64,000 bases of DNA from Actinomycetota bacterium (GTDB lineage: Bacteria; Actinomycetota; Actinomycetes; Nanopelagicales; Nanopelagicaceae): NCBI GenBank assembly GCA_947450175.1, contig CANFUR010000001.1:406-64405 (forward strand), read 5' to 3'. Every line of letters starts with the position of its first letter. The first letter of the stretch is position 1. The notes beneath the pieces are model-generated. The model saw nothing but the letters and a program-made list of their open reading frames with translations. It did not search any database and was not told where the DNA came from. Shown in pieces: positions 1-64,000 of the stretch. A program made the translations under genes and the position numbers.

Positions 1-696
1 CTTGGTGTGCAAGCACAACCTGGAGATGTGATTGTTTCACTTGGAACGTCAGGCACAGCTTTTGCTGTTTCTGAGACACCGACTCATGATGCCAGTGGCG
101 CGGTTGCAGGTTTCGCTGATGCAACGGGTCGCTTTTTGCCACTAGTTTGCACATTAAATGCGGCGCGCATCATGGATGCAGCAACAAGGATTTTGGGTAA
201 GACTCATGATGAAATCGGTGCCCTTGCACTTTCTGCAACACCGGGTGCTAATGGCTTAACTCTTTTGCCGTATTTTGAAGGTGAGCGAACTCCTAATCGC
301 CCAGATGCAACTGGAGTTTTTTCTGGGATGAATCTAACAAACTCTAATCCTGCAGATATCGCACGTGCCATGATTGAAGGAATGCTGGCGGGATTAGCCG
401 ATGCAGTTGATTCACTTACCGCTCTTGGCGTAAACGTGAATCGCATCTTGTTGATTGGCGGCGCGGCAAAAAATCTGGCGATACCCGCAATTGCTAGCGC
501 ATTGTTTGGCCGTGAAGTTCTTGTTCCTCCGGCCGGAGAATATGTTGCCGATGGTGCTGCAAAGCAAGCTGCATGGGCGTTACTGGGTGAAATGCCAACA
601 TGGGATTTAGGAAATGTTGTGCACCATCAATCTGTTCCAACTCCACATGTCATGGAAAAATACCGAACCTTGCGTGATAACACAGCAGGTTGGTAA
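1..696 (+). CDS. xylB: xylulokinase (FGGY carbohydrate kinase), C-terminal part; 5' end lies outside the window
   Basis: The frame is open from base 1. It carries FGGY C-terminal domain motifs (LLPYFEGERTPNRPDATGVF, RILLIGGAAKN, ADGAAKQAAW). Confidence 0.7.
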   Translation, partial: LGVQAQPGDVIVSLGTSGTAFAVSETPTHDASGAVAGFADATGRFLPLVCTLNAARIMDAATRILGKTHDEIGALALSATPGANGLTLLPYFEGERTPNRPDATGVFSGMNLTNSNPADIARAMIEGMLAGLADAVDSLTALGVNVNRILLIGGAAKNLAIPAIASALFGREVLVPPAGEYVADGAAKQAAWALLGEMPTWDLGNVVHHQSVPTPHVMEKYRTLRDNTAGW

Positions 697-700
697 AGAT

Positions 701-1924
701 TTAAGCAGTTACGCGCACGCCTTTACCAACAACGATAATTCCACCAGGGCTAATTGTGAATCTTTGGCGATCACGTTCAATATCAACGCCAATCTGAGCG
801 CCCGGTTCAACCACAACATTTTTATCCAGGATTGCATTTCGTACGATTGATTTATCACCGATTCGAACCGATGGCATTAACACTGAACCTTCAACAATTG
901 CTCCGCGACCGACTGTTACGTCATAAGAAACTACTGATCCATGCAATATTCCACCTGAAATAATGGAACCAGCGCCAACGATTGAATCGTGCGCTCCTCC
1001 ACTTTCGCTGAACTTGGCCGGTGGCAATGATGGTGGATTCGTAAGCAATGGCCATTCACGATTGTATAAATTGAAAATTGGATGCACCGAAACTAAATCC
1101 ATATGTGCGTCATAGTAAGAATCAATAGAACCAACATCTCGCCAGTAACCTTTATCACGCTCGGTTTCTCCAGGAACAACGTTATTTGCAAAGTCATAAA
1201 CCTTAGCTTCGCCATTTTTCGTCAGGAAGGGAATGATGTTGCCACCTAAGTCATGGCGGGATTCGATATCTTCAGAATCGATAATCAGTGCTTCTTCCAT
1301 TACATCACGCTTAAATATGTAGTTTCCCATTGATACTAAACAAAGATCAGGATGACCAGGCATGGCTGGTGGATCAGATGGTTTTTCGTGAAAAGCTTTA
1401 ATTGTGATTCCATCTTCAGCAAGTTCGATTACACCAAATTCGTGAGCCTCTGAACGCGGCATACGAATTGCGGCAACGGTAATTCCAGCACCAGTTTCGA
1501 CATGCTGAACAAACATCTGACCTGGATCCATGCGATAAACGTGGTCTGCACCAAAGACTAAAACATGTTCAGGATTTTCATCATGAATCAAATTAAAATT
1601 CTGCAAAATTGCGTCAGCGCTACCTGTGTACCAACGTGGACCTAAACGTTGTTGGGCAGGAACCGGAGTGATGTAGTTGCCAAGTAGAGCTGACATGCGC
1701 CACGTTGTTGTTATATGGCGGTCAAGAGAGTGAGATTTGTATTGGGTCAAAACTGCAATTTTTAACATGCTTGCATTCACAAGATTTGATAAAACAAAAT
1801 CTATGAGGCGATAAGAACCACCGAATGGAACTGCTGGCTTTGCACGATCTGCGGTAAGTGGCATTAAACGCTTACCTTCGCCTCCAGCAAGGACAATTCC
1901 AAGGGGAAGTTTAAGTTTTGCCAT
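701..1924 (-). CDS. glgC: glucose-1-phosphate adenylyltransferase
   Basis: 407-aa ORF with the N-terminal nucleotidyltransferase motif [25 protein letters not shown] and a C-terminal hexapeptide-repeat region. It is divergent from the glycogen synthase gene. Confidence 0.95.
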
Positions 1925-1969
1925 GTGCTAACGATAGCCTGTACCTCTTGAAGCGGATAGGGGGATGAT

Positions 1970-3130
1970 ATGAGCGAGCTAAAAGTTGGCATCGTTACCA
2001 AGGAATGGCCCCCGGCCATCTATGGAGGCGCAGGCGTTCATGTTCTGCAATTAACCCAAGCCCTTCGCACAATCAAAGATGTACACGTTGACGTCCACTG
2101 TTTCGGTGGAAAACGCGATGATGCTTTCGGATACTCAACACCCGCAGAATTTTCAACCGCTAATCCTGCTGTTCAAGCCATTGCTACAGATCTTGAAATT
2201 GCAACGCATTTGTCCAACGTAGATTTAGTTCATTCGCATACGTGGTATGCCAATATGGCAGGACATATTGCATCTTTGCAATATTCAATCCCCCATATCG
2301 TCAGTGCACATTCACTTGAGCCGCTGCGGCCATGGAAAGCTGAACAATTAGGTGGCGGGTACGCAATTTCTTCATGGGCGGAAAAAACAGCGTACGAAGC
2401 CGCTTCTGCAATCATTGCTGTTAGCAACGGAATGCGCGCAGATGTATTAAAGGCATACCCTGCAATTGATCCCAAAAAGGTTGTAACTATTCGCAATGGT
2501 GTTGATGCAACTAAATTTGCGCCAAACGATGATCCTTCTGTTCTCAAGAAATATGGCGTCAGTGGGCCATTTGCGATTTTCGTTGGTCGCATCACTCGCC
2601 AAAAAGGTCTAGCTCATTTACTGCGTGCTTGGAAAAATGTCCCCAGTGAATTTGGATTGGTTCTTGCCGCTGGAAGTCCAGATGAAGAAGGAATTGGCAA
2701 GGAAGTTGCTGACCTCATCACAGAGCTACAAAAATCTCGTGGCAATGTTTGGTGGATTAAAGATATGTTGCCTCATGCCGAATTAACAGCGATGTTAACG
2801 GGGGCTGACTTATTTGTTTGCCCATCAGTGTATGAACCTCTTGGAATTGTTAATTTAGAAGCTATGGGTTGTGAAACTGCAGTTTTAGGTTCGCGCGTTG
2901 GTGGAATTCCAGAAGTTGTCGCAGATAAAGAAACCGGTGAACTTGTTGATTACACGGGTGATGCCGCACTATTTGAAAGTGCACTGACAGAATCCATTAC
3001 GCGTTTAATGTCACAGCCAGAACTACTTAAGGAATATGGGATTGCTGGCAGAGTACGCATCATGAGGGAATTTGGTTGGGATGCTGTTGCTACTGCAACG
3101 ATTGAACTGTACAAGCGCGTGATTGCTTAG
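1970..3130 (+). CDS. glgA: GT4 glycogen synthase / alpha-maltose-1-phosphate synthase (GlgA/GlgM type)
   Basis: 386 aa, nearly colinear with mycobacterial GlgM as I remember it (YGGAGVHV, HSHTWY, SAHSLEPLRPWKAEQLGGGY, FVGRITRQKG, CPSVYEPLGIVNLEAMGC). Confidence 0.9.
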   Translation: MSELKVGIVTKEWPPAIYGGAGVHVLQLTQALRTIKDVHVDVHCFGGKRDDAFGYSTPAEFSTANPAVQAIATDLEIATHLSNVDLVHSHTWYANMAGHIASLQYSIPHIVSAHSLEPLRPWKAEQLGGGYAISSWAEKTAYEAASAIIAVSNGMRADVLKAYPAIDPKKVVTIRNGVDATKFAPNDDPSVLKKYGVSGPFAIFVGRITRQKGLAHLLRAWKNVPSEFGLVLAAGSPDEEGIGKEVADLITELQKSRGNVWWIKDMLPHAELTAMLTGADLFVCPSVYEPLGIVNLEAMGCETAVLGSRVGGIPEVVADKETGELVDYTGDAALFESALTESITRLMSQPELLKEYGIAGRVRIMREFGWDAVATATIELYKRVIA

Positions 3131-3994
3131 ATGACTCGTAAATCCTGGATTCAGTTTGGCATTGTTGGCTTCTTGTGGGGAATTCCTTACTTACTAATGA
3201 AGGTGGCAGTTGCTGACATACCGCCTCCCCTAATCGTTGCGGGCCGTACATTTATTGGTGCTCTCATTCTGATTCCAATCGCAATCAAGAAAAATACTTT
3301 CAAAGATGCCATCAAGGGCATCCGCTATGTGATCCCATATGCAATCCTTGAAATGGTGGGGCCCTGGATCCTAATTACAAATGCTGAAAAGGAGATTTCC
3401 TCAGGTCTTGCTGGGCTTTTAATTGCCACAGTTCCAATCTTTTCAACTATTTTCTCTTCCCTGCGCGGGGATCATTCCGTATGGCAACCCAAGCGAATCT
3501 TTGGGTTAGTTGTCGGATTTATTGGAATCGTCGCGCTTGTTGGTATTGAATCAATTACTGGAAGCAGTAATCCGAAAGCTATTGCAATGGTGATTCTTGC
3601 AGCAATCATGTATGCCTACGCCGTTCTCATGATCACAGCTAACTTGCCAGGAGTTGATGGAATTGCCATTAACGGAACGGCAATGGGGCTTACCTGTCTT
3701 TTCTACACTCCCATCGCAATTGCCATGTGGCCAAGCAATCATGTTTCAACTAAAGCCATCGCAGCGTTGGTCGCGTTGGGTGTGTTTAGTACCGCTATAG
3801 CTTTCATGCTTTTCTTTATTGTCATTATAGAAATTGGGCCGGCGCGAGGATCTCTGACAACTTATGTAAATACGGCAATTGCAGTTGTTCTCGGAATTAT
3901 CATTTTAGGCGAGCCAATTACTTTAGGAATTCAAGTTGGTCTACCTATGGTTATTCTGGGTTCTTATCTAGCAAGTCGTAAAGAGAAAGTTTAA
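3131..3994 (+). CDS. EamA/DMT family transporter
   Basis: 287-aa polytopic membrane ORF with two halves of about five hydrophobic helices. Its ATG abuts the glgA stop (TAGATG). Confidence 0.7.
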   Translation: MTRKSWIQFGIVGFLWGIPYLLMKVAVADIPPPLIVAGRTFIGALILIPIAIKKNTFKDAIKGIRYVIPYAILEMVGPWILITNAEKEISSGLAGLLIATVPIFSTIFSSLRGDHSVWQPKRIFGLVVGFIGIVALVGIESITGSSNPKAIAMVILAAIMYAYAVLMITANLPGVDGIAINGTAMGLTCLFYTPIAIAMWPSNHVSTKAIAALVALGVFSTAIAFMLFFIVIIEIGPARGSLTTYVNTAIAVVLGIIILGEPITLGIQVGLPMVILGSYLASRKEKV

Positions 3995-4911
3995 CTGCGC
4001 TCTTCAAAGCCTAGTTTGTCGAGCATGCGTGAATCACGTTGCCATTCCTTCGAAACTTTAATATGAAGTCCCAAGAAAATTTTGGCAACAAGGGCGCGTT
4101 CAATATCTGCTCGTGCTCGAATTCCGATTTCCTTTAATCGCACGCCTTGGTGGCCAAGCAAAATCGCCCGCTGCGTATCGCGCTCTACATGAATAGTTGC
4201 ATGAACATCATAAAAGGGCCGTGAACCTTTTTCTTCTCGCTCACCAAACTCATCAATTGTTACAACGATAGAGTGTGGCAGCTCCTCGCGAACATCTTGC
4301 AATGCAGCTTCGCGGATGAATTCACATATCAACTGTTCGATTGCTTGATCACTGGTTGTACCTTCAGGGTAATAAGCCGGCCCTGCTGGCAAAGCTGCCC
4401 CAATAAGTTGGTTAAGCAAATCAATCTGATCATGAATTGCCGCAGATACCGGAATGATTTCATCCCACACAAAGCCTTGGGCTAACTCCATAATTCCAGT
4501 TAAACGAAGGGCCAGTTTTTCCTTAGAGAGTAAATCTGTTTTAGTGATGACAGCAAACTTCTTAGCGCGAGGATGTTTGGCTATTTCTTGGGCAATATAG
4601 ATATCTCCCGCGCCAGATGTTTCATCAGCTGGAATACAGAGAATGACAATATCTACTGAATCCATCGATTGATCAACAACTGCATTAAGGCGATGTCCTA
4701 ATAACGTTTTTGGCTTATGAACACCTGGGGTATCAACGAGAACGGCTTGGAAATTGTCTCCGTGAACAATGCCTCGAATAGCGCTGCGAGTGGTGTTGGG
4801 ATGATGTGACGTAATTGCAATTTTGCTACCTACTAAAGCATTGATGAGGGTTGATTTTCCAACGTTTGGGCGGCCAACAATGGCGACAAAGCCCGAACGG
4901 AAATCACTCAT
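3991..4911 (-). CDS. era: GTPase Era
   Basis: G1 GRPNVGKSTL, G3 DTPG and G4 TKTD motifs plus a C-terminal KH-domain region; 306 aa. Confidence 0.95.
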   Translation of the reverse strand: MSDFRSGFVAIVGRPNVGKSTLINALVGSKIAITSHHPNTTRSAIRGIVHGDNFQAVLVDTPGVHKPKTLLGHRLNAVVDQSMDSVDIVILCIPADETSGAGDIYIAQEIAKHPRAKKFAVITKTDLLSKEKLALRLTGIMELAQGFVWDEIIPVSAAIHDQIDLLNQLIGAALPAGPAYYPEGTTSDQAIEQLICEFIREAALQDVREELPHSIVVTIDEFGEREEKGSRPFYDVHATIHVERDTQRAILLGHQGVRLKEIGIRARADIERALVAKIFLGLHIKVSKEWQRDSRMLDKLGFEERS

Positions 4912-4923
4912 AGGCTTATTCTC

Positions 4924-5784
4924 TCATTGATTTATACCGATGAACTCCACTGCATCTGCAACTGATGTGACAATTTCGGCAGCGCGTTCACCAATTAATC
5001 GATGGCAACCTTCACTCGTTGGTGAATTAATAGGACCCGGGATCGCCATAACTGGTCGCATCATTTCGGCAGCATCTCTGGCTGTTCGTAGTGAACCACT
5101 TCTAAATGCAGCTTCAACAACCAATGTTGCTTGGGATATCGCAGCAATTAAGCGATTGCGTGTAAGGAAGCGATGTGGCAATGCTCTATGGCCAGGCATA
5201 ACTTCAGTTAATAGCGCACCTGATTCACATATCTCTTCAAATAATCGAGCATTACCTGCCGGATAATTGATATCTATTCCGCAGGCAATAACTGCAATCG
5301 TTGAACCTTCAGCAATCAAAGCTCCTTTGTGTGCAAAAGAATCTATGCCATATGCACCACCACTAACGATGCTCCATTGGCGATCGACAAAACCAGCTGC
5401 AAAATCACCAGCTATACGTGCACCGTAATTAGTCGGATTCCGTGTTCCGACTATGGCTAAAGAATTTGTGCCAAGTGCATCCAGATTACCTTTGGCTATT
5501 AATGCGATTGGGGGTGTTGCTAGATCTTCAACTTTGGATGGCCAGAATGTATCTCCCGGAACTATCAAGCGTGCATTCGAAATCGCGATTGAACTTAATA
5601 CTTCATCGGCAGATTTTGAAGATATCTCCTTAATAAGCGGGGCGTATTTAATTGTGTCGTAGTGTCCGTTTTTCAGTTTTTCGTAAATTTCCAGTGCAGT
5701 TGATCCATAAATTTCGGCGGACCAAAAACTATGACCGCCTTCTATAGAACTAAAAAGTATCGCCCTGGCATCTAGCTCATTCAC
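4924..5784 (-). CDS. dprA: DNA-processing protein DprA
   Basis: Rossmann-fold DprA motifs (AIVGTRNPTNYG, SGGAYGIDSFAHKGAL, FLTRNRLIAA). It overlaps the upstream comM gene by 4 nt. Confidence 0.85.
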   Translation of the reverse strand: MNELDARAILFSSIEGGHSFWSAEIYGSTALEIYEKLKNGHYDTIKYAPLIKEISSKSADEVLSSIAISNARLIVPGDTFWPSKVEDLATPPIALIAKGNLDALGTNSLAIVGTRNPTNYGARIAGDFAAGFVDRQWSIVSGGAYGIDSFAHKGALIAEGSTIAVIACGIDINYPAGNARLFEEICESGALLTEVMPGHRALPHRFLTRNRLIAAISQATLVVEAAFRSGSLRTARDAAEMMRPVMAIPGPINSPTSEGCHRLIGERAAEIVTSVADAVEFIGINQ

Positions 5785-7301
5785 AGTTCAATTCCTCCGC
5801 GCAAGCTATGGGCTTTTTCAACATCTTCTAATGTGGGTATTGAATGTCCAGCTAAATCTGCCAAAGTCCATGAAACACGAATAATTTTATGAAGTCCGCG
5901 AGCAGTGATGTGTTCCTTATCTAACTCATCATGCAGAAAATTCATGGCTTGGCGCTGTGGCTGAAAAACCGTGCGCAAGGCTCGGGATGGAATGTGAGAA
6001 TTAAGTTCCCAGGAATAGTCACTAAAACGTGCACGTGCAATAGCGCGGGCGGTAATGACGCGAACTCGAATATCAGCACTTGATTCACCAAGATCCGTAC
6101 GAGCCATATCCACACGTCCAACTGGGTCAACATGGACGCGCATATCAATTCGATCCATCAATGGACCCGAAAGACGGTTGAGATATCTGCGCACTTGTAG
6201 TGAAGTACATGTGCAGTTGTGACCACGTCCAGTAAATTTTCCACACGGACATGGATTTGCAGCAAGAACTAATAGGAACTGAGCTGGGAAGGTTAAATTT
6301 CCAATACTTCTTGCGATTGTGATTGTTCCGGCCTCAAGTGGTTGGCGCAATGAATCTAAAACACCTGAAGGACATTCGGGAGCTTCATCAATAAATAAGA
6401 CACCATTATGAGCAAGTGAGCAGGCACCAGGTTTAATCACATGCGCACCTCCTCCAACCATTGCAACGCGCGTTGTTGTGTGGTGTGGCGAAATTATTGG
6501 CGCAGTTAAAGAAGTTGGGGAGCGATTGGTAAAGGAACCTGAGATTGAATGAACTGCAGTGACTTCTAAAGCTTGAGCAATTGTGAGGGCAGGTAAAATT
6601 GTTGGGATGCGTTCGGCAATCATTGTTTTGCCAGCACCGGGTGGACCAATCAATAAAAGGTGATGTCCACCTGATGCAGCTATTTCTGCTGCAAGTCGAG
6701 CTTGAGGCTGCCCTGCAACATCGGCGAAATCTAAGTTCTCGTCTGTAGGTTGCCAAGCGAATTCAATTTCATCGGCAATTTCGCGCTCCCCTGTACGAAG
6801 CCATCGCAATACTTGCTTCACATGTTCCATTGCAATTATTTCAATACCCTGCATAAGTTGCGCTTCCTGAAAATTCGCGCGTGGCACTACAACAGTTTTT
6901 ATCCCAGCTTTTTGAGCAGCGATTAAGGCTGGTAAAACTCCCCGGACCGAACGAATTCGACCATCTAGTGAAAGTTCGCCAAGAAATACAACGTCTGAAA
7001 TGGCATCAGGCGAAATTGTTTCGTGCGCCGATAAGAGTGCAATGCAAATTGCTAAGTCAAAACTTGAGCCGCTCTTAGGCAGCCAGGCAGGCGAAAGTGA
7101 AACGGTTACTTTGCGATTGGGCCACACTTCAGCGCAATTGACGATTGCTGCGCGGACACGATCGCGAGATTCTGACAACGCTGCATCAGGTAGTCCAAGC
7201 AGTGAGTACATAGGAAGGCCATCTGCGATATCGACTTCAACCGTGACAACATGGCCATCTAATCCAAGAAGTGCAACTGATTTTGTATGTGCAAGGCTCA
7301 T
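5781..7301 (-). CDS. comM: YifB/ComM family Mg-chelatase-like AAA ATPase
   Basis: 506 aa with an N-terminal Lon-like domain, Walker A GPPGAGKT, Walker B LFIDEAP and a C-terminal Mg-chelatase subunit region. Confidence 0.9.
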   Translation of the reverse strand: MSLAHTKSVALLGLDGHVVTVEVDIADGLPMYSLLGLPDAALSESRDRVRAAIVNCAEVWPNRKVTVSLSPAWLPKSGSSFDLAICIALLSAHETISPDAISDVVFLGELSLDGRIRSVRGVLPALIAAQKAGIKTVVVPRANFQEAQLMQGIEIIAMEHVKQVLRWLRTGEREIADEIEFAWQPTDENLDFADVAGQPQARLAAEIAASGGHHLLLIGPPGAGKTMIAERIPTILPALTIAQALEVTAVHSISGSFTNRSPTSLTAPIISPHHTTTRVAMVGGGAHVIKPGACSLAHNGVLFIDEAPECPSGVLDSLRQPLEAGTITIARSIGNLTFPAQFLLVLAANPCPCGKFTGRGHNCTCTSLQVRRYLNRLSGPLMDRIDMRVHVDPVGRVDMARTDLGESSADIRVRVITARAIARARFSDYSWELNSHIPSRALRTVFQPQRQAMNFLHDELDKEHITARGLHKIIRVSWTLADLAGHSIPTLEDVEKAHSLRGGIEL

Positions 7302-7684
7302 AGAACGCTGGCTCGATATTCAATGCTGTGTGAACCATTGGCAGCAATTAAAACTGCAGCAACATCTATCTGGTAGTCACACCCTAAGCAACCATGTGTT
7401 GCTAGCCATCCAAGGGCTAAACGTTGCATGCGCATTGCTTTTTCGCGATTTATTGCTTCGAATGGATGTCCAAATGCAACCGATGATCTGGTTTTTACTT
7501 CTACAAATGCAAAAATTCCAGATGGATATAGCGCGATAATATCTATCTCGCCTTCGCGAATTCGCCAGTTTCGTTCAATGATTTCTGCTTTGTGGTTAAT
7601 TAAATACTTAGAAACTTCTTCTTCGCCAAAAGCGCCTGTTCGTTGATTACTTTTTCTTTGCATGTGCCAGACGATAAATTCCAT
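7298..7684 (-). CDS. YraN family (UPF0102) endonuclease-like protein
   Basis: 128 aa with GEIDIIA and FVEVKTR motifs. It overlaps the comM start by 4 nt, the conserved actinobacterial neighbourhood. Confidence 0.8.
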   Translation of the reverse strand: MEFIVWHMQRKSNQRTGAFGEEEVSKYLINHKAEIIERNWRIREGEIDIIALYPSGIFAFVEVKTRSSVAFGHPFEAINREKAMRMQRLALGWLATHGCLGCDYQIDVAAVLIAANGSHSIEYRASVL

Positions 7685-7710
7685 GTCCGACTCTGCTCAG
7701 GCCACCTTTT

Positions 7711-8319
7711 TTACTTGTGAATAAGCGCCGCTATATTTGAAAAGGATTGTCGATGTTGTGCACATGGGCCATGTTCATTGAGTGCCTTTGTATGTGTTGC
7801 TGTGATGTAGCCCTTATGTCCGGCAAAGCCATAGACCGGAAAGTCTTTATCCATTTCGCGCATAATTCGGTCACGTGTAACTTTTGCAATGATTGATGCA
7901 GCGCTAATAGTTACAACGACTTGGTCACCTTTCCACACAGCTAAATTCGGAAAACCTAAGCCTTCAATTGCATAACCATCGGTGAGAACATATGCAGGAG
8001 TTACATTGAGTCCATTAACCGCTCTTCGCATCCCATCAAGATTTGCCGCATGCACTCCCCTGGCATCAACTTCAGATGCTGGAACTATTACTACACTGAC
8101 ACTTGCGGCAATCGATTGAATAATTTCAGAGATTTCTTCACGTTTATTTTCAGTTAATTCTTTAGAGTCGCGAACTAGCCTAAGTTCTGTGGCAAAAGGA
8201 TCGTGAAGAACTACTGATGCTATTACTAGTGGTCCGGCACATGCCCCGCGCCCTGCTTCATCAACCCCGGCAATAGGAGATATACCTTCTTGGATGAGCA
8301 GTTGCTCAATAACTTTCAT
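7711..8319 (-). CDS. rnhB: ribonuclease HII
   Basis: 202 aa with the active-site motifs GVDEAGRG and DSKELT. Confidence 0.9.
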   Translation of the reverse strand: MKVIEQLLIQEGISPIAGVDEAGRGACAGPLVIASVVLHDPFATELRLVRDSKELTENKREEISEIIQSIAASVSVVIVPASEVDARGVHAANLDGMRRAVNGLNVTPAYVLTDGYAIEGLGFPNLAVWKGDQVVVTISAASIIAKVTRDRIMREMDKDFPVYGFAGHKGYITATHTKALNEHGPCAQHRQSFSNIAALIHK

Positions 8320-8325
8320 GGAAAA

Positions 8326-8979
8326 CTATTTCAGAACGTTAATTTTTGGAACATAGGTAATATTTTTATATGGCCAGATAACAGCAAATACGCGCCCAGT
8401 TACTCGGGATAGTGGCACAAAACCTTTGTTGATATCTTCTTGGTGATATCTAGAATCCGCACTTGCTCCGCGGTGATCTCCCATAACCCAAATCTTGCCC
8501 TTTGGCACCGTGACATCAAATTTCATATCGCTAGGAACGTTGCCGGCAAAGATGTACGGCTCTGTAATTGGCTTACCATTAACGGTTAATAAACCTGCTT
8601 TATCGCAGCAAACAACGTGGTCGCCACCAACACCAATGACACGTTTAACTAAATACTGTTTAGCCGGATTAGGTAATACGCCTACTGCCACTAAACCAGT
8701 TTTCAACTTGGCAATATATTTATTAGATGATGAATCAGTAATCTCGGGCAACCATCCAGCTGGATCGCGGAAAACAACAACATCACCGCGTGAAATATTT
8801 CGAGAAAGAAAAGGTACTTTGTTTACTGCAACGCGATCTTTGACCTGCAAAGTATTTTCCATAGATCCAGATGGAATATAGAAAAACTGAACGAGAAAAG
8901 TCTTTATAAGCAGGGAGACAACAAGTGCAACTACAACAAGGATTGGGAGCTCCCGAAGGAGGGAACCCTTACGACGCAT
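8326..8979 (-). CDS. lepB: signal peptidase I (bacterial S26A type)
   Basis: N-terminal TM helix, Ser box IPSGSMENTL, Lys box KRVIGVGGD and the GDHRGASADSR box. Confidence 0.9.
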   Translation of the reverse strand: MRRKGSLLRELPILVVVALVVSLLIKTFLVQFFYIPSGSMENTLQVKDRVAVNKVPFLSRNISRGDVVVFRDPAGWLPEITDSSSNKYIAKLKTGLVAVGVLPNPAKQYLVKRVIGVGGDHVVCCDKAGLLTVNGKPITEPYIFAGNVPSDMKFDVTVPKGKIWVMGDHRGASADSRYHQEDINKGFVPLSRVTGRVFAVIWPYKNITYVPKINVLK

Positions 8980-8987
8980 TGAGTTGA

Positions 8988-9512
8988 TTATTCAGCAGCA
9001 GGTGTTGCTTCAGCAGCTGGTGCTTCAACGACGGCTTCAGGAGTTTCAACTGCAACTTCAGCAACTGGGGCTTCAACAACTTCCTCAACAACCGGAGCTG
9101 CTGCAACTACAGGAGCAATTGGTTCAGCTACTGGTGTAGAAAGAATTCCATCACCGTAACCTTCAACGCCATCGCGCTTTTCACGAATCTTTGCAGCCTT
9201 ACCGCGAAGATCGCGTAGGTAGTAAAGCTTGGCGCGACGTACTTCGCCTTTCTTTACTAATTCAATTTTTTCAATAACTGGAGTGTGTACTGGGAACGTA
9301 CGCTCTACGCCAACACCGTAAGAAACTTTACGAACAGTAAATGTTTCACGAACGCCATCGCCTTGACGGCGGATAACAATTCCTTGGAAGACCTGAAGAC
9401 GGCTCTTGCTACCTTCGATAACACGAACATGAATCTTGAGCTCATCGCCAGCACGAAACTGAGGGATGTCTTTGCGCAGCGAAGCTGCATCTACGGCGTC
9501 AAGAATATTCAT
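8988..9512 (-). CDS. rplS: 50S ribosomal protein L19 with an extra Ala/Val/Glu/Pro-rich C-terminal tail
   Basis: The first ~117 aa are canonical L19 ([42 protein letters not shown]). The remaining ~55 aa are low-complexity and acidic. Confidence 0.95.
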
Positions 9513-9614
9513 GGAATTCGTCCTTTTTTATCTTCATCTATTAAGCACCGGCTTTGGCAGGTGCAGACTGCGTATCTTGCCACAGAAGGGGCCTTGAGCG
9601 TAAATCGGCTTTTC

Positions 9615-10379
9615 TCAGGCGGGAATCTCCCGCATAAGCTCAGCATGTAGATGGGCTCCACCTGCCACCGTTAACTCCATTCCCCGCCACACATGCGTGC
9701 TCACAATAGCCCCAGCTTCTGTGGCAATTAAGGATGCCGCGGCCAAATCCCACTCCTTTAATCCAGTTTCAATATAGCCATCGACCATTCCCGTTGCCAC
9801 ACAACAAATATCTGTTGCCGCTGCTCCCATTCGTCGAATATCACGAATTGTGGGAACCAAGGTATTAACCAGATCTAATTGATTAATACGCTCAGAAACA
9901 TCGTAAGCAAATCCTGTTGAAATTAAGGCCCGGTTTAACTCAATAGGTTCATTACATGCGATTGCAATCGAGTTAAGGAAAGCGCCGCCACCGCGTGTTG
10001 CATGCCATGTTGATCCAATAGTTGGTGCATGCACAACACCGGCAACAACGCCTTGTGCATCTTTGACCGCAATGCTGATATTCCAACCAGGTAAGCCGTA
10101 GAAATAATTAACTGTTCCATCAACTGGATCTATCACCCATGTGTAGCCCGATTTAGATTCACGTGCAGCACCTTCTTCACCGATAATTCCATCATCAGGG
10201 CGGGCGGCAAGGATTGCATTCACAATAAGTTTTTCACTGGCCACATCCATTTGTGTTGCAATATCGATAGCCGTTGACTTTGAAGTCAATTCCCATGATG
10301 CAGGACGATCGACAAGTAATTCTCCCGCCTGTTGCGCGATTTGCTGCGCCAATGCAAGAAGTTCATCTTTGATGCTCAT
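9615..10379 (-). CDS. inositol monophosphatase family protein
   Basis: 254 aa with IMPase motifs (GEEG, WVIDPVDGTVNY, WDLAAA). Confidence 0.8.
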   Translation of the reverse strand: MSIKDELLALAQQIAQQAGELLVDRPASWELTSKSTAIDIATQMDVASEKLIVNAILAARPDDGIIGEEGAARESKSGYTWVIDPVDGTVNYFYGLPGWNISIAVKDAQGVVAGVVHAPTIGSTWHATRGGGAFLNSIAIACNEPIELNRALISTGFAYDVSERINQLDLVNTLVPTIRDIRRMGAAATDICCVATGMVDGYIETGLKEWDLAAASLIATEAGAIVSTHVWRGMELTVAGGAHLHAELMREIPA

Positions 10380-10404
10380 CTGCTTATCCTAACCCTGACA
10401 TAGG

Positions 10405-11655
10405 ATGGGCAGCATGTTCTCGGCCTACACAACCTTATTTCGCACGCCGGGAGCGATGAAATTTTCTATTCCAGCATTAATCGGGCGCATGCCAATTTCA
10501 ATGGATTCATTAGCACTTATTTTTATCGTTGTAGCTGTTAGTGATTCTTACGCGCTGGCTGGAGCCCTGAGCGCCGTTGCATCCATAACTATCTCGATCT
10601 CTACTCCGTATTGGTCCAGGCTTTCCGATCGAATCGGGCAACGCACAATGCTGCTTCGAGTTATTCCGCTCAAGATTGCAGGGCTGTCTATATTCATTGC
10701 ACTAGTAATGAATCACGCTCCTATTTGGACATGGTTTGTCTCTATCATTTTTGCCGAACTCACTTCTGTAAATGTCGGTGGACTGGTGCGTCGACGCTGG
10801 TTGCATGTATTGAGCCCAGACAAATCAACAACTGCAGAAGTTGAGCGGGATAAGCATGTAGTAAATACGGCTTACTCTTACGAAGCCCTCATGGATGAGA
10901 TTGTCTTTATTGTGGGGCCAATCACGGCAACTGCATGTGCAACCTCAATTGCACCAGCAGCGGGATTAATTGCAGGAATGATTTTGATGTCCATTGGTAT
11001 GCCATTGTTTGCAATGCAACGCGTATCCGAACCTCCTCCATCACCCGTACGTACTAAAGATCCTCATCCCCCTGTAATCGGAATTCCAATTGTTCAGGCA
11101 ATCGCTCTAGCTACAACCTTTACCGGTGGATTTTTTGGCGCAATCTCTATCGTTGTTGTTGGTTTTTCCCAAAGCCAAGGTCACAAAGCTCAATCAGGTT
11201 TGCTGCTTGGTCTATGGGCATGTGGCAGCGCCGTGATGGCGATAGTAAATGGTTTAGTTAAATGGAAAGTTTCTTACACCGTGCGTTTCCTAATATTCCT
11301 AACCGCCCTTACAGTGCTTTCGATCCCTTTCATATTTGTGCATTCAATTTTCTGGCTAGCTATCGCCCTCTTCTTTAATGGATTTGCAATCGCACCTCTT
11401 GTTGTAAATGCCTATGGCGTTGTGCAGGAAGTTGTGCCGAGTGAGCAGATCACTGAATCATTTACGTGGGTTGTAGCCGGAATGCCACTGGGCGGTGCGT
11501 TATCTAGCGCACTTGGCGGTTGGGTAATCGATACGTACGGCGCACAAACTGCTTTTTGGGTGCCGCTGGGATTTATGTGTGCAGCATTATTAGCCACACT
11601 GCCCTTCTTTCGTGTTTATAAGGGGCTCATCCATTACTCTCTGAAGCGTGACTGA
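10405..11655 (+). CDS. MFS transporter
   Basis: 416-aa ORF with about 12 hydrophobic segments and no soluble domain. Confidence 0.7.
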   Translation: MGSMFSAYTTLFRTPGAMKFSIPALIGRMPISMDSLALIFIVVAVSDSYALAGALSAVASITISISTPYWSRLSDRIGQRTMLLRVIPLKIAGLSIFIALVMNHAPIWTWFVSIIFAELTSVNVGGLVRRRWLHVLSPDKSTTAEVERDKHVVNTAYSYEALMDEIVFIVGPITATACATSIAPAAGLIAGMILMSIGMPLFAMQRVSEPPPSPVRTKDPHPPVIGIPIVQAIALATTFTGGFFGAISIVVVGFSQSQGHKAQSGLLLGLWACGSAVMAIVNGLVKWKVSYTVRFLIFLTALTVLSIPFIFVHSIFWLAIALFFNGFAIAPLVVNAYGVVQEVVPSEQITESFTWVVAGMPLGGALSSALGGWVIDTYGAQTAFWVPLGFMCAALLATLPFFRVYKGLIHYSLKRD

Positions 11656-12430
11656 GCTTAGGTTAAACGGCAAGAACGAGGACGGAACCCATCTGTCTCT
11701 ACATGATAATGATGGAACCGAATTCACTCTTCGCATAAGTGACACATTACGTGCCACAGTAAATCAACCTCGTCTGAGTGCAGTTCCTGAACAAGAAACT
11801 GAAACTATTTCAATTAAGGAAATTCAACGACGTTTGCGTGCAGGTGAACTTGCCGAAGAGTTAGCCCGAGAAAATAATATTTCAATTGAAAAAGTCGAAC
11901 GTTTTTCTGGTCCAATTTTGCAAGAACGTATCTACATTATTGATCAAGCCCAGCAGGTTCCAATCCGCAAAGAAGGCGGTCGCGATCCAGTTAACCTATT
12001 GGGTGTTGTAGTTTCACGACTTGCTCCACGCAATATTGATCTTTCAGATTTATCGTGGAACACATGGCGACATGAAGATGGAACTTGGACAGTTGAACTC
12101 CATTACCCCAATTCAAGCGGTGTTGGAATTGCACAATGGAACTTTGACACTTCTCGTCGCACGCTTGCTTCTATGGATGAAAATGCGCGATGGATGATGG
12201 GCGATGAACCGCCAGCACGTCAGATGCCTGCACCTGGTCTTGTGTATTCAGATTCAAATCACCCTTCACTGCGCGAAGAATTCACTCCCGCTCCAGAAGT
12301 TCCACGCTTGGCAGTCATTCGTGAACTTCCAGATGACGAGGCAGCGCGCGATGGGGTGGTTGCACGAGCAAAAGTTCCAAGCTGGGATGAAATTATGTTT
12401 GGCATTAAGCCAAACGAAGATCAAGAATAA
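11648..12430 (+). CDS. sepH: septation protein SepH (DUF3071 family)
   Basis: The N-terminal region parallels Streptomyces/Mycobacterium SepH as remembered (ELRL..DGT, DGTEFTLRISDTLRA, IQRRLRAG, IEKVERFSGPILQER, WNTWRHEDGTWTV). The GTG start overlaps the MFS stop. Confidence 0.8.
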   Translation: MTELRLNGKNEDGTHLSLHDNDGTEFTLRISDTLRATVNQPRLSAVPEQETETISIKEIQRRLRAGELAEELARENNISIEKVERFSGPILQERIYIIDQAQQVPIRKEGGRDPVNLLGVVVSRLAPRNIDLSDLSWNTWRHEDGTWTVELHYPNSSGVGIAQWNFDTSRRTLASMDENARWMMGDEPPARQMPAPGLVYSDSNHPSLREEFTPAPEVPRLAVIRELPDDEAARDGVVARAKVPSWDEIMFGIKPNEDQE

Positions 12431-12441
12431 AACTTCAAAAC

Positions 12442-13554
12442 TTAACTAAGTGAGGTTGTAAGTAAAGCGACTTGAGATTCAATCTCACTATTTCCACCAT
12501 GATGGCCAACCATTGCACCTTCTTTTTCGGCGCGTTCTGGATCTAATAAAACAACTCCGGCTTGGGCGATTGCAATAACATCACCCATACGATCAAGTGA
12601 ATTAGCAGTTACGTCTGCGCCAAATAAATTAACTGTTATGGCACCTTCACGCGTTAGGACGTTCGCACGATTTCCTAAAAACTCTTGCCATCTTCGGCAA
12701 ACTTCTATGCGAGCACTGGCACTGTCTTGTTCGGGTGATAAGTAAAGGTGTCGGGCACGAGGCTCTCCAGCGATAACAGATATGCCTTCTAATAATGGAT
12801 TTTCTTGGCCAATAACTATCTTCTCTTCCACATTTACCATTCCATGATCTGAAGTTAGCCAAATACGGGTTCCCTTTGGCATCTCTTTCATCAGGTTAGA
12901 AAACATCTGATCAATCACTGAAAGCGCGGCTAACCACTTATCACTACCTACTCCATCACTATGACCAGCTGCATCTAAGTCATTGACGTATAAGTAGACA
13001 AATGAAGGCGTTTTTTGCAGCGCCGTCTTAGTTTCGGCAATTAAATCTGTAGAAACGTTTGCGCCTTTGTACTGTGCCCCACGAAAAACAGCACGAGTAA
13101 ATCCAGAGTTTTCATATCGCTTTGCTGCAACATGAGTCACATTAATATTTTCAGCTATTGCGCGTTCAAATAAAGTTGGTACAGGTTGCCAATTCATAGG
13201 GTCAACTCGCTCATCCCACTTGAGAGCATTAAGAATTCGGCCACCACTGCGGGGAACTTGTACGGTATAGCCCAACATTCCGTGTACTCCTGGCAAAGTT
13301 CCGGTTGTTAATGTTGCTAAAGAAGTTGCAGTTGTAGAAGGAAAAGATGTTTGAATGGTTCCAAAATTTGTCAGTCTAGAAATCGTTGGCATTGCATCGC
13401 CATACTTTTCAATAATATCTGCACCAAAACCATCAATAAGAAATAAAAGCTCACGCCCACTGGGTGAGGGACCAACCTTTAAGTGGTCCTCGGCAGTTGT
13501 TAGCCCCAAGGATGAAAAAATCGATGGAGTTATCTGGGATAAATGCACGTTCAT
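12442..13554 (-). CDS. alkaline phosphatase superfamily protein (nucleotide pyrophosphatase/phosphodiesterase-like)
   Basis: 370 aa with metal-site-like motifs LIDGFGAD, FPSTTATS, DLDAAGHSDG and LTSDHGM. Confidence 0.7.
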   Translation of the reverse strand: MNVHLSQITPSIFSSLGLTTAEDHLKVGPSPSGRELLFLIDGFGADIIEKYGDAMPTISRLTNFGTIQTSFPSTTATSLATLTTGTLPGVHGMLGYTVQVPRSGGRILNALKWDERVDPMNWQPVPTLFERAIAENINVTHVAAKRYENSGFTRAVFRGAQYKGANVSTDLIAETKTALQKTPSFVYLYVNDLDAAGHSDGVGSDKWLAALSVIDQMFSNLMKEMPKGTRIWLTSDHGMVNVEEKIVIGQENPLLEGISVIAGEPRARHLYLSPEQDSASARIEVCRRWQEFLGNRANVLTREGAITVNLFGADVTANSLDRMGDVIAIAQAGVVLLDPERAEKEGAMVGHHGGNSEIESQVALLTTSLS

Positions 13555-13585
13555 ATCTTCTCATTACATCGGCTAAGGTTGACCC

Positions 13586-14485
13586 ATGAAGAGTGCAATT
13601 AAATACTCAGCCGAAGTTTCGGCTGCAATTGCAGCAGGTAAGCCGATAGTTGCACTCGAATCAACGATTATCAGCCATGGATTGCCTCGTCCGTCAAATC
13701 TTGCTGTTGCCCAAGAATGCGAACGCATTATTCGAGAGCGTGGAGCAGTCCCGGTCACAATCGCTCTATTAGATGGCGTAGTGCATGTTGGCCTTGAATC
13801 CGACGAACTCGATGCAATTGCAAACCGGGATGATATTTCTAAAGCATCTTCCCGTGATTTGGCCATCATTATTGCTCAAGGAAAAAGTGCAGCAACCACT
13901 GTTGCAGCCACAGCACATATTGCAGCAATGGCAGGCATAAAAGTTTTTGCAACTGGAGGTTTAGGTGGCGTCCACCGCGGAGCTAATGAATCCTTTGATG
14001 AATCTGCAGACCTTACTGCTCTGTCCCAGTTAGATATGACTGTTGTATGTGCCGGCGTTAAATCAATTCTTGATGTCCATGCCACGTTAGAGCGCCTCGA
14101 GACTCTTGCCATTGCAATTGTGGGCTACAAAACTAATCGCTTCCCTGGTTTTTACTTAACTGATTCAGGCTTTAAAATTGAGCATCGTGTTGATTCGGCC
14201 GAAGAAATCGCATCAATTATCAAGGCACGCAGTGACGTGCATACCGCCAACCGCGCTTTGATTGTTACTAATCCAGTTGCTGTTCAGATGGATAAATCAC
14301 GCCATGATCAAATTCTGGCATCTGGCCTTGCTAATGCAGTGCGCGATGGAATTGATGGCAAGTATGTAACTCCTTATCTACTAGAACATTTCCACACTGC
14401 AAGCCAAGGTGAATCACTTGCAATTAACACTGAAATTATTAAATCAAACTGCGCACTTGCCGCAGATATTGCGGTGGCGCTGTAA
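13586..14485 (+). CDS. psuG: pseudouridine-5'-phosphate glycosidase
   Basis: 299 aa with IndA/PsuG motifs (GKPIVALESTIISHGLPRP, FATGGLGGVHRG). Confidence 0.9.
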   Translation: MKSAIKYSAEVSAAIAAGKPIVALESTIISHGLPRPSNLAVAQECERIIRERGAVPVTIALLDGVVHVGLESDELDAIANRDDISKASSRDLAIIIAQGKSAATTVAATAHIAAMAGIKVFATGGLGGVHRGANESFDESADLTALSQLDMTVVCAGVKSILDVHATLERLETLAIAIVGYKTNRFPGFYLTDSGFKIEHRVDSAEEIASIIKARSDVHTANRALIVTNPVAVQMDKSRHDQILASGLANAVRDGIDGKYVTPYLLEHFHTASQGESLAINTEIIKSNCALAADIAVAL

Positions 14486-15367
14486 ATGAAAAAGATCCTA
14501 TGTATAGGTGATTTAGCTCTTGACGTTATTTCGCAGCTCAAAGAGCCCATTAACTATGGAAATGACACTGCAAGTCGCATTAGTAGTCACCCTGGTGGGC
14601 AAGCGGCAAATGTTGCAACGTGGATCACTAGGACACACTCAAAATCACAGTTGGTAGCCCGTGTAGGAAATGATCCTGTGGGATTCGCGCTTATTTCAGA
14701 TTTAGATAAATACGGCGTAGAACATATGAATTTAATGCACTCTGGGCGCCCAACTGGCGTCGTTGTAATTTTGGTTGATTCCAATGGTGAGCGCACAATG
14801 TTTCCAGATAATGGCGCAAACGCTGACCTCGAGCTAAGTGATCTACCTCCACTAGATGATGTAGACGGCGTCTATTTGAGTGGTTATGCATTACTAGATT
14901 TCCGTAGCCGTGATGCTGTTCTAACAATGATTAAGAAAATTAAAGCCGCAGGAAAGCCAATATATTTTGATCCCACAACAACTGGCGCAATGAAGATTGT
15001 TACTCGCGACGAAGTTTTGTCCTGGGTCGCTTTGATGGATGGCATCTTGCTCAACTCTGAAGAAGCTCTCTATCTTGGGGATGCAACAGATGTTGAAAGC
15101 GCAGAAAAGAATTTGACTGCTTACACGCCACTCGTTGTTATTAAGTTAGGTTCTCGCGGTGCAATGGCTGTTCACAACGGCACAATTGCAAAAGTGTCTG
15201 CCGTCACTACCAGTGTGGTTGATACAACTGGTGCTGGAGATTCATTTGCTGCTGGATTTATTCCAAAGTGGCTGGAAACAAATGATTTAGAAGCCGCGCT
15301 TTCTGCCGGAACTGCACTAGCTGCAAAGTGTGTTGCAGCTGTTGGGGCGCGCCCTCCCCTAGATTAA
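14486..15367 (+). CDS. psuK: PfkB-family carbohydrate kinase, probable pseudouridine kinase
   Basis: Ribokinase-like fold with a C-terminal DTTGAGDSF motif. Its ATG follows the psuG stop directly (TAAATG). Confidence 0.7.
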   Translation: MKKILCIGDLALDVISQLKEPINYGNDTASRISSHPGGQAANVATWITRTHSKSQLVARVGNDPVGFALISDLDKYGVEHMNLMHSGRPTGVVVILVDSNGERTMFPDNGANADLELSDLPPLDDVDGVYLSGYALLDFRSRDAVLTMIKKIKAAGKPIYFDPTTTGAMKIVTRDEVLSWVALMDGILLNSEEALYLGDATDVESAEKNLTAYTPLVVIKLGSRGAMAVHNGTIAKVSAVTTSVVDTTGAGDSFAAGFIPKWLETNDLEAALSAGTALAAKCVAAVGARPPLD

Positions 15368-15392
15368 GCAACTCTCTTGGCAGAATGCTCCA

Positions 15393-16925
15393 ATGGCAAC
15401 TGCGAAGACTCCCGCGAAAACTGCGGCAAAAGGTAAAAAACCCCTCGGTCCAAAGCCTGGTGAATATCCAGGCAAGATCGTAGACATCGATGTATCTAAA
15501 GAAGTTTCTGAATCATTTCTTGAATACGCATACTCAGTAATTTATTCACGTGCCCTGCCTGATGCACGTGATGGTCTAAAGCCAGTTCACCGTCGCATCT
15601 TGCATCAGATGGCAGATATGGGTCTTCGCCCAGAACGTGGGCATGTAAAGAGCGCACGTGTTGTTGGTGAAGTAATGGGTAAATTGCACCCTCACGGAGA
15701 TGGTGCAATTTATGACGCACTTGTTCGTATGGCCCAATCTTTTTCAATGCGCTTGCCACTAATCGATGGCCACGGAAACTTTGGCTCACTCGATGCCGGT
15801 CCTGCAGCGATGCGTTATACCGAAGCACGTCTTGCTAGCGCCGCTATGGCGATGGTGGCTGAAGCTGATGAAGACACAGTTGATTTTGGTCCCAACTACG
15901 ATGGACAACTCTCAGAACCTTTAGTTCTACCTGCTGCATATCCCAACCTTTTAGTTAATGGAGGATCAGGTATCGCAGTAGGTATGGCCACCAACATGGC
16001 TCCCCATAACTTGGGCGAAGTTATCGCGGCGACAAAGTTTTTAATTGAAAACCCAACCGCCACTATTAAGCAGCTTATGAAATTTGTTCCAGGTCCAGAT
16101 TTTCCAACCGGTGGTGAAATCGTCGGCCTTGAAGGTGTGCGCGAGGCATATGCCACTGGCAAGGGGTCATTTAAAGTTCGCGCCAGTGTTGAAATTGAAA
16201 AAGTTACTTCACGCAAAATGGGAATTGTTATCAAAGAACTTCCCTTCACTATCGGACCTGAAAAGGTAGTAGAGCGTATTGCCGCCCTTGTTAAATCTAA
16301 GAAAATTGCCGGCATTAGCGACATTATCGATCTCACCGATGGGCAGACAGGCACCAATGTAGTCATCGAAATTAAAAACGGTTTCGAGCCTGAAGCGGTT
16401 CTAGAACAGCTGTATTCACTAACCCCGATGGAAGATGCTTTCTCAATTAACGCCGTGGCCCTGGTTAAAGGCAAGCCACAGACTTTGGGATTAAAGGAAC
16501 TTCTGAAAGTATTTATCGAGCACCGCATCGAAGTTGTGCGCCGTCGCAGTGAATACCGCAAAGCTAAAGCTGAAGGACGTTTAACTCTGGTTGATGGATT
16601 GCTCAAAGCAATTATCGATATCGATAAGGTCATCAAAATCATTCGAGCCAGTGATGATGCAGCATCTGCGAAGGAAAAGTTGATGAAGGACTTTAAGTTA
16701 AACGATGAGCAAACAACATACATCTTGGACATGCCACTTCGTCGTTTAACTAAGATGAGCAAACTTGAACTTGAAACTGAGCAAAAGGAACTTAAAGCCA
16801 CTATTGCTGAGTTAACTAAACTGCTCAAGAGCGAAGATGCGATCAAAGCACAGGTTTCAGATGAATTAACTGCCGTTGGTAAGTCATTTGCTACGCCGCG
16901 AAAAACTCGAATTGGCGCTGCCTAA
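15393..16925 (+). CDS. parC: type IIA topoisomerase subunit A (ParC/GyrA-like) consisting only of the breakage-reunion domain; no C-terminal beta-pinwheel domain
   Basis: 510 aa with GyrA/ParC N-terminal motifs (ALPDARDGLKPVHRRIL, HPHGDGAIYDALVRMAQ, catalytic Tyr in AAMRYTEARL). The ORF stops right after FATPRKTRIGAA, and the ABC-F gene starts 22 nt later. Confidence 0.85.
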   Translation: MATAKTPAKTAAKGKKPLGPKPGEYPGKIVDIDVSKEVSESFLEYAYSVIYSRALPDARDGLKPVHRRILHQMADMGLRPERGHVKSARVVGEVMGKLHPHGDGAIYDALVRMAQSFSMRLPLIDGHGNFGSLDAGPAAMRYTEARLASAAMAMVAEADEDTVDFGPNYDGQLSEPLVLPAAYPNLLVNGGSGIAVGMATNMAPHNLGEVIAATKFLIENPTATIKQLMKFVPGPDFPTGGEIVGLEGVREAYATGKGSFKVRASVEIEKVTSRKMGIVIKELPFTIGPEKVVERIAALVKSKKIAGISDIIDLTDGQTGTNVVIEIKNGFEPEAVLEQLYSLTPMEDAFSINAVALVKGKPQTLGLKELLKVFIEHRIEVVRRRSEYRKAKAEGRLTLVDGLLKAIIDIDKVIKIIRASDDAASAKEKLMKDFKLNDEQTTYILDMPLRRLTKMSKLELETEQKELKATIAELTKLLKSEDAIKAQVSDELTAVGKSFATPRKTRIGAA

Positions 16926-16947
16926 CCTCTAGCCGTTAAACTACGGC

Positions 16948-18546
16948 GTGATTTCAACCCAAGCGCTAGAACTTCGAGCAGGTGCTCGCCTACTTGTTAA
17001 AGGCGTAACTGTGCGTATTAATAGCGGTGACCGCATCGGTTTTGTCGGACGCAATGGTGCAGGTAAATCAACTCTCGCAAAAGTTTTAGCTGGCGAAACA
17101 ATGCCAGCAGGTGGCGCAGTTAATCGCACCGGAAAAATTGGTTACCTCCCGCAAGATCCCCGCACTGGTGATGAACCAGGCACAGTTATTGAACGTATTC
17201 TCTCTGCCCGCGATTTAGATCAAATCACTCACCGCATGCGCGCAGTTGAAGAAGAGATGGCAACTGCCCAAGATGAGGCGCTAGAAAAAGCAATGGAGCG
17301 TTACACCCGTGTTGAACATGAGTTCAGTGCAGCAGGTGGATATGCCGCAACCGCTGAAGCCGAAGCGATTGCAACCTCACTTGGAGTTACCGAAGCCGTC
17401 TTTGGTCATGAACTTTCAACTCTTTCAGGTGGTCAGCGCCGCCGTATTGAACTTGCACGCATTCTCTTTAGCGGCGCCGAAACGCTACTGCTGGATGAGC
17501 CAACGAACCACTTAGATGCTGATTCGATCATGTGGCTACGCGAGTTTTTAGCTAAATACTCTGGCGGCCTTGTGATTATTTCCCACGATGTGAACTTGAT
17601 CGAAACCGTTGTAAACAAAGTTTTCTACCTCGATGCCAACCGCAACGTAATTGATGTCTATAACTTAGGCTGGAAGGCATACCTGCTCCAGCGTGAACAA
17701 GATGAGCATCGCCGTAAGAAAGAACGCGCTAACGCCGAAAAGCGTGCAGAGATTTTGCAGAAACAGGGCGAGAAGATGCGGGCAAAGGCATCAAAGGCAA
17801 CTGCAGCTCAAGGCATGTTACGTCGTGCTGAAAAACTTCGCAGTGGTCTTGAAGATGTTCGCGTTAACGACAAAGTCGCACGTCTGCGTTTTCCTACCCC
17901 TGCCCCATGTGGCAAGACGCCGTTATCTGGGGAAGAGCTTTCAAAATCCTATGGATCTCTCGAAATCTTTACCGACGTCTCATGTGTTATTGATAAAGGT
18001 TCTCGCGTTGTAATCCTTGGCCTCAACGGTGCAGGTAAGACAACGTTACTTAGAATTCTGGCCGGCGAACTTGAATCTGATACTGGAAAAGTTGAACACG
18101 GTCATGGTTTAAAAATTGGTTACTACGCCCAGGAACATGAATCACTCGACTTTGAACGCACAGTTCTTGAAAACATGATGTCGGCAACCCCTGATTTACG
18201 CGAACCTGAAGCCCGAAATACTTTGGGTTCATTCCTTTTCATCGGCGATGATGTGCACAAACCTGTAAAGGTTTTATCAGGTGGAGAGCGAACTCGTTTG
18301 GCCTTAGCTGTGCTTGTAGTTTCAGCTGCCAACGTATTACTTCTTGATGAGCCAACAAATAACTTAGACCCAGCTTCGCGTGCAGAAATCCTTGGCGCAC
18401 TTTCTGAATATCAAGGCTCAGTAATCATGGTTTCTCACGATGAAGGCGCAGTTCAATCTCTTAAGCCAGAGCGGGTTATTTTATTGCCAGATGGCGATGA
18501 AGATCTGTGGAAAGACGAGTACTTCGACTTAGTTTCAATCGACTAA
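16948..18546 (+). CDS. ABC-F family ATPase (two ABC cassettes, no TM domain)
   Basis: GRNGAGKST/LSGGQRRR/LLLDEPTNHLD and GLNGAGKTT/LSGGERTR/LLLDEPTNNLD, separated by a charged linker; GTG start. Confidence 0.9.
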   Translation: MISTQALELRAGARLLVKGVTVRINSGDRIGFVGRNGAGKSTLAKVLAGETMPAGGAVNRTGKIGYLPQDPRTGDEPGTVIERILSARDLDQITHRMRAVEEEMATAQDEALEKAMERYTRVEHEFSAAGGYAATAEAEAIATSLGVTEAVFGHELSTLSGGQRRRIELARILFSGAETLLLDEPTNHLDADSIMWLREFLAKYSGGLVIISHDVNLIETVVNKVFYLDANRNVIDVYNLGWKAYLLQREQDEHRRKKERANAEKRAEILQKQGEKMRAKASKATAAQGMLRRAEKLRSGLEDVRVNDKVARLRFPTPAPCGKTPLSGEELSKSYGSLEIFTDVSCVIDKGSRVVILGLNGAGKTTLLRILAGELESDTGKVEHGHGLKIGYYAQEHESLDFERTVLENMMSATPDLREPEARNTLGSFLFIGDDVHKPVKVLSGGERTRLALAVLVVSAANVLLLDEPTNNLDPASRAEILGALSEYQGSVIMVSHDEGAVQSLKPERVILLPDGDEDLWKDEYFDLVSID

Positions 18547-20621
18547 GCGTCGATATGTTCGCGATCGATTTCGGCGTTAGCGATAAATTCTTTACGAGGA
18601 GCAACATCACTTCCCATTAGTAATTCAAACATCGCTTCTGCAGCTGTTGCATCTGAGACAGTGATGCGGCGCAATGTGCGGGCATCTGGTTCCATCGTCG
18701 TTTCGCGAAGTTGATCTGCATCCATTTCGCCCAGACCTTTGTATCGCTGAATTGGTTCTTTCCAACGCTTTCCAGACTTCTTCAAATCTGCAGTAATTTT
18801 CTTCATCTCATCATCACTATATGTGTAGATGTATTCGCCCTTCTTGCCTCCCCCGCCCATAACTTCAATACGGTGCAGAGGTGGGATGGCAGCAAATACG
18901 CGGCCAGCATCAATGAGCGGGCGCATATAGCGATACATCAAAGTAAGTAGCAAGCAGCGGATATGTGCACCATCAACATCAGCATCTGACATCAAAATAA
19001 TGCGGCCATAACGCGCTTCCTCTAGATCAAAAGATTTTCCAGAGCCGGCACCAATTACCTGAATGATGGATCCGCACTCTTTATCTTCAAGCATCTGGGA
19101 CAACGAAGCTTTTTGAACGTTAAGAATCTTGCCTCGAATAGGCAGAATTGCCTGGAACTCAGAGTTACGCGCTGCCTTGGTTGTGCCTAGCGCCGAATCA
19201 CCTTCAACAATAAAGAGTTCTGTGCGAGTGACATCTTCTGATCGGCAATCTGATAATTTTGTTGGAAGAGACGATGATTCCAATGCGTTCTTTCGGCGCT
19301 GCAAATCTTTGTGGGCACGGGCACTGATGCGGGTACGAGAAGCTGCGGCTATCTTTTCAAGGACTACACGGCCATTAGCTTTATCAATGCGCTTAGAAGT
19401 ATTGAAATACTCTTTCATCTTTTCGGCAACAACGGCAGAAACTATTCGAGTTGCGGCAGCTGTTCCCAAAACTTCTTTGGTCTGACCCTCGAACTGTGGT
19501 TCAGACATTCGAACTGTCACGACGGCGGTTAAGCCTTCAATAACATCATCTTTAATTACATCGATTTCTTTATTAGCAAGAGTCTTAGTAGAACGCAAAG
19601 CTTCGTTAACGACTTTGACCAGTGCGCGCTCAAAGCCCAAAACGTGGGTTCCACCTTTTGGCGTTGCAATGATGTTTACGAATGAGCGCTGTGTGGTTTC
19701 AAAACCATTGCCCCACTTCATGGCGATATCAACTTCCATATCGCGCTCAACTTCAGTAGAGACCATGTGTCCCTTGTCATCCAAAACTGGGACTGTTTCT
19801 TGGTAATGACCCGTGCCATAGATACGTATTACATCGCCAACAGCCTCATCTGGCTGTAGAAAATTACAATACTCAGTGATTCCACTTTTGTGGAAGAAAG
19901 TTTCTGTCGTCTTTGTCTTGGTGCGATTGTCATTAACAATCAAAGTAAGACCTGGAACTAGATAAGAAGTCTGGCGGGCACGATCATAGATATCTTCTAA
20001 ATCAAGTTCAGCTTCTTTAAGAAAAATCTGGCGATCACTCCACCACTTAATGCGGGTGCCAGTTACTTTGTTAGAAATCTTTCCAATGACACGCAATCCT
20101 GATTTTGGCTCAAAAGTAGCTTTTGGTCCGTCGCCATCAAAAATTCCAGCAACTCCGCGTTGGAATGACATCCAATAAATTTTTCCGTCACGATCAACTT
20201 CGGCATCAAGACGAGAAGCCAGTGCGTTCACTACTGAAGCACCTACACCGTGCAAACCACCAGATGCTGCGTATGAACCACCACCAAATTTTCCACCGGC
20301 ATGTAATTTTGTTAATACGACTTCAACTCCAGTTAAACCAGTTTTAGGTTCTTTATCTACCGGAATTCCGCGACCATCATCATGGACTTCAACAGAACCA
20401 TCGGATTCGAGGTTAATTTCAATTTTCTTGCAATGTCCAGCCAAAGCTTCATCTACAGAGTTATCGATAATTTCCCATAAGCAGTGCATGAGGCCACGTG
20501 AATCTGTGGAGCCGATATACATACCTGGGCGTTTACGGACTGCATCAAGACCCTCAAGAACAGCCAAATCTTTTGCGGTATAGCTATCTTGCACATTTGT
20601 CGCAATATCTTTTTCGGCCAC
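18543..20621 (-). CDS. parE: type IIA topoisomerase subunit B (ParE/GyrB-like)
   Basis: 692 aa with a GHKL ATPase (EIIDNSVDE, GGLHGVGASVVNALAS) and a Toprim domain (LFIVEGDSA, LMSDADVDGAHI). Confidence 0.85.
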   Translation of the reverse strand: MAEKDIATNVQDSYTAKDLAVLEGLDAVRKRPGMYIGSTDSRGLMHCLWEIIDNSVDEALAGHCKKIEINLESDGSVEVHDDGRGIPVDKEPKTGLTGVEVVLTKLHAGGKFGGGSYAASGGLHGVGASVVNALASRLDAEVDRDGKIYWMSFQRGVAGIFDGDGPKATFEPKSGLRVIGKISNKVTGTRIKWWSDRQIFLKEAELDLEDIYDRARQTSYLVPGLTLIVNDNRTKTKTTETFFHKSGITEYCNFLQPDEAVGDVIRIYGTGHYQETVPVLDDKGHMVSTEVERDMEVDIAMKWGNGFETTQRSFVNIIATPKGGTHVLGFERALVKVVNEALRSTKTLANKEIDVIKDDVIEGLTAVVTVRMSEPQFEGQTKEVLGTAAATRIVSAVVAEKMKEYFNTSKRIDKANGRVVLEKIAAASRTRISARAHKDLQRRKNALESSSLPTKLSDCRSEDVTRTELFIVEGDSALGTTKAARNSEFQAILPIRGKILNVQKASLSQMLEDKECGSIIQVIGAGSGKSFDLEEARYGRIILMSDADVDGAHIRCLLLTLMYRYMRPLIDAGRVFAAIPPLHRIEVMGGGGKKGEYIYTYSDDEMKKITADLKKSGKRWKEPIQRYKGLGEMDADQLRETTMEPDARTLRRITVSDATAAEAMFELLMGSDVAPRKEFIANAEIDREHIDA

Positions 20622-20805
20622 GGGGCGAAAGGTTATCGCCCACCACCCCGTATCACCTGCAAGCGCGCCGAAACCATCTCAGATACTGGAAATATCGATA
20701 ATTACAGTGAGAATTGCAGAAAATAAATTACTTTTAACAAGCGGGGAATATCCAGACATGGTTTGATGTTCCATAGCAAGTAGGACACTAAGAACGGAGA
20801 GAGAT

Positions 20806-21021
20806 ATGTCAGAACAATTGATGCTCGAATCAGTACCTCTTAACGCCCTTGACCGCTGTGATCGATGCGGAGCGCAGGCTTATGTGCGCGCAGTTCTTCT
20901 CAACGGCGGAGAACTCATGTTCTGTGCCCACCATGGCAAGGAATATGCCGAAAAGCTAAAAGTAGTAGCGGCTAAGATTATCGATGAGAGTGAAAAACTC
21001 GTCGAGACTCCTGCCAACTAA
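20806..21021 (+). CDS. small conserved actinobacterial Cys/His protein (DUF7455-like)
   Basis: 71 aa with DRCDRCGAQAYV ... MFCAHHG. The family is remembered as lying near the principal sigma factor gene. Confidence 0.55.
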   Translation: MSEQLMLESVPLNALDRCDRCGAQAYVRAVLLNGGELMFCAHHGKEYAEKLKVVAAKIIDESEKLVETPAN

Positions 21022-21206
21022 TCTTTTTTAACTTTATCTCTGTGTGATCCATCGCAGTTTGGTTTATCTTTTGATAAACCGCACCCACAAAACTTCACAT
21101 TCTCTTTAGTTTCAAGAATGTTGCCTTCGCTATCGACGAAATCAACTGGCCCAATAACCTTTATAGATCCACTTACTGGGTTGATATAAATGCGTGCGTT
21201 ATCCAT
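21018..21206 (-). CDS. CDGSH iron-sulfur domain protein
   Basis: 62 aa. FCGCGLSKDKPNCDGSH fits the CDGSH signature C-x-C-x2-S-x3-P-x-C-D-G-S-H exactly. Confidence 0.75.
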   Translation of the reverse strand: MDNARIYINPVSGSIKVIGPVDFVDSEGNILETKENVKFCGCGLSKDKPNCDGSHRDKVKKD

Positions 21207-21209
21207 GGT

Positions 21210-22892
21210 TTAGTCGAGGTAGTCGCGCAAAACCTGGCTGCGTGATGGGTGACGAAGCTTTGACATTGTCTTAGATTCAATCTGGCGAATACGTTCACGA
21301 GTAACGCCGTACACCTTTCCGATTTCATCTAATGTCTTTGGCTGACCATCGGTTAGACCAAAGCGCATTGCAACTACTCCTGCTTCACGCTCTGACAACG
21401 TATCTAGAACTGAGTGCAACTGCTCTTGCAACAATGTAAATGAAACCGCATCGGCTGGAACTACGGCCTCGGAGTCTTCAATCAAATCACCGAACTCTGA
21501 ATCGCCTTCCTCGCCCAATGGCGTATGCAGGGAAATAGGTTCACGGCCATATTTTTGAACTTCAACAACCTTTTCAGGAGTCATATCGAGTTCTTTAGCT
21601 AACTCTTCTGGGGTCGGTTCACGACCAAGATCCTGCAACATCTGGCGCTGAACACGTGCCAACTTATTAATAACTTCAACCATGTGGACTGGAATACGAA
21701 TTGTGCGGGCCTGGTCAGCCATCGCACGGGTAATTGCCTGGCGAATCCACCATGTTGCATACGTTGAGAACTTGTAGCCCTTTGTGTAGTCGAATTTTTC
21801 AACTGCGCGGATCAAACCCAAGTTACCTTCTTGAATCAGGTCGAGGAAAAGCATTCCGCGGCCGGTATAACGCTTAGCAAGTGAAACAACCAGACGAAGG
21901 TTTGCTTCGAGCAAGTGATTCTTTGCGCGCTTTCCATCTTCGACTAGCCATTCAAGTTCGCGCTTTAATTTCTTTTCCATCTTCTTTTCTTCTTTAATTT
22001 TTGCCTCAGCAAAAAGGCCTGCTTCCACACGTGTAGCAAGCTCTACTTCAAGTTCGGCGTTCAATAGAGCAACACGGCCGATCTGCTTGAGGTAATCCTT
22101 TACTGGGTCAGCAGTTGCACCAGCAGTCATAACTGTCTGAGCCGGAGCATCATCTTCTTCGGAGGCCTTTAATGTAAAGGCATTTTCTTCATTACCGGAT
22201 GCTTCTTCAGTTAAATTAACTACTCGAGGTTGATTACTCTTGTCCTCTTCTTCACCATCGATAATATCGACAGCTTCTTTAATTAAAGTCTCTACGTCTT
22301 CTAATTCAACTTCTTCTAATTCAACTTCTTCGCCATCAATCTTGACCACTTCAGCTTTACCAGACTTGGCATCCATCTTTGGTGCTTCTAATGGCTTAAC
22401 TGGTTCTGGCTTTGGTTCAATTAATGCATATTCACTCTTCTTCAAAATACGTGAAGGTGAACCTAGCCCTGCCTTACGTAGCTTTTCAACGATTACTGGA
22501 AGAGAAGTTGCTAATACGCGAGCTTCATCTACTAGATCCTTGTCTATCTTTTTAGGAATTCGGTGGATCGAAGTAATGCCGCGCTTTTCAAGCTCTGCTA
22601 GAACTTCTTGCTGGCGAAGAACTGCGTTCTTTGCATCAACAATTGCCTGAACGTCTTTTGCTGTTAAATCTTTTTTCAGCGCAATCTTTACGGGTGCAAC
22701 CTTTTTTGCAACAGGTGCGGCTTTCTTAGCTACTGCTTTCTTTGCAACAGCTTTTTTAACAGGTGCGCTCTTTTTAGCCGCTGCTTTTTTTGCAGGTGCG
22801 GCCTTTTTTGCAGCCGATTTCTTTACAGGTGTAGCCTTTTTTTCAACGGCCTTCTTTGTCACCTTGTTTTTGAGCGCACTAAATACAGCCAC
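21210..22892 (-). CDS. rpoD: RNA polymerase principal sigma factor (HrdB/SigA type)
   Basis: The C-terminal ~330 aa are almost identical in pattern to Streptomyces HrdB as remembered (regions 1.2-4.2, e.g. [38 protein letters not shown]). The N-terminus is AKKA-repeat rich. GTG start with an AAAGGA RBS. Confidence 0.95.
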
Positions 22893-22939
22893 AATTGTCC
22901 TTTGGTTTTTATCAGCGAGCGCGCTGATGCGATGGCTAT

Positions 22940-22945
22940 ATTATA
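22940..22945 (-). promoter_or_regulatory. candidate -10 hexamer (TATAAT) upstream of rpoD
   Basis: Perfect TATAAT on the minus strand about 50 nt upstream of the rpoD GTG. No convincing -35 element. Confidence 0.25.
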
Positions 22946-22992
22946 ATTTGTCCACAGGGGTAAATGCACATCCAAAACCGTTATTTTGCCAA

Positions 22993-24081
22993 CTATTCGG
23001 CCAGTTTCAAGGCCTGCCTAATCACATTTCCCACTGATTCAACCTCCACAAGAAAGCCGTCATGGCCAAATGGAGAGGAAATCGTTACAAGTGGCGCAGC
23101 TTGTGGCGCAAACTCAGCGATCTCAGCCTGCAAACGCTGGGGGAAGAGGCGATCGGTATCAATTGATACGGCAACGACTGGGATGGCAATTGAATTGAGC
23201 GCCGCAGCCACTCCGCCCCGTTCTCGACCTATGTCGTGGGAAATCATGGCCTCGGTGAGGGCTATATAGGTGTTTGCATCAAAGCGGCGGGACAACTTGT
23301 CTGCTTGATGGTCTAGATATGACTCGACTGCATAACGTCCGGTGTCATCACCTTGAAGCTCACGGCCAAAACGTATATCCATCTCAGCCTCTGTCCGGTA
23401 CGTCAGGTGAGCAATGCGCCGGGCAATCCCCATGCCCTCAACAGGTCCACGCTCTTGGTCGTAGTAATCACCATTGTTGAAGTTGCGATCAGTTCGAATC
23501 GCGCGAAGTTCAATCGACCACGTGCCAATTTGATCCCCCGTTGCTACGGCCGATGAACCGATAGTGCATATGGCGCCGACTCGATGTGGCAACTGCACTG
23601 CCCACTCTAATGATCGCATTCCTCCAAGAGATGGACCAACGGCCAACACATATTTTTGAATTCCTAGTGCATCACTAAATTCAATTTCGGCATCAACCAT
23701 GTCGCGAATAGTCAGTGATGGAAATCGTGATCCATATCGCTTGCCATCTGGGGCAATTGATGAAGGCCCGGTACTTCCTTGGCATCCACCGATTACATTT
23801 GGACAAAGAACAAAATATTTATCAGTATCAAATGGCATGCCCGGGCCTACCATTGATGGCCACCAACCAGGTACATCTGACCAACCAGTCATGGCATGGT
23901 TTACTAAAATCGCATTGTCTTTTTTATCATTTAAAACGCCCCAGCTCTGATAGGCGATAGTTACATCGCTCAGAATTTCTCCACTCTCGAGGGCCACATC
24001 ACCTATTTTTATGAAACGCCGATCACCGGGTGCATGGTTTTCAAGCCATGCCCCGGTGACCTTCACGGTTTCATCTCTCAT
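22993..24081 (-). CDS. metX: homoserine O-acetyltransferase
   Basis: 362-aa alpha/beta hydrolase with the nucleophile elbow GPSLGGMRSLEW, DTDRLFP and SPFGHDGFL. TAATG overlap with metY. Confidence 0.9.
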   Translation of the reverse strand: MRDETVKVTGAWLENHAPGDRRFIKIGDVALESGEILSDVTIAYQSWGVLNDKKDNAILVNHAMTGWSDVPGWWPSMVGPGMPFDTDKYFVLCPNVIGGCQGSTGPSSIAPDGKRYGSRFPSLTIRDMVDAEIEFSDALGIQKYVLAVGPSLGGMRSLEWAVQLPHRVGAICTIGSSAVATGDQIGTWSIELRAIRTDRNFNNGDYYDQERGPVEGMGIARRIAHLTYRTEAEMDIRFGRELQGDDTGRYAVESYLDHQADKLSRRFDANTYIALTEAMISHDIGRERGGVAAALNSIAIPVVAVSIDTDRLFPQRLQAEIAEFAPQAAPLVTISSPFGHDGFLVEVESVGNVIRQALKLAE

Positions 24082-25403
24082 TATTTGGCGGCAGCAAAAC
24101 CATCTGCAAGGTCTGCTTTGATGTCATCGATATCTTCAAGACCCACAGACAAACGGATTAATCCAGGGTTAACTCCGGCATTGAGTAGTTCTTCTGCAGA
24201 AAGTTGTGAGTGAGTAGTAGATGCGGGGTGAATAACCAAAGATCGCACATCACCAATATTTGCAACGTGAGAGTGCAGATTCAAGCCTTCAACAAATTTC
24301 TTTCCAGCTTCAATTCCTCCCTTAATTTCAAAGGATAAAACCGAGCCTGATCCCTTCGGTGCATACTTTGTAGCAAGTGCGTTGTATGAATTGCCGGGTA
24401 GAGATGAGTAATTGACTTTCTCTACTTGGGGGTGGCTTTCAAGCCATAGTGCAACAGCCTTGGCGTTATCTAAATGCGCCTTCATGCGCAGGGTCAGAGT
24501 TTCAAGACCTTGAGCTAACAACCAAGCATTAAATGGGCTAACTGCTGCACCTATATCGCGCAACAAAGTCAAACGAATTTTAAAGAGATATGAAAGGTTG
24601 GCACCAAATGCCGATCCAACACCTAGTGCTTGGGCATATACCAGCCCGTGATAGGAAGGATCTGGGGTGTTAAAACTTTTAAACTTTTCTGGATAACGTG
24701 CATAGTCAAAATTACCTGAATCCACGATTGCTCCGACAACTGCATTTCCGTGACCAGCTAAGAATTTGGTTGCGGAGTGTACAACTACATCTGCACCGAA
24801 TTCGATTGGCTTAATTACATATGGTGTTGCAACTGTGTTATCGACAATTAATGGCACATGATTTTCATGCGCAACCTTTGCAACTGCTTCGATATCCAAA
24901 ATATCATTATTCGGATTTGAGATTGTCTCACCGAAAAACGCCTTCGTGTTTGGACGAACTGCTTTTGCCCATTCAGCAGGATCATTAGGGTTATCAACAA
25001 AAGTAACCTCAACACCAAAAGTAGGCAATGTGTAATGGAACAAGTTATAAGTTCCACCGTAGAGATACTTTGATGAAACAATGTGATCACCGGCAGTTGC
25101 AACAGCTAAGACTGCAAAAGTTGTAGCTGCAGAACCTGAAGCAAGAAGAAGAGCAGCAACGCCACCTTCAAGAGATGCAATGCGTTTTTCAACGACATCC
25201 TGCGTTGGATTCATGATGCGGGTATAGATATTGCCTAGCTCTGCCAAACCAAAAAGATCTGCCGCATGCTTTGTGTCACGGAATTGATACGCAGTGGTTT
25301 GATACAGAGGAAGTGCACGTGCTCCAGTTGTAGGATCTGCAACTTGTCCGGCATGTATCTGACGGGTTTCAAAAGCTGCTTCTTCAAGTGAAAAACTAGA
25401 CAT
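24081..25403 (-). CDS. metY: O-acetylhomoserine aminocarboxypropyltransferase (sulfhydrylase)
   Basis: 440-aa PLP enzyme of the Cys/Met metabolism family with the PLP-Lys motif HSATKFLAGHGN. Confidence 0.9.
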   Translation of the reverse strand: MSSFSLEEAAFETRQIHAGQVADPTTGARALPLYQTTAYQFRDTKHAADLFGLAELGNIYTRIMNPTQDVVEKRIASLEGGVAALLLASGSAATTFAVLAVATAGDHIVSSKYLYGGTYNLFHYTLPTFGVEVTFVDNPNDPAEWAKAVRPNTKAFFGETISNPNNDILDIEAVAKVAHENHVPLIVDNTVATPYVIKPIEFGADVVVHSATKFLAGHGNAVVGAIVDSGNFDYARYPEKFKSFNTPDPSYHGLVYAQALGVGSAFGANLSYLFKIRLTLLRDIGAAVSPFNAWLLAQGLETLTLRMKAHLDNAKAVALWLESHPQVEKVNYSSLPGNSYNALATKYAPKGSGSVLSFEIKGGIEAGKKFVEGLNLHSHVANIGDVRSLVIHPASTTHSQLSAEELLNAGVNPGLIRLSVGLEDIDDIKADLADGFAAAK

Positions 25404-25474
25404 GTAAGTTATTCCTCCCAGTTATGGGAACGCCTAAACGAAGATATGCCAACGCTGGCATAACTTGTGGAATA

Positions 25475-25592
25475 GGTGTTCCACGCTTATCGACTGCGTT
25501 GTGCTAGTCGATCTGGTCTTCACCCGGAGCACCCCACCGTGGTGGAGGGTTGCCGTCTAGTAAGCCGGGGCTAAACACTAGAACTCGTGACC
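25475..25592 (-). promoter_or_regulatory. SAM-IV riboswitch in the metY-metX leader
   Basis: The minus-strand sequence GGTCACGAGTTCTAGTGTTTAGCCCCGGCTTACTAGACGGCAACCCTCCACCACGGTGGGGTGCTCCGGGTGAAGACC... follows the remembered SAM-IV consensus (GGUCAUGAG..AGCCCCGGCUUGCUGG.CGGCAACCCUCCA.C.GCGGUGGGGUGCCCCGGGUGAUGACC). Compensated stems are visible (TCTAGT/ACTAGA, GGTC/GACC). The GGGAGG SD lies downstream. Confidence 0.8.
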
Positions 25593-25620
25593 TGTGGCAG
25601 AGACTAACAGAAGCTCAGGG

Positions 25621-26166
25621 CTACTCAAAAATCCCAGCGGTGACTTTTGGGTGCAGCTCTACTCGCATTGCTGCAAAAGCGGCGGCGGGCCAGCCTGAAC
25701 CAAAAACACGGCGCAGCAAAATCGTTAAAGAATACGTAGGCGCTACTTCGCTAGCGCGATCCAGGCACCTATAAGCAAGAGGTACATCACCTCGTTCGTA
25801 TGCCAAAGTCGCAAAAAGAGTTGCAACCGGTGCTACATAACCAGCTGGTGCAATCTGCAATAAGTAATGCCACATTGACCAGTACGTTTCGAAGCTTTCG
25901 GAGTTATGAGTTCCAAGTGCAAAATCTCTTACTTGTATGTCACTTAGGCGCCCAAGAACTTTGGCGATTAAATCTGGATTGCTATCTACCCCAAACTTTT
26001 CAAACTCAACTGCCAAATCAATTACCGCAGTTGCGCCATCTTGTTGCATCTTTGATAACGCCGCACTTTCTGGGTCAACATAAAAGCTATTAACTAATGT
26101 AACAAATGCAGCATCTGTTGCAAGAGGTAGAGAAGTTATTTGTAGTTCTTCATAATCGGTGGTCAT
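25621..26166 (-). CDS. DUF4192-like protein (short form)
   Basis: I start it at ATG 26166 (MTTDYEELQ), just below the upstream gene stop at 26174. The C-terminal half resembles the DUF4192 pattern (LFATLAYERGDVPLAYRCLDRASEVAPTYSLTILL). Confidence 0.4.
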   Translation of the reverse strand: MTTDYEELQITSLPLATDAAFVTLVNSFYVDPESAALSKMQQDGATAVIDLAVEFEKFGVDSNPDLIAKVLGRLSDIQVRDFALGTHNSESFETYWSMWHYLLQIAPAGYVAPVATLFATLAYERGDVPLAYRCLDRASEVAPTYSLTILLRRVFGSGWPAAAFAAMRVELHPKVTAGIFE

Positions 26167-26173
26167 TGATCTC

Positions 26174-26863
26174 TCATTTCGTGAATCGGGTATTAGCAGC
26201 AACCACGGTGATAACTGCAAATGAAGGTATTTTGATAGTGCCGGTGATTGCACGTGTTGCACCGTTATGCTTGAAATTTCCATTCCAAGTTGCAATCAAT
26301 GTGATGTAATAAACGCCTGGCGCTTTGTACGTGTGGGTTATTTTCTGATGTGGGTAAGGAGCCCCTGGTTCGGTAGTCTGAAAAATTTCACCATCGCCCC
26401 ACTGCCAAGCAAAACCAGGTCGAAGTGCTACATCAATTATTTCGCCAATAATGTTCACACGTGATTGAAATAAAGAAGGAAGATCACACCAGAAAATAAC
26501 TGGCACATGCACAAGCGGCTCAAACTCTGGTTGATAGGCAATAGTTCCGGTAGGCACCATCTTGATCAATCGATCACTTAAATTCACGCTCTTTGTCACT
26601 ACTTTTTTCACACTGATTCGCGCTTTGTATGTGCGCTTAACCGTTGACACCGGCTTCGGTTTGGGCGGAAACCACAGCGTTGGCTTTGGCGTAACCGCGA
26701 CTGGCTTCTTTGTTACAAGACCACCATTACCTTTTTTAGCCGTAATGATTATCTGATTATTTTGTGTGAACACATCCACACAGGCCGTAGTTGAACAATC
26801 TCCAAAGGCCGCACTGGGAGTGGATAAAGCTAGGAAAAGAATGGCGATAATTAAGCGCTTCAT
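26174..26863 (-). CDS. secreted protein with a C-terminal PKD-like domain
   Basis: Signal peptide MKRLIIAILFLALSTPSAAFG, a Lys/Pro/Val-rich linker, and PKD-like motifs WQWGDGE and THTYKAPGVYYITL. Confidence 0.5.
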   Translation of the reverse strand: MKRLIIAILFLALSTPSAAFGDCSTTACVDVFTQNNQIIITAKKGNGGLVTKKPVAVTPKPTLWFPPKPKPVSTVKRTYKARISVKKVVTKSVNLSDRLIKMVPTGTIAYQPEFEPLVHVPVIFWCDLPSLFQSRVNIIGEIIDVALRPGFAWQWGDGEIFQTTEPGAPYPHQKITHTYKAPGVYYITLIATWNGNFKHNGATRAITGTIKIPSFAVITVVAANTRFTK

Positions 26864-26944
26864 GTGTCAGGACGATAAGTGCGCCATATGTCTTAAGCGC
26901 CTGCTCGCTGGGCTAACTGTGGATACATGTGACACTCTTAGTTC

Positions 26945-27412
26945 ATGAGCGCGCGCGATGGAGATGGTTGGGTCCAATGTGCCTGTGGGAATAAACATTG
27001 GGGGCTCAACGGCGCTGCTGGAATCCTGTTACTTCGTGGTGATCAAATCCTGTTACAACACCGCGCTCCGTGGGTCCATAACGGTGACACGTGGGGAATT
27101 CCAGGAGGTGCCCGCGATAGTCATGAATCAGTTCTTGAAGCTGCTATTCGCGAAGCTAAAGAAGAAACTGGAATTGATCCAGTTCATTTAACTCCTATTC
27201 AAACTTTTAGCGATGATCACGGCACGTGGCGCTATGACACAGTAATTGCCCATGCCACAGATTTATTAGTGGCCCATGAACTCAATGATGAATCTCATGA
27301 GGTTCGTTGGGTTCACATTGATCAAGTTGATACCTTGACTTTGCACCCTAGCTTTGAAAAATCCTGGCCGGCGCTACAACAAATCCTTAATGATCTTGTC
27401 GGCCCACTCTAA
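26945..27412 (+). CDS. NUDIX hydrolase
   Basis: Nudix box GIPGGARDSHESVLEAAIREAKEETGI. Confidence 0.85.
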   Translation: MSARDGDGWVQCACGNKHWGLNGAAGILLLRGDQILLQHRAPWVHNGDTWGIPGGARDSHESVLEAAIREAKEETGIDPVHLTPIQTFSDDHGTWRYDTVIAHATDLLVAHELNDESHEVRWVHIDQVDTLTLHPSFEKSWPALQQILNDLVGPL

Positions 27413-27976
27413 ATCTTTTTCCTCTTGGTGAGCCACAACAACAACCGTTACACCTTTTTCGGCTAAACCTTGTAGCAAATCAATAATTCGCCTGCGGCTC
27501 TGAATATCTTGAGCAGCCAATGGTTCATCTAAAAGTAAAACTGGAGTGTTTTGCGCAACTGCCTGCGCAATTGCAACTCGAGCAGATTCTCCTCCAGATA
27601 ACGTTGTTACATGGCGATCAGCGATAGCACTAAGTTCAAGCGCCTGCATGATTTCATCAGCGGGTCCAGCCATCTCGATTACTTGACGGACCGTGAAGCC
27701 CAAAGAGTAAAACTGATTTTGCACAGCCATTGCGCGAATTTTCGATAACTGCATAGCCGATGTAAGCGCAGGGTGCACATCATCAATAGTAATCGTGCCT
27801 TTGATCGGCACAATTGAACCGGCAATGGCTGCAAGCAACGTAGATTTTCCACTGCCATTAGGGCCGACAATTACGGTTATAGAACCGGCCGGAATTTGTT
27901 CAGAATATCCGTAGATAATTTCGCGGCCAGAGATTTCAATAGTAATTTCATTAATGGTAATCATGGCGTTTTCCAT
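27374..27976 (-). CDS. hmuV: iron-chelate/heme ABC transporter ATP-binding protein (compact, 200 aa)
   Basis: Walker A GPNGSGKST, signature LSGGESARV, Walker B LLLDEP and H-loop VAHQ. It overlaps the permease gene by 16 nt. Confidence 0.8.
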   Translation of the reverse strand: MENAMITINEITIEISGREIIYGYSEQIPAGSITVIVGPNGSGKSTLLAAIAGSIVPIKGTITIDDVHPALTSAMQLSKIRAMAVQNQFYSLGFTVRQVIEMAGPADEIMQALELSAIADRHVTTLSGGESARVAIAQAVAQNTPVLLLDEPLAAQDIQSRRRIIDLLQGLAEKGVTVVVVAHQEEKDLEWADKIIKDLL

Positions 27977-28941
27977 GTCGTATTTCGTAAGGCAACTAAA
28001 GCAATCAAGATTGGTGCACCAATCAACGATGTAACCAAACCAATTGGCAGTTCATTTGGCTGGGCAATCGTGCGTGCAAGCGTGTCGGCAATTACTAAAA
28101 GTAAGGCCCCAATTATTGAACTTTGAATTACTAGAAATCTGTGAGACGGACCATAAATAAAGCGAGCGATATGAGGAGCAGCTAACCCAAGAAATGCGAT
28201 TGTTCCTACCGTACTTACAGCGCCACCTGCAGCAATTGAAAGTGCAACCAGCGCTAGTTTTCGCACCTTTGCTACATCTACTCCTAAATGAAATGCCGTT
28301 GCATCACCAAGTGAGAGTCGATCTAAATCCGGAGCAATTGAATAAGCAAGTGCAATACCAATGACAGCAGTAATAAATATTCCTAACAAATTATCTGTTG
28401 TAATAAGTGAAAGCGAGCCAAAGTTCCAAAAAGATATTGATCTGGCATCGGCGCGCGTAACCATGGTGGTTGAGATTCCAACTATGGCGCTTAAAGTGGC
28501 AGTAACAGCGATACCGACAATGATGAGAGCAAATGATGAAAGCCCAGAACGCACGGAAGCTAACTTGAAAGTAAGCGCCGTTGCGGCAATGGCTCCTACT
28601 ACTCCGAATGCAATTGCACCTAAAGATCCCACCTGCACAATTCCAAATAAAATTGCAATTACAGTTGCAAGGGAGGCCCCGGCAGAGGTACCGACAATGC
28701 TGGGTTCAGCCAATGCGTTGTTGCACGCACCTTGCGCCATCAAACCTGCCACAGCCAACGCTGCACCAACTAATAGCGCGGCAATCACACGTGGAAAACG
28801 AATTTGCCACAGAATTGCATTATGGCCAGGATTAAATAGCTCCTTCCAAAAAGCATCTATGTGTGTGGCTCCAATAGCTAGAGAGCCAAGTGTTGCAACC
28901 ACTAAGAGGAGAAGAGTGAAAGCAGGAAGATAGCGCTTCAT
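27961..28941 (-). CDS. hmuU: FecCD/BtuC-type iron-chelate/heme ABC permease
   Basis: 326-aa polytopic membrane protein with the typical FecCD layout. It overlaps the binding-protein gene by 4 nt. Confidence 0.85.
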   Translation of the reverse strand: MKRYLPAFTLLLLVVATLGSLAIGATHIDAFWKELFNPGHNAILWQIRFPRVIAALLVGAALAVAGLMAQGACNNALAEPSIVGTSAGASLATVIAILFGIVQVGSLGAIAFGVVGAIAATALTFKLASVRSGLSSFALIIVGIAVTATLSAIVGISTTMVTRADARSISFWNFGSLSLITTDNLLGIFITAVIGIALAYSIAPDLDRLSLGDATAFHLGVDVAKVRKLALVALSIAAGGAVSTVGTIAFLGLAAPHIARFIYGPSHRFLVIQSSIIGALLLVIADTLARTIAQPNELPIGLVTSLIGAPILIALVALRNTTWKTP

Positions 28942-29849
28942 TTTTTCATGACTTCTACAAGCGCTTTGCTCAATGCGCTAACAAGTGAAGGTGTGCGTGG
29001 GCCAAAAGATAAGAGCAACGAATCATCTACATCAATAATGCGCGAATTTTTACCTGCAGGAGTTTGAGCAACGCCAGGCAGCTTCACTAATCCTTTTACT
29101 CCCCCAACCGATTCCAATCCCTTGCTCATAACCAGAATTACATCAGGTTGAGCTTTCGCTAACGCCTCTGCAGTTAAAGTATTAAAGGCGTGAGGCAGGC
29201 TTTGCGCGCCAACATCAGTTGCACCTATTGCTGCGATGATTGAATCAGCACCAGAACCTGGGCCACCAATTAAATAGATCGAGCTCGTACCGCGAAGGTA
29301 AAGAAAGGCAACACGTGCTGGAGTAGAAATTCTAGAATCTGCAAAAGAATTTTCCATCGCTGTGATTAATTGTGCACCAGCGTTTTGGGATCCAATTGCT
29401 GCAGCAACTGCACTGACTTTGGGTGCTATATCTGAAAGCGTCCAACTTTCGGGGGTTTGTACAACGCGTATTCCTGCGGATTTAATCTGATCAATTGCAG
29501 CTTTAGGACCCGATGACGCATCAATGATTACAAGGTCAGGCTTTAGCGCTACAACCTTTTCTGAGATTATCTGGTGACCAGAAGTAACGATTGGAATATC
29601 GGCCATTGATTTTTCCGTACTAGAAATATCTCGACCTACAAGAATTGAATGTCCACCCAAGGCATCAATTATTTCTGCAACACCATTTGCTAAGACAACA
29701 ACCCGCGATACTATGAATGAATCGGCATTACTTACAGAAATTGCGCTCACATCATTTTGCGAAATTGTCACTGACTTGGCACTGTGCGCATTGGTGCACG
29801 AAGTTAATCCGAGCGCGAGAGCTAAACCAAGAGAACTCCATCTGCGCAT
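28938..29849 (-). CDS. hmuT: heme/iron-chelate ABC substrate-binding lipoprotein (HmuT-like)
   Basis: Starting at ATG 29849 gives the lipoprotein signal MRRWSSLGLALALGLTSC. The body has the class III binding-protein layout resembling HmuT (LKPDLVII, AQPDVILV, FGPRTP). The longer ORF to 29936 lacks a signal peptide. Confidence 0.75.
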   Translation of the reverse strand: MRRWSSLGLALALGLTSCTNAHSAKSVTISQNDVSAISVSNADSFIVSRVVVLANGVAEIIDALGGHSILVGRDISSTEKSMADIPIVTSGHQIISEKVVALKPDLVIIDASSGPKAAIDQIKSAGIRVVQTPESWTLSDIAPKVSAVAAAIGSQNAGAQLITAMENSFADSRISTPARVAFLYLRGTSSIYLIGGPGSGADSIIAAIGATDVGAQSLPHAFNTLTAEALAKAQPDVILVMSKGLESVGGVKGLVKLPGVAQTPAGKNSRIIDVDDSLLLSFGPRTPSLVSALSKALVEVMKK

Positions 29850-29928
29850 TGGGGCAGTCTGCCAAATAAAAGACTGACATATATGCCCAAACTGTCGGAT
29901 ATAGAAAACAAGTGCAAGCATTAAGGTT

Positions 29929-30417
29929 TTGAGCATGAGAAAGCTTGTGGTGATTACTGTTATGGGCCTTCTCTTGTTTGCTATCGCTCCCAGGGCTCAG
30001 GCTGCAACAGTTAAAGGCGCAGCGGGGCAAACGTTAAGCGCATCGCAGACCTCAATTAAATCTGGAAAAACGGTAACCGTAACTGGAGCCCATTTTGATG
30101 AAACCGTTGGAATTTATCTTGGTTTTTGTGTAGTTCCAAAAAAAGGTACTGCACCCACTCCATGCGGTGGTGGAATTAATAAAACCGGTATTAGTGATGC
30201 TTCATTTTGGATCTCATCTAATCCCCCTCCTTATGGGATTGGTTTAGCTAAAGAATTTGCACCAGGTGGTCGATTCAGCGAAAAAATTCAGATTAGTCGA
30301 ATGATTGGAAAGTTTGACTGCACCAAAATTAAATGCGCAATCACGGTACGTGCAGATCATCTGCGTAGTCAAGACCGAAGTTCAGATCTTTTTATCCCAA
30401 TAACTATCAAGAAATAA
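29929..30417 (+). CDS. secreted four-Cys Ig-like domain protein (neocarzinostatin-apoprotein-like pattern), function unknown
   Basis: Signal peptide ending AQA. The domain pattern is GIYLGFCVV..PTPCGG..FWISS..FDCTKIKCAITVRADH..DLFIPITI. Divergent from hmuTUV. Confidence 0.45.
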   Translation: MSMRKLVVITVMGLLLFAIAPRAQAATVKGAAGQTLSASQTSIKSGKTVTVTGAHFDETVGIYLGFCVVPKKGTAPTPCGGGINKTGISDASFWISSNPPPYGIGLAKEFAPGGRFSEKIQISRMIGKFDCTKIKCAITVRADHLRSQDRSSDLFIPITIKK

Positions 30418-30427
30418 GGAGCCCCAC

Positions 30428-31360
30428 ATGAAAAAAATCGCAGTTATCTTTGCGTTCTTTGCATCAATCATGGTGCCGACACAGGCACAAGCAGCGCAAA
30501 CAGGTTTCATGGGAGGCCCGCTTACAAACCTAGATTCTCCTGCTTCAATTCATATCGCTCTTTCAAATTTTCCAACTAGCGGTGGACTCTATGTAATGCA
30601 ATGTGTAGAAGGCGCAGCGGGCATGCGTCCAACCGTATGTAATGCTGCTGTACAACTTTGGGTTTCTACCGACCCTAACGCCAACTTTAAACCAACTGCT
30701 GATATTGTTTTTAAGCCAACAGCTACTTTCACTGGCGCTGATTGCACAGTTGTTAAATGTGGAATTTTTCTGCGCTATGACCATACCGTCCCCAATAATC
30801 TCACTGAAGATCAATTCATAGCTTTGACTTTTAAAGCCGGCACACCAGCTCCAACTACCCTTGCGCCAGATGAGATCACCGCAACTATTAACGGTGTAAC
30901 ACTGAGCTCCAAAACTCCCATGAAGTTGGCCTACCGAGCTCCTGCAGTTTTAGCAGCAACATCAAAGGCTGGCGCAGCTCTTACCTATCAATCTCTAGCT
31001 CTAGCATGCGCGTTAACGGGCATGAAAATCACAGTGCTTAAGGGAAGTGGTTTTTGTGACATTGCAATCACATCACCAGGAAATATAACTGCAGGTCCTG
31101 TAACCTCTCATTTTCCTTTGGAATTAACCCTTGGCACCCAGACAATTAGTGCAGTAAGTGCCTCTGCGACCAAGAAAATCAACCTGCCGAAGCAAAGTAA
31201 TTTTGGCGAAAGCGTTACTTATAAAGTGACAGGTGCTTGCACTGTTGCAAAGAATGTTGTCAGTTCTAAAAAAGGAAACTGCACAATTGTGGCTAGTGCC
31301 CGCGGTGCTACAGATTTGTATAGTCCCTTAAACCAACGTTTTACAATAAAAGTTAAATAA
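30428..31360 (+). CDS. secreted paralog of the four-Cys domain protein with extra C-terminal Ig-like Cys-pair repeats
   Basis: Signal peptide ending AQA. The N-terminal domain GLYVMQCVE..PTVCNA..LWVST..ADCTVVKCGIFLRYDH..FIALTF matches the upstream gene. The C-terminal part has GFCDIAI and GACTV..GNCTIVA motifs. Confidence 0.45.
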   Translation: MKKIAVIFAFFASIMVPTQAQAAQTGFMGGPLTNLDSPASIHIALSNFPTSGGLYVMQCVEGAAGMRPTVCNAAVQLWVSTDPNANFKPTADIVFKPTATFTGADCTVVKCGIFLRYDHTVPNNLTEDQFIALTFKAGTPAPTTLAPDEITATINGVTLSSKTPMKLAYRAPAVLAATSKAGAALTYQSLALACALTGMKITVLKGSGFCDIAITSPGNITAGPVTSHFPLELTLGTQTISAVSASATKKINLPKQSNFGESVTYKVTGACTVAKNVVSSKKGNCTIVASARGATDLYSPLNQRFTIKVK

Positions 31361-31361
31361 T

Positions 31362-31940
31362 TTAAAGCGTTGCTAAGCCATTGATGCAGAATGCAGTTGC
31401 GGTTTTAATCTCTGCTTCTGCATCATGGCCAGCTTCAATACGCTTAGTCGCAACATCTGTTGTGGCCTGAATGTAGGCAAGGGCTTGCGTAACATCTTTA
31501 ACTCCGGCGGCAGTAAGTGCGGTTGTCAACGGTGCCAATAATGCACGGTGGGCACTTCCTATCTGTGCGGCACGATCATGAGGTAGCGAAGTAGCATTTA
31601 GCGCTTTAGCTAATAAGTGTCGTCCATCGGCGATATAGCGAAGTGCGCCTTCAATCCAAGATTCGATACATTGATCTGGATGCGTGCTAGAACCCACTGC
31701 ATTAACTAATACATCTGCAAAATTATGAAGTTCTTCAATTACTAAATCAGCCACTAAATCAGCACTACTAGCAAAATATTCATAGACAGATGTGCGTGAC
31801 ATACCTGCGCGCGCTGCAACAGCAGAAACTGTTACTGCAGTTCCACCTGACTCCATCGCAATAGCCGCAGCTGCTTCAATTAATTGATTGCGGCGCCAAT
31901 CACGGTGCTGGGCAAGGTTTTGTGTTTCTATGCGAGGCAT
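31362..31940 (-). CDS. TetR family transcriptional regulator
   Basis: 192 aa with the N-terminal HTH VTVSAVAARAGMSRTSVYEYF. Confidence 0.85.
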   Translation of the reverse strand: MPRIETQNLAQHRDWRRNQLIEAAAAIAMESGGTAVTVSAVAARAGMSRTSVYEYFASSADLVADLVIEELHNFADVLVNAVGSSTHPDQCIESWIEGALRYIADGRHLLAKALNATSLPHDRAAQIGSAHRALLAPLTTALTAAGVKDVTQALAYIQATTDVATKRIEAGHDAEAEIKTATAFCINGLATL

Positions 31941-31944
31941 TTAA

Positions 31945-33942
31945 TCATTCTGTCATATATTGGCTAAGACGCCGAAGTGAATCTCGAACTACTTCCTTTT
32001 CTGAGGTTCTCCAGAGAGGCGGCATGGAATTAAGCAACACACTTCCATATCGCTTAGTAACAATGCGTGAATCTAAAATCGCAACGACTCCTCGATCATC
32101 AACGGATCGAATTAGACGTCCTGTTCCTTGAGCCAAAAGTAGCGCTGCCCGTGGCAACGACACTTGCATAAACCCACTTCCGCCAGCCGCATCGGCTTGT
32201 GAAGCTCGGGCGGCCATTACCGGTTCATCTGGACGCGGAAATGGAATCCGATCGATTGCGACCAAGATACAACTGTTACCTGGAACATCAACGCCTTGCC
32301 ATAACGACATGGTGCCGAGCAATACTGATGTTTCATCCTTAGCAAAACGCGAAACAAGTGGACCAACAGCATCGCCTCGTTTTTGGGTAATAATTTTGAT
32401 TGGCAGTTCAGCTAAAACTTTACGCAAGTGCAGATCTGCCGCTTCTACACCGCGCCATGAAGAAAACAGCGCCAAAGTACGCCCGCCCGCTGCGTCAATT
32501 AACTCACCTAGCTCGGTTAAAACTTCGATGCTTGGACCATCACGGCCGGGTTCGGGTAAATGTTTTGGCATATATAAAACACCTTGATTAGCAAAATCAA
32601 AAGGAGAGCCAACATCTAGCATCTGGACGTTGCCTGGATCGAGTTCGCCTTCACTGAGTTCGGCATTTAAATCTTCGCCGACAATAAAACCGATACTTTT
32701 AGCTAGTGAGTTAAAAGAGTTGCCGACAGTTAAAGTTGCAGACGTTGCAATAACTGGAGTCTGTTTGAGCATGTTCTCGCGCAAAACATCAGAGACTGAC
32801 AACGGCGCTAGATAAAGTGTTGAAAATGTTGGTTCATACCAGAGCACTAAACCGTTGCCCAGCTTTAATAATGTGGCCGCCGTTGTTGAGACTTCATTGA
32901 CCGCACCTTTCACCCGGGCTCGCTCTGCCATTGCATCGGTATCAATAATTTCATCATCAGCGCTCAGTGACTGCACAATTGCTTGGGCACTCTCGCGCAC
33001 TTTGCGGATTGGTGATTCCAGCGATTGTGGGATCTCTTCTAAACGGCCCTGTGAACCAAGTTCAGTGCGCACAGATTCGCCGTAATCAACCATCGATTCA
33101 TGAAAACCATTAGCAGCTTTATGTAGGGCGTCGGCTAATTTGCCAGGCATGTATTTACGGGCCATAGCTGCCGCACGCAAAACACGTCCCGATGTTAGTT
33201 CTTCAGTAACAGCTTGTGTTGCTCGATCCATAAACTCGTGGGCTTCATCCAAAATAATGCAATCGCGTTCAGGCAAAATTGGATGTGAATCCACGATTTC
33301 AATTGCTAATAACGTGTGATTAGTAACGACAACATCGGCCGTTTGTGCACGCCCCTTAGCATTGGCGGCGAAGCATTGGGAACCAAAAGCACAGACATCT
33401 GCGCCAACACATTCACGCCCTGACACACTATTTGCTGCCCACACTCGCCTATCAACTTCTGGGGCATCATCTCTATCCCCTGATACTCCCGGCGTTTTTG
33501 CCCACGCAATTAAACGCTTGGCATCTTTTTCTAGGGATGAAACTTCCATCACTAATTCACCATCTGGGTCTACATCTTCGCTATTCATTTTTTGTAAACA
33601 AACATAGTTGCCGACGCCTTTATAAATTGCGTAGGTAACTTCGCGGCCCAATAGTTTTTCAAGTGCTGGGACAACTGCAGGCAAATCACGATCTACTAAC
33701 TGACGCTGCAAAGCAATCGTTGCCGTTGCTACTAATACTTTGCGGCCATGAACAATTCCTGGAATTAAATATGCAAGCGATTTTCCAGTTCCTGTACCAG
33801 CTTGAACCATTAAGTGATGGCGATCCGTTAAAGCGTTAGCAACCGCTTCGGCCATTTCAATCTGACCTTCACGCGCAGATCCACCAATAGCTTCCACTGC
33901 CACATCGAGTGCTTCACGCACTTTGGTGGACATATCGCTCAT
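31945..33942 (-). CDS. dinG: ATP-dependent DNA helicase, DinG/XPD family
   Basis: 665 aa with Walker A AGTGTGKSLAYL, DEAH box ILDEAHEF, and four Cys for an Fe-S cluster (VCLQ, ECVG, VCAF, QCF). Confidence 0.85.
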   Translation of the reverse strand: MSDMSTKVREALDVAVEAIGGSAREGQIEMAEAVANALTDRHHLMVQAGTGTGKSLAYLIPGIVHGRKVLVATATIALQRQLVDRDLPAVVPALEKLLGREVTYAIYKGVGNYVCLQKMNSEDVDPDGELVMEVSSLEKDAKRLIAWAKTPGVSGDRDDAPEVDRRVWAANSVSGRECVGADVCAFGSQCFAANAKGRAQTADVVVTNHTLLAIEIVDSHPILPERDCIILDEAHEFMDRATQAVTEELTSGRVLRAAAMARKYMPGKLADALHKAANGFHESMVDYGESVRTELGSQGRLEEIPQSLESPIRKVRESAQAIVQSLSADDEIIDTDAMAERARVKGAVNEVSTTAATLLKLGNGLVLWYEPTFSTLYLAPLSVSDVLRENMLKQTPVIATSATLTVGNSFNSLAKSIGFIVGEDLNAELSEGELDPGNVQMLDVGSPFDFANQGVLYMPKHLPEPGRDGPSIEVLTELGELIDAAGGRTLALFSSWRGVEAADLHLRKVLAELPIKIITQKRGDAVGPLVSRFAKDETSVLLGTMSLWQGVDVPGNSCILVAIDRIPFPRPDEPVMAARASQADAAGGSGFMQVSLPRAALLLAQGTGRLIRSVDDRGVVAILDSRIVTKRYGSVLLNSMPPLWRTSEKEVVRDSLRRLSQYMTE

Positions 33943-34005
33943 GAGGAAACCTTAGTGGTTGCAGATGTAGTTGAACTTTCAACTACATAACTATATGCTC
34001 TCCTT

Positions 34006-34779
34006 ATGCCTACAATGCCTGCTCTCTATATAGGACATGGCGCTCCTATGTTGCTCGATGATGCGCTGTGGACGTCACAACTGCGAGATATTGCAGCTGG
34101 CATTGAAAAACCGAAAGCAATTGTCATTGTCAGTGCGCACTGGGAATCAGAACCAATAACGCTAAGCAATCCAGCGGCGCACACTCCCCTGGTCTATGAC
34201 TTCAGTGGCTTTGATCGAAAATTTTATGAAATGACTTATAACTCTCCTGATGCAACCCATATCAGTGAATTGATTGCTTCACTGATGCCAGATGGCGAAA
34301 GCGTGCATCAATCTGATCGTGGCCTTGATCATGGAGCTTGGGTTCCATTACGAGTGATGTATCCCAATGCAGATATTCCAGTTGTGCAGATGTCTATGCC
34401 AACAAGTGATCCTGCAAAGTTGATGGAGTTAGGTAAGCGCTTGCAACCTCTGCGCGAAAATGGCGTCCTTGTTATTGGCTCTGGTTTTATGACTCATGGT
34501 TTGCGCTACTTGCGCGATTGGAGAAGCGATGCAATCGCCCCAACATGGTCTAGCGAATTCGATGCATGGGCTGCGCAATCTTTAGCTGCCGGTGATGTTG
34601 ATGCACTTACAAACTTTAAAGAGCTTGCTCCAGGTATGCCTTATGCCCATCCAACGGTTGAACATTTCACGCCACTCTTTGTCACTCTAGGTGCTGCCAC
34701 ATCCCCTGAAATAGCCCCTAAAACCCTTATAGATGGCTACTTTATGGGCCTGAGCAAGCGATCAATTCTTGTTGCTTAG
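34006..34779 (+). CDS. class III extradiol dioxygenase (LigB family, 4,5-DOPA dioxygenase-like)
   Basis: 257 aa with IGHGAPML, VSAHWE and the GSGFMTHGLRY pattern. Confidence 0.8.
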   Translation: MPTMPALYIGHGAPMLLDDALWTSQLRDIAAGIEKPKAIVIVSAHWESEPITLSNPAAHTPLVYDFSGFDRKFYEMTYNSPDATHISELIASLMPDGESVHQSDRGLDHGAWVPLRVMYPNADIPVVQMSMPTSDPAKLMELGKRLQPLRENGVLVIGSGFMTHGLRYLRDWRSDAIAPTWSSEFDAWAAQSLAAGDVDALTNFKELAPGMPYAHPTVEHFTPLFVTLGAATSPEIAPKTLIDGYFMGLSKRSILVA

Positions 34780-34790
34780 TTGATTTAAAG

Positions 34791-34825
34791 TAAAAAACCC
34801 CGCCAACGAATTGGCGGGGTTTTTA
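34791..34825. terminator. bidirectional rho-independent terminator
   Basis: AAAAAA-CCCCGCCAA-cgaa-TTGGCGGGG-TTTTT between the convergent dioxygenase and nrdJ genes. Confidence 0.8.
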
Positions 34826-34843
34826 ACGGGGTTGGTTAAACTC

Positions 34844-37693
34844 TTAGCTGCAACCAGATGTGTTTCCACAACCTTCGCATACAAAGCATGCACCTGACAT
34901 ACGCATCTTTACTCCACATGTCATACATAGTGGTGCATCAGATTTGATTCCCATTGATTCAAGAAGATCAGATGAGGATCCGATTGTCATTGCAGGTGCT
35001 GCAGCTTCAATTTTTACCGAAACCGGCTTACTTGCAACCGCAGGAGCCGCCACAGGCGCAACTGTGGCTATCGCTTTTGGGACTAGCGGGATATCAGCCG
35101 CCGCAATTGGTGCGTACTCGCCACCATTATCTAACGCTGCTGCGCGTTCTGCTGCAGTGTAAAGACCCATTGATGAACGTTGTTCAAATGGTAGGTAGTC
35201 AAGAGCCAGGCGACGGAAGATGTAATCCATCATGGACTGTGCCATGCGAATATCTGCATCATCTGTCATACCTGCTGGTTCAAATCGCAAGTTTGTAAAC
35301 TTCTCAACGAATGTCTCTAGAGGGACTCCGTATTGCAGACCAATTGATACTGCAATTGAGAACGCATCCATAACACCGGCAAGTGTTGATCCTTGCTTGC
35401 CAAGCTTTAAAAATACTTCGCCAAGTGCGCCATCAGCATATGCACCAGCGGTCATGTAACCCTCTGCGCCACCAACAGCAAATGATGTTGTTGTTGCTGG
35501 ACGAGACTTTGGAAGACGCTTGCGAACTGGTGAAGAAATCTCTTCTTCAACAACTGCATCCTTCTTCTTAGCCTTGCCATCAGATAGAGGTTGGCCAACC
35601 TTGCAGTTATCGCGATAAACCGCGAGCGCTTTGATTCCCATTCTCCATGCTTCGATGTGAACTTCTTCAACTTCTTCAACAGTTGCATCTTCAGGAAGGT
35701 TAACTGTCTTTGAAATCGCACCTGACAGGAATGGCTGGCATGCAGCCATCATGCGAACGTGGCCCATTGGAGCAATTGAACGCTGACCTAACGCACAATC
35801 AAATACTTCATAGTGCTCAAGCTTGAGTCCTGGGGCATCGATAACGTGTCCATTAGCTGCAATGAACTCAACGATTGCTTCAACTGTCTCTTGGGCATAG
35901 CCAAGCTTTTGTAATGCCAATGGAACTGTCTGGTTAACGATCTGCATAGATCCGCCGCCAACAAGCTTTTTGAACTTAACCAATGAGAAGTCAGGTTCGA
36001 TACCAGTTGTATCGCAATCCATCATCAAACCGATTGTTCCTGTTGGAGCAAGTACTGAGATCTGCGCGTTGCGCCATCCGTTCTTATCTCCTATTGAAAG
36101 ACATGCATCCCAAGCCTTGTTGGCCTCTGTCCATACATCGCGATCCAAAGTTGTTTCAGACTTTGCAGATGATGATGCAGCTGCATGCTTGCGCATAACA
36201 CGTGCATGTGGCTTAGCGTTTTGTGCAAAGCCTGCATATGGTCCAACGATTGCCGCAAGTTCTGCTGAACGCTTGTATGTAATTCCTGACATCAATGAAG
36301 TAATTGCACCAGCAAGAGCGCGTCCGCCGTCAGAATCGTAGGCAAGACCTGAAGCCATAAGAAGTGCTCCAAGGTTTGCATAACCGATACCAAGCTGACG
36401 GTATGCCTTTGTTGTGTCACCGATTGCTTCAGTTGGGAAATCTGCGAAACAGATTGAAATATCCATCGCTGTGATGATTAATTCTGCAGCCTTACCAAAT
36501 GATTTTGCATCAAATGATCCGTCAGATTTTAGGAACTTCATCAAGTTAAGTGAAGCCAAGTTGCAAGAAGAATTGTCTAGTGACATGTACTCAGAGCAAG
36601 GGTTTGAGGCGTTAATGCGACCTGTCTCTGGAGTTGTGTGCCAATCGTTGATGGTGTCATCAAACTGAACACCAGGATCAGCACATGCCCATGCAGCTTG
36701 CGCAATCTTTGTGAATAGTTCGCGTGCATCAACAGTGTCAATAACTTCACCAGTTGAACGAGCTGTCAATCCAAAACGCTCTCCCTTTTCAACTGCTTGC
36801 ATGAACTTGTCCGATAGGCGGACAGAGTTGTTTGCATTCTGGTACTGAACAGAGATGATGTCTTTTCCACCTAGGTCCATGTCAAAGCCAGCATCGCGAA
36901 GTGCGCGAATCTTGTCTTCTTCGTTGACCTTAGTTTCGATGAACTCTTCGATATCTGGGTGATCTACATCTAGAACGACCATCTTTGCTGCACGGCGTGT
37001 AGCTCCGCCAGATTTGATTGTTCCTGCAGAGGCATCGGCGCCGCGCATAAATGAAACTGGACCAGATGCTGTTCCGCCAGACTTGAGAAGCTCCTTTGAT
37101 GAACGGATGCGAGACAAGTTAAGTCCTGCTCCTGATCCACCTTTGAAGATCATTCCTTCTTCGCGGTACCAGTTAAGAATGCTGTCCATAGTGTCATCAA
37201 CTGACAAGATGAAACATGCTGAAACTTGCTGCGGTTGGTTAGTTCCAACGTTGAACCACACTGGTGAGTTGAAAGAGAAGATCTGGTGCATCAGCATGTG
37301 TGTTAGTTCGTGTTCAAAAATTTCTGCATCTTTTTCAGTTGCAAAGTAACCGTGTTCTTTACCGGCCTTTGTGTAAGTCAACACAACGCGATCGATCACT
37401 TGCTTCAAAGACCATTCGCGATTTTCTGCACCGAGTGCGCCGCGGAAGTACTTTGTTGTAACGATTGTTGATGCGTTTACTGACCAAGTGTCTGGATACT
37501 CAACACCTCGTTGTTCAAAAACAGTCTCACCGGTTTTCCAGTTTTGCTGTACTACATCGCGGCGTTCCCATTTAACTTCGTCGTATGGGTGTACGCCTTC
37601 GTTGGTGTAGATACGTTCGATTGTCAGACCTTTACCTTTTACGGTGTTGTGGGCCTTGATTTTCGCTGGTCGGTTGATGACCGTCTCTGACAT
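34844..37693 (-). CDS. nrdJ: adenosylcobalamin-dependent (class II) ribonucleotide reductase
   Basis: 949 aa with the active-site NPCSEY region, an Ala/Pro-rich linker and the C-terminal Cys-rich zinc-ribbon tail CMTCGVKMRMSGACFVCEGCG. Confidence 0.95.
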   Translation of the reverse strand: MSETVINRPAKIKAHNTVKGKGLTIERIYTNEGVHPYDEVKWERRDVVQQNWKTGETVFEQRGVEYPDTWSVNASTIVTTKYFRGALGAENREWSLKQVIDRVVLTYTKAGKEHGYFATEKDAEIFEHELTHMLMHQIFSFNSPVWFNVGTNQPQQVSACFILSVDDTMDSILNWYREEGMIFKGGSGAGLNLSRIRSSKELLKSGGTASGPVSFMRGADASAGTIKSGGATRRAAKMVVLDVDHPDIEEFIETKVNEEDKIRALRDAGFDMDLGGKDIISVQYQNANNSVRLSDKFMQAVEKGERFGLTARSTGEVIDTVDARELFTKIAQAAWACADPGVQFDDTINDWHTTPETGRINASNPCSEYMSLDNSSCNLASLNLMKFLKSDGSFDAKSFGKAAELIITAMDISICFADFPTEAIGDTTKAYRQLGIGYANLGALLMASGLAYDSDGGRALAGAITSLMSGITYKRSAELAAIVGPYAGFAQNAKPHARVMRKHAAASSSAKSETTLDRDVWTEANKAWDACLSIGDKNGWRNAQISVLAPTGTIGLMMDCDTTGIEPDFSLVKFKKLVGGGSMQIVNQTVPLALQKLGYAQETVEAIVEFIAANGHVIDAPGLKLEHYEVFDCALGQRSIAPMGHVRMMAACQPFLSGAISKTVNLPEDATVEEVEEVHIEAWRMGIKALAVYRDNCKVGQPLSDGKAKKKDAVVEEEISSPVRKRLPKSRPATTTSFAVGGAEGYMTAGAYADGALGEVFLKLGKQGSTLAGVMDAFSIAVSIGLQYGVPLETFVEKFTNLRFEPAGMTDDADIRMAQSMMDYIFRRLALDYLPFEQRSSMGLYTAAERAAALDNGGEYAPIAAADIPLVPKAIATVAPVAAPAVASKPVSVKIEAAAPAMTIGSSSDLLESMGIKSDAPLCMTCGVKMRMSGACFVCEGCGNTSGCS

Positions 37694-37712
37694 GTGTGGT
37701 TCCCCGTCTTCT

Positions 37713-38288
37713 TTAGTTGTTCTGATTCGTTAAAGTTTTGTTTCCTTGTGCTGTAAAACTTTGTTGCATTGCGGTGCTATTTTTTTCAGTAATTGGGGAA
37801 TTACTTGTACTGAGATCTTTCGTTGTCGCCGGGGAATGGCTAGAAGGTAGAGCTCGCAGTAACGCAATCTCGCCTTCGAAATCTTCAAGGGATGCAAAGT
37901 TACGGTACACAGAGGCATAACGTAAGTAAGCGACCTCATCGAGTTCTCGGAGTGGCGCAAGAATCGCCATTCCAACTTCTTGAGCTTCAATCTCTGCTTG
38001 TCCAGTGGAGCGCAGGGTTTCCTCCACACGCTGGGCTAACAAAACTAGATCATCTTCATTTACTGGTCGTCCTTGGCAGGCTTTGCGGACACCCACAAGG
38101 ACTTTCTCGCGGCTAAATGGTTCTGTTGCTCCACTTCTTTTAATGATGTTGAGCAAGGCCACTTCCTGAGTTGAAAAACGCTGGCTGCACTGTGGGCATT
38201 CGCGGCGACGGCGAATCTGGGTGCCATCTTCGATAGGACGAGAGTCAACAACGCGTGAATCTTCGAATCTGCAAAATGGGCAAATCAT
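37713..38288 (-). CDS. nrdR: transcriptional repressor NrdR with a low-complexity C-terminal tail
   Basis: Zinc ribbon CPFC...CPQC, then an ATP-cone. Only 19 nt upstream of nrdJ. Confidence 0.95.
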
Positions 38289-38364
38289 CTCGGCGTGTCT
38301 CCCTTCGAAATCCTAGATATTCCAACTTTTAGATGTATTAGCGAAAGAGGAAAACTACCCTAAA

Positions 38365-38413
38365 AACACTACTTATGGAAGTTTTACTGCCTTCGACCCC
38401 TACATATAGTGGG
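38365..38413. promoter_or_regulatory. two candidate NrdR boxes upstream of nrdR-nrdJ
   Basis: AACACTACTTATGGAA (38365-38380) and CCCTACATATAGTGGG (38398-38413) are imperfect 16-bp palindromes with centres about 33 bp apart. The match to the remembered NrdR-box consensus is approximate. Confidence 0.35.
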
Positions 38414-38495
38414 AACTATAAAGCATTTCTCGAGGGTTTGCCGCCTGGGTAGCCCGAAAGATACATCTACGGCGTGTCGCGCTCCTACTTACTGT

Positions 38496-38864
38496 TTATG
38501 CCGTTGGAACGCGCAGCTTTTGTCCAGCCATCACGTCATAGCCCGCCAGGTTATTTGCCTCGCGGATCGCTTCCACCATCGCCTGCACATCACCAGTTGA
38601 ATAGGCCGAGGCCACTGACCACAACGTTGCTCCCTGCGGCACAACCACGGTTACATAGGAAGTTGGCGCTACTACTTGATCCCCAGCTCCTGACTTGGCG
38701 GCAAAGCCAGCCACGAGCACCACGGTCAGAGATGCGACAAAGACAGTGCGAGCTAGTCGACCACGGCGAGTTAAAGATGCACCGGACGGATTGGTCGAAG
38801 ATGTAAAAGGGCTAGAAAAGCCTTGTAATACACTGTTATTACTAGTCATTGTCACTGTACTCAT
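38496..38864 (-). CDS. LysM-domain membrane protein, ChiZ-like candidate SOS-induced division inhibitor
   Basis: Start at ATG 38864 preceded by an AAGGAG RBS. One TM segment ([18 protein letters not shown]) and a C-terminal LysM ([16 protein letters not shown]...AGQKLRVP). Divergent from lexA with its own SOS box. Confidence 0.65.
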
Positions 38865-38889
38865 TGTCGTTCTCCTTGGGGAAAGGTAT

Positions 38890-38905
38890 TCGAACAACTG
38901 TTCGA
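38890..38905. promoter_or_regulatory. LexA SOS box (perfect palindrome)
   Basis: TCGAACAACTGTTCGA matches the actinobacterial consensus TCGAAC-N4-GTTCGA. It lies 26 nt upstream of the LysM gene start. Confidence 0.8.
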
Positions 38906-38950
38906 ATAAGGCAATTAAACACCACGTAACTGACAAATGGCAAGTAAAAT

Positions 38951-38966
38951 TCGAACATATGTTTGA
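38951..38966. promoter_or_regulatory. LexA SOS box (one mismatch)
   Basis: TCGAACATATGTTTGA, about 30 nt upstream of the lexA ATG. Confidence 0.75.
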
Positions 38967-38997
38967 ATTTTTGCCCCAGATGTGTCACCCTGTATGT

Positions 38998-39633
38998 ATG
39001 AGCACACAAACCCCGCATACTCCTCAGGGCCTGACTGAACGCCAAGCTGAAATCCTCCATGTCATCGAAACCGCCATGGCCGAGCAGGGCTACGCCCCCA
39101 CCATGCGCGAGATCGGAGCGGCCGTTGGCCTGACCTCCACCGCCTCCGTCAAATACCAGCTCGAGATCTTGGAGCACAAAGGTTTCATCCGCCGTGATGA
39201 AAGCAAAGGTCGCGCCCTTGAATTAACACCTGAAGTTAACGGCGCCCCAGTTGGCAAAACAACAATGATTCCGCTGGTTGGTCGCATCGCAGCAGGTGGA
39301 CCAATCACTGCCGAACAAGAAGTTGAAGAAACTTTTCCTTTGCCAGAATCAATTGTTGGTAAAGGCGATTTATTTATGCTCAAAGTCGTTGGCGAATCAA
39401 TGATTGATGCAGCTATCTGCGATGGTGACTACGTAGTTATCCGTTCACAAAAAGATTGCAATAAAGGTGAAATCGTTGCGGCAATGATTGATGGCGAAGC
39501 CACAGTAAAAACCTTCTCCAAAAAAGATGGCCACATCTGGTTGCTTCCGGCTAATGATGCATTCGAACCAATCAACGGCGATAACTGCGAAATTTTAGGA
39601 ATAGTTACTGCCGTTCTTCGTTCTGTTCGTTAA
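38998..39633 (+). CDS. lexA: LexA repressor
   Basis: Winged HTH ([34 protein letters not shown]), an Ala-Gly cleavage site (RIAAGGP) and S24 peptidase motifs ([13 protein letters not shown]). An alternative in-frame ATG is at 38980. The ORF-track start at 38695 would run through both SOS boxes. Confidence 0.95.
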
Positions 39634-39708
39634 CTCTCCTATTTCACTGTCCTAAATACTCATTGCAGGACAAGGAATCGTTATCAATCCCTGGTCACTT
39701 TTCATGCT

Positions 39709-41514
39709 GTGAATCGGTACGGTTCTGGAATGCAAGTTGAAGAAAGTGAACTCGTCCACCAATTCAAGGGCGAAAGCCCCATCAGAACCTTGCGATATTT
39801 GCTTAGCGGGCAACGTAAAAATGTAGCCTTAGCAATTCTATTTTTCTCAATCAAACACTCTCCTGCTTGGTTAATTCCAGTGATCACTGCCAACTTGATT
39901 GACATTGTTGTCCAGCACAAATCATCGACGGATCTGGCAATTAACTCTGCAGCTCTTGTACTTGTTGTTACACAAAACTTTCCTACAAACCTTTTGTACG
40001 TGCGCTTTTTAGCTATCGCGATAAGAGATACAGAGAATAGATTGCGCTCTGCTTTAGTAGTTCGAATGCAGCAGTTGAGTATTGGTTACTACCAAAAAAC
40101 TAATGCTGGGGCCTTACAGACCAAGGTAGTTCGAGATGTTGAAAATATTGAACAGATGTTGCGCCACATGTCAGATGGTGGTTTAGCCGCTCTCAACGGC
40201 TTGGTTGGCGCAATTGTTGTTACATCTATCCGTGTTCCCAATTTCTTAATCTTCTTTATTTTGGTGGCCCCCATTGCATCAATCACAATAATTCGTTTAA
40301 GAAAATCATTGAATGAATACAATGAAGATTTCCGAAGCCAAATCGAAAAAATGTCTTCACGTGTAAACGAAATGACTACGTTGCTAACAGTCACACGTGC
40401 CCATGGCTTAGAGCGTCGAGCAGTTCGCCGGATGAAGGACTCCTTTGCAACAGTGCAGGAGGCTGGTTTAAAGCTAGATCGCATTAATGGCAGATTTAAC
40501 GCTGCGGCATGGGTGACCTTTCAATTAGCTAACGTGTTTTGTTTAATTCTCTCGGCCTATTTTGCACTCAACAATAAATTCGGAATATCTGCCGGAGACG
40601 TTGTTTTGTTGACTTCTAATTTTGGAATGCTCATAGGCTCCATCATTTTGCTTGCAAGTCTTGCCCCAGCGATCTCTAAAGGCTTTGCCTCCATCACTTC
40701 CTTGGGTGAAGTACTTGAATCTCCGGATCTTGAAATCAACCAAGGGAAAAGGAGCGTCGATGCTATCGATGGTGTTATTGAGTTCAGCAATGTCAGCTTT
40801 ACTTATCCAACCAATCACAAACCATCTCTAGAGCAGATTTCATTATCTGCTGCCCCAGGCAAAATGATTGCCCTGGTTGGCCCATCAGGGTCAGGAAAGT
40901 CAACCCTGATTAACTTAGTCATTGGTTTCTTGCGCCCAACACAAGGTGTAATCAAAATCGATGGGCTTGATTACAAGGACTTAGATTTGCGAACAGTTAG
41001 AAAGTTTCTCTCTGTAGTTCCGCAGGAATCAGTTCTCTTTGACGGAACTATCGCAGAAAATATCTCTTACGGTCTTAGCGATGTTAGAGCCGATGAAATA
41101 GAAACTGCATTGCGCGATGCTAATGCCTGGGATTTCGTGCAGGCATTTGATGATGGCATAGAGACACTTGTTGGTGAACGCGGAGCTCGACTTAGTGGTG
41201 GCCAAAAGCAGCGTCTTGCAATTGCTCGTGCCCTCATTCGTAACCCTCGAATTTTGATTTTGGATGAGGCTACGTCGGCCCTTGATTCAGAATCTGAAAA
41301 ACTCATTCAAGATGCCTTGTCGCGCCTGATGAAAGCGCGAACAACCTTTGTCGTCGCCCATCGATTATCAACGGTCAAAGAGGCCGATCAAATTTTGGTG
41401 CTCAATGAGGGTCGTATTGTCGAATCTGGAACACATGCCGAACTTGTTGCACAGCAGGGTCTTTATCGTCGACTTTATGATGCGCAATCTTTTATTCAAA
41501 TAGGAAAAGAGTAA
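39709..41514 (+). CDS. ABC exporter, fused permease/ATPase (MsbA-like type I exporter)
   Basis: Six N-terminal TM helices, Walker A GPSGSGKST, signature LSGGQKQR and Walker B LILDEATSALD. GTG start, with an alternative ATG at 39730. Confidence 0.85.
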   Translation: MNRYGSGMQVEESELVHQFKGESPIRTLRYLLSGQRKNVALAILFFSIKHSPAWLIPVITANLIDIVVQHKSSTDLAINSAALVLVVTQNFPTNLLYVRFLAIAIRDTENRLRSALVVRMQQLSIGYYQKTNAGALQTKVVRDVENIEQMLRHMSDGGLAALNGLVGAIVVTSIRVPNFLIFFILVAPIASITIIRLRKSLNEYNEDFRSQIEKMSSRVNEMTTLLTVTRAHGLERRAVRRMKDSFATVQEAGLKLDRINGRFNAAAWVTFQLANVFCLILSAYFALNNKFGISAGDVVLLTSNFGMLIGSIILLASLAPAISKGFASITSLGEVLESPDLEINQGKRSVDAIDGVIEFSNVSFTYPTNHKPSLEQISLSAAPGKMIALVGPSGSGKSTLINLVIGFLRPTQGVIKIDGLDYKDLDLRTVRKFLSVVPQESVLFDGTIAENISYGLSDVRADEIETALRDANAWDFVQAFDDGIETLVGERGARLSGGQKQRLAIARALIRNPRILILDEATSALDSESEKLIQDALSRLMKARTTFVVAHRLSTVKEADQILVLNEGRIVESGTHAELVAQQGLYRRLYDAQSFIQIGKE

Positions 41515-41518
41515 TCAC

Positions 41519-42523
41519 ATGATTAATGCAGATGAAAACTTAGGTTATGGATTTAACGCCCAGTGGGCGTATTCACGGGGCCATATGCCTGCAGCTTTGC
41601 CTGCAGATACCCGGATGTTGGATTTCATGGCTAAATATGAGTTTAAATTCCTTCGTCTTCCAACAGATTATCGATTTTGGATTGATGATCTCGAGGGCCC
41701 AATTCATGAGAGTTTCCTCAAACTCATCGATTCATATGTTCATGAATCAGTTTCACGGGGTATTCACATAAGTTTAAATCTTCATCGCGCTCCCGGTTAT
41801 TGCATCAATGGTTGGGAGCAAGAGTCAACGAATCTATGGGCTGATGAAGCGCCTCAAAAAACATTTCATCGTTTGTGGCAAGCCGTGGCAGAGCGATATA
41901 AAGGCCAGCACATGGATTTATTGAGTTTTGATTTAGTCAATGAACCACCTGCTGTTGGTCAACGAGGCTTCACACGTGAGATTCATCAGAAGGTCATACG
42001 TTCTGTTACTCATGCTATTCATGCAATAGATTCGCAAAGAACTGTTGTTATAAATGGTTTAGCCGGTGGGCATTTAGCAATGCCTGAACTTGCCGATTTG
42101 AATGTTGTTCATAGCGGCCGCGGTTATCAACCAATGTTGGTTAGCCATTACAAAGCTGAATGGTGGGATGGAAGCAAAGGAATGCCGGTCCCCACTTATC
42201 CCTGTGATTACGAAGGCACGCGTTGGAACCGCGAGTCATTGTGGGAGTTTTATGCACCATGGCGCGAAGTCCAAGCGATGGGAAGACCGGTACACATTGG
42301 AGAGTTTGGTTGTTACAAGTACACCGATAATTGCGTTGCTCTGGCATGGTTTAAAGATCTCTTTGATATCTATCGAGAATCTAAATGGGGATATTCGTTG
42401 TGGGAATTTGATGGCAATTTCGGAATTGCAAACCATGGCAGACCCGGAACTGTGTATGAAAACTTTGAAGGCTTGAATATAGATCGCGCATTATTAGAGC
42501 TCATGTTGCAAAGCCGCGCCTAA
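41519..42523 (+). CDS. glycoside hydrolase family 5, cytoplasmic (no signal peptide)
   Basis: GH5 acid/base motif FDLVNEP and nucleophile motif HIGEFG. It begins 5 nt after the exporter stop. Confidence 0.8.
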   Translation: MINADENLGYGFNAQWAYSRGHMPAALPADTRMLDFMAKYEFKFLRLPTDYRFWIDDLEGPIHESFLKLIDSYVHESVSRGIHISLNLHRAPGYCINGWEQESTNLWADEAPQKTFHRLWQAVAERYKGQHMDLLSFDLVNEPPAVGQRGFTREIHQKVIRSVTHAIHAIDSQRTVVINGLAGGHLAMPELADLNVVHSGRGYQPMLVSHYKAEWWDGSKGMPVPTYPCDYEGTRWNRESLWEFYAPWREVQAMGRPVHIGEFGCYKYTDNCVALAWFKDLFDIYRESKWGYSLWEFDGNFGIANHGRPGTVYENFEGLNIDRALLELMLQSRA

Positions 42524-42593
42524 CCTACCCACGCATGGCTTGACAACGATGGAACTAAATGGAAATCTCCGCCTAAGAAAGTAGGGAGCAATC

Positions 42594-43148
42594 ATGCAGC
42601 GCTGGAAAATCATTACTCCGTTGGCCTTAGCCTCGGTTGTGGCTGTCGCATACTTTTCAGGTGGGGCAAAAGTACCCATGGATAATGACAACACGTCAGC
42701 ACTTGCAATCAGCGAGAAGGCATCTGAAAATGCTTTATCCAAAAAAGAAGGTGGCTTTGGGGCAGACATTGATTTGGGTGATGGAATTGTGCTCAATGTT
42801 TCAGACCCAGCTGCATTCAAAGCTAAGGATCCGACAGCCCTTGGGGTTGAAGGACGTCCGCTAATAATGGATATCACTATTACTAATAAAGGCGCTAAAG
42901 ATATTGATTTATCTTCGTTTTCAATCATTCAGAGCGCTTTTGATTCTGATGAAGCCCAATCATGCTTTGATGTTTTTGAAAGTGCATCTGGGGTAAATGG
43001 TGTACCGGCCGATCCCATGCTGGCTGTTGACGCAAGCGTTTCCTTCAAGTGGGCCATCGTCTGTCCGACAAAGGCAGGTGACAAATTGCATTTAACCTTT
43101 AGCGTTACGGGCAATGAGGAAGTTACTCTCGACTCCACAGTCAAGTAA
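42594..43148 (+). CDS. secreted or membrane-anchored DUF4352-like protein
   Basis: N-terminal hydrophobic segment ITPLALASVVAVAYF and an Ig-like pattern (LIMDITITNKGAKDIDLSSFS...DASVSFKWAIVCP). Confidence 0.4.
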   Translation: MQRWKIITPLALASVVAVAYFSGGAKVPMDNDNTSALAISEKASENALSKKEGGFGADIDLGDGIVLNVSDPAAFKAKDPTALGVEGRPLIMDITITNKGAKDIDLSSFSIIQSAFDSDEAQSCFDVFESASGVNGVPADPMLAVDASVSFKWAIVCPTKAGDKLHLTFSVTGNEEVTLDSTVK

Positions 43149-43268
43149 GAAATCATCACCCTGGGGTGATGGGGTTTAAGTCCGTGTTGGCCTTGATTGT
43201 CTTAACAAGACAGGAAAATGTCCTAAGAGACTTTACGATTGTTATCTAAATGTGTCGATGTCAATTCT

Positions 43269-43282
43269 TGACAACGCTGTCA
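43269..43282. promoter_or_regulatory. candidate LacI-family operator overlapping a TTGACA -35-like hexamer
   Basis: TGACAACGCTGTCA is an imperfect 14-bp palindrome of the TGnnAnCGnTnnCA type, 65 nt upstream of the binding-protein gene. A LacI regulator is encoded in the same gene string. Confidence 0.4.
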
Positions 43283-43346
43283 TTTCCCAGAAATGTACCC
43301 CCCAAGGCGCAGCGAGAGCCGCTTGCGCTTCTGTAAAGGAGTTAAC

Positions 43347-44603
43347 GTGAAGCGTTTAGGAGCGATAGCAGTAGCTATCACCATGATCGCAGGAGTAGTT
43401 TTCAATACGCCTGCAAACGCTGCGGCTAAGCAAACATTGACCGTCTGGGCAACTGGTGGCGATGCTGATGCTGCGGTAATGAAGGCAGCTGGAAAGGCAT
43501 TTGAAGATGCTAATCCAGGTGTGACCGTAAAGGTTGAAGCAATTTCTTGGGGCGATGGCTATGCAAAGGTTCTTGCCGCTGCTGCCGCAAAGAAGGGTCC
43601 AGATGTTTTCACTGGTGGACTTTCTTGGGGTATCTCAGCTGGTAACAAGGGTGCGCTTGCAGATCTTCGTGCACTGGGAGTTGCCAACTATGTTCAGCCA
43701 AAAGTGCCTGCTCAGATTTACAAGGCACTCGTTGGTTACAAGTCAACAAAGGTGTATGCAGTTCCATTCGACCTTACATTGATGATGATGTTCTATGACA
43801 AGACAACTCTAAAGAATGCTGGAATTACATCTGCTCCAGCAACTATTGATGATTTCAATGCTGCAGCAGCCAAGTTAAAGACTGCTGGTGTAGCAACACC
43901 TGTTTACAACGAATGGGGAAATGCTGACTGGCTTGGCTTCTTCTCATGGTTGTACTCAATGGGTGGATCTCTCTACGATGCTAAGTGCAACGTAACAATC
44001 AACAACTCAAAGGGTGTTGCAGCTCTAACTCAGTACAAGAAGTTGTACACAGATTTCGGTGCACCAAAGCCTGGTGTTGCTGACTGGAGCATGAACGACA
44101 ACATCAAGCAAGGTAAGTATGGAATCGGCTTCTCTGGAAACTTCCAGGCAAGCAGCTACTACACCTACTACAAGGATTATAAGAACTGGGCAGCTGCTCC
44201 AGTTCCTGCAGCTACTGGCTCAAAGAGCGTTGCATTTATCGGTGGACGCGGAATCTCAGTCATGGGATACGCATCAGGTACTCAGCAACGTCTAGCAGCT
44301 AAGTTCATCAAGACTCTCTACGACCGTAGCGTTGTACGTCAGATGAACCTTGTTGGTGCAGCACAAAACTCAATCTTCCTTTCACCTGTAATCGATAACG
44401 CAGACACAATTGATGCTTATCCAGCAGATGTATTGAAGACAATCAAGAGCCAGCTAAAGGATGCTCAAGGTCCTCCAAACTGTAATGGTTGGGAAGATTC
44501 ACAAGCCGGTGTAACTACTGCGCTTCAGAGCTTCCTATTTGGAACAGCAACTGCAAAGGCTGCTCTAGATGAGGCTGCAGCTGTAATGAAGTCCAAGCTC
44601 TAA
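43347..44603 (+). CDS. ABC sugar (oligosaccharide) substrate-binding protein, CUT1 family
   Basis: GTG start at 43347 after an AAAGGAG RBS. Signal peptide KRLGAIAVAITMIAGVVFNTPANA and the family-1 solute-binding layout. Confidence 0.85.
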   Translation: MKRLGAIAVAITMIAGVVFNTPANAAAKQTLTVWATGGDADAAVMKAAGKAFEDANPGVTVKVEAISWGDGYAKVLAAAAAKKGPDVFTGGLSWGISAGNKGALADLRALGVANYVQPKVPAQIYKALVGYKSTKVYAVPFDLTLMMMFYDKTTLKNAGITSAPATIDDFNAAAAKLKTAGVATPVYNEWGNADWLGFFSWLYSMGGSLYDAKCNVTINNSKGVAALTQYKKLYTDFGAPKPGVADWSMNDNIKQGKYGIGFSGNFQASSYYTYYKDYKNWAAAPVPAATGSKSVAFIGGRGISVMGYASGTQQRLAAKFIKTLYDRSVVRQMNLVGAAQNSIFLSPVIDNADTIDAYPADVLKTIKSQLKDAQGPPNCNGWEDSQAGVTTALQSFLFGTATAKAALDEAAAVMKSKL

Positions 44604-44621
44604 AGAGCTAATTCAAGGGAC

Positions 44622-44655
44622 GGCAACGGATGGGGCGAAAGTCCCATCCGTTGCC
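44622..44655 (+). promoter_or_regulatory. intercistronic stem-loop (13-bp perfect stem, no U-tract)
   Basis: GGCAACGGATGGG-gcgaaagt-CCCATCCGTTGCC lies between the binding-protein and permease genes. Confidence 0.6.
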
Positions 44656-44676
44656 ACTTACAAGTTAGGTTTATAC

Positions 44677-45642
44677 ATGCCAAAGAGTGTTAAAGAATCA
44701 ACAGGTGATGTCTCACGTAAAACTGGATTTAGAAAATTCAGCGATGTGGGAATATCAACATATCTAATGCTCTCCCCTTTTGTTCTTTTGTTTATTGTTT
44801 TTAGCGTCTATCCAGTACTCGCAAGTCTGCGCTTATCTTTCATGCGCTATAACGCAATATGTAATCCTGATCAAAGTCCCTGTGGAAGTGTTGGCTTTGG
44901 TAACTACGCAACATTGATTTTTCATGATGATCGCTTTCATAAGGCACTTTCTAATACGGCCATATACGTAGTTGGCGCCGTCATCTTAGGAATGATTGCT
45001 TCGCTTTCACTTGCTCTTTCATTGCAAGAAGATACAAAATCAAATCGAATTTTAAGAGTTATATTTTTTCTTCCATCCGTAACATCTGGGATTGCTGTGG
45101 TCTTGGTGTGGGGTTGGGTATTTCGTGGTGATGGCGTTGGTCTGCTCAATGCAATGCTCAGCGTTTTTGGTGTTCACCCAATCGAATGGCTAGCGACAAC
45201 TTGGATGGCTATTCCAATTCTCATTTTCATGTCTTTGTGGGGTGGCGCTGGCTTTGGAATGATTCTTTTTCTTGCTGGACTTAATTCAATTCCAGCGATG
45301 TACTACGAAGCAGCAGTAATTGATGGGGCTGGACCAAAGCAACGTTTTCGCTACATCACTTTGCCTCTTCTACGTCCAGTAATGGTTTATGTTGGAATTA
45401 CTGGGATCATTGGCGCGTTTCAGATATTTGAAGGTGTGTACCTTCTGTTCCCAACAAGCGTTGGTTCAATCGGTGGCCTTCGCGATATGGCTCTCATGAT
45501 TGTTCCTTACCTATATGACTCCGGGTTTAATAAATTCCGACTTGGATATGCATCGGCCATCGCCTGGGTTCTCTTTGCAATCATCTTTATAGTGAGCATG
45601 ATTAATCTCAAGCTCACTCGCTCATTGGAGGACCTCAAGTGA
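44677..45642 (+). CDS. sugar ABC permease (MalF-like)
   Basis: 321 aa with six TM helices and an EAA-loop region (YYEAAVIDGAGPKQRFRYITLP). Confidence 0.9.
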   Translation: MPKSVKESTGDVSRKTGFRKFSDVGISTYLMLSPFVLLFIVFSVYPVLASLRLSFMRYNAICNPDQSPCGSVGFGNYATLIFHDDRFHKALSNTAIYVVGAVILGMIASLSLALSLQEDTKSNRILRVIFFLPSVTSGIAVVLVWGWVFRGDGVGLLNAMLSVFGVHPIEWLATTWMAIPILIFMSLWGGAGFGMILFLAGLNSIPAMYYEAAVIDGAGPKQRFRYITLPLLRPVMVYVGITGIIGAFQIFEGVYLLFPTSVGSIGGLRDMALMIVPYLYDSGFNKFRLGYASAIAWVLFAIIFIVSMINLKLTRSLEDLK

Positions 45643-46607
45643 GCACACTTCTTTCAAAAGCTGAGATCAAGCGCAATGACAAGTTGATGGAGCGTAGTGG
45701 CTCATTCAAGAATCCATTCGAGCGCCAATCCCGGGCTTCAAAACTTCGCCGAATTCCAATTTACCTTTTGACCGTCGTGATGATTGCTCCTTATTACTGG
45801 ATGATTACTTCATCTTTGAAGTCAGTAAAAGAATTGCAAGTAGTTCCTCCTACACTCTTTCCTAAGAAACTTATCTGGGGAAACTATTACGACACCCGAT
45901 TTAATCCAACAAGTTTCCAGCAGGATGTAATGCAGGGATTATTCCAACGATATCCAGATCTTAAATTTGGCTTTTTTAGATTTATGATGAATAGCTTTTT
46001 CGTCAATATTTCAATTACTTGTCTCACACTTTTTATCGGCTCTTTGGCAGCTTATGTTGTCAGCAAGCACCGTTTCAAAGGTAAGAAAGGGATTTATCTA
46101 GTCATCATCGGTTCCATGATGATTCCTTGGCAAGTTGGATTGATTCCGGGCTTCTTGCTAATGGATAAATTTGGCTGGCTTAATACATTCTGGGCTTACA
46201 TAGTGCCAGCATTACCTAAGGCTTTCATAGTCTTTTTCTTGACTCAGTACCTAACTTCTATTCCAGATGAATTAGTTGAAGCTGCGCGCATTGATGGTGC
46301 AACGGAATTCACGATCTATTTCAGGATTATTCTTCCGCTGCTTAAGCCAGCGCTTATAGCGATGATGATCTTTACTGCAATCGGAGAATGGAACAATTTC
46401 CTCTGGCCATTAATCATCACAACTAGCCAAGACATGGCTACTTTGCCAGTTGCATTGGCCAATTTGAAAAACTCTGGTGCAGGAAACATTGGCACTCAAG
46501 GCGTAATCATGGGCGCATCACTCATAACCAGTATTCCAACAATTGCTTTGTACTTTGCAACTCAAAAACACTTCATTCGTGGAATTGCCCTATCTGGGCT
46601 GAAATGA
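45639..46607 (+). CDS. sugar ABC permease (MalG-like)
   Basis: 322 aa with an EAA loop (LVEAARIDGATEFTIYFRIILP). It overlaps the previous gene by 4 nt. Confidence 0.9.
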   Translation: MSTLLSKAEIKRNDKLMERSGSFKNPFERQSRASKLRRIPIYLLTVVMIAPYYWMITSSLKSVKELQVVPPTLFPKKLIWGNYYDTRFNPTSFQQDVMQGLFQRYPDLKFGFFRFMMNSFFVNISITCLTLFIGSLAAYVVSKHRFKGKKGIYLVIIGSMMIPWQVGLIPGFLLMDKFGWLNTFWAYIVPALPKAFIVFFLTQYLTSIPDELVEAARIDGATEFTIYFRIILPLLKPALIAMMIFTAIGEWNNFLWPLIITTSQDMATLPVALANLKNSGAGNIGTQGVIMGASLITSIPTIALYFATQKHFIRGIALSGLK

Positions 46608-46616
46608 TGCAAGTAC

Positions 46617-48386
46617 ATGCTTAAAAAATCCACTCTTCCCCTGTTGGCTTTCTTCTGCCTTAGTTTTGTAATTGTCCCAGTTCCGCTTCAAGCCCAAGCT
46701 GCTCTAAATGTGAGCACTATTTCGGTGGGTGCAAAAAACTTGCCTGTGGTTGTTGGGTTAATGGGTTTGCCTGAAGTAAGCAATCCATTTGATCCATCTC
46801 AGATGCGCGTTGTGGCCTCAATTGCACGTCCCGATGGAACAACAATTACTACTGAGGGATTTTGGTACCAAGAGTTTTCAATCATCAATATCAATGGACA
46901 ACGTAGTAGCAAGAAAATTGGTGACCCGTACTGGCGAATCGCATTTTCATCTATAGCCCCAGGAACTTATTCCCTCACTATTCAAGTTGAAATAAATGGA
47001 GTTAAGCAGAGTCCAATTACCCACTCAGTCACCACAGATTATTCAACTATTTCAAAGGTTATAACTTCCGGAAAATCCTTCTTGCGAGATTCAAAACCAT
47101 TTGTGCCAATTGCCTATAACATCGCTTGGGCAAATCGCTTTGAAGAGCTTGAAAAATATGACCAATGGTTTTCAAAAGCATCAAAGGTTGGCGTTAATGT
47201 GGCTCGTGTCTGGATGGCAGCGTGGTCACTGGGGATTGAATGGACAGATACCGGACTTGGTGACTATTCCAAGCGCTTAGATCGAGCCTGGATCTTGGAT
47301 CAAGTATTTGCTATCGCGGCTAAATACAACATAGGAATTGATTTAGTCCTACTCAATCACGGTGCTTTTAGCACGACCACAAACCCAGAGTGGTATTCAA
47401 ATCCATATAGCTCGTCAAATGGTGGCCCGCTGGCAGGTCCTGGTGAGTTCGCAACAAATGAAATTGCTTGGAAGTTCTGGGAGCGCAGATTGCGCTACAT
47501 CATCGCTAGATACTCAGCGTATCCATCCTTATTTACTTGGGAATGGTGGAATGAAGTTAACTTCACGCCTATAACAAGTAACGATTTATCTGCATGGATT
47601 AAGAAATCTAATTCCGTTTTAGATCAATGGGATCCATACAACACTCTAACTACCTCGTCTTGGTCATCAGCTGCGAGCATGCAAAATTGGGATAATTTGG
47701 ATTATGCAGTAACGCATGTGTATGACCCCAGTGATCCCATCAAATCTTTAACGGTTCAGGCAGATGCACTACGTGCAGCGGTTCCCAATAAACCAATTCT
47801 CGTCGGAGAAATGGGATCAGGAACTTTAACTGAAGACCCATTTTCTGATCCGACCGGTCTACATTTGCACAATTCACAATGGGCAGCGGTATTTGTTGGA
47901 TTTGCAGGTCCTGCTTCTTACTGGTGGTGGGATATTTATGTTGACCCGCTTGGCCTATGGCCACATACAACAGGTTTAACTAAATTAACCAAAGACCTTG
48001 ATGTAGCAACTATGCAACCAACTCGAATTAGTGGCATCCCACTTACTACGTGCCTGACACTTTCCAATCCAACAACAACAATTGGTTGGATTCGCCACAA
48101 TAACTTTGATCGCTCGGCTAAAACACAGTTATTACTTGACGCCGCGATAGCTGCATTAAAAACCAAGAAAGCTGTTCAAACAACATTTCCAGACCCAGTC
48201 TCTAAAGGTGGAAATTTAACTGTGCCAGTTGCAGCTAATGGAAATTACAAAGTTTCATTCATGAAGACAATGACAGGATCAGTTGTATCAGAGCAACGGA
48301 TTACCTCTAAAGCTCTTAATGTGACGATAAAAGTTCCTAAATTTACTGGAGACTTAGCATTTCGCCTTGAGGCGGTGCTACCGTAA
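46617..48386 (+). CDS. secreted glycoside hydrolase, N-terminal Ig-like (DUF5060-like) domain plus GH5-like TIM barrel; candidate endo-mannanase
   Basis: Signal peptide ending AQA. GH5-like acid/base motif WEWWNEVN and nucleophile motif LVGEMGSG. Confidence 0.55.
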   Translation: MLKKSTLPLLAFFCLSFVIVPVPLQAQAALNVSTISVGAKNLPVVVGLMGLPEVSNPFDPSQMRVVASIARPDGTTITTEGFWYQEFSIININGQRSSKKIGDPYWRIAFSSIAPGTYSLTIQVEINGVKQSPITHSVTTDYSTISKVITSGKSFLRDSKPFVPIAYNIAWANRFEELEKYDQWFSKASKVGVNVARVWMAAWSLGIEWTDTGLGDYSKRLDRAWILDQVFAIAAKYNIGIDLVLLNHGAFSTTTNPEWYSNPYSSSNGGPLAGPGEFATNEIAWKFWERRLRYIIARYSAYPSLFTWEWWNEVNFTPITSNDLSAWIKKSNSVLDQWDPYNTLTTSSWSSAASMQNWDNLDYAVTHVYDPSDPIKSLTVQADALRAAVPNKPILVGEMGSGTLTEDPFSDPTGLHLHNSQWAAVFVGFAGPASYWWWDIYVDPLGLWPHTTGLTKLTKDLDVATMQPTRISGIPLTTCLTLSNPTTTIGWIRHNNFDRSAKTQLLLDAAIAALKTKKAVQTTFPDPVSKGGNLTVPVAANGNYKVSFMKTMTGSVVSEQRITSKALNVTIKVPKFTGDLAFRLEAVLP

Positions 48387-49438
48387 TGAAGGTGACTGAG
48401 TTGAAACCCCACAGTATTGTCGCTAATCCATTAGCTCATCCAACGTTGGCTGATGTGGCTGCAATCTCTGGCGTAAGTATAAAAACCGCCAGCCGGGTAA
48501 TGAATGGATCTGAGCAAGTATCAGAGGATACGGCCGATAAAGTTAAAAAGGCAGCGAACCTTGTTGGTTATCGCTCAAATCGTATTGCCCGCGAACTACG
48601 AGTTGGTTCCCTTAGTAATCTCGTAGGAATGGTCATCTCTGACTTAGCCAACCCTTTTTATGCAGGTCTAGCTGCCGGAGCAGAAGAGCGATTAAGTGAT
48701 GAAGGTCTGGATTTAATTATTGCAACCGCACGCGATGATGGTGAGCGAGAAAAGAATTTGATTGAGTCTTTGTTAGAACGCCGTGTACGGGGATTAATTA
48801 TTGTTCCTTCGGGTGAGGATTACAGCCATCTTCATCAAGAACGCAAACGTGGATTCTCATTTGTTTTCGTTGACCGCCCAGCTCCATATCTGGATGCAGA
48901 CTCTGTAACAGTAGACAACCGTGGAGGAATTACTGCATGCCTAGATCATTTGCTTGAGCAAGGTTGTACATCGATTGCAATCCTTGCAGATACGCCAAGC
49001 ATCTGGACGGCCTCAGAGCGTATTGAAGCCTTTAAGCAAGCAATGCTGAGTCGAAAACTGGACAAGAAAAATGTACACATCATTGCCAATATTCACACAT
49101 CTGAGCAAGCCGGCTTTGCTACAAAGAAACTGCTCAAAGAAAATCCTGAAGTAGATGGAATCATCGCAACAAATGACTTGATTGCAATGGGGGTTGGACA
49201 AACAGTAAACGCCTCAAAACTTAAAGTTAAGGTTGTCAGCTTTGACTTATTTCCTACGGCGAATTTGCTTAACATAGCCACTTTAGATCACGATCCTCAA
49301 CGTTTAGGAAGAATGTCTGCCGAGCTACTACTTAAGCGCTTTGAAAATCCAACCGACAGATCCTTCTCTACTCAAATTATGAAAGTTTCTATGCGCAGTA
49401 ACAACAGTGATTTCGAAGGAACGCAGATTCATGAGTAA
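48386..49438 (+). CDS. LacI family transcriptional regulator
   Basis: N-terminal HTH TLADVAAISGVSIKTASRVMNG and a periplasmic-binding-protein-like sugar-sensing domain. Confidence 0.9.
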   Translation: MKVTELKPHSIVANPLAHPTLADVAAISGVSIKTASRVMNGSEQVSEDTADKVKKAANLVGYRSNRIARELRVGSLSNLVGMVISDLANPFYAGLAAGAEERLSDEGLDLIIATARDDGEREKNLIESLLERRVRGLIIVPSGEDYSHLHQERKRGFSFVFVDRPAPYLDADSVTVDNRGGITACLDHLLEQGCTSIAILADTPSIWTASERIEAFKQAMLSRKLDKKNVHIIANIHTSEQAGFATKKLLKENPEVDGIIATNDLIAMGVGQTVNASKLKVKVVSFDLFPTANLLNIATLDHDPQRLGRMSAELLLKRFENPTDRSFSTQIMKVSMRSNNSDFEGTQIHE

Positions 49439-50339
49439 ATTTGCTCTTGCCGTAGATGTTGGCGCAACGAAGGTGGCTATAGCCACTATTGGTGAAGATT
49501 TTTCAGTGCATCAAAAGCAGGAAGTTCTTACGCGTGCCGACAATGGTGCACAATTATGGTCAAGCATTGAAAAAGTCATACAAGAGTTTTTGAAATCCGA
49601 ATCTGGCACACTCATTGGAATTGGTGTTGCTTCAGCTGGCCCACTCAATATTCTTAACGGAACCTTATCCCCTGTAAACATTCCAATTTGGCGTGATTTC
49701 CCAATCATTGACCACCTCAAAAAGATGTCTGGCGATAAAAAAGTTGTACTCCATGGAGATGCATTAGCCCTAGCCCATGCAGAACACAGAATTGGTGCCG
49801 GTCGGGGTTTAAAAAATATGTTGGGAATGGTTGTCTCAACAGGTATTGGTGGCGGATTAATTCTTGATGGAAAAGTTTTTAGAGGCGAAACTGGAAACTC
49901 ATGCTACATCGGCCATCACTCCATAAATTTTGAAGGACGGATGTGCGCATGCGGTCGCCGTGGTTGCGTTGAAGCCTATGCAAGTGGGCCGCAGATGGTT
50001 GCAATTGCCCATGAAAACGGTTGGAATCCCAATTTAGATAGTTTTATTGATTTAGCCCAATCAGCACGTGAAGGAAATGCAGTTGCCATTGATGCAATAT
50101 CGCAAGGTACACGCGCACTGTCTATTGGAATTGTTAATTTTGTTGGAACTCTTGACATCAACCACGTAGTAATTGGTGGTGGCGTTGCTCAAGCAGGCGA
50201 AATTTTCTGGAATCCCCTTCAGAAGCACATTAAAACCGAATCAAAGGCGATTGGGTTCCTTAAAGATGTCCATCTACATAAAGCCGAACTACAAAGAGAT
50301 GCCGGAGTACTAGGCGCAGCTCTTGCAGTTTTGAATTAG
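49431..50339 (+). CDS. ROK family sugar kinase
   Basis: ATP motif LAVDVGATKV and the ROK zinc motif CACGRRGCVEAY. I chose the ATG at 49431 (GAAGGA RBS) over the GTG at 49407. Confidence 0.85.
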   Translation: MSKFALAVDVGATKVAIATIGEDFSVHQKQEVLTRADNGAQLWSSIEKVIQEFLKSESGTLIGIGVASAGPLNILNGTLSPVNIPIWRDFPIIDHLKKMSGDKKVVLHGDALALAHAEHRIGAGRGLKNMLGMVVSTGIGGGLILDGKVFRGETGNSCYIGHHSINFEGRMCACGRRGCVEAYASGPQMVAIAHENGWNPNLDSFIDLAQSAREGNAVAIDAISQGTRALSIGIVNFVGTLDINHVVIGGGVAQAGEIFWNPLQKHIKTESKAIGFLKDVHLHKAELQRDAGVLGAALAVLN

Positions 50340-50349
50340 GAGAAACGTT

Positions 50350-50700
50350 ATGGAACTCGAAAAATCTGAACGCCCCTGGGGGCGCTATGAAGTCCTACAG
50401 GAATCACCAACACATAAGGTCAAATGCATTTGGGTCTCCCCTGGTAAGAGACTGTCTTACCAACGCCACCAAAAACGCGCAGAGCATTGGTTTATTGTTC
50501 AAGGAACTGCATTGGTCACTATCGATGGTCAAGACCGCACATTGGGATCTGGATCCACCGTTGATTTTGCAATTGGTGTACTCCACCGCATTGCCAATAT
50601 CGGTAACGATGATGTGATCTTCGTAGAAGTTCAAACTGGCACTTACTTTGGTGAGGATGACATTGAACGCGTTGAGGATGATTTTGGACGTCAACAATGA
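50350..50700 (+). CDS. cupin-domain protein, type II phosphomannose isomerase-like
   Basis: 116 aa. ERPWGRYEVL...SYQRHQKRAEHWFIVQGTALVTIDG resembles the PMI domain of bifunctional ManC enzymes. Confidence 0.6.
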   Translation: MELEKSERPWGRYEVLQESPTHKVKCIWVSPGKRLSYQRHQKRAEHWFIVQGTALVTIDGQDRTLGSGSTVDFAIGVLHRIANIGNDDVIFVEVQTGTYFGEDDIERVEDDFGRQQ

Positions 50701-53225
50701 ATATAACGCGTGAACTTAAATCAACCTGGACCTTAAAACTAACCCCTCGCCTTGATGCATGGGATATCGAGCCAGTAACCGATGGACACAATGCTTGGCG
50801 TAATGATCCTACAAAGATTGTTCGCAAAGAGCTACCAACTTCCTTTAAAGCAACAGTGCCCGGTTGCATTCACACAGATTTGATTGAAGCAGGATTTATT
50901 GACGATATTTCTATCAACGGAAAAGAGCAGGACCAATTTTGGATTTGGAAAACCGATAGCGTTTATTCGACTGTTTTACCCAAAGATAGTTCTGGTGGAC
51001 ATAAGGATTTAGTGTTCAAAGGTTTAGACACCATTGCAACAATTTCAATTAACGGTGCTGTCCGTATGACAACAAAAAATATGCATCGCTCATATCGCTT
51101 AGATATCTCAGAGGAGATTTCAAAAGGCGATGTTGCACTAGACATTGCTTTTAAAGCACCTCTTACTGATGCCGAAGAGCATGTTGCAGAGCTAGGTCTT
51201 TATCCTCGCCCATACGACATGCCTTATAACTATCAGCGAAAGATGGCCTGTAGCTATGGCTGGGATTGGGGTCCTATTACGGTCACATCAGGAATCTGGA
51301 AACCAATTCAGATTCATGCATGGGATGTTGCCTATGTCGATCACTTAGCCGTAACACCTACAGTTGAAAATAACATTCCTTCTTTTGATTTGGATATACC
51401 AGTTAAGGGCGACCTTCGTGGCCTTTCAGCCGTAGTTCGCGTAATTGGTGCCGACGGGGGCGCGCCACTTATCAGTGAAAAACTGAATATTCATGGCTCA
51501 GCTTTTAAAGAAACCATCACAGTTGCGCAAGCAAAAATCTGGCACCCAAGGGGCCGAGGCGAACAACCTTTGTATACCGTTGAGTTTGATTTACTTGATG
51601 CCAATGGACAACTTCTTGAAACTCATTCTCGCCGAATAGGGTTTAGAAAAGTAGAACTAGATTCCTCCGCAATTAGTGATACTAAGAATCTTTTTGCAAT
51701 AAAGGTAAATGGAGAACGTCTTTGGATTCGCGGGGCAAACTGGATTCCAGATGATCCGTTTCCTACCCGTGTAACAAAAGAGCGCTACCAGCAGCGCATC
51801 AAGGACATGCTTGAAGTTAACATCAATGGAATCCGCGTATGGGGTGGCGGAATTTATGAATCCGAGGATTTCTACAATTTCTGTGATGAAGAAGGAATTG
51901 TTGTTTGGCAGGATTTCCTCTTTGCATGTGCGGCCTATCCAGAAACACCTGAAATGTTTGAAGAGGTAGCCGCTGAAGTTGAAGAAAATGTTCGCCGTTT
52001 GTCTTCTCATCCAAGTTTGGTTATCTGGTGTGGTGGAAACGAATGCCTAGAAGGTTTTCAATATTGGGGCTGGCAACCCGACCTTGCAGGACGTCCTTGG
52101 GGCGAAACCTTCTACCGTCAAACTATTCCCAACACATTAAAGAGTATTGATAACTCTCGTCCGTACATTCCTGGTTCACCTTTTTCAACTCACAGCGATG
52201 ATGTTCGCAATTTTGATTCTGGTACTAACCATATTTGGGATGTATGGAATGAAACCGGCTACGAACGATATGAGCAGTACAGCCCATCTTTTGCTGCTGA
52301 ATTTGGATTCAATGGCCCTGGTTCTTGGTCAATGCTCACACGTGCAATTGGCAGTTCTGATCTGGATTCAACGACTCCAGAGGTTGCTTACTATCAACGC
52401 GCATTTGATGGCATGACCAAGATTGCCGCAGGGCTTTCTCGCGAGTTCGCTAAACCCCCTACCGCCGGACATGCTTGGTATTTTGCGGCAGCACTTGATC
52501 AAGCGCGCGCTGTAGAGATTGGTTTAAAGCACTTTAGAAGCCTGTATGAAAGCTGTTCTGGCTCAATTTTGTGGCAGTTCAACGACATGTGGCCAGCAAT
52601 TAGCTGGGCGGTCCTAGACCATACTGGTTTTAGAAAGCTTGCTTGGCATGCCATGAAAGCGGCATATCGCCCACGCACATTAATTATTGGGCGAGTTGAT
52701 CAAGGGGCTCAAATAACTTTGCTCAATGATCATCCAGATCCATGGAAGCCACGGGTTGAAGTATTTCTGATTAACCATGTTGGCGCAGTCATTAACACTC
52801 ATCTCCTTGAAGTTGAGTTAGATCGCTACGGTGTTTTTAGGACTCCTGCAACAGAGATATTCCCAGAAATTGCCAGCGGAAGTTTTGAAGGTTTTATTTT
52901 GGCCACGTGTCCAGAAGTTCGAGTTTCCCGCCGAACAACACTCAATCCTGCAGCAGAGGCACCTCAACACGATCTTGAGTACTTTGCAAAAATAGTTGAT
53001 GGAAAACTACTCGTTGATGTTACGGCTAAAACATACATTCACGAACTTTCTATACTTCCAGAAATTATTGCACTAGGAACGCAGATAGATTCTCAAAATG
53101 TATCTCTGCTCCCAGGTGAAAACCATGTATTTACAGTCTCAGGAAAACCTGAAGACTTAGCAAAGATTTCACAATCAGTTGAGGCTATTTTGTGGTCTCA
53201 CAACAGAATCGTTAGTGGCGCATGA
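50697..53225 (+). CDS. glycoside hydrolase family 2, beta-mannosidase-like (cytoplasmic)
   Basis: 842 aa with GANWIPDD, the acid/base region WCGGNE and the nucleophile region FAAEFGF. No signal peptide. Confidence 0.8.
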   Translation: MNITRELKSTWTLKLTPRLDAWDIEPVTDGHNAWRNDPTKIVRKELPTSFKATVPGCIHTDLIEAGFIDDISINGKEQDQFWIWKTDSVYSTVLPKDSSGGHKDLVFKGLDTIATISINGAVRMTTKNMHRSYRLDISEEISKGDVALDIAFKAPLTDAEEHVAELGLYPRPYDMPYNYQRKMACSYGWDWGPITVTSGIWKPIQIHAWDVAYVDHLAVTPTVENNIPSFDLDIPVKGDLRGLSAVVRVIGADGGAPLISEKLNIHGSAFKETITVAQAKIWHPRGRGEQPLYTVEFDLLDANGQLLETHSRRIGFRKVELDSSAISDTKNLFAIKVNGERLWIRGANWIPDDPFPTRVTKERYQQRIKDMLEVNINGIRVWGGGIYESEDFYNFCDEEGIVVWQDFLFACAAYPETPEMFEEVAAEVEENVRRLSSHPSLVIWCGGNECLEGFQYWGWQPDLAGRPWGETFYRQTIPNTLKSIDNSRPYIPGSPFSTHSDDVRNFDSGTNHIWDVWNETGYERYEQYSPSFAAEFGFNGPGSWSMLTRAIGSSDLDSTTPEVAYYQRAFDGMTKIAAGLSREFAKPPTAGHAWYFAAALDQARAVEIGLKHFRSLYESCSGSILWQFNDMWPAISWAVLDHTGFRKLAWHAMKAAYRPRTLIIGRVDQGAQITLLNDHPDPWKPRVEVFLINHVGAVINTHLLEVELDRYGVFRTPATEIFPEIASGSFEGFILATCPEVRVSRRTTLNPAAEAPQHDLEYFAKIVDGKLLVDVTAKTYIHELSILPEIIALGTQIDSQNVSLLPGENHVFTVSGKPEDLAKISQSVEAILWSHNRIVSGA

Positions 53226-54598
53226 AAATAGTAATTGATGGCGCTGGCGCAAAAAATGATGGCGTTTTCAACAATGCCGCCATCATCAATGGCGCTATTG
53301 ATTCCGTGCACAAAGCCGGTGGTGGTCAGGTAGTCGTCCCGTCAGGGGGCATTTACCTGTCAGGAAGCATTGAAATAAAGGCCAACGTTGATCTGCATCT
53401 TGAGTCAGGTGCAACATTACGTGCAAGCAGTGACTACGCCGATTACACGGCACAACACAATATAAAGTCTCTAACCGGTGGAACTGTCGATGAGTTTGTT
53501 CTACCGCAACGTGCCTTCATCTGCGCCTACAAGGCGCACAACGCCCGTATTTCAGGCCATGGAACTATCGATGGCAATGCTGACGGATTTATTGCAGAAC
53601 GTGGTCGCTACATACATAAAATGCGCGGACCTATTGGCGGTAAAGACCAATACCTTGAGCGCCCATTTACGGTCTTTATGATTGAATGCAAAAACTTAAC
53701 TATCAGAGATGTAGTTATTAAAGACCCAGCTTTTTGGGCAGTACGCACAACTGGATGCAATGAGCTTTTAATCGATGGGATTCGAATCCTTACCGACCTC
53801 ATGGTTCCAAATGCTGATGGCGTTGATATTGATCGTTGTCAAAACGTGCGCATAGTCAACTGCGAGTTTGTCACTGCCGATGACTGTATTTCTTTAAAAT
53901 CTTGTTCTCAAACTTCGCAATACGGAGATGTTGCAAATATTGTGATCTCTAACTGCATTATGACCTCAACTTCAGGTGCTATAACTTTGGGCACCGAATC
54001 TGTTGGTGATATTAAAAATGTTCTGGTCAGCAACTGCATCATTAAAGATTCTCATCGCGGTTTTGCAGTTCGAGCCCGTGAAGGTGGAACAATTTCAAAT
54101 GTTCGCTTTTCAAACTCACTTGTTCACACTCGAACCTTCAGTGATATGTGGTGGGGACATGGCGAAGCACTTCATGTAACTGCATTCTCTTGGGATGATC
54201 CTTCTAAAGGAACCGATGGCAATATCGAACGAACCATGGAAGGTTTTGTTCGTGACATAACTTTTGAAAATATCACCTGCCACACCGAAGCCGGCATTTT
54301 AAATTATGCCGCCCACCCAGAACTCATTAAAGGTGTGACTTATCGAAACGTAGAGGTTCACATGCAAAAGGAGTCCAAATGGGAGCCTCGCATTGATTTA
54401 CGCCCTAATGGAATCGAATCGGTTTTGCATCGCAAACACAACGCATTTGAAATCTTTAACGTCTCAAATCTTGAATTAGATAACTGCAGTGTTATTTGGG
54501 ATAAAGCCTCACGCGATAGCTATGGTGAAGCCGTTGTTGAATCTAATTCGGTCAATGTTTCTGCTACAAATTTCGCTGAAATAATTCGCGGGGATTAA
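53222..54598 (+). CDS. glycoside hydrolase family 28-like beta-helix protein (cytoplasmic)
   Basis: 458 aa. PNADGVDIDRCQNVRIVNCEFVTADDCISLKS matches the GH28 N-x-DG-x-D / DDC pattern, with repetitive beta-helix turns. Confidence 0.7.
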   Translation: MKIVIDGAGAKNDGVFNNAAIINGAIDSVHKAGGGQVVVPSGGIYLSGSIEIKANVDLHLESGATLRASSDYADYTAQHNIKSLTGGTVDEFVLPQRAFICAYKAHNARISGHGTIDGNADGFIAERGRYIHKMRGPIGGKDQYLERPFTVFMIECKNLTIRDVVIKDPAFWAVRTTGCNELLIDGIRILTDLMVPNADGVDIDRCQNVRIVNCEFVTADDCISLKSCSQTSQYGDVANIVISNCIMTSTSGAITLGTESVGDIKNVLVSNCIIKDSHRGFAVRAREGGTISNVRFSNSLVHTRTFSDMWWGHGEALHVTAFSWDDPSKGTDGNIERTMEGFVRDITFENITCHTEAGILNYAAHPELIKGVTYRNVEVHMQKESKWEPRIDLRPNGIESVLHRKHNAFEIFNVSNLELDNCSVIWDKASRDSYGEAVVESNSVNVSATNFAEIIRGD

Positions 54599-54599
54599 A

Positions 54600-55706
54600 G
54601 TGGCAGCAACGCAAGTGCGCAAAGATATCCAAGTTCTGCGCGCCTTTGCGGTCTTGCTAGTCGTCGCCGGTCATCTTTTCCCCAGTGTTGTTAAAGGTGG
54701 CTTCATCGGCGTTGATATCTTCTTTGTGATTTCTGGCTTCGTCATTACTCAGCAGATGCTCAAGAATTACCTAACTTCTGAAAAATCCTTCCTTATTAAT
54801 TTCTACGCCAGAAGAATTCGCCGGATCCTGCCAAGTGCATTGCTGGTCACGCTAGCCACAATCTGGGCCGCCGACAGGTTCTTAGGCCCTGTCGTGTCTA
54901 ATAACGCAAAACTGGATGGCGGCTGGGCAACTATTTTCTTGAGTAACTTTCATTTTCAGGCCAACGCACTTGATTACTTTGCAGCTGGTACTCAAGTTTC
55001 TCCTCTGCAGCACTTTTGGTCATTGTCCATTGAGGAACAGTTCTATCTTTTATGGCCAACGATATTTATTCTGCTATTTGTACGTGCCACCACATTGCGA
55101 ACCAAGCAAGTATTGCTGTCAATCATCATTGGGCTGTCTCTCTTTGCCGCGCTCTATCAGAGCATGGTCAGCCAATCCCCCATATTCTTTTCAACTTCCA
55201 CCAGAATCTGGGAACTTGCAGCTGGAGCTTTGCTTGCTATTACCTCTAAATCGATTTCCTTTCCCAGATTGTTAGCACCGTTTCTTGTTCTCGTTTTATG
55301 CGCCAGTGCCTTCTTGATCCCACAAAGCATGCAGTGGCCACGATTGACTACGATTCCAATTGTTTTAGCCACACTTATTCTTCTGACTAGAAATGCACGA
55401 ATTACTTCTTTTCCATTACTAGAAAATAAAACTGCTGCCTATATTGGCGATCTTTCCTACATTATTTACTTATGGCATTGGCCCGTGCTGGTAATCACTA
55501 AGGGTTATTACGCTCAGTTTGGTTGGCAAGAAATAGCCCTTGTTATAGGGATTACCGCACTTCTATCTGTGATTACTCATCATTTTTACGAAAACCCAAT
55601 TCGATATTCACATGCACTTATTAACCGTCCAGTGATGAGCGTTGCGATAGGTGTTCTAGCCATCTCTGCAACATCACTCACGCTTTTTACACGATATCAA
55701 GGATAA
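54600..55706 (+). CDS. acyltransferase family 3 membrane protein (O-acyltransferase)
   Basis: 368 aa with about 10 TM helices and the N-terminal DIQVLRAFAVLLVVAGH motif. The GTG start is 1 nt after the GH28 stop. Confidence 0.85.
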   Translation: MAATQVRKDIQVLRAFAVLLVVAGHLFPSVVKGGFIGVDIFFVISGFVITQQMLKNYLTSEKSFLINFYARRIRRILPSALLVTLATIWAADRFLGPVVSNNAKLDGGWATIFLSNFHFQANALDYFAAGTQVSPLQHFWSLSIEEQFYLLWPTIFILLFVRATTLRTKQVLLSIIIGLSLFAALYQSMVSQSPIFFSTSTRIWELAAGALLAITSKSISFPRLLAPFLVLVLCASAFLIPQSMQWPRLTTIPIVLATLILLTRNARITSFPLLENKTAAYIGDLSYIIYLWHWPVLVITKGYYAQFGWQEIALVIGITALLSVITHHFYENPIRYSHALINRPVMSVAIGVLAISATSLTLFTRYQG

Positions 55707-55719
55707 GAAAAGAGCCCAC

Positions 55720-56748
55720 ATGAAACGTCTACTTGCCGCAACTTTGCTGGTCTGCCTATTTTTGCCAACTCCGACGGCACTGGCTGCGACAAAACTGGGC
55801 AGTCCATGTCCAACTATTAACAAAACGGTGAGCGAGAAAGACCAGAGCTTTATATGCCAGCAATCAGGTAAAAAGAAGACTTGGCAACTACTGAGCGCAG
55901 ATATGAAAATCAAAATTGAAGTAACGAAAGCAATAAATATAAGCGTCGTACCAAAATCTGTTACGGCAACAATACTCCAGGCAAGAAAAGATAAGAGTCC
56001 TTGGTTAGATCAAGAATGCTCCGTAGATTTTGCATCAACGGATACCCCTGTCTGTGAAGCAGGAGATTTGAGTTCGAAGAAGTTAATTGTTCTCTATGGA
56101 GACTCGCATGCTTCGATGTGGATGAGCGCATTAGATGTAATTGCCAAAAAGAATGGTTACAAAGTTCGCCTCTTTGCAAAGCTAGCCTGTCCTTTGGTTG
56201 AAGTTCCCATCTGGAGCTATCAACTCAATAAAGCATTCAGTGAGTGCACCCAATGGCAACAAAAGGTCTATCCACTTATAAGCGCACTAGATCCGGCGAT
56301 AGTAATAGTTACCGATCAATGGAAGCCTGCAGTAGTCGATGGAGCGAAATCTGATTTTGATACACCATTCATGTGGGAAAAAGAGTTCCCAGTTGCAATG
56401 TCTCGTATTTCAAAGATGGCGCCGAAGGTTTTTGTTGTGGGAAATAACCCAAGCCTGACTCAAGATCCCGTTGATTGTGCCAGTAAACCCAATGTCACCC
56501 TTTCCCTTTGCACGGCCGGTCGCACGCAGGCAGATAATGCTAAATACAACGCTATAGAAGCTAAGGCAGCTAAAACTGTTGGTGCAACCTATATCGACAC
56601 GGTTGCATGGGCATGTACTGATTCATTGTGCCCAATTGTGATTAATTCAAAGCTTGCCTACTTTGATCAATGGCATTTTTCGCAAAGTTATATCAAGTTT
56701 TTGACTCCAGCACTTGAAAATAGATTAGCAAGTGCATTGAAGGGCTAG
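55720..56748 (+). CDS. secreted SGNH-hydrolase-like protein (stand-alone counterpart of the OafA C-terminal domain)
   Basis: Signal peptide MKRLLAATLLVCLFLPTPTALAA. It has a GDSH block (VLYGDSHASMW) and many paired Cys. Confidence 0.55.
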   Translation: MKRLLAATLLVCLFLPTPTALAATKLGSPCPTINKTVSEKDQSFICQQSGKKKTWQLLSADMKIKIEVTKAINISVVPKSVTATILQARKDKSPWLDQECSVDFASTDTPVCEAGDLSSKKLIVLYGDSHASMWMSALDVIAKKNGYKVRLFAKLACPLVEVPIWSYQLNKAFSECTQWQQKVYPLISALDPAIVIVTDQWKPAVVDGAKSDFDTPFMWEKEFPVAMSRISKMAPKVFVVGNNPSLTQDPVDCASKPNVTLSLCTAGRTQADNAKYNAIEAKAAKTVGATYIDTVAWACTDSLCPIVINSKLAYFDQWHFSQSYIKFLTPALENRLASALKG

Positions 56749-56784
56749 ATTTTTAAAGAGGATTGTGCTTAAAAAAATAAGTAA

Positions 56785-57444
56785 TTAATTTATTGCGCGA
56801 GTAACAATCACACGGGCCTGATCGCCGTAATGCACGCTTCCTGGTTCGTAAACATCGATGCGCAAAATTTCAGGTTCAGTTATTGCACCAAGTAAAACCA
56901 ATGAATCCAACTTTGCAGCAAAAGCCTTTGCCTCAAAATGTTCATTGTTAACTCCCACAACTAACCAACCGTTATTTGCAAGTAAGGGCAATAAGTTGCG
57001 CAAGCATTCAGGACCTAAATGGCCATGAGTGAAAGTGCCTGAACTAATCAAAGCTTCATAGGGCGCATTTTCGTTGAGAACATCTTGAGTTAAATCTCGT
57101 TCATATAACTGGCGATAAACAGCACTGCCATTGGTGCGCGTTTTTAGAGCGGCTTGCTCCAACATCTCTGGCGAAATATCCATTCCATCTAAAACTACAT
57201 CTGGTCGTAAACGCGATAAATACATGCCCGTCAGCCCCGTACCCGTACCAATGTCGAGCACGCGGGCAACTGAATCAGTAACTACTTGATCAAATACTTC
57301 GCTGATTGCTTTGGGATATCGATACTGCTTGGCATCTACAAAAGAAGAGTCATACGTTGCAGCCCACTTTGCATACAACCGCTTATTATCTTCTGGGCTT
57401 TGAACCGAATAAGCCTCATCTAAGCCAAGTGCATCATCGCTCAT
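56785..57444 (-). CDS. class I SAM-dependent methyltransferase
   Basis: Start at ATG 57444 (MSDDALGL). Motif I is VLDIGTGTGLTG. It lies 10 nt downstream of the response-regulator gene. Confidence 0.75.
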   Translation of the reverse strand: MSDDALGLDEAYSVQSPEDNKRLYAKWAATYDSSFVDAKQYRYPKAISEVFDQVVTDSVARVLDIGTGTGLTGMYLSRLRPDVVLDGMDISPEMLEQAALKTRTNGSAVYRQLYERDLTQDVLNENAPYEALISSGTFTHGHLGPECLRNLLPLLANNGWLVVGVNNEHFEAKAFAAKLDSLVLLGAITEPEILRIDVYEPGSVHYGDQARVIVTRAIN

Positions 57445-57454
57445 GCCGATTAGA

Positions 57455-58165
57455 TTACTCCTGAACTGGCTCCGGCTCAGATTCTGGATAAAAGAGTTTG
57501 TACCCAACTGCGCGAACAGCTGAAATAACCTTCGGTCCACCAGCGCCCTTGATTTTAATTCGAAGGCGAGAAGCATGGGTATCTAATAAATGATCACTTG
57601 AAAAATCACTGGACCCACCGATTGCCGATAAGACTTGATCTCTAGTAAATACGCGCTTTGGTTGGTGCATCAATAATTCAATGAAATCAAACTCTGTCCG
57701 CGTTAGTGGCACGATTGCAGTACCTACCCGTAGTTCATGACTTATTAAATCAAGGGTTAATCCCCCAGCTTTTAGAAGTGTTATCTCTTGAACTTCACTT
57801 GCGCCACGTCGGCGAAGTTGATTGCCCACCCGTAAATTCAAAATTCGTGGTGAAACTGGTTTGCGGATGTAATCATCGGCACCTGCTGCCAAACACATTG
57901 CTTCATCAACTTCATCTGCCCGACTTGTCAGCATAATGATAGGAACCGAAGACTCTGCACGAATCATTCGACAGACTTCAAAACCATCGGGCTGCCCAAT
58001 ACCGATATCTAAAATAACAAGTGAAGGGTTTTGAGATTTGAAAACCTCATAGGCCGCAATCCCATCAGCTGCTTCAAGAACACGATATCCCTCATCTTCA
58101 AGAGAAATCTTCACAAAAGCGCGAACATCCTCATTGTCATCTACAACTAAAACATTTACTTTCAT
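57455..58165 (-). CDS. OmpR-family response regulator
   Basis: REC domain (VVDDNEDV, LVILDIG, KP) plus a winged-helix output (LTRTEFDFIELL, VRAVGYKL). It overlaps the kinase gene by 4 nt. Confidence 0.9.
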   Translation of the reverse strand: MKVNVLVVDDNEDVRAFVKISLEDEGYRVLEAADGIAAYEVFKSQNPSLVILDIGIGQPDGFEVCRMIRAESSVPIIMLTSRADEVDEAMCLAAGADDYIRKPVSPRILNLRVGNQLRRRGASEVQEITLLKAGGLTLDLISHELRVGTAIVPLTRTEFDFIELLMHQPKRVFTRDQVLSAIGGSSDFSSDHLLDTHASRLRIKIKGAGGPKVISAVRAVGYKLFYPESEPEPVQE

Positions 58166-59838
58166 GGTTTCTCCTTTTGTTTGATTAGTGCGTTATAACT
58201 TTTCTCTAAACTGGCTATGAGCTCTTCTTTTTTATCATGTACAAGGTCGTAGCCTGCTGCGGGACTAACACGCATCCACTCTTCAAAATCCAGAATTAAT
58301 TCGCTATCGGCTTCAAGGTTATAAAAAGCTACTGCCCCGCCCATTTGGTGTGAGGTTGCTTCTAGCTCATTGTGCGGTGACGCCTTTAAGGCATTTATTG
58401 CCTTGTGCAACACGTTCAGACGATTCGTTGAAATCAAACAATCTACCTCAGATAAATACTGTGGGAATTCAACGGTGAAAGTGCTTCCCACATTTACTTC
58501 AGACTCAACACGAATTGTTGCCGAATGCAGTTCCAAGATTCTAGAAACAATTGCTAGGCCAAGACCGGTTCCATCAATCTGGTTGGCAACGGCATTGCCT
58601 GCTCGGTAGAAACGTGTAAATAGTTTGGGCACGTCGGCGGCAGGGATGCCGATCCCCTGATCCTTAATCTCAAGACGGATGAAATTATCACCGGAATCTT
58701 TTGTAAATGAAGAGAGCGAAACTTCGATGCGAGAGCCTTCAGGGCTGAACTTAATTGCATTGGAAAGAAGATTGAGCACAACTTGAGAAATCTGGCCGCT
58801 ATTGCCCAGGATTACATAATCCTGGAGCTCTGATGCATGAAATTCAAAAGTTATGGACTTTTCATCAGTTAAGGGCGACAGGATAAAGAACTTCTTTTGA
58901 ACAATCTCCTTCAAGTAAACTTTTTCGTGCTCTGAGATCTGTTCAGCTGAATCAAGATTTGATAATGAAAGAATGCTTCCAATGACATCCAATAAAACAT
59001 TGGAATTTCGCTCGATTACACCGGTTATCTTCTCAAAATCTGATTCTCGATCATCGACTTTAAATGATCTAAGCACTTCTATATAACCGATAATCGAAGT
59101 CAACGGAGTCCGAAGTTCGTGGTTCACGGTTGCAATAAAATCATTTTTATTGCGATTGAGTTCTTCCAGGGTTTTAACTGTCGTTTCCGCACTTTCTAGC
59201 CGCTTAATCGCAATCGCTAACGCCGCAGCTTCCTGGTCAAGATTTCGACTTGCAAGCCAGTATTGATTCCTAAATGAAATACCACCAGAAATCAGAAAGA
59301 TCGAGGTCAGCAAGATCAAGGCAAGAAGTAACCAAAGATTGATTAAGGTCTTGTGACTTCTTTTCTCGGCTGAAAGGCGAATATGTGAATCTAGCTCCTG
59401 TTGGTAATCAACAACCATTGTTCGAGACTGTGCCAACATCTGATTAATGAAATCACCAGCTTTGGCCTCTAGCGCCGAGTGCATATTTTCAGGCAATAAT
59501 CCAGATGGAGCAGAAGCCAAAATTTGATCTGAAAGCTTAAGTGCATTCACGTATTCAGGAGCAGCTCTTTGACCAGTACTGGTTCCATCGGCATTTATTA
59601 CATTCAATCTCTGCGCTAAAAATGCTCGCGCAATTTCTACATCTCGCTTTGGAATCAAACCACCCAGCCACTCAGAATATCGAATCGTATAAGCAAGGCT
59701 TTCGCGCTGCGTAAAGATGATTGAGGTTGCCGTGGATTGAGCCGAGGAGAACACACGTGTTTCTTCTGATGCAAAGCGCGAACTGGAGATCATAAATCCA
59801 CTTAAAACAAGGAGATTAATGATGATCGCCACTAACAA
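58162..59838 (-). CDS. sensor histidine kinase with a ~150-aa extracytoplasmic domain and an extra ~95-aa C-terminal (possibly HPt-like) domain
   Basis: Two TM segments, H-box VNHELRTPLTSIIGY, N-box LLSNAIKFSP and G-boxes DQGIGI / GTGLGLAIV. TTG start. Confidence 0.9.
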   Translation of the reverse strand: MLVAIIINLLVLSGFMISSSRFASEETRVFSSAQSTATSIIFTQRESLAYTIRYSEWLGGLIPKRDVEIARAFLAQRLNVINADGTSTGQRAAPEYVNALKLSDQILASAPSGLLPENMHSALEAKAGDFINQMLAQSRTMVVDYQQELDSHIRLSAEKRSHKTLINLWLLLALILLTSIFLISGGISFRNQYWLASRNLDQEAAALAIAIKRLESAETTVKTLEELNRNKNDFIATVNHELRTPLTSIIGYIEVLRSFKVDDRESDFEKITGVIERNSNVLLDVIGSILSLSNLDSAEQISEHEKVYLKEIVQKKFFILSPLTDEKSITFEFHASELQDYVILGNSGQISQVVLNLLSNAIKFSPEGSRIEVSLSSFTKDSGDNFIRLEIKDQGIGIPAADVPKLFTRFYRAGNAVANQIDGTGLGLAIVSRILELHSATIRVESEVNVGSTFTVEFPQYLSEVDCLISTNRLNVLHKAINALKASPHNELEATSHQMGGAVAFYNLEADSELILDFEEWMRVSPAAGYDLVHDKKEELIASLEKSYNALIKQKEKP

Positions 59839-59904
59839 AATCCTCTGCGCCAGAGGAACTCTGAAGTGAATACCCTCAGTTTCGGAAAATTGTGTAGTGC
59901 TCAG

Positions 59905-60426
59905 TTAGGCCACACTTATTTCCTTTAGAGACCAATTCCAAGGATCTAGGAACTTGGACCACTTGCTCTTGTCAGGGAAAATTATGCGGATCGGGCCACC
60001 TTGGTCGTAACCAATAGCTTTGCCACTTCGTGAAATCGCTAAATATCCATTTGCAGTTACAAAGCTAGATGCAGTATTTGTGTAAATGTAATCATTTAAA
60101 GCGCTTGTCTGAACTTTGTCGGCACCGTTAATCGATGCCAAAGCAAAAATCGATTTCAAAGGGATAGCTTTGAAGCTTTGGGTCTTTTTAACAAATGGCT
60201 CATGAATTGTGATTGTGCTTGACTTCATTGCCTTCAAATCATTCATCGAAAGCTTCTTTGTAACAGAGCCTTTTGAGATTATCAGAATGATTTCAGTAGG
60301 TGCTGGCGGCGAAACCTTTGCACCACCGTATGGATTTGCATCGGCAGCGTTACTTGCAGGAATAAATGCCACTGCAGACACAGTAAATAAAGCAAAAACT
60401 AAGGTTTTAAATAGGATTTTTCTCAT
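59905..60426 (-). CDS. periplasmic protein resembling the molybdopterin-oxidoreductase substrate-binding domain (accessory sensor candidate)
   Basis: Signal peptide ending SNA. SALNDY and GGPIRIIFP...WNWSLKEISV resemble the small Oxidored_molyb-like proteins often encoded next to sensors (from memory). Confidence 0.45.
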   Translation of the reverse strand: MRKILFKTLVFALFTVSAVAFIPASNAADANPYGGAKVSPPAPTEIILIISKGSVTKKLSMNDLKAMKSSTITIHEPFVKKTQSFKAIPLKSIFALASINGADKVQTSALNDYIYTNTASSFVTANGYLAISRSGKAIGYDQGGPIRIIFPDKSKWSKFLDPWNWSLKEISVA

Positions 60427-60453
60427 TAACTTCTCTCCGTTTTCAGTTAATAA

Positions 60454-60843
60454 TTAAATTACTTCGCTAAAGATCTCTTGGACTTTTTCAGCCAAATACG
60501 CTGGTCGAAATGGCTTAACAATGTACGACGACACCCCTAGTTCAACAGCAGCATCTATGTCATCGATTGTAGATTTTGCAGTGATCATCATTACCGGGAC
60601 TTCATTTATTTTTTTATCTTTATGTTCACGAATTGCAGATAGAACTTCTAAACCAGACAAGCCAGGCATCATTACATCAAGCAAAATTAAATCGGGCTTT
60701 AAGGTATTTGCTTTTTCTAATGCATCCGCTCCGTCAACAGCTGCATTAACTTCATAACCTTCTTTTTGAAGTACTAATGAGAGGAGACCGCGAATATCTT
60801 CGTTGTCATCTACAACCAAAATACTTTTAGTTGAATCGGCCAT
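60454..60843 (-). CDS. single-domain (CheY-like) response regulator
   Basis: 129 aa, REC domain only (VVDDNEDIR, LILLDVMMPG, ITAKS, KPF). Confidence 0.9.
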   Translation of the reverse strand: MADSTKSILVVDDNEDIRGLLSLVLQKEGYEVNAAVDGADALEKANTLKPDLILLDVMMPGLSGLEVLSAIREHKDKKINEVPVMMITAKSTIDDIDAAVELGVSSYIVKPFRPAYLAEKVQEIFSEVI

Positions 60844-60925
60844 TTCTATTTTCCTTACTCTCTTTGGTTAAGTAGGAGCAGTGTTGCACGACTAAATGCA
60901 TATTCATACTCACAAAACTCCGATT

Positions 60926-60996
60926 GAGGGGTTACCTAAATACTGTGTAGTAGACGTCGGACTTTCGTGAGGTTTACGAGAGGTTACTGATTTACC
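60926..60996. repeat. four direct copies of a GAGG(T/G)TTAC-like motif in the divergent promoter region
   Basis: GAGGGGTTACC at 60926, GAGGTTTAC at 60969, GAGGTTAC at 60980 and GATTTAC at 60989. The last three are spaced about one helical turn apart and abut a TACCTT -10-like hexamer (60993-60998). Confidence 0.5.
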
Positions 60997-61004
60997 TTCG
61001 CGAC

Positions 61005-61682
61005 ATGAACAAAGCGATTCGGGCTACCCGAAAAAAGTCAAAGGTTATGGCGATAGCAATAAAAGCCATCTCAGTTCTTTTTGTCATCGCTCTTGTTGCA
61101 GCCCCAACTGTTTTGCATAATTCATTTGGCTATGGGATTTCACCTGTTTTATCCGGCAGTATGCGCCCTTACGCACAACCTGGTGATGCATTCATCACAA
61201 TAATTCGCCCAGCTTCAGATTTAAAAGTTGGTGACATTGTCACTTTGCATTCAGCCAATTCTGCAGATTTATATGCACACAGAATTATTGAGCTCCGCCA
61301 ATTAAATGGCTTGGTGCGCATCATCACTAAAGGTGATGCAAACCCGACTGCCGAAGAAGACCCATTCCTAGTTTCACCCGATGAACAGGTTCCCGTAACT
61401 ATTGCGCGAATATTGTGGATCGGAAAAGTTCTCGTTTATCTCACTTCAGTTCAAGGCCGACAAGCAGGAATGATACTGCTCGTTGTCGCAAATGTTTTGG
61501 CATTGGTTTTATCAATGTTCAAAAAGAAAGTAAAAGAAAGAAATCTACGGCTAGAGCAGGTCTACAAGGATCTGTATGTAGAAGCACGTGCAACAAAGGC
61601 AAAAGATCAAAAGAAAATGCAACTCTACAAAGAACTCTATGCGGAGTCCCGTAACGAGTTACAAACTATCAAGGAGATCTAA
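61005..61682 (+). CDS. sipW: signal peptidase I, archaeal/SipW type (S26B) with a C-terminal TM helix and a charged repeat tail
   Basis: VLSGSMRPYAQPGDAFI (Ser box), AHRIIE (His box) and ITKGDANPTAEEDP (GDxN box) match SipW-type peptidases. N-terminal basic segment plus TM anchor. Confidence 0.85.
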   Translation: MNKAIRATRKKSKVMAIAIKAISVLFVIALVAAPTVLHNSFGYGISPVLSGSMRPYAQPGDAFITIIRPASDLKVGDIVTLHSANSADLYAHRIIELRQLNGLVRIITKGDANPTAEEDPFLVSPDEQVPVTIARILWIGKVLVYLTSVQGRQAGMILLVVANVLALVLSMFKKKVKERNLRLEQVYKDLYVEARATKAKDQKKMQLYKELYAESRNELQTIKEI

Positions 61683-62339
61683 ATGAACCTCTTATCTGGA
61701 ACAGTCATACAAAGTGCAGCTCGATTATCAGTTAAATTAGTGGTAGTTGCTGCAGCAACTGTCGGTGGCGGAGCTTTAGTTAGTTCTTCTGTCTTCGCAT
61801 CGTTAACTGCAGTTGCCACTGCATCAACGGCAGTAACAACAGGTACTTTAAAACTTACACAAACAGCCACTGGTGCATCCGGCGGCTTTGCCACTGCTAT
61901 TACAGCAATGGCTCCGGGAGACTCAATTAATCGTTACGTCACCTTGCTCAACGGCGGAACTTTAGATGCAATTACGCCTACTTTGCGAGTCGCAGACAGC
62001 GGAACAACCACACTTACTACAGATGGCACAAATGGTTTGCAGGTCACAGTTGCCGCGTGCAGCGTTGCCTGGACACAAGCAACTGGAGTTTGTTCTGGAA
62101 CAACCACCGCGGTATTGGCTTCAACCTCAGCCAATACGCTTCTTTCAAATACAGCATTGAACCTTCCATCAAATACTGCTGCTGCTTCAACTGCGCTCAA
62201 GATTACGATCGCACTTCCTGCAGGAACAGAAGTGACAACTAATGGAACATTGCCTGTTGGCACCGTCCAAGGTCTAACTCCTACATTGACTTGGACATTT
62301 ACTGAAACACAACGTACTGCAACTGCAACTAATAGTTAA
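61683..62339 (+). CDS. TasA/camelysin-like secreted protein with a SipW-type (alternate) signal peptide
   Basis: Its ATG abuts the sipW stop (TAAATG). VFASLTAVATASTAVTTGTLKL / AMAPGDS / LLNGGTLDAI / TLTWTFTETQ line up with B. subtilis TasA TWAAFNDIKSKDATFASGTLDL / NLKPGDK / FENNGSLAIK / LQFSFEATQ as remembered. Confidence 0.65.
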   Translation: MNLLSGTVIQSAARLSVKLVVVAAATVGGGALVSSSVFASLTAVATASTAVTTGTLKLTQTATGASGGFATAITAMAPGDSINRYVTLLNGGTLDAITPTLRVADSGTTTLTTDGTNGLQVTVAACSVAWTQATGVCSGTTTAVLASTSANTLLSNTALNLPSNTAAASTALKITIALPAGTEVTTNGTLPVGTVQGLTPTLTWTFTETQRTATATNS

Positions 62340-62383
62340 TTAGTCACGGGACTTAACGCAATCGGAGAGGAGGCAAGACAACT

Positions 62384-63169
62384 GTGAGGATTGTTCGTCT
62401 TGCCACCATCGCAGCTCTGGTAGGTGCCATAACTATGGCACCTACCGAGTTGGGATCGGCCGAAGCTGTCGTTACTGCCAAAGCCACTGCCGCTTCAATG
62501 TCGGTCGGTACAACACAATTCGCAGCAGTTGCTGGTGCAACATCTGCATCAACTACAGCAGCTGCATATCTTCTTCCTACATTTACAGCAGGTTGCGTCC
62601 AAGCGCGCAATACATCTGGAATCATCTCTTCTGGATCCACAACCATCGGAATTGCAACATCAACCACCGGTTATATAGTCGGCATGGTGGTTACTGCTGG
62701 TGTAGCTGGAATTCAAACAGGTTCTAAGATTGTGAGCATAAAAGCAACAGCACCAAGAAACATTGTGATTTCCTTGGCTACTACAGCAAGTATTGCAAAC
62801 GGTACGGCAATAACTGGTAGTGGTTGTTGGCAGCAATATTTCAATGTAAATAACATCAAACCACTTGCATTAGTATCTTTTGGAATCTCCCAAGCCGTAA
62901 CTTCTAGCGGCACAGACACAATCACATTACAAAAGTGTGCCGGTACATGGACAGAAAGCACTGGTGTCTGCTCTGGAGCTATTACAACCATTGTCACAAC
63001 CACAGTAGGTGTGACAAGTGCGGTCTTTACGGTGGCTACGGCGCTGGCTGCGTCCACTGGAACTGCCCGCCTTCGAGCATTGGCGACAATTGATGGAATT
63101 ACCTCAACAATTTCTATCAACGTACGTGCTGGAACTGATTTACGCGCTCCAATTACCTCTAACTCTTAA
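62384..63169 (+). CDS. second TasA-like / alternate-signal-peptide secreted protein (divergent paralog)
   Basis: GTG start after a GGAGAGGAGG RBS, with an N-terminal signal-like segment. It shares the C-x10-C loop (CAGTWTESTGVCSG versus CSVAWTQATGVCSG) and the Thr/Ala/Ser/Gly-rich beta-type composition with the upstream gene. Confidence 0.5.
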   Translation: MRIVRLATIAALVGAITMAPTELGSAEAVVTAKATAASMSVGTTQFAAVAGATSASTTAAAYLLPTFTAGCVQARNTSGIISSGSTTIGIATSTTGYIVGMVVTAGVAGIQTGSKIVSIKATAPRNIVISLATTASIANGTAITGSGCWQQYFNVNNIKPLALVSFGISQAVTSSGTDTITLQKCAGTWTESTGVCSGAITTIVTTTVGVTSAVFTVATALAASTGTARLRALATIDGITSTISINVRAGTDLRAPITSNS

Positions 63170-63301
63170 CCTGCGCACTCCCGCTTAGGCTCGCACCCCG
63201 CCCCAAACTCTCAGCATCCACTCAGGTGCCGTGGACCATTTCCTCAACTCTCCCGCCCATAGTTGCCCCATTCCCACTCGAGGGCTATCGAAAGGCACAA
63301 C

Positions 63302-63550
63302 ATGAAGAAGATCCTCACAGCATCACTAGTTGCACTTGCATTGGTAACAACATCAGTTTCAGCTAATGCAGCTGGCACTACAACAATCAAAAAGCCTTCA
63401 GGCGCAGCTGCCGAAGGTACTGCAGCGCATGAATCAAGCGAGACAGGCGAAACGCAGAAGAAGGAAGCAACTGCACCTAAGAAGGCGACTTCTAAGAAGA
63501 CTGCGACAAAGAAGCCAGTTGCTAAGAAATCAAAGAAAGCAACTAAGTAA
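63302..63550 (+). CDS. small secreted Lys-rich intrinsically disordered protein
   Basis: ATG at 63302 after a GAAAGG RBS. Signal peptide MKKILTASLVALALVTTSVSANA. The mature ~59 aa lack hydrophobic residues and end in KK-rich repeats. Confidence 0.55.
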   Translation: MKKILTASLVALALVTTSVSANAAGTTTIKKPSGAAAEGTAAHESSETGETQKKEATAPKKATSKKTATKKPVAKKSKKATK

Positions 63551-63573
63551 TTAAGTAACTAGATTTCTCCGAA

Positions 63574-63611
63574 TAAAAAACTCCGCCATCGAGGGAAGGC
63601 GGAGTTTTTTA
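63574..63611. terminator. bidirectional rho-independent terminator
   Basis: AAAAAA-CTCCGCC-atcgagggaa-GGCGGAG-TTTTTT between convergent genes. Confidence 0.75.
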
Positions 63612-63616
63612 TTGCC

Positions 63617-64000
63617 TTAAACAAATGCCTCAGCAACAGTTACAACGTTGGCTTTGCGCCCCGGCAGTTCATATTCAGTAAATGACGCATTTAGATCATC
63701 TACTAGAACTTCCGCACTTACAGATTGACCTTCAAAGGTGTAGTCAGTTGTTGTGTGCGCATCTTCTATCAACGTCACGTCGTATCCGCGATCTAGCGCC
63801 CCATGGCCGGTATGTCGCACGCAGTTATTGGTTTGCGCACCAGTTAAGTAAAGATGTCCCACATGTAACTTAGCTAAGACTTCTTCAAGTGTTGTGGCCT
63901 CAAATGAATTTCTATATAGCTTTCCTACTTTGCTTTCAGAATCCAGCGGAACAAGCTCTTCAACAATCTGCCAATCATCAGACCCAATAGCCATCCAGTC
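63617..64000 (-). CDS. isochorismatase-family cysteine hydrolase, C-terminal part; 5' end lies outside the window
   Basis: LYLTGAQTNNCVRHTGHGALDRGYDVTLIEDAHTT contains the catalytic Cys region. The N-terminal DVQNDF-type region is absent, so the gene continues past base 64000. Confidence 0.7.
   Translation of the reverse strand, partial: DWMAIGSDDWQIVEELVPLDSESKVGKLYRNSFEATTLEEVLAKLHVGHLYLTGAQTNNCVRHTGHGALDRGYDVTLIEDAHTTTDYTFEGQSVSAEVLVDDLNASFTEYELPGRKANVVTVAEAFV

Follow-up and report, generated by a model that had tools for sequence, protein, structure and literature searches.

A candidate SipW/TasA-type extracellular-fibre locus of Actinomycetota, with an adjacent two-component cluster

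Experimental studies of TasA-type fibres come from Bacillus and, of late, also from archaea. TasA subunits assemble by donor-strand exchange (PMC10151520, PMC9674648), and the haloarchaeal Tafi and the archaeal AbpX/AbpA pilins are likewise assembled by strand donation. Two TasA-family paralogues are present in B. cereus, where one makes abundant fibres and the other behaves differently (PMC4292775). PF12389 homologues in Actinobacteriota were noted earlier (PMC9245690), and they also appear in a 2026 preprint; NCBI names relatives of the major protein described here 'TasA family protein [Candidatus Planktophila sp.]'. No functional study turned up in literature searches covering Actinobacteria/Actinomycetota and Nanopelagicales. 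The initial annotation of this DNA stated that no equivalent module had been functionally described in Actinomycetota, which is correct for experiments, although the homologues themselves had already been noted and named.

The window (the whole 64-kb stretch of DNA that was analysed) contains all four ORFs previously described, as seen in its ORF list. The features are collected in Table 1. Considered as a candidate known from its genes and models, the locus is probably the actinobacterial counterpart of the SipW/TasA extracellular-fibre system; on its upstream side, the functional unit probably also takes in a two-component cluster and a conserved promoter. Two parts are new here: the divergent four-gene two-component cluster at fixed offsets, and the repeat and -10 elements before the peptidase ATG. 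The initial annotation mostly holds for the peptidase, the 218-aa protein, and the gene trio; its views on the 261-aa protein, on the membership of the 82-aa protein, and on the lack of an equivalent module need correction.

Table 1. Features of the locus, with positions in the window
Feature	Position	Strand	Basis or remark
OmpR/PhoB-family response regulator, 236 aa, candidate operon activator	57455..58165	-	Pfam Response_reg and Trans_reg_C
Sensor histidine kinase, 558 aa	58162..59838	-	Pfam HisKA and HATPase_c
Secreted 173-aa protein, partial molybdopterin-oxidoreductase-like domain	59905..60426	-	Oxidored_molyb 26.3 bits (GA 24)
Single-domain (CheY-like) response regulator, 129 aa	60454..60843	-	Pfam Response_reg 109.7 bits
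GTGTAGTA, possible third half-site or divergent-promoter element	60945..60952	+	22 bp upstream of repeat 1
Tandem direct repeat GTGAGGTT-N3-GAGAGGTT, 11-bp period	60967..60985	+	Candidate OmpR/PhoB-type site in place of a -35 box
TACCTT, -10-like hexamer	60993..60998	+	Ends 6 nt before the ATG
Archaeal/ER-type (SipW-like) signal peptidase I, 225 aa	61005..61682	+	TIGR02228, catalytic residues, hydropathy
Major TasA-like subunit (candidate), 218 aa	61683..62339	+	PF12389, Foldseek, AlphaFold2
Minor TasA-like subunit (candidate), long form, 261 aa	62384..63169	+	Profile comparison, AlphaFold2
Secreted Lys-rich protein, 82 aa, doubtful member, lineage-specific	63302..63550	+	Homologue search, relatives' loci
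Bidirectional intrinsic terminator	63572..63613		Shared with a convergent isochorismatase-family gene

The peptidase had been described as an archaeal-type signal peptidase I, and the family models agree with this archaeal/ER-type class (MEROPS S26B): it scored 66.1 bits against TIGR02228 (curated cutoff 51.85) and 20 bits against the bacterial-type model TIGR02227 (cutoff 47). The predicted catalytic residues Ser52 (SGSM), His92 (AHR), and Asp111 (GDAN) align with those of human SEC11A (7p2p), and are invariant among 37 relatives; these Ser-His-Asp residues are found in place of the bacterial Ser-Lys dyad. At the aligned serine motif, the 9rjb chain has SGAM where the peptidase has SGSM. The catalytic region lies between two hydrophobic segments, residues 11-42 and 151-176; basic residues precede the first segment and follow the second. 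The hydropathy profile predicts a peptidase with two membrane spans and the catalytic domain outside; the cytoplasmic tail is conserved. The score against the Bacillus SipW equivalog NF046067 is 55 bits, below the cutoff of 190. Judged from its sequence, the peptidase is SipW-like in its working, but it is no SipW orthologue by NF046067. A second, bacterial-type signal peptidase, the housekeeping LepB, is present elsewhere in the window (8326-8979, minus strand), as had been reported; it scored 134.9 bits against TIGR02227 and adjoins the L19 ribosomal protein gene.

The TAA stop of the peptidase gene abuts the ATG of the 218-aa gene (TAAATG, 61680-61685), as described before, and this suggests coupled translation. 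A homologous peptidase gene adjoins a TasA-like gene in 75 of the 80 species-level loci obtained from one scan; therefore the arrangement is not due to chance. The pair was found in Nanopelagicales, Microbacteriaceae, Frankiales, Pseudonocardiales, Arthrobacter, and Kineococcus, and with 80 species-level loci in a single scan the module is widespread in Actinomycetota. In 67 of the 75 species-level actinobacterial loci with enough sequence, the gene that immediately follows the TasA-like gene belongs to a third-gene family. The initial annotation had made its reading depend on whether the trio is kept together in related genomes, and it is conserved there.

Four genes upstream of the operon keep fixed offsets in about 29 Nanopelagicales-type loci, among which the proteins have diverged to 50-60% identity. 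Homologues of the 236-aa regulator lie at about -4.2 kb, the histidine kinase at about -3.5 kb, and the 129-aa regulator, which is transcribed divergently from the fibre operon, at about -1.2 kb. The gene of the 173-aa protein, whose translation starts with an N-terminal signal sequence, is flanked by those of the kinase and the small regulator; in most of these loci it is found at about -1.75 kb. The best NCBIfam matches of the 236-aa regulator are MtrA and PhoB, both below their cutoffs, and it falls below every named equivalog cutoff. The C-terminal extension of the kinase (~95 aa) has no match in Pfam or among PDB sequences, and an HPt domain in this extension, as in a four-step phosphorelay, was dropped for that reason. 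Of the 80 loci, 46 contain an OmpR-type regulator with a score of 130 bits or more.

The tandem repeat before the peptidase ATG is the sole match in the window (0 mismatches), and no other block in the alignment of upstream regions carries as much information; under a relaxed pattern, 24 of 36 relatives have it in register with their ATG. Since 0.53 matches would be expected by chance in the 64-kb window with 3 mismatches allowed, its weight comes from conservation and not from the single site. The upstream block was also considered as a coding N-terminal extension of the peptidase, and this was rejected, as the window and several relatives have no in-frame start. A TAG is found at 60951-60953, and the second copy of the 8-mer, 11 bp from the first, falls in a different reading frame. 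The repeat is kept even where it could not be translated, which points to a signal at the DNA level. A TAnnnT hexamer is found at -12 to -7 in 29 of the 36 relatives, with the exact TACCTT in 14. The position of TACCTT suggests a putative leaderless mRNA for the operon, and no Shine-Dalgarno sequence precedes the peptidase ATG at 61005.

PhoB-type class II promoters carry 11-bp-period repeats close upstream of the -10 hexamer. The same layout is seen here, with the repeats 7 nt upstream of TACCTT, and suggests a putative operon promoter of the OmpR/PhoB-activated type. The cluster might instead be only syntenic and control other genes, with the repeats bound by a different factor or serving the divergent promoter. 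This is a real, if not the favoured, possibility. It would agree with the absence of the cluster from several actinobacterial orders that have the fibre genes (it is missing from the Arthrobacter and Frankiales loci), and with an additional conserved element, 'AttGTgtAg', at -63 to -55 in the 36 aligned upstream regions, the block on which the listing of GTGTAGTA in Table 1 is based. Against it are the class II layout, the fixed offsets across loci with diverged proteins, and the Pseudonocardiales loci, in which an OmpR-type regulator is found next to the module in a different arrangement. Control of the fibre operon by the adjacent cluster is therefore preferred.

The 218-aa protein had been compared with TasA and camelysin. 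It matches PF12389 with 32.0 bits (gathering score 22.5) over residues 22-212, and more than 941 homologues were found in a database search. Its AlphaFold2 model (core pLDDT 84-96) is predicted to have a TasA-like fold: the best three PDB matches in Foldseek, all with probability 1.00, are 8aur, 5of1, and 5of2, the fibre and crystal structures of B. subtilis TasA, with TM-scores of 0.45-0.51 and 10-14% identity. The motifs quoted in the initial annotation align with the mature TasA chain of 8aur; GTL, PGD, QG, and a C-terminal F are invariant in the six-sequence alignment. The sequence profile of the family did not reach TasA among PDB sequences and gave weak unrelated matches only, so the TasA link rests on Pfam and the fold comparison. 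The score against the Bacillus TasA equivalog NF046066 is 12.9 bits, below the cutoff of 450, and no SipW-cognate signal-peptide model was among the NCBIfam matches at E up to 1.

Cleavage of the 218-aa protein is predicted after VFA39 (VFA39|S40), in a region that is nearly invariant (F38, A39, L41, A43). The predicted mature product has 179 aa, 17.6 kDa, and pI 4.9, with 26% Thr and with Cys126 and Cys137. Its N-terminus aligns without gaps to that of mature TasA in 8aur, and the distance from the predicted cleavage site to the GTL motif is 12 residues in both. Many surface-layer proteins are rich in Thr, Ala, Ser, and Gly and poor in charge. Both mature proteins of this operon share such a composition, with few charged residues, and both structure models are monomers. 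They might thus be secreted and processed by the peptidase without forming fibres, either as monomers or as a sheet-like wall coat, for example a barrier against grazers or phages; Tarao is said to have linked, in 2009, surface structures to grazing resistance in freshwater Actinobacteria. Such a role without fibres is unlikely. The free N-terminal segment of the 218-aa protein has the length of the TasA donor strand and is strongly conserved, and its 12 residues are modelled with low confidence in the monomer, as expected if a partner is needed. TasA, AbpA, AbpX, and Tafi all polymerise by strand donation, and the conserved segment would fit a fibre of the same kind in this locus.

The 261-aa protein had been called a divergent TasA paralogue; this stands at the level of profile-profile homology, but neither a curated family nor the TasA fold was matched. 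Its gene has a GTG start, with an GGAGAGGAGG ribosome-binding site 10 nt upstream, and cleavage is predicted after AEA28 (AEA28|V29). No match was found in Pfam, including PF12389, or in NCBIfam. The AlphaFold2 model is all-beta (pLDDT 78.7); there is no TasA among the 50 PDB matches listed, which are weak generic jelly rolls, and structural TasA membership of the whole protein is not claimed. In hhalign, it aligns over its full length with the ~180-aa third-gene family (99.4%, E 2.8e-21), with an insert as a gap. The third-gene family in turn aligns with the TasA-like family (97.4%), covering the cleavage-site region, the PGD/N-G motif region, and the Cys-Cys loop, while the direct profile-profile comparison of the 261-aa and 218-aa proteins gave 90.6%. 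By these comparisons, the 261-aa protein is a remote TasA-like homologue and an enlarged member of the third-gene family. Members of this family are named 'hypothetical protein', with no Pfam domain and no curated model. Besides the predicted jelly-roll part, the protein thus has an insert of ~80 residues, at about residues 70-148, which is flanked by Cys71 and Cys148; it matches a repeat domain found in up to 15 tandem copies in giant surface proteins.

Instead of being a fibre component, the 261-aa protein could also be a secreted adhesin or binding protein with a function of its own, having no more than the peptidase and the operon in common with the 218-aa protein. The domain otherwise known from giant surface proteins would fit this, as would the missing PF12389 and TasA structural matches and the opposite charge of the two proteins (pI 9.7 against 4.9 for the 218-aa product). 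This is quite unlikely in view of the full-length profile homology to a TasA-related family, the ...TNS C-terminus common to the 261-aa and 218-aa proteins, and the third gene being placed directly after the major subunit in most loci. A minor TasA-like subunit is the preferred reading. The operon showed neither a TapA-like protein nor a sortase signal or any other anchor, and none of its proteins matched the TapA models of NCBIfam and Pfam; the accessory position is taken by the TasA-like paralogue instead of TapA. From the PF12389 name 'Camelysin metallo-endopeptidase' (Peptidase_M73), the 218-aa protein might be taken for a secreted metalloprotease. This is very improbable, since its predicted mature form lacks histidine and contains just 6 acidic residues, and hence has no HExxH-type metal site, and its predicted jelly-roll fold matches TasA, a structural fibre protein.

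The 82-aa Lys-rich protein had been counted in the same unit. Its ORF exists, and the best reading is 82 aa from the ATG at 63302, in agreement with public gene calls. Its homologues are found only in copies of the same genome, and two close relatives (L005 and L052) have convergent genes at this position; because it is absent from close relatives, it was dropped from the conserved module. Its NCBIfam matches to LpfA and Asr (E 0.02-0.06) are weak and were treated as noise. The spacer between the 261-aa and 82-aa genes is unstructured, with 43% C and 18% G. The strong terminator proposed at the end of the unit is supported by a hairpin of -25.6 kcal/mol (z = -5.1; 0 of 200 shuffles fold as well), with an A-run before and a U-run after. 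A simple promoter/terminator scan listed neither this terminator nor the conserved promoter.

A mechanism may be proposed from these features. The histidine kinase would sense an external signal, perhaps together with the small secreted protein encoded by its neighbour, and would phosphorylate the OmpR/PhoB-type regulator; the single-domain regulator might be a modulator or a phosphate sink. The phosphorylated regulator would bind the tandem GTGAGGTT repeats upstream of TACCTT and give a leaderless three-gene mRNA. The membrane peptidase, with its Ser/His/Asp site outside, would cut the unusual signal peptides of the 218-aa and 261-aa proteins at the predicted sites. The jelly-roll subunit would then polymerise by inserting its free N-terminal strand into the next subunit, as in TasA. 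The 261-aa protein would be present in few copies, as a subunit at the start or the tip of the fibre, and would, in this lineage, display the inserted repeat domain.

Nanopelagicales are usually described as free-living and streamlined, and the acI bacteria are the most abundant freshwater bacterioplankton and supposedly strictly free-living. The fibre operon and the regulatory cluster, seven linked genes, are kept in Nanopelagicales genomes of ~1.5 Mb, which implies a selected function. It is a tentative idea that a dedicated two-component system turns on TasA-type donor-strand fibres in Nanopelagicales (acI), with a new minor-subunit family, which in this lineage bears an adhesin-type repeat domain, starting or tipping the fibre. 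If true, these ultra-small cells would be able to attach or aggregate under certain conditions, or would have a coat that protects them from grazers and phages, and the three-gene module would be ancestral for the TasA system in actinobacteria. The unannotated minor-subunit family and the candidate regulator-binding site are defined here, and could enter annotation resources. The locus is carried by cultured isolates with complete genomes, among them JirE-27 (named in PMC12817590); MRE-196 and MRE-182 are also isolate chromosomes. The prediction is therefore directly testable by electron microscopy and proteomics.

Compared with B. subtilis tapA-sipW-tasA, the locus likewise encodes a dedicated ER/archaeal-type signal peptidase with its substrates, a PF12389 major subunit with a jelly-roll fold (here predicted), and a free N-terminal segment of equal length before GTL; in both, the peptidase gene abuts its neighbour. 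However, the accessory protein is a TasA-like paralogue and no TapA homologue. The 218-aa protein, with its low identity to TasA, lacks the long helical insert of TasA and has a Cys-Cys loop, and both actinobacterial proteins are far below the cutoffs of the Bacillus TasA and SipW equivalog models. The B. subtilis operon is regulated by SinR/Spo0A, whereas the candidate here is apparently the adjacent OmpR-type two-component system. The B. cereus sipW-tasA...calY locus (PMC4292775) also has a SipW-type peptidase, two TasA-family paralogues, and no TapA. Both B. cereus paralogues are clear PF12389 members of similar size; the second actinobacterial paralogue belongs to a shorter, highly diverged family without a curated model, and carries an inserted repeat domain in this lineage.

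The haloarchaeal Tafi and archaeal AbpX/AbpA loci combine a TasA-superfamily major pilin, a minor pilin, a dedicated TIGR02228-type peptidase, and often a regulator in one locus, as proposed here. They differ in their archaeal hosts, in the Tat signals of Tafi, and in the DUF5305 accessory subunits and ten-span peptidases of the AbpX loci, none of which were seen in this locus. The promoter differs from a pho box in its GTGAGGTT repeat, its apparently leaderless transcript, and a candidate regulator below the NCBIfam equivalog cutoffs. It resembles the PhoB/OmpR class II promoters in having tandem repeats immediately upstream of the -10 element, where they replace the -35 box.

The four open reading frames of the initial annotation were all found, on one strand, at the stated coordinates, with the stop codon of the peptidase gene abutting the next ATG and a strong bidirectional hairpin ending the unit. 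This hairpin was absent from the output of a simple terminator scan. The separate, ordinary LepB was also recovered; it is of bacterial type and lies elsewhere in the window, and therefore the peptidase of the locus is a second, different signal peptidase. The G+C content of the window is ~45%. Several metagenome-assembled genomes hold identical copies of the locus. Its nearest species-level relatives are uncultured actinobacterial and Candidatus Planktophila/Nanopelagicaceae genomes, some of which are complete chromosomes of 1.49-1.50 Mb. These relationships make Nanopelagicales (acI) the likely source of the DNA. Cultured Nanopelagicaceae, JirE-27 and MRE-196 among them, also have the locus.

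Features of the operon, its upstream region and its neighbours (positions in the window)
Feature	Position	Strand	Remarks
Bacterial-type LepB	8326-8979	-	TIGR02227, 134.9 bits
Genes beyond the two-component cluster	50697-57576		GH2 glycosidase, GH28 glycosidase, Acyl_transf_3, SGNH protein, methyltransferase
OmpR/PhoB-family regulator	57455-58165	-	divergent from operon
Histidine kinase	58162-59838	-	divergent
Kinase C-terminal extension	58162-58455		residues ~461-558
Secreted 173-aa protein	59905-60426	-	divergent; partial Oxidored_molyb domain
Single-domain response regulator	60454-60843	-	divergent
GTGTAG-containing block	60945-60952		-63 to -55
Direct repeats	60967-60974, 60978-60985		8 bp each
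TAnnnT hexamer	60993-60998		-12 to -7
Peptidase gene (225 aa)	61005-61682	+
Peptidase tail	61500-61682		residues ~166-225
TasA-like gene (218 aa)	61683-62339	+	ATG abuts preceding TAA (TAAATG); AAGGAG 8 nt upstream
261-aa gene	62384-63169	+	GTG start, GGAGAGGAGG in front
Insert of 261-aa protein	62591-62827		residues about 70-148
Spacer	63170-63301		132 nt
82-aa gene	ATG at 63302	+	best-supported reading; public gene calls agree
Hairpin	63572-63613		-25.6 kcal/mol, z = -5.1

The claim of an archaeal-type signal peptidase I was borne out by the TIGR02228 model (66.1 bits; curated cutoff, 51.85). The peptidase fell below the cutoffs of both the Bacillus SipW equivalog (55 bits; cutoff, 190) and the bacterial-type signal peptidase model. 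Its top solved-structure matches were SEC11A and SEC11C, subunits of the human signal-peptidase complex, with whose counterparts Ser52 (SGSM), His92 (HR), and Asp111 (GDxN) align. These motif residues are invariant among the 37 distinct relatives compared. The SEC11A chain of 9rjb has SGAM where the peptidase has SGSM, and the serine substituted there is taken to be the catalytic one. Hydropathy placed membrane segments at residues 11-42 and 151-176, on either side of the catalytic part. A conserved (E/Q)xVY(K/R)(D/E)LYxE motif follows the second segment in the cytoplasmic tail, and its first copy is kept in nearly all of the 37 relatives; the tail in the window contains the motif twice (VYKDLYVEAR ... 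LYKELYAESR).

The 218-aa protein matched Pfam PF12389 (TasA/camelysin) over residues 22-212 with 32.0 bits (gathering score, 22.5). Its database relatives number more than 941, and some of those in Candidatus Planktophila already carry the NCBI label 'TasA family protein'. AlphaFold2, given 40 relatives, modelled the beta core with confidence (pLDDT 84-96 from residue ~70 onwards), but the first 64 residues with low confidence. The best three PDB matches of this model were a TasA fibre (8aur) and two TasA crystal structures (5of1 and 5of2), with probability 1.00 each and TM 0.45-0.51. A search of PDB sequences with the profile of the family did not reach TasA, and the TasA equivalog model gave 12.9 bits (cutoff, 450). 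The protein belongs to the TasA family without being an orthologue of TasA itself. The TasA/camelysin motifs noted in the initial annotation hold when the protein is aligned with mature TasA from 8aur, a chain whose sequence was verified: SLTAVATASTAV-TTGTLKL, the N-terminus predicted for the mature protein (after VFA39), pairs gap-free with TasA AFNDIKSKDATF-ASGTLDL, with GTL, PGD, QG, and the C-terminal F all invariant. Within the family, F38, A39, L41, and A43 around the predicted cleavage site are near-invariant, and cysteines 126 and 137 are invariant. The mature protein is predicted to be 17.6 kDa, with a pI of 4.9 and 26% threonine. It contains no histidine, which disfavours a protease reading of the PF12389 family name.

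The 261-aa protein, previously described as a divergent paralog, had no match in Pfam and NCBIfam, and only 33 word-indexed relatives. Its model is good and all-beta (pLDDT 78.7), but no TasA match for it was found in the PDB. The paralogy is supported by comparisons with the 218-aa protein: BLAST gave a pairwise match around CSVAWTQATGVCS / CAGTWTESTGVCS (E 2e-4), and direct profile-profile comparison of the two families gave 90.6%. Of the 80 species-level actinobacterial loci of the genome scan, 75 extend far enough downstream to show the next gene; in 67 of these, an ORF of ~172-200 aa, the third gene, lies directly 3' of the TasA-like gene. The alignment of 63 third-gene sequences matched the whole length of the 261-aa family (99.4%, E 2.8e-21). 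Against the TasA-like family, the same alignment gave 97.4% (E 1.1e-11), and the parts that matched were the cleavage-site region, the PGD/N-G region, and the Cys-Cys loop. This bridge family is the most informative link for the putative paralogy. No curated family was found for the third-gene proteins, and one is named 'hypothetical protein' in a cultured Nanopelagicaceae genome.

The full-length match to the shorter third-gene proteins makes the 261-aa form a long variant, which occurs at only 5 of the 67 third-gene loci. Cys71 and Cys148 flank its ~80 extra residues, which form a repeat domain of ~75 residues. In an exhaustive profile search, the insert by itself matched giant proteins (900-3777 aa) that contain as many as 15 copies of the domain in tandem; some of them also have PATR or RHS repeats or a PEP-CTERM signal. 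The insert and the giant-protein repeat share 38% pairwise identity and a motif seen by eye (...TSTTGxxVGMxVxGxGIxxGxxI...I(T/S)(I/L)S..); no Pfam model exists for the domain.

The gene trio is conserved together. A peptidase homologue adjoins the TasA-like gene in 75 of the 80 loci, upstream in 56 and downstream in 19. These loci span Nanopelagicales, Microbacteriaceae (Rhodoluna, Clavibacter), Frankiales, Arthrobacter/Pseudarthrobacter, Kineococcus, and Pseudonocardiales (Actinosynnema, Amycolatopsis, Lentzea, Umezawaea, Actinokineospora). Among single relatives, L033 (1-1346) has two tandem TasA-like major-type genes, and L016 (4288-5899) and L018 (892-2488) each have two tandem peptidase paralogues; therefore, the copy number of the module varies. 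In L054, L055, L068, L072, and L076 of Pseudonocardiales/Frankiaceae, the genes run in inverted order, with the TasA-like gene first, then the third gene, and the peptidase last. Their mechanically called peptidase ORFs are far longer (300-550 aa), either because high-G+C DNA led to ORFs being called too long or because the proteins have genuine additional domains.

The 82-aa protein starts with an ordinary signal peptide (…SANA|AG), which leaves a mature part of 59 residues with 25% lysine and a pI of 10.2. The initial annotation was correct as to a secreted Lys-rich protein, but the gene is not conserved with the module and was not counted as a member: the only homologues found were in copies of the same genome, and in L005 and L052, which are close relatives, its place is taken by convergent genes. 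The spacer in front of it (43% C, 18% G) is predicted to be unstructured. Such a composition would suit a Rho-utilisation site, and Rho-dependent termination would separate the small gene transcriptionally.

The 75 nt before the peptidase ATG were aligned in 36 relatives, and the conserved promoter region has the consensus tGTGAgGTTa.CGTGAGGTT....cc.TAcCTTCa.caCATG. It contains two direct repeats of 8 bp, set 11 bp apart, in a pattern unique in the 64-kb window. The TAnnnT hexamer, 7 nt past the repeats and 6 nt before the ATG, is present in 29 of the 36 relatives (exactly TACCTT in 14). PhoB-type class II promoters have a known layout, and leaderless mRNAs a known -10-to-ATG spacing. By analogy, the repeats and hexamer appear to match the former, and the distance to the ATG would fit the latter. 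Further upstream, 22 bp or two helical turns from repeat 1, lies another conserved block with GTGTAG, possibly a third half-site for the regulator or a piece of the divergent promoter. A coding origin of the upstream region was rejected: there is no in-frame start from the TAG at 60951-60953 to the ATG, and the repeat recurs in another frame.

In ~29 Nanopelagicales-type loci, homologues of the single-domain regulator, the kinase, and the OmpR/PhoB-family regulator lie on the minus strand at the same distances (about -1.2, -3.5, and -4.2 kb) from the TasA-like gene, and most of these loci also have a homologue of the 173-aa protein at about -1.75 kb. Of the 80 loci, 46 contain an OmpR-type regulator of at least 130 bits at some position; it is arranged differently in Pseudonocardiales, and at that score is absent from Arthrobacter and Frankiales loci. 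The kinase extends ~95 residues past its ATPase domain. This extension matched nothing in Pfam or among PDB sequences, and an HPt domain suspected there was unsupported by either search. Products of the genes beyond the cluster may degrade or modify polysaccharide.

TasA polymerises by N-terminal strand donation, according to PMC9674648, and this is likewise described in PMC10151520. A similar process probably operates here. The kinase would sense a signal and phosphorylate the OmpR-type regulator, which would bind the repeats and activate a leaderless three-gene transcript. Both pre-proteins would be trimmed by the peptidase. The acidic 17.6-kDa subunit would polymerise by donating its 12-residue N-terminal strand as TasA does; the N-terminal segment of the 261-aa protein, VVTAKATAASMS-VGTTQF, resembles that of the 218-aa protein. 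The basic minor subunit (261 aa) would initiate the fibre or sit at its tip; in this lineage, it would also display a repeat domain like that of giant surface proteins. The analysis establishes family membership, fold, synteny, and promoter conservation, and from these regulator binding, the cleavage sites, polymerisation, and what the minor subunit does are inferred.

The operon observation is confirmed, and its fibre/matrix interpretation, with the above corrections, is supported. The initial annotation knew of no equivalent described in Actinomycetota. This holds for function: no functional study or mention of the locus was found in open-access papers and preprints, including a recent Nanopelagicales cultivation paper, and such absence is not proof. 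It does not hold for homologues, since PF12389 homologues in Actinobacteriota were already reported (PMC9245690), a 2026 preprint places Actinomycetota sequences within the central TasA cluster, and TasA homologues in this phylum are familiar to specialists. The uncurated minor-subunit family, its domain-insertion variant, and the conserved two-component cluster with a predicted repeat-bearing leaderless promoter may be new. The proposed biology is plausible and can be tested in organisms that are both cultured and ecologically dominant. By gene content, the closest analogue is the B. cereus region (PMC4292775), which lacks TapA and has SipW with two TasA paralogues. What sets the B. subtilis operon apart is TapA, which nucleates the filaments by donating its own N-terminus (PMC10151520). 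The archaeal Tafi and AbpX loci share a common logic with this locus: a major pilin, a minor pilin, a TIGR02228 peptidase, and a regulator.
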